Positions 1 to 64,000 of a stretch of DNA of 64,000 nucleotides are shown here, piece after piece. Where the stretch lies: NCBI GenBank assembly GCA_000182565.2, contig KQ257450.1. The stretch is one strand, 5' to 3'. Made by a program: the position numbers and the translations under genes. Each line of letters begins with the position of its first letter. Positions within the stretch are counted from its first letter, which is position 1. This stretch comes from Spizellomyces punctatus DAOM BR117. Taxonomy: Eukaryota. The notes beneath the pieces were generated by a model. It saw nothing but the letters and a program-made list of their open reading frames with translations. It was not told the origin of the DNA and searched no databases.

Positions 1-986
1 GGCGCTCAAATCAAAGAAGAGCTGGTGTGCAGCTGCTCCTTCGCTACGTTCACGGTCTAGTACTACAAGCCGGAAGAGTGAAGTATATGCCGTGCGCAGC
101 ATCTCGCATCCGTTATTATTGTCACCACGAAGCGATCCGTTGATTGGCAGTGGGAAATGGATGCGACGAACAAACTCAGCGTAGGGCCATAGCGTTCTGT
201 TGGCGCCTTGATTTATCAATGATAGGAAACAACGAGTGGATTCGACGGAGAGTAGATTGGGAGTGCGGTACAGGATCGGGATAGCACAGCGGTGCCATAA
301 ACGGCAGACAAGGGCGCACGTATGAATGTCACTCTGCTCAGGTAAGAACTTGAATATGTGGGGAAGGAGTTCGGGTGGCAAGACCGGGCTTCGTGGACTC
401 TTGGAGGGGGGAACCACCCCACTTTGTTTGCCGCTGTGCTTATCTTGTCTCAGGCTATCACAATTGGAATTTCTAGGAATGGAAGACTTCCAACTCTCTC
501 CCTGCTTCACCAACGCCAGGCGCTCAGCAATTCCCAACAACGCTGCCCACAAATTGGATTCTTTTGAACATTGTGGATGCGCTAGACACACCGTCAGTCC
601 TCGGAAAACTACCAGCAGTCTATGCGAGGCCATTTCACCTGGCCTATGGAACACAGCAGAAAGTCGCCAGTCATCAGAGCCGATTCCATATTCTGCGGTT
701 TCCAGAAGCCTGAGCCGGGACAAAACGCGGGGAGTTTCAGAAGTGCTACTGGGTCGAACGGGCATTGGGGGCATACCCGCATTATATCCTTAACTGCCCT
801 TTTACTGTTCACGTCATGACTCTCAACTTTGTAGGAAACAGATGCCCATAATGTGGCCTAGGCTTTAACCGCTGTTGACCAGTGATGCGGCATCTGTGTT
901 GAGTTCCGCTTAGGTCATCGTCCAGCACGTGAAATGGCTGGACAACGACGATCATTGTCCAACCTACTGCCCGCCCTTCGACAAAG

Positions 987-1916
987 ATGGAAGATGTGAC
1001 AGTCATAGATGAAAGCATCCCTCAGACTCAATACCAAGATAGTGCTGATAATGTAGGAAAAGGCATAAAAGAACCTTGTCCGGAACGGCGGCGTACTGTC
1101 CAAAGACGGAAACTCTCAAGCGGACGAGTGCGCGCATGCGAACGCAGAACATTCACACAAAGGCCAAAGCCCCCAGCTGAAGTTGACAAGGACAGTCCTC
1201 CGCCACTACCACCGCCACTACTGCCGCATCTTCTTAGCCAAGGTCAACCGTCACCAAGTCGATCCTCGACTTCTTTACACTTACCTATGTTCCGGCTGGC
1301 GACGAAGACGACTTCGACTGATACTGTCACCCGTGCAAACCTTCAGGGTTCATCATCAAGTCCACAAAATGGGATCAATCTGTACAAGCAATCAAGATTA
1401 TCTCATAATGCAATTCCAACACGTTCATCAATACCTTCCGAAGGGGAACGCGCACATGAAGTGCCCTCCGCAAAAAGCCCAAAAGCAGGCCAGTCGTTAA
1501 AGCAGAGGTCCGAAACACGATCTGCCATGCCACAGACGATGATCAAGTGTACCTCTGTAAATGCGACCATAGCGTTTCCAACAAAGATGCGAAATCCCCT
1601 TCTCCAGCGATTGATCAAAAATCCCGCGGCTAGCCCCGTCGCGACGAAGAAACCCGATCCCCCAAAAGGCAAATCAGGATTGTGTGAGGACTTTGTCAGA
1701 CGTGCGCCACTCTCCCCTGCCCGTCCAAATTGCCCTGGGAATCCATCCAGCATAACTGCTCCCGTAACCCCTGTATACCGCAAGACCAAGCTGATGGGGC
1801 TGGCGTTGGATGAGGCTTCAGATGACAAACGGCAACCAAAAAGGAAGCGATTGGAACTATGGCAAGCGGGAACCAATAGTACAAGGAAGGAAAAGGCGAC
1901 CTTTCGACTCTTCTAG
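987..1916 (+). CDS. Hypothetical Pro/Ser/Lys-rich, probably disordered protein; may have upstream exons
   Basis: 309-aa ORF with no recognisable domain; a GT-AG intron-like segment lies upstream (~341-453). Confidence 0.4.
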   Translation: MEDVTVIDESIPQTQYQDSADNVGKGIKEPCPERRRTVQRRKLSSGRVRACERRTFTQRPKPPAEVDKDSPPPLPPPLLPHLLSQGQPSPSRSSTSLHLPMFRLATKTTSTDTVTRANLQGSSSSPQNGINLYKQSRLSHNAIPTRSSIPSEGERAHEVPSAKSPKAGQSLKQRSETRSAMPQTMIKCTSVNATIAFPTKMRNPLLQRLIKNPAASPVATKKPDPPKGKSGLCEDFVRRAPLSPARPNCPGNPSSITAPVTPVYRKTKLMGLALDEASDDKRQPKRKRLELWQAGTNSTRKEKATFRLF

Positions 1917-2114
1917 TGATTGTTCATCTTTTGTAAATAGTAGATCTAGTTTCATCTGGATGGTGAACTCAATCTTGGTTTATCAGTATACCAAATAGAA
2001 AATATGGCCGCGATGCATCGGTCCATCCAATAAACATATAAAGTCGTGCACAAGCACAGTAAATTATTCGCATCAATTAATAACACTGCAAACTACGCCC
2101 CGAAAAATGGGTTA

Positions 2115-3236
2115 CTACATGATATTGCATTCCTGACCTCCAGGCCCCCCAGGAAGCTTGGGCATCCCATCCGCTCCAATTTCGAGACCAGGGGCAAGTT
2201 CCTGGAGTATTTCATCTGGTGGGTTGCCGCACTCTTGCATCTGCCAAAGAAGTAAGTTTCAATGCTGACTGATTGCCAAGCTTCCTATCACCCACCTTTT
2301 GCATCAGATCGGCAACTCTCTTCCCATCCTCTTCACTCGTCTCTGCCGTTGTTGAGGCATCGTAAATATGAACAATTTCCACGATATATTCGTGCTGCCT
2401 TCTATATTTCTCCATTTCCTCCTGTGAAAGCTTCGATTCGTTTGCTGCCAACCATTGGGGATACTGCAACGACACAATTAGCTTAATTCCAGAAACCTTC
2501 TCGACGACCCCTTTTCAGCTCACCTTCGTTGCCAAATCCTTCATTGGTTCATACAAAAGCTCCTTAGACATGAGCTGGTCCATTAATCCGCCAAACATGC
2601 CATCAAAGTCGCCTGAGCTCATCATCCCTTCTAATTCTTTCATCATCTGCTCCATTGCCTCCTCACTCATGCCTCCGGTAAGCGATGCCAGCTTTGCATC
2701 TTCTGCGACCTGTTGCTCAACCTTATCGGAACTATCTCGTAGTTTGTGCATAGTTTGTGCAATTGTCTCTTGGAAGGATTTTTGTTGGGTTGGTTTTGGT
2801 GCTGGCGTTCTTTCGGGGTTTAGTGCATCTCGCGATGACGATGGTTGTTGTTGACTGCTTTGCCCTGGCTCAGAGGCCACCTGTAGCTCCTTGAAGGTAT
2901 CTAGCAGTTTGGACATGGCATTGTTTATTTCGGGATTTGCGGCCTCTCCTTCTTCCCCAAAGCTCTCCTTAAAAAGCTGCTCCATATTTGAAGCAAGCTG
3001 TCGCGCAAAGTCGTCATCGAATCCCGTATCCGCGATAGCACTGGAACTGACTGAGGTTGAGGACACTGCAGGCTGGACGGGTGGTGGAGGAGCGGTGAAA
3101 TCGTCCAGGACATCTTTGTTGTAAACAGAGTCAGGTGCCTCCTAGAGGCTGCCTAATTTGCCCATGTAAATCGCAGAATCTTACCGTCCAGATACGAATC
3201 AAGGTCGTCTACGTTGTCGGTCGGTTTCGCTGCCAT
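2115..3236 (-). CDS. PEX19: Peroxisomal membrane protein import receptor Pex19 (multi-exon)
   Basis: N-term DDLDSYLD, core LMSKELLYEPMKDLATK..YPQWL, QMQECGNPP, C-terminal CaaX CNIM*. Confidence 0.95.
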
Positions 3237-3435
3237 TTTCTCACTTTGTAGGCCACGATCCGGACGGGTTTGCAGATGCCTTCCACACGTTGACACATCA
3301 ATTTGGCCGTGCTGTTGCCATGGCGATCTGATGATCATGATCTTGGGGTCGAGGCCGCATTCCTTCCCATCCATTCCTTCCACAACGATGCTAATGGTGA
3401 GTCGTGCGAGGTCCAAGTTGTCGAGCTGTACTGAG

Positions 3436-3552
3436 ATGTGCTGTGATGAATTACTTGGCGTGTCATCCGAGGCTTTCCGCACCCTGTCCTTCGGGACAGG
3501 TACTCAGTTACGCGGCTAGTCGATGAGGGGCGCGCAGGGGAACTGAGCATGT
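3436..3552 (+). ncRNA. Box C/D snoRNA with two guides complementary to U6 snRNA
   Basis: Box C GTGATGA 3443-3449, D' CCGA 3467-3470, C'-like TCGATGA 3520-3526, D CTGA 3543-3546, terminal stem ATGTGC/GCATGT, guides GCGTGTCAT and GCGCAGGGG; lies in a GT-AG intron 3397-3650. Confidence 0.85.
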
Positions 3553-4036
3553 TTTCACAACGTCGATTTGGATTGAAATAGGGATTAGCGAATGAAATGG
3601 GTCTAGAGCTGACATCTTTCCGTCGTTTTCTTTCAATTTTCTTGCTACAGAGGCCTACAAGTACCAGTTTTAGAACTCAGTTGACGCAGAGAGACGCATG
3701 TACCAGTCAATGCAAGGACAGGTAAGAAGGTAAAACTTCGATGTTGAAGACGATTCATCCGCTATGCGACACAGCAAGAATGGGGTATTGATCAGCCTAG
3801 AGAGCAATTTGTGGCAACAAAGCTGATTAGTCCACCATTGGTTTGGGGCTGTTATTCCTAGAAGATAGACGTAGTCAATCCGTTTGTGATGTATGGCGAC
3901 CTACTAGATATCAATAATACATGAGCTAGTTCACAAAAGAGAAGCAAATGAGGTCTCTGAGATCAGCAAACGCGAGGTTCACAAAACCAGCTAGGAGGTG
4001 ATCTCTTGAAATTTCACAACCAATCCACATGCCGCC

Positions 4037-5317
4037 ATGACATCCGAAGGTTAGATCCCTGTTGCCTATTTGTCAAAGGTCAACTCCTTAACTGTCCCTC
4101 TATAGAGAGCATAAACCTTCTTGCCGTCGTCATTGACACAAACCCAATAGCATGGGCAACCGCGGCGCAAGACTCTCGGTGCCCGCTAGACTTTGGTCGA
4201 GTCCTAGAGCAATTGCTTATTTTCATCAACGCCCACCTCGCCTTGCGGTTCGACAACGAGTTGGTGGTAATCGCCAGTCATACAAACCAGAGGTTCGTTG
4301 AGCAGTTTGCCGAAATCTCGTCTTTCGTTGCTCACTTTTGGCTCCCACACAGTCTCTTTCTTTACCCTCCACAACTGTCTGATACAGACCAACCACCAGA
4401 TGCTTCTTCCAAACCGGCCAATACATATAAGCAATTTTTCGATGTCAATCAAGCAGTCATTAAAACCTTGAAGGATTTAATTACCGAAAGCAAATCGCCC
4501 GAAGACGTTGATGGTATGGTTTGCTTGATATTATTATTATCATTCGTGAATGCTCACAGTTGCATGCACATAGATAAATCGATGCTTGCTGGTTCCCTCT
4601 CCCTAGCACAAACATGTATGTCTATCATTTGTCTTGTATGCCGAGCGTGAACCACATATGCAAACAAACCATTCTAAGATATCAATCGAATACGGCGAGC
4701 AAATGATCCAACGCCATTACAATCCCGAATCTTGATACTATCCGTCTCTCCTGACCTACCGTCTCAGTACGTCGCAACTATGAACTGCATATTTGCTGCT
4801 CAGAGAGTGGTAAGTGAAGGTCTTTCCAATAACTGCCCGACACGACAGTAACTTCATGAAATGCAGGGTACACGAATAGACGTTTGTCGCTTTCGTGGGA
4901 AGCACTATGGGGAGGAATCGGTGTTCCTTCCTCAAGCATGTCATCTCACAGGTGGACTTTACATGGAAATACCAGAAGCTGAAAACTTGCTTCAATACTT
5001 GCTGGTAAGTGCCCAAATGGGGAATTACGCTATCTGTCTCCATTCGTAACAGATCTCTTGCAGTATGCTTTTCTACCTGACCCGTATATGCGATCCGTCC
5101 TTTGTCTACCGGAAAAAGATCAAGTCGATTTTCGGGCTGCTTGCTTCTGTCATAAGACTGTGGTCGATGTCGGCTATGTATGCTCCGTATGTTTATCAAG
5201 TAAGGATTGCGATGTACCACTATCAGCCAACGTGTGATCAATGACCAGTCGATCTTAGTTTTTTGTAGTGTTTCCAAACAATGTCCTACATGCCAGACGC
5301 AATTCGGTGGGCAATAA
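4037..5317 (+). CDS. TFB4: TFIIH subunit Tfb4/p34 (multi-exon)
   Basis: LLAVVIDTNP, INAHLAL, QYVATMNCIFAAQ, VDFRAACFCH, GYVCSVCLS, CPTC zinc finger. Confidence 0.95.
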
Positions 5318-5664
5318 CTGTTCATTCCTAAGATATACTGCCGCCAAATGGCCTTCTACATGATCATCATATGTCAATAGAGGTAACAAATATAATGCGC
5401 GATTCAGCTTCTAAAAGCTCCTTATGAACTGGATCAATACCATGTGTTGTGCAACACCTCCCGCTGCTGCGACAGTTGCGGAACCAACTGCTCTTCACCA
5501 GTAGCGGCTGAGAGCCGATGAACACGACTCAGTTCAACTACTTAAAATTGGACATGCGTATATTACAAATGATCGAAGCTAGTGTTCGGACCCAGTAGGG
5601 CACTTGCAACCGAAGTGATTTCTACCATCCATCCCGCAACGTATTAAACCAATATAGACATCAG

Positions 5665-8251
5665 TTACCCTTTCCAGACAGGAGACTCCTTCAGTTGCTA
5701 CATTACGACGCTCATTAGTATGTAAGGGTAAGGATAAAGAAAATGATCTTTGCCTTACCCATCGGCCAGTACTTGTTTTTACAGTTGCAAGCTCGTGCAT
5801 AATTTTCATGTAGGTGGTTAGAGGAACCTCTTTCCCTAAAGCCACTCGAGTAGCCTCAATAGCATCCTTCTTCTGAACGATGTCTTGCCGCCGGAAAAGA
5901 TCCATGATGATGGGCCGATACTTTATAAACATGTCAGAAAAATACCTAATGCCGCAAAAGGGTCGCTGGAGCATACCGGATCAACTACGGGGTTGTTAAG
6001 CACTTTCCGGACCCAGTTTCCTTTGATTTCGGTGCATAACTCCTGCACAGCGTCACCGATTGCTTGAGGGCTTGCAGTTACGAGTAAGTTACCTTGCACA
6101 TCTGTAAGTACTCTGTTAGATGGTAAATAAGAATCTCGCGTAAATAAAAGGCTATACCTGATTCCTTAGCGCGGGCATACACTGCTTTCGTGATGTACTC
6201 CAAAGAAAGCAGGTGATGTGCAGATAATAGGTGCCCAATGAAATGCTTAAGTTGGTCCTCCACTGTACCCAACTCCATTGGCATGTCTGATTATTCGTCA
6301 GATCAGCTTTAATGCGTGGTTCTTGGCACGGCTTTCCCAGTCACCCTTACCTTTAGCTATTGACTTTCCATTCATGATGACGCCCTTTCCCGCTTTGAAT
6401 GGGGCAGTTCCAGAGCTGAGTACCTGCTGGGCTCTGCATTGCTGGGCGTAAACACCTGAGCTGTAGCGTCCCCCACTGCACACACTAACCTCACTGCCTC
6501 TTCTTGCACGACAGACGCTTGTTCCATTACAAGAGCCTGGTACCTGTCAAAAGGAAGACGTGTCTGAATTTAGTTTCCTTCTAGAAACATCATTATCATT
6601 CACGCAATTCCTACCGCATCAAGAAGTTCTCATCAATCCCTACTTTCAACGACCATCCCTTGGAAGGCTCCAACACCGCAATCTCCGAAAGCATACTAGT
6701 AGCCATCGCGCCGGGTAATCTCGTAGCTTCAGCAAACTCGCTACGACTGACATGTGACGAAAGCTGGAACATGTACAAGAGCCATCGCCGAGCTTCCAAG
6801 GCACGTCCACTATATAGCAGCTCACTATGCCACAGGTCAGCGGAGCTTCTCCAGATGGAGTTGGCCATTAACGCTCACCTTCGGACGATCCATGTACCTC
6901 TCACCAACACAGCCGCTTGACTCAATGCCTGTAATGCATCTGTTTCGTCAAAAGAATCTCCTAGCAACTCCATGACTGTGCTAAACTGAACGATATGGGC
7001 TGTTCCGTACATTGAGGTCATATTCATATGGATGGACCTAACTCATCAACGCACCATTCATAAGAAGCGCTTTCATCTTGTCTTTGAGAGGAAGTAGGCC
7101 AATTTCTTTAAGTGTGAAGCCCTGCTTCAGCTGTACATCCTGCTGGTCCAATCTGTCCAGCAGATTTTAACCGTAGTGGCGGCATCGTTCATATGATTAT
7201 CAAAACTAACCTGATTGCAGTGATACTTGGGTTGATTTCGTCCAGATACTCTTTACCGGTTCCAACGAAGTCCACATCGGAGGGCGACAAGGAATACAAC
7301 TTGCTGACCATCAAACGAGATTCCTCGGACTAGTTGATTGTCAGAAATGGATCAAATGACGCGGACCGACACAGCGCCTAACAGTGCGCACCTGTGAGTG
7401 ATGGATTGATAATGGCAGCCAGGGTTCTTCCTCCGCTTTCCTCTGCAGCTCCGCCTGAGCGGCCTTTCTGATGGCATCCTTATCATCCGGTCCTTTGATC
7501 ACGACCTGACAACTGTTATCATGAACCTGCGTGCTGACAGCAAGTCCGGTGCACCCGACTTACCGAAAGCACCTTCGCCTCTTCCTCGTACTCTGGATTT
7601 GCCCTCTTATTAGCTTCAAGAGAATCTTCTTCATATCGCTTGGCTTGCTTTTCTGCAATTTTATCAATGTAGAATAGACTGGGTCGTAATTGTAAAGAGG
7701 TTGCGATTGGTGTCAGGTGAAGTTCGTCTGCAGAACAAATAAATCCATCAGCCTTCTTCTCTAAGTATATGGACGCCAGCATATTGCTGTGTACCATTTC
7801 TAATTAGGCCAATCATGTAGTTTGCATGAGAGGGCAATATTGATGAGCTTAAGGTTTGTTTATCGAGTAGTTTTGCGGGTGTGCCATCATCATAATCAAA
7901 GACCCCTCGAATTGGAGCATTATCGGTGCCCTGTCCTAGCTCCTCTCCTCGCTCTCGGTTGTAAAACGCACTCCTCGTCTGCAATGGTATCTCAAGCTCG
8001 AACCGCTTCGTTTTCGGCTTTATTCTTCCAGTCGACGGTCGTGTCTCTTCATCGAAAGCGTGTGGTCGTGTAGGATACTGGAAAAGGTACAAGGAGTCCG
8101 CCAATGCTTGGGAAAAGTATACATCCACTTCTTTTACAATCTCGTCCTCCTCTTCGTCCTCCTCGTCCTCCCCTTCTGCATCAGCTTCATTTTCTAGATC
8201 CATCCCATCCTCCTCATAGTCTGCCAGCTGCTGGGGATCGAATAGCTCCAT
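5665..8251 (-). CDS. RPC5: RNA polymerase III subunit RPC5/Rpc37 (Sin-like; multi-exon)
   Basis: EIVKEVDVYFSQALADSLYLFQYPTRP, ELHLTPI..LQLRPSLFYID. Confidence 0.9.
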
Positions 8252-8445
8252 GAAATGTTCACCTCAACGCCGACGACTCAAGGAGGATTTGTCTCCACAA
8301 ATCGGAAAGGAAATGTAGGCAACTGTGAGATCTAATGGTTGAGACCTATCGGTAATACCATGGCAACAAGCTGTATCCCATCAAGGCTTACCCAAGCAAG
8401 CAGACCCAAAGACCGCAATATCCTCGGCTCAGCTCTTGGACCTCC

Positions 8446-9810
8446 ATGGCAGACATAAATCGGGTTCGCAAGTCACGCTCTTCATCAGCAGACCCTAACT
8501 CGAACGAAGAAATACAAATTTGGTCACAGCTCTGCCAGGCATTGTGGAGTTTGAAGAACAAAATAGAGGAGGCCGAACCTCAAGTGGCCAGATACAATAG
8601 AGTCAACCAGAAGATCGCCTCCCGAGGACAAGGTACAGAACCTGTCACGAAGCGTATTTGAGAGGACTAGTTGGACTCTATATGCTTTTCGGCACTAAAA
8701 CCCTTTCGACACGTTGAAATGTTAATAGAGGGTAAAGAATTCAACGCATCAGCAAAACTCAAAGTTTCTGGTGTATATGAGAAAACGAGTACTGGTCTCG
8801 AGGAAGAAAAATCGTACGTGATCATAAGTATCATATTTCGCTTCTTACACCGACTCATTTGGCATCTTCATCTAACTTGATGTTTTCTTGACGTCCGGTC
8901 CTTCCATAGAGCCCTTGCCTTTGCTCTTCAGCACTTGGAAATCTTGGCCGCATTACGAGACGCAACAGAGAATGGTATGGAAAATTCGGCATGTCATATA
9001 AGAATGGTGCTATATGCCTAGGCTAATGCTATATCATTGCAGGTACCGAAAAGCAAGAGCGGCGAAAGAAGCGGAAGGTAGATGAGAAACCAAAGGGATC
9101 CCCCGCTCCTGTAAAGAAAGCGAAAGCGTAAGCTCTAACATTAAGTCAGTTGCATCATTCGCTACGCCGCTGACGTTAAACCCACTTATCAAAGGGGAGG
9201 TGATGGTGCGCCAGAGAGAATATTACCACTTGAGCATCAGGTAAGACTGCAACTTGTCTTATACCCCGTTTGCATAAGTGACTGACCCCGTACCCAGGTG
9301 GTTGTGCGTCCCATGGGTGGTCAAGATTGGCTGTTGGGAGTGGTGAAACGATGGATACCAGAAAAAGGAAAGTACGAAATCGAAGACGCTGAAGATGACG
9401 AGTTTGCTCCCGGAAAGCGAAAGTAAGATTCAAGGCAAATGCATATCTGACACGAAAAGGTCTTGATGGAAGTACATTGCACTTCATAGGCGGTTCCTTT
9501 TTACCCCGCGAGCTGTCCATCCTATTCCCACACCACAGGATATAGCAAAACGCCCTGTATTCCAAAAGGGCCACGAGGTTCTAGCTCTGTTTCCTGGGAC
9601 AAGTTGCTTCTATCAGGCCAAGGTCGAGAGTCCATCTAATAAGGTAAAGGCGGGTAGTCACAGGTGTCATGCTATGTGGATCTAAAATGACATCTTCATC
9701 GCCACTACCAGGGAGGCGATTATATGTTAAAGTTTGTAGATGACGATGATCGATCACGTCCGGTAGCCCCCACATTCGTGCTAGATATGCCAAAAGATGT
9801 GGATGAATAG
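8446..9810 (+). CDS. SGF29: SAGA-associated factor 29, double Tudor (multi-exon)
   Basis: DWLLGVVKRW..YEIEDAED, GHEVLALFPGTSCFYQAKV, YMLKFVDDD. Confidence 0.9.
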
Positions 9811-9953
9811 CGACAAGCCGTCGATGCGATAACTCGCACGGGCATTATTGTAGTAGCAGTAATAGCGACACCAAAATTTTGTATATATTACGATCAGGAA
9901 ATAGAGCCTGTTATCTGTTCCAAGCAAGAAACAAGTTTTCCATTCATTCTCTT

Positions 9954-11497
9954 TCATCGTTGCACCAGCCGCTCAAATTGCTCATAAAGATCGCGATGCT
10001 TCTCTCCGAAAAGACGAGATAAACTATCCAGTGTACGAACGCGGTTTTGTTCACGATTATTATATCTGTTGAGGAGGGCATTTAAGTTTCTGAATGCAGA
10101 TGGGAGCGCAACCTCCATCCTGACTTACGCCTTTACATTCCAAAGCAAGGTTGTGAACTGAAATTAGAAAAGCAGAGATGTATTGGTTGGCGCATACTAA
10201 CTTTGTTTGCAGAAATGTTCTATTCATACCTCATCGTAAGATAAAGTCGCTCTCGCTTTCCGGAAAAATTCTCTGCCATCCACGGCACCAGTTACGCTGT
10301 GCTCATTGCTGGTATGTATGCTCGAATTAGCGGCAGGATGACCTGTCACTGCGATTGGTGACGGGGGATCTCCGTTTGGAGTTGAAGGGTTGCCACCCGT
10401 ATCAATGCCCGTAAAGCTGACTCCAGCTGATTTGCGCTTTTCCTGCTGCTGTGGCTGCTGTTGGTAGGCCGCCGTGGTTGAGTGTCGCGCTGACCCAGAT
10501 GTGGGTCCAGGAGGGAGACCGGTTACTTTTCGGAGGTTATCCGCGGAGGATGCATGTTTAAGTGTGCGCTGTGGCGAGGTGGAAATATTCGAGAGGACGT
10601 CCTCTACATGGCTGCGTTCGATAATACGTATAGTAGTCGGAAATCGCCGTTAATTCTAAGAAACGTCTGTTCTCCTTACCGGTCGGTCGCAATTTGACTA
10701 GTTGGGCTGTGGGTAAATAGACGGCTCGTATGGTCACCAATAACTGCACGATATTGTAAGCACGACGGTAATACGCATTTTCTACACATCCGATACATAC
10801 ACGAGTTTTCATGATTGATGTGTTCTGGCAATCCAGCGTTCTAACAACAATGAATCGTCATCAGTTCGTCCGATCATTTGCGAAGGAACGGTTCAACATT
10901 TGCTGTGCCCACAAGACGCAAATATATCCTCTAGGTACTCACGTCCAACTCAATGCCATGTGTACTTGCAGTGGCTACTCTATTGTTTCCCCCAATGCGG
11001 CCAACACTCAAGGTACTCGTTCCAAGTGTACTCAACCCGGCGACCCGGTATCCATCAGATAAACTTATGTTCACGTCCGTGTCATCCGCCAACGACTCCA
11101 TCACACTCTGCTTGAAGCTGGCCAACTTGGCCACTGCTCGAGACATCTCAGCCATCCGCTTGTCCGCTCGACCCAGCTGCAGTTCGAGTGTTTGCATGCG
11201 AGCGGTCAAATCCTGTCGAAATTAATGCTATATAAGACAATCCCCAATATGTGAGGATATGATACATAGTGTTTGGATATGCTCATTCCAACCTTCACTT
11301 CAGAATCCTTCATGCCCAAATTTTCTCGCAATACTTTAATTTCTTCATCTTTAGCAGCGATCTGGGTAATAGCAGGACTCTCAGGATTGGAATAAAGATA
11401 TACATTTCGAATAGAAATCTATCGTTACCCTTTTTGAGTAGGACTCTCTAATCAAACGAATCCCCGCCTCAAAATCTTGGTCAAAAGGCGTCGACAT
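9954..11497 (-). CDS. Coiled-coil protein with a C-terminal domain resembling plant At4g15545-like proteins (multi-exon)
   Basis: VAKLASFKQSVMESLADD; C-term DGREFFRKARATLSYDEFTTLLWNVKAYN..LFGEKHRDLYEQFERLV. Confidence 0.7.
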
Positions 11498-11796
11498 AGT
11501 CCTGTCCTGTTCTCAAGGTACCGACTCGTCGCCCACAGGGTGTCAGATTCGATGCTTTTCACTTCAGCAGCTCTAGAGAGAGGATTTCCCGGGCTGTTTG
11601 CTCAACTTTCGGAACAGCTGGAATTATGCATATAAGCATAGTGGGCCCTGCCAGGGCAAGTTGAGGATGCTGCTGTCAAAGCGACCCCAAGTTATACTGT
11701 CAACGGGATAGCTTACGCAGCATCTCACGTGAGCAAGACCGCGTCTCCGCTTATCCCTCGTCTGCAATTCTTGTAGATTCCTCGCTGGTCGTCAGA

Positions 11797-14411
11797 ATGG
11801 CGGTAAGTAAATGAACTCGGCTGCCATAGTCGCAATCTAGTGCTAGACCATCAGAAGCCAATATCATTACCCGTCACCTCCCACAATTTCTAATTACTTG
11901 TTGTGGACAGTCCCGAGGAGAAGCCGTGAAGGTAGTGGTGCGATGTCGACCTTTCAGCGAAAAGGAGAAGGCCGCCGGTCATTCAAACATCGTTAGCATC
12001 GACAAAGCTGCTGCAACAGTATCAATTGTCGATCCGAGATCTGGAGCAGATCCACTACCAAAGACGTTCACCTTCGACAGTGTATTCGACTTGGCCAGTA
12101 GCCAGCAGGAGGTTTACAACACCACGGCTAGACCGATCGTTGAAAGTGTGCTTGCCGGATACAATGGCACAATTTTTGCTTATGGACAAACGGGGACAGG
12201 CAAGGTAAGGAATGCGTAAATGAACAACTCACAACACCGAATAATAGCTGATTCATTTTCCTCAGACATTTTCGATGGAAGGCGTTCGTGATGTTCCCGA
12301 ACTTCGTGGTATCATACCTAATGCTTTCGAACATATATTTGCGGAGATTTCTCTGGCGGACAAGTCAACCCAGTTCCTTGTTCGCGCCTCCTACCTCGAG
12401 ATATACAATGAAGACATTCACGATCTTTTGAACCCGAAAGCTGGAAAGCTTGATATAAAGGAGCGCGCAGACATTGGAATCTACGTCAAAGACTTGCGAA
12501 ATTTTGTCATTAAAGATGTAGAGGAGATGGACAGACTCATGTCGTTTGGAAACAAGAACCGGTCGGTTGGAGCTACAGAGATGAACGCGCGGAGTTCGAG
12601 AAGTCACTCCATCTTTTCCATAACGGTAGAGGCAAGCGAAAAGGGACCTGACGGAGAGGAGCACATCAGAGCTGGGAAACTGCACCTAGTCGATCTTGCC
12701 GGCTCTGAGCGCCAAAGTAAAACTGGTGCGACTGGCGAACGTCTTAAAGAAGCCACAAAGATCAATTTGTCTCTGTCAGCTTTGGGGAACGTAATTAGTG
12801 CTTTGGTGGACGGAAAGAGTTCCCATATACCATATCGAGACTCTAAGTTAACAAGATTACTGCAAGACTCGCTTGGAGGCAATGCAAAGACCTTAATGGT
12901 TGCGACCATGAGTCCTGCGAGCTACAATTTTGATGAGACACTCTCAACTCTACGGTATGCAAACAGAGCGAAGAGCATCAAGAACAAGCCGAAGATTAAT
13001 GAGGATCCCAAGGTACGGCAATACTCTGGACATTGACCCGGTGTGCTCAACTTGCGTTTTCTCATCGTCATGTTTCATTCAGGATGCCATGTTGCGCGAG
13101 TTCCAAGAGGAGATTAAACGTCTGAAGGCCCAACTGGAGCAAATGGACAGTTCGGGTATTGTTCCAGGAGCAGAACCAATCGTTCAAGAGGTGGAAGAGA
13201 TCGAGGAAGTGGAAGAATTCGAGGAGATTGAAGCACCCGAAGAAGCAGTAGCAGTACCTAACAAACCTCCTAAGCCGAAGAAGGTAAAAGTTAAGAAGGC
13301 CATACCCACATTCGAAAAGGGCACCGAGCAAGCACAGACGTCTCCAGGTGATCATGAGAAGCAGCTGGAAGAAATGCAGGCACAAGTGGAGGCCGAAAAG
13401 AGGCACATTCTTGAATCGAAAGGAATGGCGGAATCTGAGCGCAACCGCCTGTTGGCAGACTTGAATGCACGTGCGAATGAACTCGAGGCAGAGCGCGAAG
13501 CTCGAGGCCAACTGACTGCGAAGCTTTCTCAACTGGAACAGAAGCTCTTGATTGGTGGCGTGAACGCCGTCGATAGACATGAGGAACAAAAACTGTTGCT
13601 GGCGAAGCGGGAACAGGAATTAGAAGAACGAGCAAGACGGGAGCGCGAGCTCGCAAGAGAGATAGAGGAGCACGAAGAGACGGGGTTGCAGATCGAGGAG
13701 GAATTTTCGTCACTTCAAGAAGAGGCTGCTGTCAAAACTAGAAAGCTCAAAAAGCTCTGGAATCTTCTCATGCGACACAAATCGGAAATCAAAGATCTAC
13801 AAGAGGAGCACCAAAGAGAACGAGAGCAGCTACTCGATACAGTCCGAGATCTAACCCGAGAACTCAAGCTCAGAATGTTGGTCATTGATTCGTTTGTACC
13901 CAGAGAATCCCTAGACCTTTTAGAATCGTTCGCCGAATATGACGAAACAAGCGAAAAATGGCGAATAGGGCACATTGCCCATGCTGGAAATAACATTCGC
14001 GGTAAACGAAGCTTGGTGTCTGGGTTGCCATTGCACCGCGACCATTATGGAGCAGGAGGAGATCAAGGGATGGATGGCGAGGAGCCTCCATGGGACCCTA
14101 TGTCTGGGTTCCCTGATCCATATCTCACATATGACGAGCCAGTCAAATCAGCTAAAAAGAAGACAAGCGGAGGCGATGTACGAAAGAAGAGCTCTGCAAC
14201 AGGAGAAAGATCACCAAACAGAAGAACACGGCCGCCATCAGCGGCCAGAAAGTCGCCCACCAAAGTGAGCAGTGGGCGAGACAAAGCGACAGCGAGACAT
14301 GCGGGTGGTAGTGGGAGTGTATCTGGCAGCTTGGAAAACACGGAAGCCAACAATCCGCCTGCGGCTCCGTCAGCGAGAGGACTGGTCGGCAAGAGTAAAC
14401 ACTATGCATGA
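11797..14411 (+). CDS. KIF3: Heterotrimeric kinesin-II motor subunit (KIF3/FLA10 family)
   Basis: [10 protein letters not shown]-loop [51 protein letters not shown]; 6-nt first coding exon ATGGCG|gtaagt. Confidence 0.93.
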
Positions 14412-14539
14412 AGATGACTATCTGGACTGTACATACTGCTTATGTAATCATATGATCGTGAAGGCTGACAAATTGGGGTCCTTCTCCTTGTTCCCTCCAT
14501 TACCCATCCGTATCAGCACCGCAAGCAAATAGCACAAGC

Positions 14540-15175
14540 ATGAAGCTTTATTACTCTCCTGCTTCACCATACGCTCGTAAAGTACTCATCGTCGCTCATG
14601 AACTGGGAATTCGTGACCAACTCGAGGTCGTAACCGTTTCCGTCAACCCAAAGGGTGGACCAGACACGCCTGTTGTATCTGCCTCCAATCCGCTGGGCAA
14701 GATTCCCACTCTTGTCCTAAAAGATGGTACCGCTCTATACGATAGTCGCGTGATTTGTGAGTACCTCGATTCTATCGCCGGCGGAAATCTTTTCCCGAGA
14801 GAGCATGCGCCCCCAAGATGGGTGGCATTGCGGCGACTCGCTTTGGGTGACGGGATCGTCGATGCTGCGTTGTCGGCCGTGTACGAAAGTAGGGAAACCA
14901 TTCGGCCAGTTGAGAAACAGTATCAGGGTTGGATCGATGCACAATGGGCAAAAGTCGTACGAGCTTTGGATGCACTTGAAGAAGAGGCAGATACGCTAGC
15001 CAACGGTCAAGACGCAACTATAGGAGAGCTGGCTGTCGCCACTGCGCTCGGGTACTTGGACTTTAGATTTGCAGCAAAAAACTGGGCGAGTTCTCGACCA
15101 AAATTGGCCAAGTGGTATAATGAGCAGTTCCTTCACAGGGCATCTTTCGTGAGCTCCCAGCCTCCAAGCAGTTGA
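14540..15175 (+). CDS. Glutathione S-transferase, bacterial YibF-like, intronless
   Basis: MKLYYSPASPYARKV, NPLGKIPTL, LYDSRVICEYLD, LGYLDFRF. Confidence 0.92.
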   Translation: MKLYYSPASPYARKVLIVAHELGIRDQLEVVTVSVNPKGGPDTPVVSASNPLGKIPTLVLKDGTALYDSRVICEYLDSIAGGNLFPREHAPPRWVALRRLALGDGIVDAALSAVYESRETIRPVEKQYQGWIDAQWAKVVRALDALEEEADTLANGQDATIGELAVATALGYLDFRFAAKNWASSRPKLAKWYNEQFLHRASFVSSQPPSS

Positions 15176-15476
15176 GATGCATGTAGTCTACGTATATCTA
15201 GACATTCTGTAGCAATTAAAGAGTATGTGTAGCTGCTCTATCTGATGGTCGTCGCTATTGATAATGAAAAGTATGGGCCAAAAGTGTTGAGGTTTGCGCT
15301 TGCCAAGCGAACATGTCATTGGTGCTGTGCCACTATCGCGGAGGGCAAAATCTCGTCCCAGGCCGAAGCACCAAAAAGCACACACTCTAGATTGCTTCCT
15401 CATCCCATATCGCTTTCATTCTTGCAAGCAATCGCACCACCTGACTACTCTCATTCTCCTGGAAACTCTTTAAGCA

Positions 15477-16733
15477 ATGGCAAGCAGAGATAGGTGGGCC
15501 GACTTCAAGGTAAGTAGCTGCCTGGATGGCTACTGCACCAAAAAGGTTTGATCACCACCCATCAACTCGCCATTTAACAACATTTCGAATAGCAAGAGAA
15601 GCAGGACATGCATGATACCTATGACGTTGAGATGGGATCGGTCAATACGCTCACCGGAACTAGCTTGGACCAGTTTCTGCAACAAGTGAGCACTAGACTG
15701 CAATTGGCGAAGAACTTTGAAACCGTATTAACGTGTCCGTTTCCTAAAGACTGAAGAGATACAGCGCAACATCACGCAAATATCCCGCAACACAGCAGAT
15801 ATGCAAGGGCTTCATCAACGAGTGTTACTGGAGACCAACGTGCGACAACAGAATTGTAGGTTTTTGTGGAATAGATGTTTCTGTGAACACAAAGGCTCAT
15901 ATATCAACCGGCTGTCCTGCTTCAAGTTCTCACCCAACAAGTGGACAACCTTACCGACGAAACTAGCAGATTGATTCAGGACACTCGCCAACGAATCCGG
16001 AACCTCTCGACCGAATCCGCACGTTCCAACAACGATGCAAAAGTGCAATCCCAGCAACAAAAGTCTCTCGCCTCGCGACTCATGTCTGTCGCGCGGGATT
16101 TCCAATCTGTCCAGCAGAATGCAAAGCAGGGCTATCGAAGTCAGATGGCACGGCAATACAAAATTGCCCGCCCAGAAGCAACTTCAGCTGAAGTCGAAGA
16201 AGCTATCGACTCAACAAACGGACCCATTTTCCAGCAGGAAATTCTGTCATCACGTATTGGGGAGCAACGAAGCGCGCTCGAGGCCGTCCAGAATCGACAT
16301 GAAGAATTGGTCAAGATCGAACGCAGTATCACAGAGCTATTTACGCTGTTTCAGGAAATGCAGGCACTGTTGGATGTATGTATACATTCATTGATAACGG
16401 AAAGCAGCGTAGCCGCGGCCTCATGACATAATGGCCCATAGTCGTGAATTCATTTTAACCGTCTTGTTTATCCAGACCCAACAAGAGCAAATCAACACTA
16501 TCGAACAGCATGTTGATGACACGGACACGCGCATTGCAGACGGCTCTGCTCAAATGACCAAGGCCATTCGAAGCGCTAAGAGTGCGAGGAAGATGAAGTG
16601 GATTATTTTCACTATTATTCTCATTGTGTTGATCGTCATTGCGCTGGTGCTCTACTTCCAGTTAAGGCCAAAGGGTGGGAACGGAGGAGGAGATGGAGGG
16701 AATCAACGAAACTCCACGGCACCGGCGAGGTAA
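15477..16733 (+). CDS. Plasma-membrane syntaxin (Sso1/syntaxin-1 family; multi-exon)
   Basis: ALEAVQNRHEELVKIERSITELFTLFQEM SNARE motif; ARKMKW followed by a C-terminal TM helix. Confidence 0.92.
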
Positions 16734-17009
16734 TTTTAGATTCGTTTCACATCTTACCATGTGGTAGATGAGTAATCGACGTAGTGAGCAAATTGCAATG
16801 TAGTTTTCACTATTAGTCCTGCACAGGTTTGCCCTTTTGCCCTGTGTGCCTAAACCTATATTTTTAATGCATTCTTTAGCGTTTAGTAATGTATGTCATG
16901 CAATATTAATGGTAATATAATAAGATATGTGGGCGCCACATCCAATGAACACAATACCATGAGCCGAGACACTTCAATATTCTACATGCTACGGGGTTTG
17001 GCACGACAC

Positions 17010-18918
17010 CTACACCAAGCTCTCTACTTGCACCACTATGTACTCTTCCGAGTAACTTACATTCGAATCACGCTGCTTTCGTTCTTCACAATCTCGCGCA
17101 CAAGAGTACACCAGAACCGTTCCCCAATCCATACCAGCCGCATAGCGCTCCAAAAATGAGCTCAAATTTGTGGCTTTCCCTCCCGCCCCTCCTTTGGCAT
17201 CCCCACTAGCTCTTCTCGGTACTAATTGCTCCGTTGGAAGGAGGGAGAGTATCATAGGCATCAGCTGAAATTCAAAAACCCTCGGTCCATTACAGCGAGA
17301 GCACGGTGGTGGTCCTTTACTTTGCAGTGATTCAGAGATGTCATCGTCTCTATAAAAGACCGGCTGTCCGTTGAAAGCATATCTGAAATTTTTCACCCGT
17401 GTCAATACTGCCACTATGAAAAACAGAAGCTAGGTGAACTTTACCTTATACATTGCTCAGGCTCCTCCTCAACAATCCTTTGAAACCGTTTGAATGCCTT
17501 ATTGTAATATTTGGGTCGGACCTTCTCATAACCTTCCCCGGACCATGTCAAACTATCTGTCCCATCTGCACCGCCCAGATCCTTCTCCAGTTGTTTGTAA
17601 CTCGCCAGTAAACGCATCTCGTGTTCGAACGAGGCGTCATTTCCTGGTTCCGGGGCAAATTCTAGTGGGTAAGCGGAGAACGTGGGCGCTCTAGACCAAG
17701 CAGTCGTTGCCTCTGCCAGGTCGGTGATAGCCAACGACTCTTCGAATTGGGCGGATAAAGCAGTCACGGGGTCTTCTGAATCGTCCATGACAGGTGCATC
17801 CGCACCGGGATGGATATTGTTGCTTGTGCTATCAATGCCGGAATCGGTCACAAGATCGTTCTCTTCAATCTCCTCATCATTCAAAGGTCTCAGGGAGGTG
17901 TTCTCTGCATTTTTAATTTTGACAGGGATAGTTCCCTCCGTTTCCACGTCCTTCTCATCATCCCACGCATACTTTTTGTCCCGCAAAGCCAAGAGCTCAG
18001 CGAGGTTTGGAGTTGGTGACGATACGCTGCTCAAAGAGGGTGATGGAGAAAACGAGAGTGGGGTGATTTTGGGATCCCCGAAAGATGGAGTTGCAGGAAG
18101 GCTCCAGGTATCTGATGCTATTGGGGCGTTCCACTCGTCATCCTTCTTTACCACATAGCATAAGTACTTGACGTTTCCAATGATATGAAATAAGCACTTA
18201 CCGTTGAGGGCACCACACTGTTGTCCTGGTTAAATTTTGGCGTTTGTGGAGGAGAAAACGGTAGCTGAGGCATGACCTTCTGTTTCAACGGCGTAACCGG
18301 AGAGTCTCGCGCTCCCTTTCCCTTGGCTGGCGTCGATTTGGGTGAGGGCTTCTTGTTATTCTGATCAGACACTTTAGTGTTATTTGAAGTTTCTGTTCCT
18401 TCTGCTGGCTTCTTTCCTTCCTTTTTGGATCGTCCTTTGGACTTTTTTGGTTTGGGTTCGTAGCTTTTAAGAGCCTTTATCACTCTCCAACTGTTGGTCA
18501 AAAGAACAAACGTCAGTCCAAAACAATAGCCTTGTTATCAATCTACGCAACATAAACCACCAACCTTCCCGGACGAGTCATGCATTCTCTGCGGTTGCAA
18601 CCGAAAACGTAATACACACGGTCTGCCTGTTTGCCTGGCAGCTGCCCTAGCATCTGAGCAATGAGCAAAAGAGGTGCCTGGCAAGATTCGCAGAACGACC
18701 ATTGTTTTGGTGGTAGTGTGTCTTCACTAAACCAAACCTGCATTGAAGGGACAATTTAATGGGCTGACCAAACGAAACTGCCCAATGTTTGACTTTAGTA
18801 CCGGACGTCCGCCAATTTTATCTAGATAAACATCCACATCTTGTGCCCAAGGCAGCTTATCGCAAGGGTAGCCCAACTGTACTGCTGGTGGTGCACTGGC
18901 AATGGGTGTGTTGGACAT
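17010..18918 (-). CDS. PDCD2L: PDCD2-like/Tsr4 uS5 chaperone (multi-exon)
   Basis: DKIGGRP, DRVYYVFGCNRREC, RFQRIVEEEPEQCIRY, FEFQLMP, MDWGTVLVYSC. Confidence 0.88.
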
Positions 18919-19135
18919 TCTGCAAAATTCTGGAAATTTAGAGATCACAACCGAGTGCTGATCTGACCCTCTTTCCCTCCTTACCTAAGGTGTGGCGCGG
19001 CAGATCACTTTGAATAAGACCCAAATATTCTACAATTTCATGCATGATAGCGACTTCATTATAATAGCGAATTTTTAAAGCAGATTATGCCAGTATATGC
19101 CAGTGAATCCAGACAATCCCGGATCACACTTTTCA

Positions 19136-20903
19136 TCATTTCCTGTGATCAGCGCCAACAATGTCCTGCCATCTCTTCCCTTCTCTTTTCAGCTTTCTCG
19201 CTACCTCATCTTTAATCTCCGCAACAAGTCCTGGTCCCTCATACGCCATAGCAGTATAAAGCTGGACCAAGCTGGCACCCGCTTTTGCAAAGGCTAATAC
19301 CTCATCTGCAGATTTTACTCCTCCGCAACCGATTATCGGGATGGTGCCATTGGTCAACGCATAGAATTTTCGAACGACAGCAAGAGAAAGAGGATGTACA
19401 GGTGGTCCTGATAACCCGCCGGTTTCAGTAGTAACTTTAGGGCCTGTGATTGGTTTGTGAGCGTGGATTGTACCATATGCGTGGTCGATGGGATCATACA
19501 TACCACTTCTCAATGATTGTGGTCTCGATACTGTTGTGTTGCTGATAATGACACCATCAACTCCAACATTTTTAACGACGGCTGCAATATCTTCAATCTC
19601 TTGATCATTTAGATCAGGGGCAATCTTTACCAGTAGTGGCGGGTGGTGCGGTAGCGATTCGTCGCGTGCACTTTGCACCTATATAGAGAGTTAGTGACAA
19701 CGCAGCATCTCGCAGGCAGATGTTTACAGGGTACCTCTTGCATAAGCTTTTCTATTGGCTCCCTTCGTTGCAAAGCCCGGAGACCTGGAGTATTCGGACT
19801 GCTAATATTTACGACGAGATAGTCGGCATACGCTCCCAAATCTTTCACCCCGCGTATGTAATCCTCATTGGACTCGGCGGATGAAAGTTTGTTCTTGCCC
19901 AAGTTCACACCCAACATCTTGGCTTCGCGCAACGATTTTCGACTAGAGTCGGGAAGAGTGACCGGATACGCCAGCCCTTCCGTTGGCTGCAGGCCTAGAA
20001 GATGTCGATTGTGATGGAGATAATTGCGTATACGGGCTTTCAAGCGATCCTCAACAGCCCGATGGCCGTCAGAGTTGAACCCGTAGCGGTTAATCACGGC
20101 TGTATCCGCGGGAAGACGGAACATTCGCGGCTTTGGATTCCCTGGCTAGAAATGTAATATATGCCATGAGAGGAGTAAAACAGCATTCCAAAAAGCCACC
20201 GTTGCAATTACCTGCGGCAAGGGTGTGACACTTCCAATCTCCACCAAGCCAAAGCCAAAGTCGAACAACGCGTCAACAGCTTCAGCGTTCTTATCGAATC
20301 CCGCGGCTAATCCGATAGGATTCGAGAGGGTCTTTCCCCATATCTGCGAAATGATATATTCACAATTCAGATCGATCTTCCCATGCGAACATCGCAAGGG
20401 CTAGGCGCAAGTGATACCTCGGTATGAAGCACATCATCATCCTTAGTACGCTCCTTTGGCACTAGACCGTGCTTTGCCAACCAAATCGCAAGCCTGTGTG
20501 ATTCTTCAGGGTCCAGGAGGGCGTGCACCATAGGCATAGCGAACCAGCGGTATATACCAGCCCTCGTGTCGTTTAGATACATGAAGAGTATAGTAGCAGC
20601 ACCAAAACCAAGCGAAATTGCGAGTAGATTACGGGGTCGCACAGAAGGGTGCGGTTCTCGATGATAAGAGGCTCTGGTAGCCTAAAGGTCAAAACTCGCC
20701 ATTTTAGCATTTTCATCTGTTTACGAGTGGTTATCTGAACAGCGAACACATTGCTCCAGACTGACCAAACTTCGAATGTTGCCCGGGCTTTTACTGATAA
20801 CGGCTTCCCTCTTTACACCCGACCGAACAGCTTGAGAGCATTGCCATGTCCCAGACCAAGTTTGCGAAAGCCGCGTCGCTATACCCGTTCTTCTAGCAAA
20901 CAT
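19136..20903 (-). CDS. URA9: Dihydroorotate dehydrogenase (quinone, class 2, mitochondrial; multi-exon)
   Basis: [56 protein letters not shown]. Confidence 0.96.
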
Positions 20904-20963
20904 GTTCGAGATGGATGATTTTGGAAGGAACCCGCAGGTCGTAATATGCAAGCGATCTTGCTT

Positions 20964-20977
20964 GTTGCCATGACAAC
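20964..20977. promoter_or_regulatory. RFX X-box-like motif in the DHODH/metaxin divergent promoter
   Basis: GTTGCCATGACAAC, one position off the X-box consensus GTNRCC-N0-3-RGYAAC and near-palindromic. Confidence 0.5.
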
Positions 20978-21057
20978 TAGTCCTGTTGTGTCATCAAACC
21001 CAAACTTGCCCGAATTTCAAGTCAACCGTGGCTACTCGTGCGCTGACTAGGACGACG

Positions 21058-22394
21058 ATGCCGGTTGAGAACCCGCTTCGCAAGTTCAAAAACTTGTTCC
21101 CATTAGTCCGCCTACCGCCAGTGTATACTCCGCCGCCAGTACCGGCAGACCCAGCGAGAACTCCTATTCTCTTCATCTTTCCTCGAAAAAAGCAACACAT
21201 CACCTCACTGGATGTCGAGTGTGTGAAATATCAGGTAAACGGACTAGTAGAAGTTGCAATTACTATGTGTTCAAGAAGGAAAGCAAGCACGATTATTGTC
21301 ATCAATGCGTCCCTGACGTTCTTCATTGCATACAGGCCTTCCTCGCCTTTTCAAATTATAACCATGTTACCCAAGAATGCCACGAGCCTGAGATGTCACC
21401 GTCAGGTAAGGCTACCGTCCAACGACATCAGCTAGTGAGTTGGCTTTGAACTCATATGACTTGTGCATTTTTCAGGGCAGCTACCATTCCTGGTGACCTC
21501 GGATGGACGTTTACTTACTGGCCGACAGATCGTTGAGGAAGTGAAGGCAACGGTAAGACGCCGTATTGCTGTGATCTCGCTGCCAATGGCACACACCAAT
21601 GGCACTCATTGTCATCTTCATAGGTTGGCGACTTGGAATCGAGGCTAACGGACGCTGAGAAGAACGATGTCAAAGCCTTCACGTTCCTTGCCGAAGCAAA
21701 GCTTGATTTCGCCTTGGTACGTATCAAGTTTCAGCAATTCATAGGTAGGCCGTTACTTAATGGCAAAAATTGTACTTTCAGCTCTTCACCATGTGGTACG
21801 ATGGCCATATACGGGACGAATTCACTTTTCCCATGTACGAGTCACTGTATCCTTGGCCATTAAACAAGGTCATTTCCAGAACCATCCGGGCACAGAAAAC
21901 CGACTGGATGCTTAGCAGACGAGCTGTATTGAAAAAAGATGAGGTCTAAATAATGAATGACGCTGATGAGAACGTAATGAGTCGTTATTCATCGTGGTTC
22001 GTGCGTAGATTTTAGATGATGCAAGGAAGGCTCTGACCGCTCTGTCAACTCAACTGGGAAATCAGTTGTACTTCTTCGGGTCAAAGTACGTCTTGTGGCT
22101 TGATGTGCTCTAGCTGCAGCTCGCGTTAAGTATGACTTCCTTACCCATTTCGTTTTGTAGAGCGTCCTTCCTCGATGCGGTGGTATTCGCGTACCTGCAT
22201 ATTATCTTATCCCTATTAGTAACCTCGTCCGGTGAAGTTGCGCTGCGCCAGGCTGTGTTGAAGCATGAAAATTTAGTGCAGGTATGGATTCTATCGTTTG
22301 TTGCACACAGTGCGACGAGTTTGTAACGCCATGTATCGTCCGCTACTATGTACAGTATGCACGTAGGGTTTTCAACACATTTTTTGCATCATGA
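21058..22394 (+). CDS. Metaxin/Sam35-like outer mitochondrial membrane protein (multi-exon)
   Basis: FPLVRLPP, EMSPSGQLPFL, ALTALSTQLGNQLYFFGS, SFLDAVVFAYLHIIL. Confidence 0.85.
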
Positions 22395-22714
22395 CCGCAC
22401 AAGTTGAATGTGGGAGGAAAAATCTATCAAAACATAGACGACGCTACTGAGGATAGGTGTAGAAGCCGAGTGCACTATCGTTAGATTTCCATCGTACTGT
22501 ATATATTGTACATCATGAAACAGCTGTCACTCACTTTGCTGCAACCGATAGGTACTTTTTCAAAAGCGGCGATCCTACGTCTAAACCAGTCCACTGCCAC
22601 CTTTAACGTCGAGTGCTTCATGAATGTTCAATGGTCACGTGACAATAGGCAGAAGGAAGATCGTTGGAAAGTCTGAGACTTGGGCACCCACTACTTGTAG
22701 ATCCCGTCGCAGTC

Positions 22715-23359
22715 ATGAAGCAATACCAGAGAGACTTCATCGCATTTGCAATCAAGCACAAGGTGCTCACCTTTGGGTCTTTTACGCTCAAATCCGGCCG
22801 CACGTCCCCCTACTTCTTTAACGCTGGACTCTTCAACACTGGGGAGGCTTTGGCACAACTCGGCACATATTATGCCGCTGCCCTACAAGACAGCAACCTT
22901 CCCTACGACGTCCTGTTTGGTCCCGCATACAAAGGAATCCCTCTAGTTTCTTCGCTTGCCGTTGCCCTCTTTAGAGAACATGGTGTTGATGCTCCTTACA
23001 GCTTTAACAGAAAGGAAAAGAAGGACCATGGAGAAGGCGGGAGCATTGTGGGCTCCCCATTGAGGGGTAAAGTAGTAGTGATTGATGATGTGATTACGGC
23101 TGGTACTGCTATCAGAGAAAGCTTTACGATCATCAAAGGAGAGGGTGCAAATCTTTCGGGTGTGCTGATTGCACTGGACCGTCAAGAGAAAGGGACTGGT
23201 ACAGATCTCTCCGCCATTCAACAGGTGGAGAAGGAATATGGAGTCCCTGTGGTCTCGATTGTGAGTTTGGCGCAGGTTGTAGAGTATCTCGAGGAAGTTG
23301 GAGGGCAAGAGCAGGCTATCCAGGACATCAAAGTATATAGACAACAATGGGGCATATAA
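22715..23359 (+). CDS. URA5: Orotate phosphoribosyltransferase, intronless
   Basis: [53 protein letters not shown]. Confidence 0.97.
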
Positions 23360-23401
23360 CTTAGATAGTCAATTACAACACACGATATTTCATCACGCTT
23401 T

Positions 23402-26400
23402 CTACACCCTTTGCATCGCAGCATTTCTTCCCTGGATACCTTGAGCTCCGCTTTGGAACAAATCCTTCTCAAATTTGCCGAGTTTGTTCCAATCCGCCCG
23501 CATCGTAAGAAATGGATGGAGCAGCGTTATCTCAATCCGACTGAGGTGCCCCTCCCTAATGACTGTCTTCAGATTCTCAGGTTTCACAACAAACACGTTT
23601 CCGAGTTCCTTGAGCATATCAAACCGCTCATGTAGGATGGGTATCTTGAAAAGAGAAATCGTTTGCTGGTAGTTTGAAATATCTCTGCAGATAGGTTTTG
23701 TTCATCGACTTGCATGCAATAAGAAAACGCGACACACCAGACAGCAAGCGCTTACTTTAAGAGGGTCATACCCCCTGCCTGGCTGACTACAAACTTTTTG
23801 AAGTGATCGAGTAACATGCTGTCATTTGTGTGGCATTAGTCGCGTGCGCAAACGGCACCGTAAGCACGACCGAGCATTCTAACCTGTGGAATGACACTCC
23901 AATCTCAGTCAGGAACGCTTCCAAATTTTCCCCGCCTAGACATTGCGACGCTTGATCATAGACTACCGTTAAAAAGTCTGTACACTGAATACACGTCTGT
24001 GTTATGAAACCAAATTTTGGGGGATTAGCGACAAAATTGCCATGCATGTTAAGCCGGCTGACTTACAGGACTAGCCAAGCTGCTGCTCCCGGCAGCTTCG
24101 TCCTTTGGTCTATAATCTGTTTTCTTTTGTGACGCAAGGAGGACCGACAGCCAGGCGGTGACAGCTAATTGACGGAGGATTGATAAGGAGCACATGAATG
24201 ATGACATCACTAGTGTTCCTTACCATCAATTTGCTTCTGGAGCAATATGTTCAATCTATGTTCGACTGCTGACATGAATCCGTTCTTGTACAGGACCATA
24301 TCGCGGTGGGTGGTCGGAGATGGTGCGATCATAGGCACCTTTGTTGACCTGTGGTTAGTTTGGACCATAAAGCAAATGTCACAGATGATGATGACTCACT
24401 ATTGTGCTTTGAAAGTGCAGTTGGAGAAGCTGCAGGATCTGCTGAGCCACATGCACCATGGGCATTTGCTTGAAATCGGGTTGCTGCCGTGAATCCGCAA
24501 ATTGAATATCTTCGATCATCCTAATGAGAACTGCCGTTTAGTATTTACCACTGCCACCAAGCACGCACTTGTCAGCCTACATATCCAGTGCAACTTCGAG
24601 ATACTTCACACCAACTGTCTCAATGAGAAGAGTGAAGACGATACTTGCATTCCTTGCACTGGATTTATCGTAGATAAAATCGAATGAGACCATTTGATAT
24701 GCCCAATCATTAAGCGACGCAACTACCCACAGTTCGCTTGGCGGCGTAAGTTCCTTACATCGTGCCATGGCCTCGACATGCATATCAAGCAATTTTAGCA
24801 TCAGCTGAACCGAAGGAAGGCCCATCTCTTCTGGAGACAGTGGTTCTGGCGCTGCTTGAAGCCCAATCTGTTGCGCTACCTCCTGGCCGAGAACGTTCAT
24901 GGTGCTCACAAATTTGGTCATCATCGCCTCAGCGGAAGTCGGGGAAGTTTTGGTCGGTGAAGGCGGCGCGGCCGTTGTGGACGGCTTGGTAACGGCTTTG
25001 CCGCGGGGAGTTTTGGCTCGTTGCGCCTTCATCAGATGCATGTTAGAATGTGGAGCTCTTGATCAAGTTGCCAGATAACCTTACCGCGTATTCGTGGAAC
25101 ACATTCAATGATTCGCTGAAGAGATCATTGAGACATTCCTTTTCAGCTTCAATATATCTTCCTCCTTCAATGTATGGTACGAACAAGTCATCGAATGATC
25201 GGTTAATGATTGCAGTCAAAACCGGTTTCCCGGCCTTTCCAGCTATGCAATTTTCATCCAACTTGTGCAGATCGTTCACCAAACCAGAGATGACAGCATG
25301 AGATGAGGAAAGGGCTCGTAAATAGGAACGGGGCGAATCCTCGTCAGCGCGACGAAGGATGTTTTCGATATACGTTTGAATCTGCAGTCGACCGTAATGA
25401 GCAAGCGGGACCACCATATATTACTCATGTAAACCTTACAGATTGTGCAAAAATTCGCTGTATGAATTGCTGCATGACTACCGGTGCATTTGGGAAAACA
25501 GCACGGATGACCTCCCATTCTTGGGCGCAGGTTTGTCGGATCTCGTTACATAATCGGACAAGGCCAAGATCAGCTTTTGTTGGATCATCCTCTTGTCTGG
25601 AAACATGGTAAGTGAATGCATTCAGAGGACGATAAGACGCGCGTTGACGTACCTCTCCGCATCTACAGTCTCTTCGGTCTCCTCAACCTTGGAGCGATTT
25701 ATGAAGAATTCGTGCTGGTTGACATAGGCGCGAATGCACGACTCTCCACCATTGAACTCAACAAGTGTTTTGGCGCATTCCTAAACATCAGTGAATGCGT
25801 TAGTTTGTTCGCAAAGTGGGAAAGGACACTGACGTGTTACATACATTCATTATATGTCGATCCGCGTCTCTGTATGCTTCATCGAATCTTTCTAGAAGTT
25901 CTTTTTCAAATTGTTCGGAATAGCTTTCAATGTTAGTCCGAGCCTTCAAACCCGGAAATAATGAGCCGCCTGTTTCAGAGACAGGATACGCCAGATGCGC
26001 CTTACCGCCTCAGCACCAGCGATGTCAACTTCTTTCGCAACCGCTGTTAGTCTCCGTACAACAATGGCCGCCTGAGTGCTGTCAGTACCAATGTCAAAAA
26101 CTTTTAAAGCTTGAAGTAGCCGACCTTGTATTCGCCTTCATGTCCGGCAGCTTTCAAGTCATCCAGTCGAGTGGAATTCCCAGCATTGAATTCAATAAAG
26201 TACTGTATCAAGTCCTTTGCTTCCGCGGCGCGTGCTCTTTGTTTATCTATTGTCTCCAGCTGCTCGCCTAACGGGACAACCGTATGTCAAGAATCAAGTT
26301 CAGGGCGGCGGTAACGAAAAGGGCGCTTGTACCAATCCTTATGGCGGTCTTTCCGACCTCGCCAAGGCGAGATTCTAACGACTCAAATGCAGCTTGGGCA

Positions 26401-26933
26401 TCCTACATGCGCCGAGAAAATGAGATCTCAGTTCTCGACAGTGCAATGCTGGACATTATTTCTCACATGCATGGCATCGTTGATTTCAGCAAGCTTCTTC
26501 CTTCGGGCGGTATCTGATGCAGCCGCCTGATCTTCCAAATCCTCAATTTTGTTATGGACCTTCCGTTTTAATCTCAAAAGCTCGTCGATAGCAGCTTCAA
26601 AGTTACGAATAAAAGGTCTCGGATCGAATTCTACGGCATGCCCAAAGAGTGATCAATCGAGCTTGTCATTCGCAGATTCTCTCGACACAACTTACGCCTG
26701 GGAGTTGTCTGCGCCTGAACTACAAGCTTCTGTGATAGAGATTCCACAAAGTCCTTAGGGACGAATTTACCCTATCCAAATAAGCGGACAGGTGAGATAC
26801 TGATTTGTGCGCCTCTGTTGAAGTTTGCAAAGCTAATTACCTTGAAGGTGTCAAGCTTGACAATCTCCTTTATCACTGCCGAATCCGCCAGGCTCTGCTT
26901 TGGCAACGGTTTCCCGCCGCTGCTCGCTGCCAT
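23402..26933 (-). CDS. SEC10: Exocyst component Sec10/EXOC5 (multi-exon)
   Basis: FDPRPFIRNFE, KTAIRIGEQLETIDKQR, NLEAFLTEIGVSFH, LKELGNVFVVKPENLK. Confidence 0.93.
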
Positions 26934-27261
26934 CTTGTCAGAACATGCGCTATAAAGAGGACGTGAATAGTTGGTATGAATTGTTCAGGAACTGCCCTCC
27001 TCATTTCCCAAGGCCCCTGCACGCACAGCATTCACTCTGGGCCTCGGCTGAGAAAAGTTGAGCACCTCTGTGGGGAGTCATGCTCGCAGATTTGAATTAC
27101 CTGTTCAACCCCAGGTCCAAATGATCTTGGGCATGCTCAAGTCCCGCTCAAATACACCTGACACGCGCGCTGTCTGTGGTAAGCCAGTGGCCTTTGGTGG
27201 TCACCTTTTATTCAATGTCTCCACAATTACCTATCAACATTTCCCTATATAATCGCCCAGT

Positions 27262-28195
27262 ATGGGGAAGTTAAATATCCTTCAACACAAAAGGTGAGCC
27301 AATGAGTGTGACCGCCAATGTCAGTTGCGTTCTCTCACATCTCTGCGTTACCAGCTGGCATGTTTACAATGAAGTGAACCAAGAGCGGGTTCGTAAAGAT
27401 GAGGAAGCAGCTCGGATTGAGGAGGAGAAGAAGAAAGAGCGCGCACTCCAAGCAGATAGAGAGGCACGCTTGGCACTCCTTCGCTCTAAATCTCGGGGGA
27501 GGATTGGGTCTTCGCACGCCGAGGTGCTGGATGTAGCACCGAATGAAGTATCCACAGCTCTATCGCTGCCCGATACTGAAGAGCGACATATAGGCCACGT
27601 TAATCTGTTTGAAGAGGCTGAGAGAGAAGCGAGAGGGAAGGGCGGAAAAAATCCAGAGTATGAGGCAGAGAAGAGAGCAAAGGAGAAGAAGGAAGCTGAC
27701 AAATTCACCTGGTACCTCGGAGAGACAAAGGATGGAAAGAAAGAAACCCCCTGGTACGCTACATTGGATCTAAAGAGTGATAAAAAACCTCAAGAAGGAC
27801 CTGCTGGACTCATCAAGGATGAGAAAGCTCGAAAAGCAAAAGATGAGCGGAGGAAGGCGAAAGAGGATCCTTTGAATGCTATGACAAAATATGTATCAAA
27901 ATCGGAAAGGAGAGAGAGAGAGCGACAGGCGCACAGTGAAAGGAGGAAACGAGCGACCAAGACACGAGAGTCTTCCTCTTCGTCCTCGTCCAATATCGAG
28001 AAGCTGCGGGCGGAACGTCTAGCCCGCGAACGTGTCGAGCGGGCGAAAGCTCAAGAGGTGTTGCAACCCGGGTCCGCGTTACCTACCCGGCATTTTGAAG
28101 ATTCAGCATATTATCACTCGCAATTCAATCCAGATTTTGTGAGGCGACGTCGCGATGAGGCACCAGCGAGGAGTAGGCGACATGAACCTTACTGA
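27262..28195 (+). CDS. LENG1: LENG1-like, CIR N-terminal-domain splicing-associated protein (one intron)
   Basis: MGKLNILQHKSWHVYNEVNQERVRKDEE, HVNLFEE, EDPL, YHSQFNPD. Confidence 0.85.
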
Positions 28196-28341
28196 TCTCC
28201 ATCCTTACCCAAAAGGACCTACATGTCGAGTGAATTTAGTCAACGCAGTAAATACACAATCCTGATGCAATGTAAATATATAATCTTGTACATTTTTGTC
28301 TTGTCTATAATACAATAAATTGAGGTCTAACATCACGTTCT

Positions 28342-29637
28342 CTACGACTCATCATTATCCCAGAATTGCGAGCTAGCAACCTCGTAGGCGAACAGACCAA
28401 TGGCACTTGGCGGCATCACCCGCACCAACTGCGGACCAATCCCAGCATAAAACGGCTTGACACCTCGAGTCCTTAACACTTCCCAAACCTCTCTCCATTG
28501 AAATCGCTGGCGGGCAGCGAGATTTGTGGGATTCGAGTTGTGAAAGCTTAGATCGTCATAAACCGGGGCAGCTGCGGCCGCTACAGCTTCTGCCGCTAAG
28601 GTGCTCTTTGTCACTTGAGAAACTCTGTTTGCGGTGATTACGGCGGGAATGTTATCGAGAGGGTATATAATCATTTGATAGGCGCTGCCTGCCGCGGCGC
28701 CCGCCGCGATGACCGCAGTTGCATTGGCACAGACAAGAGTTAAGGGGCGACGCTTCGGTCCTTCACCATTGGGAACCCCGTCTTGTTCTTCGCCTCCATC
28801 TCTGAGTGCCCACATATCCGCTACCATCCCTTTGCCAAATTTGCGAAAGCCCTCAAAGAAAAAGAAGAAGAAGCCGAAGCCGCACGCATCTTTCGCCGCT
28901 AGGAAGCCAATCCCCTTATATAAACGTCTACACTTTGCCCAAATGCTCCTTTCGTCTTTTAATGCCTCTCGAACTGTGCGATAAGTGAATCTCAACATGC
29001 CCTCGTGACGATGTGCAACAAGCTGAGCGGGCGAAACATTGGCCTTGATGTTGTCAAGGGGTGTACTTACAAGTGACGTGGACGCTCCAGCCAACGCTCC
29101 GGCAATGAATGGGTAATGATGGTCGAATGCCAATGCGGCGGAGAGAGAGGAAGATGATGGCTCCGAAGATGAAAGTGCGGATATAGTCGTAGCGTAGACG
29201 TTGAACAATACTGCACCAGCAACAGCATTTGCAAACAGCAAAGGTATGATATTCTTCCCCAAGAAACTGTACCCTTCCTCTGCCACCACCGTCCTCATAT
29301 ATCCAACCCCAACCTTCTGGCCCTGCGTTCGCGCCATATGATTTAGAACAATCCAAGGGTTGACTGTATGCGGTCGGAAAAGCTTTATTGGAACTCGAAA
29401 CCACCATTTTAACAAGCCTTTTCCAAAGGCTGTTGCCGCAAATGCAGATTTTGTCGCCAAAGATTTTGCCACTCCAGCCATAATCCCCACCACGGGTGTT
29501 GGTCCTTCAATTCGCGCGGCATCAGAAGAATCTAACACTTCAGGTGACTTGGCGGGCGCAACTTTCGAGGAAGGGTTTGATGAAGACACAGGCGGAGGAG
29601 GTGGAGGAGAAGGTGAAGCAGTGGTCACGGAAGCCAT
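28342..29637 (-). CDS. Mitochondrial carrier (SLC25)-like protein, intronless
   Basis: Carrier signatures VSTPLDNIK, IIYPLDNIP, FYAGIGPQLVRVMPPSAIGLFAYE. Confidence 0.85.
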   Translation of the reverse strand: MASVTTASPSPPPPPPVSSSNPSSKVAPAKSPEVLDSSDAARIEGPTPVVGIMAGVAKSLATKSAFAATAFGKGLLKWWFRVPIKLFRPHTVNPWIVLNHMARTQGQKVGVGYMRTVVAEEGYSFLGKNIIPLLFANAVAGAVLFNVYATTISALSSSEPSSSSLSAALAFDHHYPFIAGALAGASTSLVSTPLDNIKANVSPAQLVAHRHEGMLRFTYRTVREALKDERSIWAKCRRLYKGIGFLAAKDACGFGFFFFFFEGFRKFGKGMVADMWALRDGGEEQDGVPNGEGPKRRPLTLVCANATAVIAAGAAAGSAYQMIIYPLDNIPAVITANRVSQVTKSTLAAEAVAAAAAPVYDDLSFHNSNPTNLAARQRFQWREVWEVLRTRGVKPFYAGIGPQLVRVMPPSAIGLFAYEVASSQFWDNDES

Positions 29638-29894
29638 GACTTCTTCGTTTGAAAGGTGTCCTGTAGGTTAGACATTTGCTCGTCGCTGTCGCCCAAGCAT
29701 CGTTTGCCCCAACACCAGTAAGCGACAGTTTCCAAAGTCCTTCCGATCGATGACTCATATTGCACGTGTCTCCATGCGCAACGAGGTTTTCAATTTATAG
29801 CTTGGTGATAAATCGCTTCCTCAGACGAGCAACAGTCCAGCCAGAGTGTTTACGATCTACCTATCGTTTGTGGATCAACCTCCTGATTGCCAAC

Positions 29895-31403
29895 ATGTAC
29901 AACGGGATTGGTAGGATATTCTTTTGCCGCAGCATAGACTACCGATATTGAAGCATTCTCCCTGGACAGGTCTCTCCACTGCCAGAGGTTCTGGGACAAA
30001 TGGCTACGTTCAACGTAACCTCTCATCTCTCCGCCCCCGAGAGAAGAAGCACGATATCCCTTTTGAAGAACAGCGACCTCCTCAGATTCGAAAACCCAAC
30101 CAGGAGATCCTTGATCATGAAAAGAAGAGGGAGGTGGAAGTCAAATGCTTGATGCTCCAGGATCAGCTCGAAACGCAGGGTCTATCTGAAGAGGATGTGG
30201 AGGCTCGTGTCAGCAGCCTGCGTAGTGAACTGCTTAACAATCTGGAGAAAATGAAAAAAGATGTAAAAAAATTACAAGAATACCAGGTTCATCAGATGGC
30301 TGAGGCAAAGGAGAAGGCCAACGCTAGGGCCAGAAGTGCCTTTGGAATTGGTGACGACTTTGTATCTGGAGCCGCTTTTGACAAGGAGCTTCAGGTGAGC
30401 CAAACCCGATTGTTTAGAAACCGCATGAACGACACTGCTGACGGCCCTTTACAATCTTTGGTTGCAGGAGCGTCTTAAACAGGAGCGACTTCAGGAAAAA
30501 GAACGCAAAGAAGAAGAAAGAAAGCAGCGGATGGAGGAGCTGGAGAAACGACGCAAGAAGGAGGCCAAACTTGCGGAAAAGGCGGCGAAGCAGGCGGAAG
30601 AGGAACGAAAGCGACAAGGAAGGACTCGTGACGGGGATCTAGAACGGGCCAGGGACAGAGAGAGGGAAATGACACGAAGAGGGGATACAGAGCACGCTGG
30701 AAGCGGAAATGGCCGTGATTCTGACCACTACGAGAGCAATCGACGTTATCGTTATGACGACTACGACCGTGATAGGCGACGGCGATATTCCAGGTCTGGC
30801 AGCCGCGAGGATCCCCGGCGTACCCGACGTGATGAGCGTGATTATGAGGAAAGGGAACGGAAGGGGGCCGGCTCTCGATCAAAAAGTCGCGAGGATGGTG
30901 AACTGCGACGACGCAGCTTTGCGAGGGACGAGTATCATGAAACGAAGCGGAGAGCTTCCAGGTCCCGTTCCAGTAGTCGTGAGGAGGTTGAACGAAGGCG
31001 TCGTGCTGCGCGGGATGACGAGGATGAAGAGTGGAGGCGAAGACGGCCTCGATCCAGATCTACCAGTCGTCATGAGGACGGTCGCTCCCGCCGCCGTGAT
31101 GAGGAGGAATATGATCGAAAGCGAAAACGCTCTAGGTCCAGCAGCCGTGGGGACTATCAGCGTGTGCGCCGCAATCGGTCAGTTGACGAGCAACGAGGTC
31201 GCAGGAGGACACGATCCCGATCCAGTAGTCGTGACTCCGTCCCACTTAGATCCAGTCGCCGACGCAGTCCCTCAGAATCTTCGAGTCGTTCTCGCAGTAG
31301 GAGGAGTAGCTCGAGCGGGAGCAGTGTCCGAAGTTCCAGCTCCGACAGCAGAAGCACCAGTAGCGGCAGCGACAGGAGTCGGAGCAGGGAACGCAGGCGT
31401 TAA
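29895..31403 (+). CDS. CWC21: Pre-mRNA splicing factor Cwc21/SRRM2-like with RS-rich tail
   Basis: MYNGIG|LSTARGSGTNGYVQRNLS, ILDHEKKREVEVKC. Confidence 0.95.
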
Positions 31404-31678
31404 ATCTCTTTTCATGTAGTTGTCATGTGGCTACAAAGGGTTGGTCAATGTTGGAAATTCTTGTGATACAACCTCTCAGTGCAAGGCTCTAGGAGTACCA
31501 TTTGAACGGTGATGAGGCTCCACTTGACAAGACGGGCTTATCCCTGAGCAATATATTATCTGTACATGAATGCGAAAAAATGATACTAGAGCTGTAACGA
31601 AAAACCAACTAATTACAAAGCGTACACACAATAGCCCTGATCAACAACCAAACCAGTCCAAAGGCGAGTATCACCGTG

Positions 31679-32362
31679 CTAAATCTCCATCGTCAATGCG
31701 TTTTCAAGGTCGGCGTTAAACATGGCACGCTTGAATTCATTGAACGAGATGGCACCATCCTTATCCAAAACATCCGCTTCTAGAATCGTCTGGTCCACCA
31801 ATGACTGAATTTGGGCATCAGAAAGATTTGTTCCAACCATTAATTTAAGAACATGATAGAGGTCTGACGAATCGATGACACCATCTCCGTTGACATCGTA
31901 TACTTTGAATGCGACTAAAGGGGGCATAATGGGCTAATGAGTACCTGTGTTTTCTTCCCAATCACACTTGATTGCTCATGTACGTTACATACAGCTGAGT
32001 TTTTGTTCCCGCTTTGCTTGCTTTGAGAATACGGACAAGGCAGCGACAAATTGCCGAAAGTTGACTTCATTTCTCCCGTCCAAATCAAAAACAGCGACAA
32101 CCCTCCGGGAGAGCGGATTCATGGCCAATTCGGGTATAGCAGTCATTTCTTCTATAGAAATAGAACCAGAATTATCCTTATCCAGGTGCTTGAAGCGAGA
32201 ATAGAGTGTTTTTATTTGCGCTTCCGAGACTATATGCAAACAGAGTCTAGTGTGTCAGTTGGACAATTCAGGCAGAATGCAACAAGAACATTTCATACAG
32301 GTCGAAATTGACTGCAACTCTTCCAGCTCTTCCGGCTGCAGGCGTGAAGACTCTTGGCCCAT
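31679..32362 (-). CDS. Calcineurin B-like / CHP-like EF-hand protein with a predicted myristoylation site (multi-exon)
   Basis: MGQESS, LYSRFKHLDKDNSGSI, IPELAMNPL, FAFKVYDVNGDG, LKLMVGTNL. Confidence 0.9.
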
Positions 32363-32587
32363 GGCGACGGGCGCCCAGCGTACGGAAGGACTCGAATGAC
32401 CAGGTGGAGAGAAATGGAGGTTCTTGAAAAGCTTGACAGGCCAGATGCTGGGCACATTGTTGGGTCACGAAATGGCACAGTCATTAAGCATTGCACAGTC
32501 ATCGATCCGGACGACGCCTTCGGACATGAATTGTCCCCAGCTCTACTTCCAAACGGTTCTCTACCTGACCGCAGGAACTAAGGCGTC

Positions 32588-34261
32588 ATGGCGCTGTTCC
32601 GAGCCGCGGGACCCACGCTGTTTGACCAGGAGGAACCAACGGTTTGCAGGTGAAGAGTCAGCTTGTTTGCCACCTACGGTACTATGGACTCATTAGATAC
32701 TTGTTGCGGAGTCCAGTCGCCCACGAGCCAACGTCAAAGTTACATATGCAGACCGTCGACTTAAACGAGAGCTCTCAGCAGCACCGACACCGGAAACAGT
32801 TTTGCATTGCTTGGACAATGTGACGGAACCATCAGAGGAGGCGACTGGAGATGCCTCTGATGGTAAAATACCTCCGTTACACGCTGAAGAAAAGGATGGC
32901 GCACGGTGAGATCTACGAGGCCAAATATGTGGTAAAAAAATCATGCTGATATGATTGCTGCAGCAACAAGAAGGCTCGATTGCAAGGCTGTAAACCCATA
33001 ACGAGCTACTTTCCCGCGCCACAAAGGCAGGAACATTCATCTCCTGCACGATTGGGCCCTTCATTGGCGCGAGAAAAGGGCACAGCCGTCAAGGAGGACG
33101 AAAATCGACAATATCTTTCTCAACCAGATCCAGCAAGTGGAGCAAAACCCAAGCTCCCCATAACAGAGAAGAATAACACACAACAGCGAAAAGGAGGACC
33201 TTCCAAATTTTTAAGCACCAAGCCCCCGATCATAAAGTATGAACAACTGTTCCTAGATCTGGGACAAAAGGATACGGGATTAGTGACTTGTCCGGATTGC
33301 GGTATGGCCTTTTCTAAAGCGAAGGCGGAAGACGATGCTCTACATCAGAAATATCATCGAGCTGTCGTTAATGGTGTTGAATGGCCGGTAAACGCCGTTT
33401 TGTGGGAATGCTAGCGACAGGTTCCCCATACTGATTGGATATATGTTCTCGACCGTAGGGCTACAAATCAGAAACAGTGGCATGCGAGTTTGCCGACAAG
33501 TCCCAGATTATTGTTGTGACCAATACTTCTGCAAAGCAATTGAAAAGCAAGGTCAGTCATATTAGCGAATACCAGTTTAGGCGGGCAACTAGACATTCTA
33601 CCGCTTAGGCAGCGGCGATTGTTTCACTTGTTAACAACGAATTGGGCTCAATCTCAACGGACGTACCTATCGGTTGCAAAGTAGGATTAGAGACTGCTTT
33701 GCTAATCCACGTCGATCACCGATTGATCAATTTTCATAGATATTCTTATATATCTCCGCAGGCAAGCGTATACAAGGATGCGTGGTAGCGGAACCAGTAA
33801 GTAGCGCTTGCAGAGTGATGCTTGCAAGCGAGACAATTGGGGATGATGGAAAGGAGATCTCTATTCAAATGAATGGTAGTGTTGCCGTCAGACGGTACGT
33901 GCAGTTACCGTTCCCTTCCTGCTACTGCATTGCCGTGTGCTGCATTAACACTTACGATACTGCAGTGATGTGACGGTCGAGGTACTGTGCGGCATCAGTC
34001 GCATATGGGTGTTGAAGAGCGAGCGACGTAAAGGAATCGCATCAAAATTGCTGGATGCCGTCAGGTACTGTATGCTCCAAGCGTTGTCGATAGTTTTTTA
34101 CATGGAGGCCAGCTAAAGATAGTGTATACGTCAGAGCGAAATTTCTTTTTGGATGTGTGTTGGACAAAGGCTCCATTGCTTTTTCGCAGCCTACCGGAGC
34201 CGGCAAGGCGCTTGCTGAGCGCTATTACCGTCGTTCAGATTTCCTAGTATATGATGGTTGA
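32588..34261 (+). CDS. ECO1: Cohesin acetyltransferase Eco1/ESCO (multi-exon; start uncertain)
   Basis: QLFLDLGQK (PIP-like), CPDCGM..DDALHQKYH zinc finger, CGISRIWV..RRKGIASKLLD, IAFSQPTGAG. Confidence 0.92.
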
Positions 34262-37200
34262 TGTTCTCTCATATGCCATACCAAGTTGGCCAGAAAGAGT
34301 TGTTTGCTTCCTGCTCAAACTTTGTGCATAGATAGACCTTTTTTATTGTAACGAACACTTGTACATAAATTGCATGAACATGTTTTTCATCCTGTCCTTT
34401 GCCGGTCATCATACATAGCAACTTTCTCCTCTATCGTTAACAAAATTACTTTTACTTCAAGAATGGGGTATATGGTGCGTGTTTGATCACTTACTGAAAG
34501 AGACGGCTGAATCTGGTTAAGATCTGTATGGCGAAAATGACTTTGTCCAACTTCCGTGGTTCCAAATGGCTCCTCGTTTCTGAACCTGGGTACAACGTTG
34601 TGGCTACGGCACTGTCATAGCTTCCAAGAAATATTTCAAATTTGTCGCTTGCTCCACCCACGATATCGCCTCGCACACATTGAATGGATGAACGAAGCGG
34701 ACGGCTATGGTAGGCAGTCCATCGTTTTTCCGGTCCGGACTCTGCGGTTATACTTTGGAAGAGTAGACCTTGTTTTTTACACCCGTCATTTGGGTTCAGG
34801 ATGAAGTCTGGTCGGGGAGTAGATAACACCAAAGTAAAATTATGGTTGTGGCCCACTTTGCTATTCGGGTCACTTGCATTAGCAGGATTTATTGGCATAA
34901 TTCAATTCCTGTGCTGCAGCCACCTAGCATCGAACGTCGCTTGGAGTTGGGTTTGGCATTGGGGCTCATGATGTACGTTAAATGCCCTCAAGACATCATG
35001 GTGCCCGCTGTCAACAATCCCGTTCAATGCACCTCGCGGCGGGTATATGGGTCGCTTTCGGATGGACACCGCTATTCATTGCAGTTTCTCACTGTACCTG
35101 CTCTATAAATGAATATTCAATGATGCCACTCGTGGGGACAACGTATACTAAATGCCGAGCATGGATGGGGGACGGGTTGATATTCGGCAAGTCTGCAGTT
35201 CTGTTTGCTGCGGAAGACAGTCTCTCCCTCGTCCATTTTCTGCGTAGTGAATGCAATCGCAGTAGTATCCAGATGTTTGTCTTTCCTTTTGTCATATTCG
35301 TAACGTCAGTCATGATATCTTTTCTTTTCATCCTTTTGTCACATTTGGTTTATGACCAGTGCCAACGCAGCTACAGTCCATCTCAGCCAGGTCCTCCCTC
35401 AGCCCGAAGACATATTGGGTATAGCAGCCGCCCCAGCCAGCGCGATCTGCAGTCCATGCAACCACCCACTCAGGCCCTCCCTCCGCCCGAAGGCATCATG
35501 GGGCATATAGCAGCTGCCCCGCGCCATCGCAGCCCACAGTCCATCTCAACCACTTACTTCAAGAGCGGGGGGCCGAGGGAAGGGTGTCTTTTTATAACCG
35601 AGGGCGACTGCGCGTTTGGGGTTGGCATGCAACGTAAGCTCTTCTCTCGAGAAGACGATGACGTTCTAGTCCCTTGAGAGTAGGACCAATCGACGTTGAT
35701 TCGTAGAACGTACTTACATCCCTGGCAAGGCGACCCGTTTGCGCTCATCTCCTTCTCACTGTTGTCGAGAAGATCAATCACCTAAAGGGTATAATTATCA
35801 GCTCACATTCATCACGAATGCTTAACTTTTATTCCTTTTACGTCTCATTGCGGTCGACCAGGACCCTCATTACGTGGAGAATTTTGAACAGTACCTGTTG
35901 ATATGTTCCATCACTCGTACTTTTCGAATCCAGCTTGTTCTTGGTAATCAGAAGAAGCCGGACTCTATGCACCTTTGCTGGGCAGGCCACATTGGTTATG
36001 CGCAAGCTCGCATACTGACGTGTGCCTACATGTGGTGCGATCATGAAGCTTTATGGCAGGCTTAACATTGTACCATGAGGCTTATGGACAGGAAAAATGT
36101 GTTTCGTCACTATATGATGTACCTGACTGTAGTAATTCAGCAATGTTTGTCGAACATACCAAAGAAGGTTTGCTCTAGACCAAGAATGTTGGGCTTGTAG
36201 ATCCTACGTGAGGCACATAACTTACAGTATCATGTCATTACCTTTGGTCCAAATGCAGATCGACCTGAGAGTCCTTGGATCCCTGCTCCACATGCTCAAC
36301 GTGAAGTTACCATTCCTGATCTTGTTCTTACTTGATGGTACGAATTCGTTTGATTCCCATAACTTTATCAGTTACACCCAGAATAATTAGTTCAAGTAAT
36401 TTTACAAGAGGCTTACCAATACTAACTGTCAACTAACGGTAAGTATCAATATCCTTACTTTAGCATAAGGCAGATGGGTCAATGGTAACAAGAATAGACC
36501 TTCCCCGCTTGACTTGTGCATACTACTCATATTCCCATCTTGGCAGGAACGCTAAAGCCAAAGCATGACACATATGCAAGTTGAGTTGACCTGCTGCTAT
36601 CAAGAAATGCAGGGATAATGGTTTCATGAAAGGGATGCCCATTTGGCATTCACTGTAAGTACTTATGGCGGTGGTAAATTTGATAACTTTACTACTTGGC
36701 CTTGGTAGCGATACTTTACTGTATTCTTTTACAGGTGTACTGAAGAACTTTTGATGATGCCCATAAACCAGCATAGCTTCCGCAGTGGGTTTCGGAATCG
36801 TCAAGTGTTCCTATTGATTAAATTGTCATCTATCGAGTCTATGAAAATCCGCCTAAACGCACACTGGGTATATCGGTCCTATTGCCGAAACTGTTTTTGT
36901 CTCGCTACGTCTCTAATCGGGGGACACATGCAATTACTTGGCCCCGGAAGAGAACTATGTTTTCTTGGGTATACTTTCCGAGGTATACCTCTCGCTATCC
37001 GCGAAAGTCTGGATAGTATCACAAAAGCCACCATAGCTGCTGCCGCTGAGAACACCCTTCCTTTCAGTATTATTATAGTGGATAGGGTTAAGTGTCAGGC
37101 GAGAGTACAAGTTCAATTCTCATTGATCCTAGTCTTGTTCTCTCAAGCGCCGACGGGAGGGGCTTCTGCGTTCGGTGAGGCATTACTGAATAGTAGACTG

Positions 37201-39249
37201 TGAATCCCAAAACAACTCCAATGAGCGGATTCGAGAAAGGATTCTGTGGCAGTTCCAAACGCTGTTAAAAACGTTATCCATTCTGGGATGGGAATGCCCA
37301 ACAGATCGCATATCGACTGACTGGCGCCGCGATTTTACACGCAACCGGATGTATAAAGACATCCAAGAGTAACCTGCCCAACAGCGACGGTGCACCTAGG
37401 CAACGGGACGCTTTCAGACATTGTTGGGCTCCGGTGAGAGTAGATCTGATTGAGCTGAACGAGACTTTTGCGGCTCAATCCTTACCGGTTCTCAAAGATC
37501 TCGGGCTTCGTACTCTGGCGAGGAGTATATACCTTGTGTGAGACCAGGTTGTGTGGTTTCGCGGGATATCCGGGTATCACATGCATTTTGCATAACAGTC
37601 TGGAATGTTCGTTGAATTCATCTTGTTTGAGCCGTCCCCCGCTCGAGTCAATGACAATAGAAAAGGTATCAGTGCGGGTGCTCTGGTTTCCTGTAAACTC
37701 TTTCTGGTCTGAATGGCTTTCACAAATCTTTGCACTCTACGGTTTCCAGTGGTTTAAAAATGCGTACTTTGGTAAGTATTCAAAATGACGAAGAAGAAAG
37801 TGGGTGGCCTGGATCATTGTCTCTGGAGAGCGGTTTGAATCATTGAACGATGGCTGGATGATTGGCCAGCATGAGGGCTGTATTCCAGCCGCGGATCCCG
37901 CTGCATTTTCGTTCTCACATAGCCCATGTCTGTTCATGGCTGCATTCCTCGACCGCTATCATCATCCCATTCCTGTTTACGAGCCCTTTCCTCATTTCGT
38001 GCTGTACCCCATATTTTTTTGTGCACATCTCACATGAACAGGAAATTTGAGCAAGTTTGCCGGCGTATATTAAGGGGATCAATCATCGGAGCATTTTGAG
38101 GGTTTGCCTCATAAATTAGTATTAGCATGTCGGGTCGAGTGGAGCTGACATAGACCAGGACGACGACTTGTATCTGAGCGAGGACAGTAAGCATGTCAAT
38201 TGGCAATTGAGGTCATCGAGTGACCTAAGCGAGCGAATACCAGGGGGCTTCAATCCCGGATCCGCCCATACTGGCGAATGTAGACTTTTCAAGGAGAGAT
38301 TAAACAGTTTCTCCTGTGCAGTTGTGCTTGTTCAATGTACGGGGATTGCTTTGGGCCAAAAACGTGAAATTTGTCTGTCACAGCTAACTCAAGCAAAAGC
38401 ATAATTGGTCAGGCGAGAGATTAGACAACGTTCTCGTGTACAGTTGCACTTGTTCAGTTTACGGGAATGTCATGGCCGATTCAAAGTTGTTGGTGAAGCA
38501 TAGCACTATTCCAGCCATGTGCAATTGCATGTGAATGATGAATTGCTATCGGTACCAGGGTGCGAACCAAGCAACATTACTTATTTTACTTGATTCCAAA
38601 ATGTAGAAAGGACTTTTTTACCATTGGTCGCATTTATGCCGGAATTGTGTTGGTTTCCCATACGGATTGCAATTTTAATTGATACTCTTGTTATAGATAT
38701 GTGCGTTACTCAATTGGTACGATTGCGTTCATTCACAGTTGTTACAAATAAGATGGCATATTCCATGGACGGTAGATTTCCCATCTTTACTGTACACCAG
38801 ATTTAATGTCATAGAATTGCTTTGGGTACTCTTTGCAGGTGGACCATGTCATTCTACGCTGTCTCCGTACTCTAGACTCAGAAATTACGCATTTTGGCGA
38901 CCAACCATGATGGTAGGGAACAGGCAACTGAGGAGATTAAAACCCTGCTGTTCAAGACCAGACAATGGCAAGAGATTCCAACTTAACGCTTAGATGCAAG
39001 ATGGAATATGATGCATTTGCGCACGCTCACTGCCAATACAAATTGGTGTGGCCGCCACTCGGAAATTTCATCGAACGTGTCATGGATTCATGAGTGAAAT
39101 GGTTGACATGGGACGGAAACTTGGATAACTCGGCGAGTTCTTAACTTGTCAAGGAAACCAGAACGGCTCTAAAAAGCCCTCGCGCCTGGCTACTAGCTTA
39201 TTGTATTACTTTTCTGGTTAGCAGTCTTTTGCGCCCGCAAATTGGAGGT

Positions 39250-39403
39250 CAAACGCTGGGTTATCATCCTGTGATGTGCACCGGGTTCTGATCCTGCGAT
39301 CTGTATTATCGCCAAATGGTGAGGTTTTCGTAGTACAGCTCGGAGCAAACGCTGGGTTATCATCCTGTGATGTGCACCGGGTTCTGATCCTGCGATCTGT
39401 ATT
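39250..39403. repeat. 58-bp direct repeat, two copies (39250-39307 and 39346-39403)
   Basis: caaacgctgggttatcatcctgtgatgtgcaccgggttctgatcctgcgatctgtatt occurs twice. Confidence 0.95.
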
Positions 39404-39580
39404 GGAGCTCTCTCGACGCAATGTCCCCAGAGACGTTCTGTACCACTGGGACAGTATGATGGCACCAATAGAGTCATTCTAGCGCGCTGAGCCAATCGCA
39501 ATCGACCCAACAATGCTCTCAATTGTATATCATGGTGTACTCTCACCGCAGGGGAGTGTATACATGGATCTCAGAGAGAA

Positions 39581-39852
39581 GCTACAGTTGCGCCAAGGCC
39601 GCCAGGCCTTGGCGCAATGGTAGCTGAGCAACGGTAGCAGCGGCTGGTGAGGGGACGAGTTGTTCATGCTGAGGATAGTTCATACGGGGCCTTGGCACAA
39701 CGGTGGCAGTGGATGACAATGTAGGGAATATATGGGGGCCTTGGCACAACGGTAGCAGCGGCTGGTGAGGGGATGAGTTGTTCATGCTGAGGATAGTTCA
39801 TACGGGGCCTTGGCACAACGGTGGCAGTGGATGACAATGTAGGGAATATATG
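39581..39852 (+). repeat. Array of tRNA-Trp 5'-end copies with alternating spacers, led by an inverted copy
   Basis: GGGGCCTTGGCACAACGGTRGC at 39686, 39735 and 39804; further copies at 39605 and 39628 (partial); inverted copy 39581-39600; 118-bp higher-order period. Confidence 0.95.
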
Positions 39853-39924
39853 GGGGCCTTGGCGCAACGGTAGCGCGTCTGACTCCAGATCAGAAGGTTA
39901 TGTGTTCGAATCACATAGGCCTCA
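39853..39924 (+). tRNA. tRNA-Trp (anticodon CCA), intronless
   Basis: Cloverleaf: GGGGCCT/AGGCCTC acceptor, GCGC D-stem, TCTGA-CTCCAGA-TCAGA anticodon arm, ATGTG-TTCGAAT-CACAT T-arm. Confidence 0.96.
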
Positions 39925-39945
39925 TTTACGATCCATGATGCAGCG

Positions 39946-39955
39946 TTTTTTTTTT
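39946..39955 (+). terminator. Pol III oligo-T terminator of tRNA-Trp
   Basis: T10 run about 20 nt after the tRNA. Confidence 0.8.
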
Positions 39956-40047
39956 GGTTTCATTTACTCTGCAACTCGTAACAACCTATCTGCACGTTCG
40001 AGCGGGGCAGCGGTGTTGAACGCCGCAAACTTGCCAACTCTTTTGTT

Positions 40048-40193
40048 TAGACCTGTGGTCCATGACGGTAAGGCCATCGACACCTGGTTAACGCACGCCG
40101 CGCCGTTGAACGGTGAACAGTCCATTGTGATTCATGGCGGCATAGACCTGTGGTCCATGACGGTAAGGCCATCGACACCTGGTTAACGCACGC
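40048..40193. repeat. 51-bp direct repeat, two copies (40048-40098 and 40143-40193)
   Basis: tagacctgtggtccatgacggtaaggccatcgacacctggttaacgcacgc occurs twice. Confidence 0.95.
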
Positions 40194-40502
40194 AACGGTG
40201 AATACATCGATACCGAGTTGTACCAACTCGTATCGATATATCCACCTGCACGCAGTTTGCGTGGAATTATGACCAAGTGGGTGGACAGACTAAAATACTA
40301 GCCATACATGGGTGAACTCACGCACGCAACGAGACCTGGAGAATACAAACAATGCATTATGCTATAAAAGTATAACTGAAATCGAATCAGTTCTCATCCT
40401 TGTCTGGTGAATAGGTCCGGTAGGAGTTGCAGATTGGAACAGGGGGGATACAGAGTCCCCAGTTACCCTGTATTCAATCGCATCAGCATCGCTACCAACA
40501 AG

Positions 40503-40604
40503 TTGCAACCAGGGCACATCGTAGGCATGGCTACCCACAATGTGCTGTTTTTGCAACCAGGTCACATCGTAGGCATCGCTATCCACAGTGTGTTGTTTTT
40601 GCAA
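40503..40604. repeat. 48-bp tandem repeat, about two copies
   Basis: ttgcaaccagg[g/t]cacatcgtaggcat[g/c]gcta[c/t]ccaca[a/g]tgtg[c/t]tgttt repeated. Confidence 0.9.
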
Positions 40605-41269
40605 ATAGCTCACTTGGGTGATCAATGACCTATTGCATGATCGGTTCAAGATTGGCGCTAACCCTATCTGGTAAAGGCGGATAGTGCGCGACATTTGGGG
40701 TGGGACCGATCGGGAAAGACAATCTGGTAAAGGCAGGTATATTAGTGTGGCATTTGGGAACGATTGGTGTCGTTTACAGGTGACTAGCTACGGGGGGGAC
40801 AGCTTGGACCCCCTGGCTTTTCCCAATCAGTTCCATTCCCGAGCCATCCTTTATCGATCCCCAAACAGTCCAGATAAATATCGTCAATTGTTCCAAAATG
40901 TGGGGGATCTGGGAATCCAAACTCATTTGGCTTTGATCACTTGCTTTGTTGTCGTCACTCACCATTGCTTTTGTTTGGAATTCTACATGCTTGAATCACG
41001 TAGGCCCGATTAACTGTTTGCACTTTTTGTTTGGAAGGACCTCACGCAGAACTCATTCCTTTTTTGTTTACAAAGTGGGCTGGCATCACATGGGCCTCAT
41101 GAAGCAGTGCGTACTTTGCCTTTGTAGGCCTCACTCAACGGTCAACTACTGAAAGACTCGACAGCCTCCGTGCCAGACTAGACTAGAGGCAAGAGGTTAA
41201 TGCTCTCGCTCTAGCCATAGATCCATGACCAGCGTTAGCAGACGAGCATTAGCGATTCATTGCCCTGCC

Positions 41270-41364
41270 CCAAACCCTAAACCGAATCCCAACCTGAACG
41301 CTAACCCTAACCCTAAAGCCTAATCTCAAACGCTAAACTCGAACGCTAACCCAACCCTAAACCC
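41270..41364. repeat. Degenerate interstitial telomere-like (CCCTAA)n tract
   Basis: aaaccctaaaccgaatcccaacctgaacgctaaccctaaccctaaagcctaa...gctaacccaaccctaaaccc. Confidence 0.75.
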
Positions 41365-42982
41365 GTTACATTCCCCAAAATCACATGGACCTCCTCACCG
41401 ATAGCGTCTCGACAGCGTCTCTTTTGCCGCTGGATTCAAAGAAATACACGAACGGCGATACTTGGAGCAGAAGACTCTGTCGCGAAGACAAGTACGCTTC
41501 GGCTCCTCGAATCCCGTAGACCTCACCATTTGCACTTTATCATTTCCTTTGAAACACTCGGCAGTCTCTAAAAAAATCTAGAGTCAGAAAGGTTGACTTG
41601 AACCACAAGAGCGACCTGCATACCCTATAGACGGGAGGGCGAGACGATGACTCTTTGTTGGATCGTTTTCAAATTACCCACAGGCTGCACCTAAAAGAGC
41701 ACTTTAACCATCCCACCACTTGACTACAATTAGAGTAATTGGCGTCCTCGAGACGTTGAACTTGAGCCAATTCAGCGTTGCGGCGTTCTTCAAAATCAAT
41801 CGTGCCGATTGAGAGAGTCTGAAATTTCACGTAGAAGTGGCTCGCGCAATGTAGATAAATTACAATACCTGATGCCTTCTGAGCTGTCCAACTCCTCCGC
41901 CTCATGCACCCCCATCAAAGCCTACTCAATGGTATTGATTCCTTCTTGTGTACTGAGCAGCCGAGTGTGGGATCGATCGTATTCCTTTTCGAGAATATAG
42001 ATGCTGAACAGGACTCCATTCCTGTAAAGAACGAATCCGCATAAATGAATAGACATCAGCTATAACCATTGTTGCAGCATGAACAAGGTGCAGATACAAG
42101 AAGCATTGTGATGGCGCTCACCAACATTGTGCATCTTCTTTTTTGGTTTGAAACCACCACTCTTACAGAGCTAGTTCACTTCTCGCCTCCAAGATGGAGA
42201 TTTCATCGCATTAATTCAATCAACTGTTGACCGCATTTCCATTAGCAATTCATAGTCATGCTTTCTGCATGATTGCCCAGCTGAGTGAGTAGCGATTGTA
42301 GCGAGGTAGCAGTGGTATATTTGAATCACTTGCAACTCGTATCAATGGATTCACGGTCAAGCTGTACGATTTGAATTATGCGTATAAATGGGTGGCCTAT
42401 GAAGGACTAGCCAATACGTATTGGTCATATAGAAGCACTTGTGAGCTTGACCAAGTGAGTACTTGGAACTTGAGTTGTAGGGCCGTTTCTCACTTTCTTT
42501 GGACGACGTGGTTGAATCACACTAACCTTTCGCAACATGTCTTTCCTGTTTGGATGCACCTCCCATGAACGAGGATTGACTTTGGGGACCGACGCTTGAT
42601 TTGGAACACTCGGCAGCCTCTACGAGCAAGTATTGATTCCCCACGGTCTTTTTTTGTTTGGATCTCTCGATAGCCTCCCACAGTTTACATCCCTCGACCA
42701 TCACCCACGAGCAAGAATTGACTCTGGAGACCGACGATTGGATCCCTCGACAGCCTCTGACGAGCCGGGATTGAGAATGGATCTGATCGGCCCAAATAAC
42801 AAAACTCTTGCCTTGTACCGGTGGCTACTGGCACCAGACATTTCCTCCTATTTGTTCGCCATTAAGGGAACACTGTGCTCATTTCCAATTACTTGTAATT
42901 GCGCTATAAGGTACATGTCATGATTCGGTAAGTTGATTGGGCTTCTTGTAATTGCCTTTGTATGGGATACATGTCAGGAGAA

Positions 42983-43878
42983 NNNNNNNNNNNNNNNNNN
43001 NNNNNNNNNNNNNNNNNNNNNNNNNNNNNNNNNNNNNNNNNNNNNNNNNNNNNNNNNNNNNNNNNNNNNNNNNNNNNNNNNNNNNNNNNNNNNNNNNNNN
43101 NNNNNNNNNNNNNNNNNNNNNNNNNNNNNNNNNNNNNNNNNNNNNNNNNNNNNNNNNNNNNNNNNNNNNNNNNNNNNNNNNNNNNNNNNNNNNNNNNNNN
43201 NNNNNNNNNNNNNNNNNNNNNNNNNNNNNNNNNNNNNNNNNNNNNNNNNNNNNNNNNNNNNNNNNNNNNNNNNNNNNNNNNNNNNNNNNNNNNNNNNNNN
43301 NNNNNNNNNNNNNNNNNNNNNNNNNNNNNNNNNNNNNNNNNNNNNNNNNNNNNNNNNNNNNNNNNNNNNNNNNNNNNNNNNNNNNNNNNNNNNNNNNNNN
43401 NNNNNNNNNNNNNNNNNNNNNNNNNNNNNNNNNNNNNNNNNNNNNNNNNNNNNNNNNNNNNNNNNNNNNNNNNNNNNNNNNNNNNNNNNNNNNNNNNNNN
43501 NNNNNNNNNNNNNNNNNNNNNNNNNNNNNNNNNNNNNNNNNNNNNNNNNNNNNNNNNNNNNNNNNNNNNNNNNNNNNNNNNNNNNNNNNNNNNNNNNNNN
43601 NNNNNNNNNNNNNNNNNNNNNNNNNNNNNNNNNNNNNNNNNNNNNNNNNNNNNNNNNNNNNNNNNNNNNNNNNNNNNNNNNNNNNNNNNNNNNNNNNNNN
43701 NNNNNNNNNNNNNNNNNNNNNNNNNNNNNNNNNNNNNNNNNNNNNNNNNNNNNNNNNNNNNNNNNNNNNNNNNNNNNNNNNNNNNNNNNNNNNNNNNNNN
43801 NNNNNNNNNNNNNNNNNNNNNNNNNNNNNNNNNNNNNNNNNNNNNNNNNNNNNNNNNNNNNNNNNNNNNNNNNNNNNN
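42983..43878. other. Assembly gap (N run)
   Basis: Contiguous Ns. Confidence 1.
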
Positions 43879-44295
43879 TCACGACTACCAACTACCTTGA
43901 CGTATCCATAAGGTTTTAACATTATTAAGACAGGGACACTGGGTCTTACGGCTCTAGATTCCGGCTTGTCAAATATGGTTCTCCTTAGCTGGCTAGGGCT
44001 TGACTGACGTGAGATAGTAACCGTTTATCCCGGCTACCGCATCATCTATGGTACAACGTTATAGGAAGAGCCGTTTAATGTCGCCGATCGGAATCGACAA
44101 CACGTGCATATGGGTGGACTTTTGGACTATGGATGCGCGCACTTTGGGCGGGCCTTGCGATTTCAAGGTGCACCGAAGATAGCTGCTAGAGCATCTAGCG
44201 TGTTTTTGTTGCGGGCGCCGCGGTTCGAGTAAGGTCAAATAGTTGCAAATGTCTGGAAATCTTAGTCAAGGCCACTTGGCGCAACATTGACAACC

Positions 44296-44481
44296 CCAGC
44301 CTCATTTTCTGCTCCAAAGTCTGCCATCTGCTTTAATACTACTCCATTCGAAAGTCAATTACAGCGACAATATGACATGGAGGTGCCCAGCCTCATTTTC
44401 TGCTCGAAAATCTGCCATCTGCTTTCACAAAAATCCACTCAAATGAGTGTGAATTGAAGCGACAATATGGACATGGAAGTG
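44296..44481. repeat. Degenerate ~90-bp tandem duplication
   Basis: cccagcctcattttctgctc..aa.tctgccatctgcttt twice, each followed by agcgacaatatg(g)acatgga.gtg. Confidence 0.85.
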
Positions 44482-44857
44482 TAGTATGCAGGTACTACAG
44501 GGTTTTCATCAAATTGTTCTTCATCAGGTAATTCTAGTTTGTCTACCTCTTTTAACACCCAGCGTAATATGGTGCAAAGGAATTTCAACAGAGACTCATC
44601 ACGTCCTGACGCGCGACTAAGGCGAAAGGCCGTATTAGGTAACCAGCATTGCCCACCAGATGTCGACGAAACGCTTGTAGAAACAAAACTTTGGCCACTG
44701 CACAGCTGTATATTATTTAGACGAGAATGCGGACTACCCTTCCTTTCGGATAAGAAGGTTCCACACAGAGTTCAGGCAAGATCGTCTGGAAAGTCAGAAA
44801 AAGGTAGTCGGGGGGCTCACAGCAAGCGCTGAAAGCCCAATCAAAACTTTAGGGAGG

Positions 44858-45946
44858 ATGGGGCACGAGGCTGAAGCAGCCTCGACTGCTAATCCCAAAA
44901 CAAAGTCTCCAATGAAACAGCTTCGTCACAGTAGTGCACCCACTAAACATACCCGGGCCACATCACCACCCGTCCGAGCCGCATCCGTCAAACCGACACG
45001 TCCGTTGCCGGAAGCAAGATCGCCGTCGCCTTTGCCTCCTTCCAAGCTACCCCCACCAACTCCAGCTACCGAGCACCGTCGGTACTCTCCAGTATACAAA
45101 TGCTCCAATCGCTTGCTCGCCAAACGATGGGATGATGCCGCCCGGAAACGGCATCGGGAGAAACTTGCTAGCATGAAACCTGCTGTGGATAACTCCCCGC
45201 CAAAGAAATATTCCCATTTGGACATGCGATTAAAGAAAATTAGGCAGGAACAAGGTACAATTTTGCAGTGATGGAATTCGAAAGTTTACCGTGACCTAAT
45301 GTTGCGATTTACCAGAGCAATCACAACGGGTGCAGCACGAAAACATTATCCTCTTGAATCGCATGGCTCGTCAGATGAGCGCCCCACAAGGATTTTCCAA
45401 CATTGATTCTCATTATCGCGTGAAGGAGACGCTCAAGAAGCCTCATCCCAGCGCACGGAAGCGACAGGAAGAACTGAAACATGTAGACGAAGCCAATATT
45501 GTAAGTGGCAACGGCAGGGAGGTGCAGGGTGGGTTCACCAGCAAAACGATCTGACTTTATTCTTCCACAAACAGATTTATGTTCAACGTATCGAAGATCG
45601 CCAACCACATTACAGCAGAGCAACATGGAACGAAGAGCGGCGAAAGAACCTTCTGTACTTGGCAAACCATTCACGGTTTCCCGAAATTTATGTTGATGTT
45701 TGCGAGCGAGAAGGGGTTCAATTACCATTCGTTAAGCGTTCTCGTCCAGGAAGCGCCAGGAGCCCAGCGACGCATCCAAGCGACGAGCAAGAAAGCGTGA
45801 CAGCTGTAAATACAGTAAAGAACGAGGAGACAAAGAACCGCAGCGACGAAAGTGAAGCTGGACAAGGTTGGGAGACAGAAGATGAAGGAGAAGATGGGGA
45901 GACGAAGACGATAGAACAACAAAATGGCGGGATCACAGCCGATTGA
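44858..45946 (+). CDS. CFAP97/KIAA1430-domain cilia-associated protein (2 introns)
   Basis: LLAKRWDDAARKRHREKLASMKPAVDNSPP..LKKIRQEQEQ..VQHENIILLNRM. Confidence 0.8.
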
Positions 45947-46087
45947 TGTTATGTAACAGCCTCAATAATCAATGTTACTTAATTTATGATTCTTTTCTTC
46001 TCTATTGGAATATGTGCCTCTCATGATTATGTACAGTGTGTAAAGGGTATGACATGACTGGCTGTCCCTCAGTACCAAACCGTACGT

Positions 46088-47831
46088 CTAGTGCTCCTCC
46101 TCTTTCTGTGGTACCATCAACGGATCAGGTTGAAAGGGATAGGGTTCAGGTGCGCCCTCGGGTGTGAGAGCCATAAACTTGTAAACTGTTCCCATTCCCA
46201 GTGGAGACACGAGGCGATCAAAGGCTGTTGCAATGTCTTTTCGTCGCGGAGCGTCTGCATTAGCGAGCAGCATATTCATTCTTGGCCCAATCCCCATTGC
46301 TCTTAAGAACGTTGACTGCGTTATGGGTCCATGTGCGGCAGCTAGTACAGCGTTTAGATGAGATTATAAAACAAAGGAGGGTGAGGCAAACGCACCAAGA
46401 TCCTTTGCCGCATCTCGAAGAAAGGAAAAGTCAACGTCAGCACTGAGATCAGAATCACCGGGTCGACTCAGAACATTGGTAAAGTTGTGCTTGCGGATAC
46501 CCTTTGCGCAAGAATTGGTCAGCCCTGAAAATTTCCTCGCCCCAATCATCCGCTACTTACTCGCAGACTGTCCCCCACCACATGGTCTCGTCCATAATCG
46601 ATAAAAAGTGCAGATCCACCATCCTTCTTTATACGCTGCGCGACATGATTCGCTACCGCGTAAGAATCTGGCGACACCTCGACGCGATCGCCCACCTTGA
46701 AATTCTGGAACCTTTCATGTGCCATGATGGTCAGGGATGCGTTTGTTGGGCCCGGGGATAGTGTAAAGCAAAAATGGTGTGGACTAAAGGCAAAGTACAT
46801 GCATAAGGATGAGAATTTTATCACAATGTAGGAGATGACGTCCTTTTTCACCTGTCAGTCGATTCATCCGCAGCTACTTGAATCTCCTTCCAGCCATCTT
46901 CCGTCAACTGATTGCGGGTTCTCGTCAACACCAACATCAAAGGAAAGCATTGAAACTCGTGATTCACATATATCACATACCTCAAACTTGTATATGGGCA
47001 TAGCATCAAAGAACTCGTGCGCGATGATCATCGAACAGGTCCCTATGTAGACGGTTCGTCATCAGGCTCGTTATCCACAGCCACAGTACTGACACAAGCG
47101 GCTAACCTTCAGGCACTGTATCCAGAGAAGTGTGCCAATGAATCTCCAACCCATCATCGCGCTTCACACTCTCCATACTGTCCGTCACGTCGGGCAACGA
47201 AGCAAGTTTCTCAGCTTGCACCCTTCGTAAGAACGGACTGGCTTCGACTAAATGAACACCGCGAATGGTAGAGTGGACATAGTCAAAGTGCCCGAGTGCC
47301 TAAGCGAGAATCATCATCAATCTGGTAAGCGATCGGACACTTTTGATCTTTCCTACCCGTAACATATCCGACATCAAGGTTCCACGTCCTGGGCCTAGTT
47401 CAACTAGCTGGATATTTTTCGGGGAACCAAGTGCTTGCCACTGGGTTACGAACCAGACTGCAACCAGCTATGAACGATTATTATTCTCCCGTTCAGCATA
47501 TTCACGTCAAGAGCCGGTTTACCTCTCCAAACATTTGACTGATCTCTGGGGATGTGGTGAAGTCTCCAGCTGCTCCGAATACATCACCCTTCATATAGTA
47601 TCCACCGAGAGGATGCGTAAGCGCCGAGCGCATGTACTGTGCTACCGAAATTGGACCACCGAACTTTATTTGCTCTCGCAAATGCTTTGACAGAGGAGTG
47701 AGTTCTTCTTTTGTGCTTTCGGGTATTGTTGAGTAACGTCTGCCGAGAGAACATGGCTGCCAAAAGAGCCCCCTTGTCTTTGAAACCTGGGCGATAATGC
47801 GGCCCCTCCCGCCTAAAATAAACCTCGCCAT
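46088..47831 (-). CDS. NDUFAF7: Complex I assembly arginine methyltransferase NDUFAF7/MidA (multi-exon)
   Basis: [64 protein letters not shown]. Confidence 0.95.
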
Positions 47832-47975
47832 CCTCTGCAATTTCGTTGACGCACCAGTTGGATCTGCTGGGATAATGCAAGCGTAGCCATTGCCACGGCA
47901 ACAAGCTACTGCGCACGAGGATGAGGCACGCTGACCAGAGGTCAAGACATGCAACTTTGGATATACAAAGCCGCA

Positions 47976-48397
47976 ATGATCGAGGTACTGTCCTTTGTAA
48001 CTCGGTTTACATATTGGTAAAGGGCGCTATCAAACTAAGCAGTGTATTAACCTTGTAGATCGTATGTAACGATCGACTCGGCAAAAAAGTTCGAGTGAAA
48101 TGCAAGTAAGTACTTTTTAGACAGGAGATAGTAATTCGGGTCTTGAAGGTCACTTACCCGGGTTATATAGTCCAGATGATACTATTCGGGATCTTAAGCT
48201 GTTGATTGCCGCACAGACGGGAACAAAACCTGAGAAGATCGTACTGAAAAAGTGGTACACTGTCTACAAGGACCACATTACGTTGGACGACTACGAAATC
48301 CACGATGGAATGAACCTTGAAATGTGAGCTTTAAAGTTTCAGTTACAGGAAATAATGCAGAACTGACAGTTTCCGTTATTCTAGGTACTACCAATAG
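47976..48397 (+). CDS. HUB1: Ubiquitin-like protein Hub1/UBL5 (4 exons; absent from the ORF track)
   Basis: Spliced: [73 protein letters not shown]. Confidence 0.96.
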
Positions 48398-48618
48398 CCG
48401 TCCTTTGGTATTAAGCGTTTTTGGCATAGTCGTGTGCGAACTAGGTTGTTCTGTCTCCAAAAATGCTGGGGTTGCGGCAAACATCCATGTTCCGACGACT
48501 TCGGTGGAGACAGCCATCCGATGGTACAAGATGTAGCTAGGCTGTATGCTACTGACCTATGAGAAACCGGAACGCCTGCGAATGCCGTCTGTATGTTTGC
48601 AATAGAATATTAGCATAT

Positions 48619-51480
48619 TTACATGTCTATCAAGCTATCCATCTCTACCACCTCCCCCCACATCTCTCTGAAAACGGAGACGTATCGCCCCGAGCCACCT
48701 GGGGACAATCCTGTGTGTGGGTGTTCATGACTGATGTCAGATGATATCAGTCCTTGTTCTTCCAGACATCGGAAAGTGTTCAGAAAAAGTGTCTTGTCGC
48801 CAGAGGCCAACGCAGAATCCAAAATGCCAGTAACAGAAACGGTGCGCAAACAGTTACGACTAAGCGCAAATCGCAAAGCATCAAGAACCTGTGACACTTG
48901 TCGTAAGACGGACGGACATACGAACATCGATTGCAGCATACGGGACTAACCTGTCCTCTCGAAATTAAGATATCTACAACATCGTCGTTCGCATTCATCC
49001 TTTTCAACATATCCAGCCCGAGCTGCTGATAGGGTCCGTATTCCGCACTTTTACTAAGCAGTAGACGTGCAACTGCAATCGAATCCTGCACAACATTGTA
49101 CTGAACATATTGATGCAATTCGGCATAGCGCTGGTCCTTGACTAGAAGTTCAGCTAAAAGTTCATGAAAGTATGGCTGGATGGGTTCGGTTGCTGATAAG
49201 GCCGCAATATACTCAAGAATGCATCGGGTTAGGTATCGGACTGGGAAATCCTAGAACAAGTGTTACTCGATTGTCTCGCAGTCCAGAAAACACGAATCAG
49301 GTCAGCCTACCGACTCTCTCCCAAGCACGTTGAAAATGAGGGCATACATATGCTCCTGGCTGAATATGCCCTCGGCATAGTCTGCTGGAGTGCGGTGCCC
49401 ACCAACGGACGACGGTCTTGAGCTTGCTCGCGATCCTGTAGGCATAAATACTTCAGAGGGGTGCGACTTGACAGAATTCTATGTTGGCCTACCAGGTGGT
49501 GATAAGAGTCTTTTCGGGACAGAAGTTTCAGGAGCAGGTGGCAGTCTGCTCCCTGTTCCGGCACGAGAACTCGCAAGTGAGTCGGCTGATTCTGTGGAAA
49601 CATCGCGTACCATCGCCCTGCCTCTATGAACACAACGCGGGATCAATACTGAACAATGTCAGACTACGGCGACGAGCGGCCATTCACCTTGGTACGGACA
49701 CACCACGCCCGGTCGTGTTCAAAAGCTCGAATGCTTTTCGCATTATCCCTGGTTCTGTCTCCGCTCGCAGCATGTCGCGCACGAGGCCAAGTATCAGGGA
49801 AGGATCTTCAATCTTTCGTCGAAGTAGGAACTCCAAAACTTGAAAATCGCTTCGAAGCTCACGCATCGTTTTCGAAATAGCGTCCAAGTTTAACATGAGC
49901 TCATACAAGACTCCGCAGCTCGGCATCAAGATACAGTCAGAGAAACAAGCTTGCCACTCTCCTAAGGCTGCAATATGCACCCATTTAAGACGCCGCTCAT
50001 TTGCGTTGACCAGAGAGTCTAGTTCCCAACCTACCTTCGTCCATCTGGAGCTGCTTGGGTGGTATTATAGGCTGTGAACTTGCATCTTTGAGATCAAAAA
50101 GCAGAGGGTGCTAGGAAAAAATAAGACCCATGCTGCTCATATTTTGGAAATTGAGATTTGGCTACCTTTGCAATAAGGTTGTGAACAACAAGAAGATTGT
50201 CGACAATATTCACAATGAAAGTTCCTCGCCCTTGAAGATGGCAGGAGACTTCGTGGTTTAGAGAGGCCCTTGTAATGCGATACAGAACAAGAATAGGTTT
50301 CTCCGTCGTCAAATCGAAGAAGCTGCAGTACAGGCGCCCGTAGCTGGTTGTGTCGCTTTTGAGAAACCAAGACGTGCAGCGGTTGTGAGCAAACCACCTA
50401 CTCACGCGCATAGGACCGCAATCTGTCGCTTGGTGACATGTACTTGAAGGGTATTACTTTTTCCCCGCGGGACGACGTGTAACGGTGGCAACGGATCGAA
50501 GGAAGCGTCTCCTTTCAGATGGTACAGCTTCAGTGTCAGTGAACTAACCGAGGTGATCAAAATATGGTGATCTGGCTAACATTTAAGCACGTCAACCATC
50601 GTTCAACTCATTACCCTAGGTGATTAGACGCGACTCACCCAGTAACTGTACCAGTTAACGTTGAACTGCTTTGATTTCCTGCGGATAAATTTGTCGTTGC
50701 TTTCGCTATACTACGGACGCTGCGAAGTTACTCGGGTAGTTCTCGCTCATATTGAGGCTGGGAAGGCAACAAACCTGATACAAATCGAGACCCATATTTG
50801 TGATGGCAATCAGTTCTCCAGGGAAAGTCCACTCGAAGCCCAATATCGCCTCAGATGAACGCGCATCTTTAACAATCTCTTGCATACTCGCGGCTTGTCC
50901 CATCGAATTAATCCGCATGATATCCTATGGCTTTTTGGTGAGCTGAATGATGTAGCAAATGCGAGGACGTCCTGAGCGTACCAAAACTTTGGCAGATCGT
51001 AGAATGCCGATAAAAGATCCATCTGAAGATACTTCAACGTCGCGTATCGCGCCCTTGTGTCCCACGCTGCCATGAAGCACGAATTAGATCCTCTACTTTT
51101 CATCCAAAGGTCTCGACGTGGGTCAAAAAGACTGCTACTGTTCCGTGATAGCCGCAAGTCCTCCACACACGGGACGGAGTTACAATGACCAAAACACACC
51201 TGAACTTGACGGTTGCCTCTCCCACCTCCCGGACCAACTCTAGCTCCTCATCATTTTTCAAAAGCACCACACTTTTTCGTGGAGCATCCAAATACACCGT
51301 GGTCACATCTGTAGCCGGTGGAAATGTGCGCGCTGGCCTCAAAATAACGGGACTTTCCGACGCCGATCGCGTTCCATTCGGAAATGGTGAAGAACTACAC
51401 GGAGACACTGGCGAAGCGGCAATGTCGGGTACTGTCTTCGTTGTTACAGGAGGTGATGTCTCTGGAGGGACTTTGTTCAT
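48619..51480 (-). CDS. RMC1: Regulator of MON1-CCZ1 complex (Mic1/C18orf8; multi-exon)
   Basis: ILGFEWT, YGRLYC, NIVDNLLVVHN, LHQYVQYNVVQDSIAVARLLL..QLGLDMLKRM..QVLDALRF (Mic1 domain). Confidence 0.85.
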
Positions 51481-51677
51481 TTGAGGGAAGCATGGAGCGA
51501 ACGGCAAACGTTGGGCAGCGAAAACGAGCTTTGTGGTAAATGGACTGGCTAAGCCTTCGACATGTCTGCGTAAGCGATCGTAATACCTGATGACGTTGGG
51601 ACTTTTGGGTTGTGATTTCTTCCACCTCCAATAATAAGCGGATTTTACAGAAAAGAAACACAAGGACTGTTATCCAC

Positions 51678-53322
51678 ATGGCAGCTTCCAACCTCGTCAA
51701 AACCGTTACAAAGTTCATTCCCCCGCTGAGCAATGCCTTGCACAAAGGGCAAGCCGGTGCGTTTTCAAACCTCACGTTTGGTCGGTTGGTTGGAAGGCGA
51801 ATAGCGTTTGACAGCTAACATCCTTGGAAGTTTAGGAAGAATTGCCGTCATTGGAGGTAGTGAAGAGTAGGTGCCCTCCATTTGGAGTGAATTGTGTAAC
51901 TGTTTGTAGATCCCGTCAAGATGCATATTGTGTTTTTGCTTACATTAAATGACTCGGATAGCTACACTGGCGCACCTTACTTTGCTAGCATCTCTTCTCT
52001 AAAGATGGTAAGAACTTCTCTTCTATTTTAGTGTGATCTGCTGGGTACCTACCTTTGCGGTGCTCAACAAACCACCAATCACTTTAGGGAGCCGACTTGT
52101 GTCATGTATTTTGTGAAAAGAATGCTGGTCTCGTCATCAAGGTAGTGCAAGTGCCAGAAGAAGACGCCGTAAATGACCCCTGATATGTCTCTCTCTGGTT
52201 TGATCTGATCCCTCCGACAAGAGCTATTCACCGGAGCTCATGGTCCATCCCTATCTCCGCAACTCCGAGTAATGTCTATTGTGCGAGGCTGTTAGAGGAG
52301 GCCAATTGTTGCTCATGATCCTACAGCTCAATAGGTATTGATCTGAAGAATCAGGATCGAGTTGAAGCAGAAATAAACAAGATTGTCGAGCGCGTCACGT
52401 CAATGTTTCCCCGTCTGCACGTCCTTGTCGTAGGACCAGGGTTATCTCGGGATGAGATCATGATCGAAACGACAAAAAGGGTCATTGTGAAAGCAAAGGA
52501 AAATGGGATGCCTCTAGTGATTGATGCGGTATGTGGCTGGTTGTGGGCTGGGAAAGATTCTCTCGCGGTGCCAGATTCCTAATAAATGTGCGACAGGATG
52601 GCTTGTACCTCGTGCAAAAGAACCCAGACATAATCCGAGGATATCCTTTGGCTGTGCTAACGCCTAATGCCAACGAGTTTACGCGCCTGTGCGAGTCAGT
52701 GGTATGTAGGAGTGACGATCTCATGTTGCACGGCTGCCTACGTATTCAGTCGTATGTCAGAATGTCCCTTGCGGAAAGGAATACCGTGATGACGTTGCGC
52801 TAAAATTAAGTCAAGCGTTTGGGAATGTAACGATCCTTCAAAAAGGTTCAAGGGATATAATCAGCAATGGCAAAGAGGGTAGAGTGAAATGCATGCATCA
52901 AGTGCAACCTTAAGATATTGACTTACCGAATGATCCGTAGTGTTGATATGCGATGCGGAAGGCAGCCCACGTCGGTGTGGAGGCCAGGGTGACCTTCTCT
53001 CCGGAGCGTGTGCGACTTTTTTAGCATGGGGCAAAAATTACGAAGCAAAGGCCTGGGAGTACGTTATTGACTATGTGCCATACCTATATGTGTACAAGTT
53101 TGACCATTTTACAGGCACCCGTCAAATCCAGATATTGACAACGACTTTCAAGTCCGCATTCCTTTGCTCGCAGCATGGGCTGCTGCCTTATTAACACGCA
53201 ACTGTTCTCGCGCGGGATTTGCAAAACATGGACGAGCTATGATGACGACAGACATGATTGAACAGGTGGGGGATGTCTTTAGATCAACTTTTGAGCCGGA
53301 TCAGAAGAAAGCGACCCTCTAG
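51678..53322 (+). CDS. NAXD: ATP-dependent NAD(P)HX dehydratase (CARKD/Nnr2; multi-exon)
   Basis: [61 protein letters not shown]. Confidence 0.95.
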
Positions 53323-53372
53323 TATCTATATTCTTTATACAACACGGTAATCCGCTTGGCATATGTACAGAG

Positions 53373-55242
53373 TTAGCAGTGTGGCGGCCTGCGCAGGACC
53401 AATGGGAGGCAGAGTGGGCAGATACATTTCGTTGTGTATAGAGGGCTGCTGAGCCGACCCTCTTGATCTCCGCGTGCACCCCGTTCAACGATGATCACGA
53501 TGATGTCCTCCATCTCTGTAAGTTGCTCTATCCTCATGAGGATAGCGCCCATCCATTCCCCTGCCGCTGCGGCCATTGTATGAACTTCGTCCAAAGTTTC
53601 TCCTGTCACCATCGCGTCTGCCGTAGGGTGAGAAGCGTTCAGTCGAGCGGCGGTCTTGGTGACTGTGGCGCTCTTGCCATTGCCTTTCCGGTGGAGGGGG
53701 CTATCGTATGATACGCCGATTCAAAGTCAGAGACCGTCCACATAGTGATAATGTAGTTCCAGCAACTTACGTCCGGGATTGGTAGTTTCCATTCTCGTAA
53801 GCATCTGTTTCTCACTTCTATTTGATCGAAAGATGAGAGCGATGGATCATCCGCATACTTTCGCAGTTCCTGCAGAGCTTCGGTTTGCCGGATGCAAAGT
53901 CTGTTCATGGCTTGTTAGGTCTTATGATATCTGAGACTACAGGAAGCAGACCAAACTGACCTCATGTTCACCGACCGCACACGGTCAATGAACTTTTCGT
54001 CGCCGTTAACAGCGTCCCTGTCCATTAGCCCCGTAACTTCCAACGCATCTTTTGCCTGATGTGCCCGCAGATCGTTCATTCGATCGTTAACGGCGAAGAG
54101 GTGTTCGATAATTCGGGGAGGATGTGGCACACGTAGATTACGGCAAACTATGTACCTTTCAGCAGTATCAGGTGGACTCGCCAGAGGTTTCACTATCGTT
54201 ACTTTCTCAAAGCATCGATAGAGAATGTATAGGATATCAACAGTGAACGGCGTAAATACATCGAAAATTTGCATCACAAAGTCGCCATGTTTCCTCAGGA
54301 CCAAAAGCGCTGCCAAGACTTGACACAAGACCAGCTGTCGTATGTGATATTCTTGATTGCCCGCAATGTCAATTTCGCCGCTGTCTGCCATCACGAGATC
54401 TAATCCCTCGTTATTCGTCGCGTATTCAACCAACTCATGAAAGCCGCGGATATTTTCGTTTTTTCGCAGATCGCCAGTGCCATCTCCATAAAATGGTTCA
54501 AATAGTTGCTTCACGCAACTATCTGGATGCATCCTGTCCAGAGCAGAATCCTGTCTGCCTCGTGAAGTCATTCCCCATCCTCGGATTGGTATTCCCCTCG
54601 CGTTTGCTCGCCAGAGCAGATACTCTGTGAATCCGCCCGGTCCTGAACATAAATCAGCGAATCGTAATTCACCAGTACCCGTTCGCGCATTTATGTCTGT
54701 GAATTGAAAAAGAGCGTCCATATTTGCCATCTTGACTGCAGTTGGATATGCAAAGATGGATTTCCCCAGGCATTGGTAGGGATTAGCTCGGGACTTGGCT
54801 CTGTACATATCTTGCGGTGCAAGATCCTTCAGCTTCTCCTTTGCGGCAACAAGGTTCTCCACAATGGTTTTCTCACAAAATCGGCTGTAGTCGGTTTCTC
54901 CTACCTAAGCTCGAATCCCATTTAACGTGTGAAACAAAGAAAATCGTTGTTTAACTTACAACTGACCTCTTCCACCAAAATGCGTAAGTGCTGCAGCCAT
55001 TCATCATCTTCCAAACTCGCGTCGCATACCATCCATTGCACAGACTGTTCGTGAGCAACAGTTTTATCCGTCCTGTAGACTGCTGGCGATGGCGGAAATG
55101 CACGATCTACAGGTGCTCTTCCGTTGTCATGTCGGTTTCGAAGTCTTGGGGGTGTGAGCTGTGGAGGTGGGACTGGGGATACTAGCGGGGTTGCAATGTA
55201 CTCGGGGTCGTCCGTGTAAAGGTCGTTCCCGGTGGTTGCCAT
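53373..55242 (-). CDS. CMTR1: Cap-specific 2'-O-methyltransferase CMTR1-like (FtsJ domain), catalytically divergent
   Basis: RAKSRANPY, AVKMANMD, FADLCSGPGGFTEY, GDGTGDL, LVMADSG, IVKPLAS..ERYIVC. Confidence 0.85.
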
Positions 55243-56395
55243 ATTAGTGAGTCGCTCTGATGCAGCAACCGTTGCAAAAGATGTGTGGAATATGCCTTCG
55301 GGATTGTTGTTGCTGTGTGATGGCATCCATTTTACACGTGTTTTCATCCATTTCCAATGATCGCCCAGTTGAGCTTTCAACATTACAAGCAGCACTGCGA
55401 GAAAAAAGTATCATCTGAGAGCTCTTGACATGTCAGCAATATCCATAGTTTCCTGGTTGGGAATGGGAGAAGCAGTTAAGAGTTTTGCGAATTGAAAAGA
55501 TCAAACCTCTGCTGTTAGCAAGCCAATTGGCATCCTTAACGCAATTACTACAAGTTTAACCCAGTAACGGAATGCATAAACGCATTTGAACAATGAGGCT
55601 GCCCGAATATCGGCTGCAGATTATGTGTCGGTACTGACAATCATATAATTTGAGAAAAGGATACGTGTCGCTTTGGAACCCAGACAGCCAACAATAATTA
55701 ACAAGAATATCTACGATATCAAGCCCTCCATAGTGGTTATCGTTCGGCAAGACAGTGGAAGCAACTGTGTAACCACTACGAGTAGACTACTGTGAATGGA
55801 AGAGGGAGCCACGAACAGCGAAGAAAAAAAACGATAAGGACTAACGAACTCAGGAGCTGTTGCCAACTTGTCATGGGTCGAAGACCATGCGGACGAGACA
55901 TGCAGAGCTAACGCAGCTAAGCAATCACCATCGCAGGTCCTGCAGACCAACTGGGCGCAGAAACTCTATTTCTACCAACCCATGGAAGAAAAAGAGCGGA
56001 TGGGTCCAGTAACGCAGCGCACAGCGTCTACCGACGGACAGGACATAAAACCGGTTATCGTGCGTGCCTAAGGGACCCTACCTCTCCCACAAACCAACGT
56101 CGCATGATTTGGGAACCACGAAAAGTCACTGTTTCCTATGTAGATACGCGCCAGGTGTGTCGGGGCAGGAAGCGCGAGCTAGGTCAAACAGCAGATGATG
56201 GAGGTCGTTTTGGCAGGAGGAGGTTGGGTGTTCATGGCCAGGGCTTCAAGTGTGAGGCAAACCAGGTTGCTTGCATGATTCTAACCCATTATAATGTATC
56301 AAACCGGGTTTGTAGTCATGGAAACAGAACATTCACAAGGCACTTTAGCACTCAACACTCGAAAGAACTGGCCGGATCCCAGCTGAGATATCACA

Positions 56396-57178
56396 ATGTT
56401 GGCAACAGCCCTACGCCGGAGGGCAATTTTGCCAGTTGTTCCAGCGCCGTCTGGCCTCGGAAGACCAGCAGCTTGCGCTCGCCGCGCAACATTGCGATTT
56501 TCCAGTACAACACCTGCTGCACCCAAACCCCAAGCAGCCGCCTCCTCTCTCTTTCAAGCCGCCAAGGAGGATGCTGAATCGACAGGTGCTGTAAGCGGAA
56601 CGACGAGCTCCGAGGATGCTACAGTCCCAACACCATCAAAGGCAACAGACAAGGCCATTCCCACATTCACAACCGGCGATTTTCGTGTATCGCCACGCAA
56701 ACTCCTCCATCTCGCCCGTCTCATACGCGGAATGCCCCTCCTCGAAGCCGAAGTCCAAATGAAAATGTCCAAAAAGCGCCCGGCTGATCGAGTCCGTGCC
56801 ATGTTACATCGAGCCGCATCTGCACTACAACACAATTATGGAAAAGATCCGAAAAGTTACATTGTCCAGCAGGCGTGGGTTGGGAAAGGCACCTATTTGA
56901 AGAGACTGAAAATTCACGGCAAAGCCCGATTCGGTGTCATGCACCGTCCAGCAGGCCACGTGAAAATTATCTTGGCTGAGAAGAAGATGGACAAAACCAA
57001 GCAGGAGAAGGACTTTGACAAATTGGTGGACATGTTCAAAAGGCATAACCTGTATATTCCGCTGCGTGACAGTGAGCCTGTACGCTTCTTACATCCCCCG
57101 TGGAGTAGAAAGCCATGGAAGTATGTGACGAGTCCAAAGTGGGTGGATCCAAAGAATGCATTGGCGCGGGATCGGTAG
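56396..57178 (+). CDS. MRPL22: Mitochondrial ribosomal protein uL22m
   Basis: RVSPRKLLHLARLIRG, QAWVGKGTYLKR..HGKARFG; Arg/Ala-rich N-terminal presequence. Confidence 0.92.
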   Translation: MLATALRRRAILPVVPAPSGLGRPAACARRATLRFSSTTPAAPKPQAAASSLFQAAKEDAESTGAVSGTTSSEDATVPTPSKATDKAIPTFTTGDFRVSPRKLLHLARLIRGMPLLEAEVQMKMSKKRPADRVRAMLHRAASALQHNYGKDPKSYIVQQAWVGKGTYLKRLKIHGKARFGVMHRPAGHVKIILAEKKMDKTKQEKDFDKLVDMFKRHNLYIPLRDSEPVRFLHPPWSRKPWKYVTSPKWVDPKNALARDR

Positions 57179-57510
57179 GGCTGGGGTGGAAGATGGGAGC
57201 TACATACGTCTATGTCGGATCATACGGCTGTCATGATACACGTATTTACAATCTTTTTGAAAATATTATTTACTCTACAAGGAAGGGAATTGGTCTGGTG
57301 TGGACTTGTGATGCCTCTTTGCTGCGATAGCATGCATTATAGCATGGCACGTCGTACGTGATACAGGACAGAAATAGTGTTTGGAAGCAGTTTTGCGCAT
57401 CTCGTATTAGATTCCAGTACGACCCGAATAGTGTAGAGGTGACAGAAACTGGCACTAGCTACTACACCAGTCAACTCCGCACTATGTACAAACTTTTCTT
57501 CAACAGTTCA

Positions 57511-59696
57511 TCATAGCAGACACTCCTTCTCGACATTGATAAATGCAGCAGCACCATTTCCCGCCCTTACCAACTCTTGCACTGCCACGCACGTCTGTCG
57601 ATATATATTTTCAATGGCTGGAACGGCAGGCCGATGTTGTGAAACTAGAGCAGCTTTAGTAGGGTATACGAGCGGTTACTCGTCAAGATTGATCGCTTAC
57701 CAAGTATGGCACTGTTGACAGCATCAGCCACAAGGATTCGATTCGAAGGATCCAATAGATAGGCAACAGGACTCGTTGCGGGTTCTGAATACGCCACTAG
57801 GGAATAAGTTTCCTAGCAATAACCAAAATATCAGAAAGAGTTTTCTTTTCATCACTGACGAGGAGGCAAAGAGAACTAACCACAAGTGCATTTCGGACTT
57901 CTTCGCTTTCGCTGGACCCAAACTCCTTTTGCAAGTCTTGTCCAAACTGTACTACATCCCTCATTGAGTCGGCTGGCATATGTGACGAGGCTGCGCTACC
58001 ACTGGCAGCCGTATCATCAGCATCTACATCCATTGCGTTTCTGCCGTCATCCAACCGAGCTTCAGGTGTCCCCGATAAAGCTCGTATCATTTCAACAAAC
58101 TTCTGACTGCGAAGCTGGAAGTCGAGATGTTGGTTTTGGGGTAGTATTGATGGATAGAATGACTTGATCAGGTTGATGGCTTCATCCATATCGCCATTCA
58201 AAACCTGAGCACGAATCACTGGTTATGACAGACGGCTTAATATCGTTGTCATATCACGGTGTGCTCCAAGAACTCTTACTTTGTCGTTGACGAATATCAT
58301 CTTTGCTGAAAACATCGTCGTCAACCATCATCCTTTTGTTGCTCTCCGATACGTGTCCGGATGTAGAAGAAGAACTTGATCGCCCCACGATCGCATTCCC
58401 ATGGAATGTAGCAGCTGTTTCGCAAAATCCGTGATGTATTAGATATGCAAGGATGAGCTCATTGATGTCAGTTGACCCGTCGCGTCTTTGGCCTTTTAGC
58501 CCTGAGTCTGACGAATCTTGTGGAATGTCGGTAGTCGGCAGGGAGGGAAGCGGTGCAGCATTCACGGAGTGCCACAACCTTGCCTTCTCTTCCTGTAAAG
58601 TAGCATCACCTATGTAAGAATTGGATGCGTGTGCGTCTCATTATTCGTCCGACCTTGTAATGATGTTCAATATCGAACTTGAATTTTCGTTGTCCAAAGT
58701 TTGCCTCCACAATTTCTCCCGGTGTTCGGAGTCCCACTGATGGATATAGTGCTCCATCACTCTTTCCATGATCGACAACGTTCTTAAACGCCACTCCTAG
58801 CCATACCCCGTTTTTGGTGAACGAGACAGTCTTGCTCATAAAGTTGATAACACATCCGATGATATCACCGGTTGTAAAGATGGGACCATATGCCTTCCCA
58901 GTCCCTGAGCAGCAAAACGAGTGTCCATCATCCCCATGGTATCCCCAAGAGTTATCCTCCCATCCTTTAAATCACCGACATGGATTAAGTCATGACGCCG
59001 CACGTGAGCTTGAGATCAACAATGCGTCCTACATACCTGGTAAGCGATTTAACGGAACGTTTTGTGCACAGAGTCCTACACCGATATAGCTACAGTCATG
59101 GTGCCATACACACTTAGTCAAGCTGCAGAGCTATCAACAACAAACGTATACATACCCATCTCTTCCTTTGCTGATAATCGTGACCTCATAATAGAATAAA
59201 CCACACTGTGGTGGGATGGGATGATTGGTTCTCACTGCTGCCGCATGTGCATCAGTCTGTCCAGGACCTAGTAGTGAAATATTTTTAAAAAATGACATGT
59301 TACAAAGTAGACATGAAGTATACCAAACAACCAACCTGTATATGTAACTCTCAAGCTCGTTGCTGACAATTCCAGTGATGGGCTCTTGTCTTTGTTACTC
59401 CACTGGGTTGGCAGATTAATGGCTTTTGATGGCTTTTTTTCTGACGGAGATGTGTCGCAGTCGCCTAGTGCCTTTGCCAGTTCTCCATTGGAATGCCGTG
59501 ACTCGGTACTTATGAACGCCGATGCTGGCAGGGAAGTAAAGAGAGGAGATTTTCGTTCTGCGGTTGAGCTTCTTGGAGCACAGTCAACGCCGAAAGGCAA
59601 TCCAAGTGGCGAGTCGGCAAGGTAGTCGGGAGGCTTGTTACGAAGAGTTTTTACACGTACAGGTGGAGAACCGCTAATATTGGTGGGATGTGACAT
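57511..59696 (-). CDS. RANBP9: RanBP9/10 (SPRY-LisH-CTLH-CRA) GID/CTLH complex subunit (multi-exon)
   Basis: [70 protein letters not shown]. Confidence 0.92.
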
Positions 59697-60282
59697 GTTG
59701 GAAGATGGCAATGAGCTTGAACTGGCGGGATTCCGAGGCGCGCTTTGACCAAGGAAGTTGCTGGGAATGATCCCAACATTTTCAATGAGCAGCGTGTCGC
59801 GGTGCAGACAACTCACACATACTCACAGAACGGGGGGGAGGAAAGAAGAAGCTCTGCGGGTTGACGACGACTGCGATGAAGTATTGGTGTTTGTCATGCC
59901 TCCAAAAGGCTTGCAGTGCAAACGTAGCGACGGCTAGCAACGTCCTGGTCGATCAACCGTCGTCAGTCATCCGACCCTTGCTAAGCCACTATCACCGTCC
60001 AGCTCACCACAAGTTTTTGTTTATCGAGATATCTGCAGCTTTTTGTTTATCGAAATATCTGCAAGGCCAAAGTCTGCCAATAGCCAAGATGAAAAAGGGT
60101 TCTAAGCTGCCCGGAATGGGAAACGGTAATTTACCCAACTCCAAAGGTTTAGGATGATCGTAACAGTAACGGATGATTAAAATAAATACAAAATCACACT
60201 TCTACACCTAGCATTGTATCTACACTGAAGCAAACCAAAAATTGGATGTGTCATCGAATGGATATTTCACCCTACGTTGATG

Positions 60283-61381
60283 TCACTCTTTTCTTTTTTT
60301 TCTCGTCCACCCCGCTCCATCCTTCTTCTTTCGTCCACCATGCTCGTCCAACCCGTCCTCACCAGTTTCCTCGACATCAATCACCTCACCTTCGTTCTCA
60401 TCTGATGACAGAGTAAATGATGAAGCAGCAGAATCTGTCTTTTTGTGTCGGTTCTTTCTAGCGCCTGACGCAGGTGTTGTAGCAGCTGATGTGGGAACAG
60501 CCCTTCCGAATCCAGCATCCAAGCATGTCGAACAGTACCATTTGCCTTTTGGGGGAGTGACAAGTCCTACGCAAGAGTAATGGAACCATTCTATTGGACA
60601 GGACGGATTGTCGCAGCCTACCATGTCCCCGTACGAAATTTGGCGACAGATGCAGTAGAGAATTTGGTCTTCATCTGACGAGGACGAAGACTCTTGTTTC
60701 CGGCGAGATTTGCGTGAAAATGTATCTGGAGCAGGAGTGGAAGGGGCAGAACGTTTGCGGGAGCGGGTAGAGTTAGATGATTGGGAGTACTGTTGTTGGT
60801 GCTCGAGACGGGATATGGCTTTTTCCAGGCGGTTGAAATGGGCGTTGAACTATCATTGTAAATTAGTGTGGGCAGAAGTCTACCTTTCAAACGATAGCTA
60901 CTTGTAGCTATAACATACCTGATCCAATACCCGCTGACTTGTATCAACCTTTTGCTCAGCTTTTTGCAACGCATCTCGATAGTCGCTTCTATATCCCATG
61001 AGAGCTCCTCTTGCATCTTTGTCAGCTCCTATTATCACCGGCCCACCCCCAGTTGCAGTTGCAGATCGCCGCACTACATCGGCCAAACCATCAAACGTTC
61101 AGCTTAAATGCGATAAATTAACCGATATTAAATTGACAGTTACTTTTCATGATTGCAGCATAAGAACGAGCGTTATGACGCATAGATTCAACAACAGCAT
61201 GGAATTGTTCATCAAGAGATCGGAGAACAGACATGTTGAAGGAAAGCTCCGACGGAAGATTTGAGATGGCTATCAAGTGTGACGATTATTACCTTCAAAT
61301 GTTTAATTAATGGATATATTGATGCTCACATTCTAGATATTCTGTCAAAATATCGTCCACACTCCCATTGTCGTTGGACAT
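60283..61381 (-). CDS. ING-family PHD finger protein (multi-exon)
   Basis: [62 protein letters not shown]. Confidence 0.93.
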
Positions 61382-61657
61382 GCCTCGCCCGTTGGCGATA
61401 GGTACATGCACTATAACTTAGAGCAAAAACCACAAGAAAAAAAATGGGGAAGGTTGGGCAATAATCGGTAGTGTTCAAACCAGCCCTGATCGAATTTCTT
61501 CCCTTTTGAAAACAACTGGCTGTTTCGGGAGTTTACGTAATAACGTCTAAGCCATGTATCGTAATCCGATTATTTCTTTTTGGGTTTGTCAATCTTGCTT
61601 TCCCAGAAATCCATTTATCATTCATTTCCCCTAACACTTTACAAGTAAAGAACACCA

Positions 61658-64000
61658 ATGGGAGGTGAATATCGGACGGACGTAGAGCTGCCTTCTCTGG
61701 AAACACCAAACATTGAAGCATCCCCATCACGGCCATCTGCGACCGTGGGAATGGAACCTGCGCCTGGGAAAATTCAAACGAAACCAGAAAGTCCCATTGC
61801 ACCAGAGAATTGGATAGATCAAATATTAGGTGGGATGGAGTCTAATTTCTCTGCGACAGAAAATGGGGGTGCGGAAGCGACAAATGTCACAAACGAAACC
61901 GTTGAGGATCTGGCCGCATTCTTGCGAGAAGGACCGCAAGATCTTGCGGACACCGACCAAAAGTTTAACGGGGGAAATGCTGCTCTGGAAGATACGCATG
62001 CTTCTACGCAAACCCTGGAAGACAAGGAGATCGTTCCGCAGACTTTGGAGAACAGCGTGGTCCAATTAGATGGGCTCGCGGCGCTGGAAGCCGAGACAAT
62101 AGTGGAGGACGGATTAACAGTCGTAACAACAGAGGACGTCTGTCTATCAGCTGTAGATTCTGTGGCATCATCCATAAAGTCAAGCGAACCGCAACCGGGA
62201 GAGGGGTTATTTAAGGTTGACACTCGGCCGGCTCTGGGTAATGTCTCAGCGGACTATGGCGAAGAGCGAGGAAATAAGGATGAGTGGAATTGGATCAGTG
62301 ACGATGAAAAGCTAGGCGAAAAAGACATAAAGGAGCAACCTAGAGAGCGTCTGCCAACGGGATTAGGTGTTGGAGAAATGGAAGAAATCAGCGAGGATGA
62401 GGAGCAGGAAGAAAACATAGATCAACCGTCGACCATATTGTCGAAAACTGTGGAAACTACCATTAAGCCGGTTCCTGAGAGCGAAAGAAGCGTCGCCACT
62501 GATGTATCATCCATTTCAACGAAAATCGAAACCGCGTCTGACACTGCCCTTGAAATCAAAAGCGAGAAGATTGAGCTAGTAGAAAAATTGGAATCCGTGA
62601 TCGAACCGGCTCTTGAGGTCAAAGAGGAGAGCAAATACGAAGGGGACGCAGATGAGGGAGAAGGAAGTGACTTTGAATTCAGTGATGAGTATGTATGGGT
62701 ACCTTTTGTGGCCTCCCGTGTAGATTTTCTGCTGTAAGCCTCCTACTTATGCTCATCCTGTTGGACAAACTAGAGACACATCATCAGATGAAGAAGTTGA
62801 ACCCACGTTGAGTCTTCAGGAAAGAGAACGTCGTTTGGTCGCCATGGATGAAAACGGTGGCGATGATGATGACCAACCCTCCGCTACCCGTCTTCGCACA
62901 AAAAACGAGCTCGCCGCACTCCCAAAAATAGAGCCCATAACAGAACCGATACCGCAAGATGCTTCGCTTCGCTCCATTGGTACCATCCATTCCACTGTTG
63001 ATGACCTCCTTGTTATCCAATCACCACCTACAGACAATACCGATCGCGTCTTGGACGCAGATACCATTGTTCTGTTCTCGGACAGAACGCCGTTGGGAAG
63101 GATCTTTGAGACTTTTGGACCGGTGACAAAGCCGCTTTACAGCATTAGATTCAATTCAGTCGAGGAGGTGCAGGCGATGCTGGAGAAGAGTGGAACGGGA
63201 ACAGAAGTGTTTGTTGCTGAAGGATTGGAAAAAGTGGTGTTTACTAGGGTTTTGAAAGCATACAAGGGCAGTGATGCTTCTAATATCCACGACGAGGAAG
63301 TTGGTGAAGAGGTAGGTCTTGATGCGACACAGATTGTCTAATTATGAACGATATGTTAACTATTTATGGCAGGAGATGGAGTTTTCCGACGACGAACAAG
63401 AAGCAGAGTTTAAACGTCAACTCAAGTTGAAGCGGAAGCGAGCTGCAAATACACAGGTGGACGGGTACGTATTTCTCATTTACTGCAACGGACGTGCAAT
63501 AGGTTTTCACAGCCCCCTTTCATCAGAAATACCGGTTCTCCGGGACCAGCGGACCAGGCACTTATGGATAATGCGGAGTATCAGATTCTTCAGCGCCCTC
63601 GCGGCCAGCAGCAGGCGCGAGGCCGATCACCTCAAATGTCAAATTACAACAATCGGTACCCTAATTCTGGCGGTTCGCACTCTCATACAAGTTTGAACGA
63701 CGGGTTCAGACGAGGCCGGGGCAGTCATGACGGCGGTTTCAGAGGCCACCATCAACGAGGGGGACGAGGCGGACGGGGTCGCGGAGGATATCAACAGTCA
63801 CGAGGAGGATATGCTCAGTCACATCCATTTCAACAACAAGGTTACCCACAACAATATCCATCTCAAGCTTTCCCACCATACCCTCCCAACCCGATCCCCA
63901 ACCAGCAGCAGCAGCAACTGGCGCTCGCTGCGCTGAGCTTGCTCAACGCAAATAATCCGGCGATGCAGAATATGGGAATGATGGGCGGGTTTGATATTTC
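61658..64000 (+). CDS. NAF1: H/ACA RNP assembly factor Naf1 (multi-exon; runs off the window end)
   Basis: RTKNE, LGRIFETFGPVTKPLYSIRF, KGSDASNIHDEEVGEEEMEFSDDEQEAEFK; RGG-rich tail. Confidence 0.92.

Follow-up and report, generated by a model that had tools for sequence, protein, structure and literature searches.

The window analysed here, a 64,000-nt stretch of contig KQ257450.1 from Spizellomyces punctatus DAOM BR117 (GenBank assembly GCA_000182565.2), carries a putative box C/D small nucleolar RNA (snoRNA) at 3436-3552 on the forward strand. This element sits in an 800-nt spacer between two divergent genes, PEX19 and TFB4. The former was recognized on the reverse strand at 2515-3141 (Pfam Pex19, E 1.3e-27), with its ATG near 3236 by direct reading, and the latter on the forward strand at 4102-4479 (Pfam Tfb4, E 1.7e-15), with an ATG at 4037 that is followed by a small intron.

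RNA-seq reads of run X8, which bears the same species label, were then inspected over the region 3150-4150; they amounted to 247 reads, 246 of them first mates. Runs X1, X2, and X9 gave 0 reads over 3150-4150, and no inference was drawn from them. In the X8 reads, AT was read in place of genomic CA in 28 of 30 reads at 3648 and in 27 of 30 at 3649, and the loose 5′ parts of reads beginning at 3650 ended in GCTAAT, corresponding to a junction GCTAATG(3396)/AGGCC(3651). These junction reads thus define a 254-nt intron at 3397-3650 with the ends GTGAGT and CTACAG, and the GT-AG ends place the host RNA on the forward strand. The snoRNA lies within this intron; it begins 39 nt downstream of the 5′ splice site, and another 98 nt separate its end from the 3′ splice site. 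A branch-like CTGAC motif occurs at 3609 (+), ~57 nt downstream of the snoRNA. Placement in a spliced intron is shared with many box C/D snoRNAs, according to a Neurospora crassa study.

Depth in X8 was 0 at 3252-3319 and 3354-3387 in both orientations, and 5.5 at 3388-3421. Because coverage starts so abruptly at ~3388, from which we infer the transcription start, the first exon of the host (3388-3396, +) is seemingly only ~9 nt long. The second exon (3651-3940, +) was covered at a depth of 19-91, falling to 3 at 3932-3965 and to 0 beyond; an AATAAT motif is found ~15-20 nt upstream of the end of coverage. The spliced host RNA measures ~300 nt and its longest ATG-started open reading frame has 27 codons, indicating that the host transcript is apparently non-coding. 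The few reads over the 5′ end of Tfb4 (3966-4135; depth 0.8-2.5) were oriented opposite to the host-gene reads, though Tfb4 also lies on the forward strand, and these may come from an antisense transcript or from imperfect strandedness of the library.

The intron itself was covered unevenly. Depth was 5.5, 6.5, 5.5, and 2.1 over the four bins of 3388-3523 and 0.03, 0.15, and 1.0 over the three bins of 3524-3625, which we estimate to represent ~14 reads versus ~1, so that a uniformly covered unspliced precursor does not account for the signal. Given ~50-base first mates from inserts of at least ~80 nt, this depth profile would be consistent with molecules whose 3′ ends lie close to the D box of the element. 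The reads start at ~3388 rather than at 3436, and the last ~30 nt of the element are uncovered. As they begin at the 5′ end of the transcript, they look like a 5′-extended species and not the mature RNA, and a cDNA library of this kind neither shows nor excludes an RNA of ~117 nt.

The anatomy of the element was determined by direct reading and a script. When the longest possible terminal stem is counted, the whole box C/D unit spans 3433-3555 (+), and 3436-3552 is the version with the 6-bp core stem, ATGTGC/GCATGT (3436-3441/3547-3552), which includes two G-U pairs and grows to 9 bp with G-U pairs (3433-3441/3547-3555). One unpaired T separates the 5′ half of the stem from the C box GTGATGA (3443-3449; consensus RUGAUGA), which was found by both approaches and is aligned with its counterpart in the Rfam SNORD10 model. 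After an 8-nt spacer follows the 9-nt D′ guide GCGTGTCAT (3458-3466), directly abutted by a D′ box CCGA (3467-3470), one base off CUGA. A structured linker of 49 nt (3471-3519) connects the D′ box with the C′ box; in it, nested stems (GGCT/AGTC and CCGC/GCGG) surround a 7-bp hairpin with a TTCG loop, CCTGTCC-TTCG-GGACAGG (3483-3500). The C′ box (T)CGATGA (3520-3526; CGATGA at 3521-3526) is likewise one base off its consensus, UGAUGA. The 9-nt D guide GCGCAGGGG (3532-3540), preceded by GGGGC, is separated by a two-base spacer, AA, from a canonical D box CTGA (3543-3546), which was also found by sequence reading and by script. The guide spacers are balanced, with 17 nt from C to D′ and 16 nt from C′ to D, and the two halves are therefore nearly symmetrical. 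All these parts lie on the forward strand, and together the C and D boxes, the terminal stem, the internal D′ and C′ boxes (each one base off), and the intronic context are among the features by which the class is recognized.

These data largely agree with the original prediction, which had been made from the sequence. The coordinates of the element, its terminal stem, and the UUCG hairpin at 3483-3500 were confirmed by direct reading and script, and the double-guide box C/D anatomy was borne out by the sequence, the script scan described below, and the fold of the linker. The description of all boxes as canonical held for C and D, but D′ (CCGA versus CUGA) and C′ (CGAUGA versus UGAUGA) proved to be near-consensus only.

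Folded alone, the linker reached -21.7 kcal/mol (z -1.94), with 10 of 200 shuffles equally stable, and this fold juxtaposes the D′ and C′ boxes. The whole RNA folded like its shuffles (z -0.08), and its minimum-energy structure pairs both guide regions together. A whole-RNA fold no better than shuffles is usual for C/D RNAs, the guides of which are meant to stay single-stranded. A linker segment, CTCAGTTACGCGGC (3503-3516), is 79% complementary to GCAGGGGAACTGAG (3534-3547, comprising the D guide and D box), a competing pairing that could hide the D guide as long as the RNA is naked.

Directly upstream of the element, 112 nt at 3322-3435 (+) resembles a tandem duplicate of the snoRNA unit that has degenerated, with 49 of 114 positions identical at an offset of -112 (null mean 28.3, sd 4.6); this was the best non-self value in the window. 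The collinear matches include TGATGA, CTTGG.GT, CA.CC..TCCTTC, and ACTGAG; the guide, the hairpin, and the stem are missing from this copy.

To relate the element to known RNA families, Rfam was searched with permissive thresholds over 3300-3700 (401 bases). The best match was SNORD10/mgU6-77 (RF01290) with 22.8 bits and E 0.0056, which falls short of the family's gathering cut-off of 37 bits; it was the only match with E below 1 in this search, and on the whole window its E was 0.9. Its alignment runs from the C box through the guide GCGUGUCAU to the D′ box and keeps the order and register of the model consensus, whose 9-nt guide is identical to the D′ guide here. The 3′ half alone (3476-3570) returned chance-level matches and no snoRNA family, and SNORD94 gave no match at E up to 10 on either 3300-3700 or 3476-3570. 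By the Rfam criterion, the element is SNORD10-like in its 5′ half and is not a member of the family.

In addition to the shared order and register of C box, guide, and D′ box, the element resembles SNORD10/mgU6-77 in having a long internal hairpin between its halves and a double guide. It differs from SNORD10 in its D′ box, which is CCGA and not CUGA, and from vertebrate mgU6-77 in its second guide, which is predicted to be aimed at the U6 C-run (C62), whereas the second target reported for mgU6-77 is 28S rRNA. With SNORD94/U94 the element shares the predicted target nucleotide of its D guide, U6 C62; no sequence or model similarity to SNORD94, which is a separate RNA in humans, was seen.

The target segments considered here are those of the conserved U6 core quoted in the original prediction. 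Both guides are exact 9-mers against the quoted segments, which are 4 nt apart. The fifth base upstream of the D′ box is G3462, which would pair with U6 C77, and as the D′ guide is identical to that of the SNORD10 consensus, its predicted target is that of SNORD10, namely, C77. With the two-base AA spacer counted, G3538 is fifth upstream of the D box, and its predicted partner is the third C of the U6 C-run, taken here as human C62 in a numbering that agrees with the base identities of all modified positions given in reviews. The predicted targets thus lie on either side of the U6 internal stem-loop, that of the D′ guide (the C77-equivalent) on its 3′ side and that of the D guide (the C62-equivalent, in the C-run segment) on its 5′ side. 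The D-guide duplex with the quoted U6 would comprise 8 G-C pairs of 9. Both duplexes would be just 9 bp, at the short end for C/D guides, and the flanking G3457, C3531, and A3541 would extend neither. The 3′ U6 target segment was confirmed by a published mouse U6 reverse primer, which contains GCGTGTCATCC; according to that primer, the two C's of the D′ box also complement two G's preceding the 3′ target. The C77 guide claimed at the outset is supported by its match to the Rfam SNORD10 consensus in both sequence and register, the hit itself being sub-threshold.

The order of the two guides (3458-3470 and 3532-3540) is the 5′-to-3′ order of contiguous antisense U6, and if the CC of the D′ box is added to the guides, only two bases of a U6 stretch of 22 nt would remain uncovered; the element resembles an antisense U6 segment interrupted by a D′-hairpin-C′ module. 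An origin as a relic of an antisense U6 pseudogene was rejected, since the flanks outside the guides depart from antisense U6 and a full C/D architecture is present. A U6 gene was not found in the 64-kb window either at the Rfam gathering score or at E up to 5, and the 22-nt U6 motif gave 0 matches in the window at up to 3 mismatches.

How readily such an arrangement could arise by chance was then assessed. Both strands of the 64-kb window were scanned by a script for RTGATGA followed by CTGA within ~50-200 nt and flanked by a stem of at least 5 bp, and the element at 3436-3552 was the sole C/D-shaped candidate. Block shuffles of the window contained 0.46 such shapes on average and at most 2, indicating that the C/D shape alone is not significant. 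The D′ guide joined to its box, GCGTGTCATCNGA, occurred exactly once in the window, with 0.31 occurrences expected at up to one mismatch; the D guide with its spacer and box, GCGCAGGGGNNCTGA, also occurred exactly once, with 0.07 expected at up to one mismatch. By our own estimate, the chance that a guide matches U6 as an exact 9-mer and in the correct register for one of the eight human-methylated nucleotides is ~3e-5, and that of two such guides in one C/D shape is ~1e-8 or less. The two-guide match stands even when the scanning of a few hundred thousand windows is corrected for. The combined dual-guide pattern had 0 matches in a metagenome collection, a result that is usable as an empirical null and yields no homologues.

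The metagenome collection was also scanned with a pattern of the 5′ half, and four loci (L001-L004) were obtained. Three of them (L001, L003, and L004) had the look of bacterial coding DNA when their sequences were read and were dropped as chance matches. The fourth, L002 (2520-2700, +), is on a contig of an AT-rich eukaryote and has a terminal stem, a C box, a D′ box CTGA, an internal hairpin, and a D box; its SNORD10 match, at 18.6 bits, is sub-threshold. L002 has the same C77 guide as the element, in an 11-nt form that is two bases longer upstream, and ACTTG stands just upstream of the guide in both. The two extra bases would presumably extend the pairing with U6. Unlike the element, L002 has a D guide that is unrelated to the U6 C-run, and it would therefore be a single U6 guide. 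It is plausibly a relative, and the only convincing SNORD10-like one found in the metagenome scans. A cyclophilin-like exon lies ~1.4 kb upstream of the L002 RNA.

Human U6 is 2′-O-methylated at A47, A53, G54, C60, C62, C63, A70, and C77, according to a review, and a table in another review assigns Cm77 to SNORD10 and Cm62 to SNORD94; the earlier statement that separate human RNAs guide C62 and C77 is correct by this table. According to the former review, S. cerevisiae U6 is devoid of 2′-O-methylation, in keeping with what had been asserted for budding yeast, and plants and S. pombe keep many of the human sites. One of the first vertebrate U6 guides described is reported to modify both U6 and 28S rRNA.

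Guides to U6 have been described in other fungi. In S. pombe, annotation included a single U6 guide, snoZ30/mgU6-47 (A41), before sno530 (A64) was described, and in N. crassa, CD11 of the snR53 family is intronic, has more than one target, and targets U6 Am47. The main text of a fungal snoRNAome survey gives one U6 target, the D′ target of snR53/CD_11, and an Aspergillus fumigatus screen reported that no U6-targeting snoRNA was found. The main text of the SnoBIRD paper does not deal with U6. Outside fungi, Drosophila is reported to have mgU6-47 and mgU6-68. The element shares with snoZ30, CD11, and sno530 the (here predicted) character of a fungal box C/D RNA directed at U6 ribose methylation, but those RNAs target the human A47 equivalent and S. 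pombe A64. No fungal guide for the C62- or C77-equivalent, nor one RNA with both, appeared in the abstracts and main-text passages searched. Among the matches listed, nothing concerned chytrid U6 guides, and no double U6 guide was described in the passages searched.

We favor, with a probability of roughly 75%, the reading that the element is a working double-guide box C/D snoRNA, encoded in the intron, by which fibrillarin is guided to U6 at the C77- and C62-equivalents. This reading builds on the observed anatomy, on the intron and its splicing, on transcription of the region, and on the identity of the D′ guide to the SNORD10 consensus; from these we infer a stable RNP, the presence of both target segments in the organism's U6, and two methylations. 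The short, spliced, apparently non-coding host transcript would release the RNA from its 254-nt intron, and the RNA would then be expected to join Snu13, Nop56, Nop58, and fibrillarin, the proteins universal to C/D RNPs, while its terminal stem and structured linker keep the C/D and C′/D′ motifs together. Pairing of the D′ guide with the 3′ side of the U6 internal stem-loop would then set the C77-equivalent against the fifth base from D′, and pairing of the D guide with the C-run on the 5′ side would set the C62-equivalent against the fifth base from D. Both riboses would be 2′-O-methylated by fibrillarin, most likely in separate binding events, since a tether of two to four bases is seemingly too short to span both guide sites of one RNP and sequential binding is thus to be expected. 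Its 5′ half and long internal hairpin mark the element as related to vertebrate SNORD10/mgU6-77 or, at the least, as equivalent to it in function. Its sequence is that of a SNORD10-like box C/D snoRNA with predicted direction to U6, in which two U6 guides in one RNA would be unusual but mechanistically ordinary.

A more restricted function would be that of a genuine SNORD10-type snoRNA in which only the D′ guide, directed at C77, acts on U6, with the D guide serving another target (e.g., rRNA), providing accessory pairing, or being inactive. The SNORD10 model recognizes just the 5′ half, the D guide of L002 is unrelated, the D duplex would be no longer than 9 bp, and vertebrate mgU6-77 is reported to modify U6 and 28S rRNA, all of which would suit such a function. 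We nevertheless consider it unlikely, given that the D guide is an exact 9-mer with 8 G-C pairs against U6, 4 nt from the other target, and that it places a human-methylated cytidine at position 5 after a 2-nt spacer, a register with a chance of ~3e-5 by our own arithmetic. It is also conceivable that a real C/D RNP binds the U6 stem-loop without methylating it, as a chaperone for U6 folding or for U4/U6 annealing, or that the U6 sites are unmethylated. The guides do cover both strands of the stem-loop collinearly with antisense U6, leaving two bases uncovered, and an eCLIP study saw lower methylation scores at the predicted sites of novel interactions and read this as a possible methylation-independent function. 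The fifth-base rule, however, is obeyed exactly at human-methylated sites, a register needless for a pure chaperone, and plants and S. pombe reportedly retain U6 methylations, which makes binding without methylation very improbable.

At the other extreme, the element might be non-functional, either as a decaying snoRNA copy or as a chance arrangement in an intron that is degraded after splicing. Chance alone would give 0.46 C/D shapes per window, the degenerate 112-nt duplicate upstream implies that decayed copies occur here, and the X8 reads give no discrete small RNA, which the cDNA library could neither show nor exclude. We give this reading very little credence, because the boxes, the terminal stem, the linker stem, and both guides are intact, because read depth over the element is far above that of the rest of the intron, and because the joint guide match is far beyond chance.

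U6 forms the catalytic centre of the spliceosome, and the role of its ribose methylations is poorly understood, partly because budding yeast lacks them. A chytrid guide to C62 and C77 would be the first fungal one for these positions within the literature searched, and the element would carry SNORD10-type guides beyond vertebrates. With such a guide, a single deletion would suffice to abolish two methylations, one on each strand of the stem-loop, and S. punctatus is reported to be transformable. The element would be an incremental addition to a well-known class and not a new mechanism. A further idea, which we put forward tentatively and regard as rather unlikely, is that the element preserves an ancestral double guide dedicated to U6, in which one snoRNP would serve both strands of the stem-loop and the binding of one guide would free the opposite strand. 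If it is ancestral, vertebrate SNORD10 would have kept the C77 guide and retargeted the second guide to 28S rRNA, and C62 would have passed to a separate RNA. In that case, the origin of guided methylation at the U6 catalytic stem-loop would lie no later than the last shared ancestor of fungi and animals, and chytrids could serve as a tractable system for the role of the U6 methyl groups.

Several other features of the window were recorded. A tRNA gene at 39853-39924 (+; Rfam, 68.6 bits) represents the only RNA family above its gathering score in the window, and an assembly gap of 896 N at ~42974-43880 explains the low GC fraction (0.365) of that 4-kb bin. A 329-aa open reading frame at 53915-54904 (-) has an FtsJ-like methyltransferase domain (E 1.1e-26) and, we presume, resembles cap 2′-O-methyltransferases, which to our knowledge are absent from budding yeast. 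A kinesin-2 (KIF3-type) gene, encoding a flagellar transport motor as fits a zoosporic fungus, lies at 12248-14411 (+); its motor open reading frame (12248-13036) is 100% identical to a protein that NCBI names from Spizellomyces sp. 'palustris', a match that puts the window in Spizellomyces and bears out the chytrid origin implied by the original prediction. Its identity to the proteins of further Spizellomycetales and of Rhizophlyctidales is 91-94%.

Follow-up and report, generated by a model that had tools for sequence, protein, structure and literature searches.

In the window analyzed here, a 64-kb stretch of DNA from Spizellomyces punctatus, the single tRNA gene is preceded by a tandem array of units that carry its own 5′ part, and arrays also abut the 5′ ends of tRNA genes of other families in this genome. 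Taken together, their sequences combine tandem units of flank plus tRNA 5′ part, 5′ polarity, homogenization within loci, sharing between paralogs, and retention of the A box. We put at about even the chance that these arrays began as duplications when the 5′ part of a transcribed tRNA gene suffered a break or a template switch, the units then being amplified through unequal exchange and passed on to paralogs with no selection on the outcome.

Architecture of the array at the window's tRNA-Trp gene

The gene, a tRNA-Trp(CCA) called by both ARAGORN and Rfam (68.6 bits), terminates an array whose parts are listed in Table 1; tRNA alone was matched in the Rfam search of the locus. Its 20-nt head occurs in five direct copies, starting at 39605, 39688, 39737, 39806, and 39855 (the last being the gene; spacing 83, 49, 69, and 49 nt), with a further partial copy that begins at tRNA nt 12. 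Spacers of 47 nt (A) and 27 nt (B) alternate as A-B-A-B, and TRF reports a period of 118 (2.2 copies, 97%). When the window was searched for tRNA nt 1–22 with at most four mismatches, five forward matches and one reverse match were obtained, all at the array, against 0.005 expected. The original prediction, made from the letters of the window, had described the recurring heads including the partial one, the two alternating spacers with their 118-bp period, and the intact gene at the end, and each of these elements is confirmed. Absent from its description was the palindrome that heads the array: two 21-bp arms (90%) around a 4-nt loop, the right arm being the first head copy and the left arm antisense to tRNA nt 3–22, with a hairpin energy of −38 kcal/mol as RNA and −23.7 as DNA. 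A single B-box motif, at ~39904–39912 in the gene, was found within the array or 300 nt upstream.

Table 1. Coordinates of array features in the window
Feature	Position	Strand	Remarks
Start of block common to the other two tRNA-Trp loci	39566..39579	+	14 nt before palindrome; 87–88% over 60 nt vs C2, C10
Palindrome left arm, inverted tRNA nt 3–22	39580..39600	-	21 bp
Palindrome loop, 4 nt	39601..39604	+	
Palindrome right arm = tRNA nt 3–22 head, A box intact	39605..39625	+	
TGA linker preceding nt-12 head	39625..39627	+	same junction after hairpin at two tRNA-Cys loci
Partial head, tRNA nt 12–22, A box incomplete	39628..39638	+	
Spacer A copy 1, 47 nt	39639..39685	+	first ~10 nt decayed tRNA nt 23–31; remainder 5′ flank of type abutting C2 gene
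Head, tRNA nt 1–22, A box intact	39686..39707	+	
Spacer B copy 1, 27 nt	39708..39734	+	~10 nt decayed tRNA nt 23–31 + 17 nt 5′ flank
Head, tRNA nt 1–22, A box intact	39735..39756	+	
Spacer A copy 2, one private substitution	39757..39803	+	
Head, tRNA nt 1–22, A box intact	39804..39825	+	
Spacer B copy 2 = gene's present 5′ flank	39826..39852	+	
Intact tRNA-Trp(CCA) gene	39853..39924	+	ARAGORN, Rfam
Pol III terminator, T10 run	39946..39955	+	22 nt behind gene

Neighbors of the array locus carry ESCO zinc finger, cwf21, mitochondrial carrier, CFAP97, and RMC1 domains, which indicates a eukaryotic, nuclear context. Of the words sampled from 39400–40100, sequencing runs from one sample contain fractions of 0.57, 0.28, and 0.19; these runs were counted neither for expression nor for assembly. 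The gene-poor surroundings of tRNA-Trp include short direct duplications of 48–96 nt (window 39250–39403, 40048–40193, 40503–40604, 44297–44482, and 35388–35553). A run of ~900 N occupies window 42983–43878, 3 kb downstream of the gene, and N runs also occur near the other two Trp loci and a Cys locus (C1). Degenerate telomere-hexamer tracts, possibly healed breaks, lie 0.2–1.4 kb from array-bearing Trp and Pro genes (window 41269–41360; L045 ~1083–1130; L002, reverse; L132 ~1185–1290).

All three tRNA-Trp loci share the array

A genome search with the array, which skips very common words, located three loci: C1 (the window locus), C10, and C2. Each terminates in an intact tRNA-Trp gene, and the palindrome heads the array at all three of the three tRNA-Trp genes found. 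The array is thus not unique, whereas uniqueness would have counted against the original prediction. Following the hairpin and the nt-12 head, the units run ABAB at C1, ABABAB at C10, and AAA at C2, and the copy number of units thus varies between paralogs. The five copies of spacer B are identical. Spacer A carries a change specific to C1 and another specific to C10, in addition to one private change; because each locus-specific change is present in every A unit of its locus, we infer homogenization within loci after sharing between loci. The window gene differs from the C2 and C10 genes by one compensated T-stem pair. Similarity among the loci ends at the 3′ end of the gene. On the upstream side it extends beyond the hairpin by 14 nt for C1 and by ~310 nt for C2/C10. 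The ~310-nt block includes a T4 run, which favors a DNA template over a Pol III RNA template.

The spacers themselves matched only the three Trp loci in the genome. Six of six shuffling tests for an origin of spacers in the local upstream flank were not significant (p = 0.06–0.94), nor was an unanchored alignment of spacer A to spacer B (Trp p = 0.94, Pro p = 0.10).

With a 22-nt repeat and spacers of 27–47 nt, the array falls within the CRISPR range, and its layout had been called CRISPR-like in the original prediction. A repeat-spacer memory of this kind is nevertheless barely credible, as is an assembly artefact: just two invariant spacer types are reused at three unlinked loci, they have 0 exact matches in viral contigs, and the 112 ORFs around eight array loci include no Cas-like or integrase domain. 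Misassembly in particular appears unlikely because unit order is not the same across the three loci and locus-specific variants are present, which speaks against collapse or duplication during assembly.

Most units combine 5′ flank with the 5′ half of the tRNA

The heads continue into a tail, AG[C/T]GG[C/A]TG, that had been taken for non-tRNA sequence. This tail proves to be tRNA-derived, aligning with tRNA nt 23–31 after a 1-nt insertion; in an anchored test, the start of spacer A matches at 7/9 positions (p ~0.004) and that of spacer B at 6/9 (p ~0.03). In Trp-A, Trp-B, Cys(C1), Pro-B, and Ser-GCU, similarity to the tRNA ends at nt 29–31, the edge of the anticodon loop. Other end points are nt 25 in the 25-nt Cys unit, 27 in Cys(C8), 18 in Thr, and 32, possibly 40, in Pro-A. 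Heads stop before the anticodon. The Trp-B, Cys, and Pro units measure 49, 51, and 53 nt, corresponding to ~20 nt of flank and the tRNA 5′ half, and judging by these alignments most units are built in this way, from ~20 nt of 5′ flank joined to the tRNA 5′ half up to the anticodon loop. Across arrays, units are 20–69 nt long and present in 2–10 copies, and their lengths (20, 25, 38, 49, 51, 53, and 69 nt) show no shared helical phasing.

Arrays recur at the 5′ ends of small tRNA families

We compiled a set of at least 177 distinct tRNA genes in 42 families by an Rfam search and three promoter-pattern searches, and fetched their flanks. Tyr genes were not among the ARAGORN calls; when 15 pattern matches, Tyr among them, were checked separately, a Phe-like cluster was the only place with upstream heads. 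TRF arrays with a period of at least 15 abut the 5′ end of 10/176 genes (Trp 3, Cys 2, Pro-CGG 2, Thr-UGU 2, Ile-UAU 1), compared with 1/123 within 60 nt of the 3′ end and with 0/153 control tiles in which an array stops at the corresponding position (Fisher p = 0.03, with genes of one family not independent). The third Cys gene and one Ser-GCU gene have one decayed head each. Arrays occur in five of the 42 families, four of which multiply the A box, and they are confined to families of at most three genes (5/22 vs 0/20, p = 0.049, with family sizes being lower bounds). The idea that other tRNA genes might carry arrays of their own 5′ ends therefore holds for Cys, Pro-CGG, and Thr-UGU, and the suggestion of a tRNA-linked satellite is supported. 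As to a centromere or subtelomere link, several array loci lie near contig ends and others do not.

Both tRNA-Pro(CGG) genes (C7 ~1288.8 kb, L132/L175; C14 ~401 kb, L164/L176) are preceded by 9–10 units of 53 nt that carry nt 1–32, alternate between A and B types, and decay distally. At nt 31 the C14 gene has G, like the array units, and the C7 gene has T; the G may stem from array-to-gene conversion. The tRNA-Thr-UGU arrays (L016, L017) are G-rich minisatellites of 19–21 nt built from nt 1–18; the third gene of this family (L028) lacks an array and differs in its 5′ sequence. At tRNA-Ile-UAU (L125/L104), the 38-nt units consist of flank with no tRNA head, the second gene has a single unit copy, and a B-box-like motif appears in alternate units (background 1.7% per 78 nt; noted post hoc).

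The tRNA-Cys arrays comprise 25- and 51-nt units and a hairpin (three Cys loci: L018, L019, L020, L079–L081). Among 179 ARAGORN calls, hairpins of at least 15 bp within 450 nt upstream are found at the six Trp and Cys genes only. Read by eye, the left arm of the Cys hairpin matches old flank plus tRNA nt 1–10, and the succession of hairpin, TGA, and nt-12 head occurs at Trp and at two Cys genes. The Cys loci also have several decayed 5′ pieces up to ~3.7 kb upstream and 3′-half pieces with B boxes downstream. Inverted-repeat pairs lie upstream of Cys genes (L079 5835–7172, 341 bp, 83%; L080 6742–8581, 76 bp, 99%), with no Pfam domain between the repeats; these are possible non-autonomous DNA elements.

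Sharing between paralogs is likewise one-sided in most cases. A common 60-nt upstream flank was detected in 7/39 families with at least two genes (score ≥20; null 99th percentile 11), five of which share it across contigs, and a common 60-nt downstream flank in 0/39. Cys paralogs are also alike downstream, at 78–80% over 100–260 nt. Elsewhere in the genome, whole but degenerate genes resembling tRNA-Lys and tRNA-Phe form tandem clusters at L037 (~700–1200, reverse) and L368, and five loci (L309, L315, L381, L382, and L389) have A and B boxes at tRNA spacing with atypical sequence between them, possibly representing other Pol III RNA genes.

Less likely origins: a mobile element or an RNA template

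The positions of the junctions bring a site-specific mobile element into consideration. Either a Dada-like transposon or an element whose integrase swaps out the 5′ half of the tRNA could insert at the A box or anticodon loop and leave duplications and palindromes as footprints. Dada transposons are described as acting at tRNA nt 8–13 and around the anticodon loop (PMC3706591, PMC8869645), and the junctions here cluster at nt 11/12 and nt 29–32, within the two regions reported as Dada targets (PMC8869645). Trp and Cys have the hairpin, TGA, and nt 12 in common, many decayed tRNA pieces lie within ~3 kb of the Cys loci, and heads ending at nt 29–31 in five unit types resemble what an integrase element would leave upstream of the gene that it restores, namely a displaced 5′ half that stops in the anticodon loop. 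Dada transposons, however, are reported as multi-kb DDE elements that interrupt and break the gene and produce 6–7-bp duplications (PMC3706591); nothing alike was found here, where the duplications cover 11 to ~32 nt of tRNA plus flank and have no common element end. Hairpins and spacers are family-specific and confined to these genes, and no element domain occurs in the 112 ORFs around eight array loci. A search for tyrosine recombinases (PF00589) gave 0 matches, with a control positive in 14/14 genomes, although intron-split genes could be missed. Furthermore, Lys, Ile-AAU, Phe, Asn, and Arg-UCG genes share nt 8–13 words with Cys or Trp, yet have no arrays. We therefore regard an element of this sort as quite unlikely, and the repeated target-site duplication by an integrating element put forward in the original prediction finds no backing in the ORFs, the recombinase search, or the position of reverse transcriptases (RTs), the closest of which is 29 kb away.

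Other element searches were as follows. A Starship-captain search (PF11917) gave 0 matches and its control was also silent, and a KDZ search, run without a positive control, was empty. The closest RT match lies 29 kb from any of 11 loci, and the spacers have no A-rich 3′ tail of the kind expected of a non-LTR retrotransposon. A dispersed MITE or Helitron end was rejected, the Trp and Cys upstream blocks having matched only loci of their own families. Fanzor is reported to cut the non-target strand after base 16–17 and the target strand after 20–21 (PMC10432273). A CATA motif is present at −5 to −2 of the Trp-A and Pro-B junctions, but the published cuts would fall at tRNA nt 15–16 and 19–20 and not at 11/12 or 22/23, and a Fanzor scar was rejected as well.

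The extent of the units, from ~−17/−23 to nt 30–31, comes near that of a pre-tRNA 5′ half, and the genome is rich in RTs (83 matches). Conceivably, a pre-tRNA that still had its leader was cut in the anticodon loop, and its 5′ half was copied into DNA and inserted upstream of its own gene. Such RNA-templated insertion is very improbable in our judgment: the shared blocks extend hundreds of nt past any A box and across a T4 run, the units have no dispersed copies, the Ile array is flank only, and no CCA or poly-A marks were seen.

Most complete units retain the A box

The A box follows the consensus TRGYnnAnnnG, which is kept in 48/49 complete units; the nine of 58 units left out of this count as partial or decayed all fail it. 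Twelve distinct changes fall in nt 8–18, of which one breaks the A box and 11 sit at tolerated positions (p = 0.004 under a uniform model, 0.013 under a transition-biased one); three are CpG transitions. Because seven of the 12 lie in nt 10–13, a strand of the D stem, the preserved feature of the units looks like a promoter rather than a tRNA fold. None of the nine arrays contains an internal T4 terminator run, which would let Pol III start at any unit and transcribe as far as the terminator. In predicted folds of 5′-extended precursors, the native acceptor stem is part of the MFE structure for 4/5 start points, with a pairing probability of 0.31–0.62. The original prediction of stacked A boxes served by one B box is supported at the sequence level only.

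Given that 48 of 49 units have the A box, a role as Pol III "spacer promoters" is conceivable, if rather unlikely. On this tentative account, extra upstream A boxes would share the single B box of the gene and raise the output of low-copy tRNA genes, either by loading more TFIIIC/TFIIIB or by offering alternative starts, with RNase P removing the long leaders that result. Besides the tolerated changes, the uninterrupted arrays, and the predicted acceptor stems, the confinement to families of at most three genes speaks for it, as does the motif in alternate units of the head-less Ile-UAU array. Weighing on the other side are the omitted units that fail the A box, the CpG transitions among the changes, the 17/22 small families without an array (sizes again being lower bounds), the difference in unit copy number between paralogs, and the distance of distal A boxes, which reach ~575 nt from the B box. 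The arrays might then be Pol III counterparts of rDNA spacer promoters that raise or tune low-copy tRNA output through stacked 5′ copies with an A box or, in the case of Ile-UAU, through B-box-like repeats, having arisen independently in at least five families and been passed between unlinked paralogs by recombination; we consider this possible but rather unlikely. Selection for spacer promoters is compatible with the same mutational origin as duplication scars.

A proposed duplication model for array formation

Formation by duplication at the 5′ end of Pol III genes, the reading that we favor, can be set out in four steps. First, a break or replication template switch in the 5′ part of a heavily transcribed tRNA gene would tandemly duplicate a segment of ~50 nt, from ~−20 to the anticodon loop, and the whole gene would persist as the last unit; fold-back synthesis at the broken end would make the 21-bp palindrome. 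Second, as the sequences show, unequal exchange has expanded and homogenized the units in each locus, yielding the observed A/B dimers and locus-specific variants. Third, upstream cassettes are common to unlinked paralogs, a pattern that recombination primed in the tRNA body could produce: a strand would enter from the 3′ side, switch to the paralog within the tRNA body, copy upstream, and return. With the switch placed there, upstream cassettes would move and downstream flanks would not. Fourth, units with an A box would be preferentially kept or re-amplified because factor-bound promoter DNA stalls forks or breaks, which would require no benefit to the cell.

In favor of these steps are the 5′-side polarity, the common unit geometry, homogenization within loci, decay of distal units, and copying between loci. 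Yeast tRNA genes are reported as fork-pause and fragile sites (PMC7073672), and inner 5′ flanks of tRNA genes as hypermutable (PMC6130373). Tandem duplications from staggered breaks and in-cis templated inserts made by Pol theta have also been described (PMC5730883, PMC8355091). This genome has a POLQ-like gene (L396, C3 ~788–795 kb) with HTH_61, POLQ_helical, and DNA_pol_A domains, a candidate for DNA polymerase theta.

Several observations count against the duplication model. It leaves unexplained that arrays occur in only 5/42 families though all tRNA genes are transcribed, and that Trp and Cys have an identical TGA/nt-12 junction. The spacers are not traceable to local flank, and the breakpoints are not uniform, as the Cys, Thr, and Pro-A end points illustrate. 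The downstream likeness of the Cys paralogs speaks against strictly one-sided copying. Moreover, A-box retention and confinement to small families fit selection at least as well. Retention would need either selection for more promoter or a feedback in which factor-bound units are re-duplicated; the two are not separable by sequence, and we hold the unselected version to be the more probable.

Relation to known systems

The common assumption is that the supply of a tRNA follows the number of its genes and that the flanks of tRNA paralogs drift apart quickly. Repeats of the rDNA spacer have demonstrated enhancer activity. If the tRNA arrays act on transcription, they would constitute a copy-number dial for Pol III genes, and would supply a natural series (2–10 units, some with the A box and some having lost it) for gauging the distance and the number of A boxes that a single B box can serve. 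If they are neutral, they would be a clean record of polar 5′-side instability at tRNA genes, as well as of satellite seeding from Pol III promoters, a question left open in the account of SINE-derived satellites (PMC10702118).

When metagenomes were scanned with a generic pattern, at least 122 stretches matched; 80 of them were examined, and two of these 80 had a tRNA call. At one locus (L215), eight tandem copies of nt 1–22 directly precede a tRNA-Thr(CGU) called by ARAGORN; unlike the Trp array, this one has no spacer and no hairpin. This locus indicates that heads with an A box have been amplified outside this genome as well. Six other metagenome loci, read by eye, are A-box/D-arm minisatellites that end in SINE-like or degenerate heads. 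Across L184–L263, many minisatellites with periods of 13–52 nt derive from the tRNA A-box/D-arm word, and several end in SINE-like heads.

The array described here is real and genome-wide, and related phenomena are already known from plastid trnF stacks (PMC3786074) and SINE-seeded satellites (PMC10702118). In the open-licence literature, we found no description of arrays like these at nuclear tRNA genes and common to several paralogs. The plastid trnF(GAA) pseudogene arrays of Solanaceae and Brassicaceae are reported to consist of 1–7 tandem partial copies of 32–73 bp (PMC3786074). They too stand directly 5′ of a functional tRNA gene, vary in number, and arose repeatedly, yet as described they are plastid and single-locus, and mainly keep the anticodon domain and rarely the acceptor stem (PMC3786074). 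The arrays reported here, in contrast, stand at Pol III genes of the nucleus. What they retain is the 5′ acceptor strand together with the A box, and they involve several isoacceptor families and are common to unlinked paralogs.

Squamate SINE-derived satellites offer a second parallel, in that they are described as tandem repeats of a portion of a tRNA-related Pol III element, in which the terminal unit is longer and completes the element, subvariants alternate, and units are homogenized within loci (PMC10702118). Those satellites derive from high-copy SINEs, with units of 70–290 nt at up to thousands of loci (PMC10702118), whereas the source here is a tRNA gene rather than a dispersed SINE, and the terminal unit is an intact tRNA gene of a 2–3-gene family. 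Finally, subrepeats of the rDNA intergenic spacer are likewise promoter-derived repeats upstream of an RNA gene, with a number reported to vary by unequal exchange (PMC3036644). rDNA spacer promoters are external Pol I promoters in tandem gene arrays; the arrays here instead place predicted internal Pol III A boxes in front of dispersed genes.
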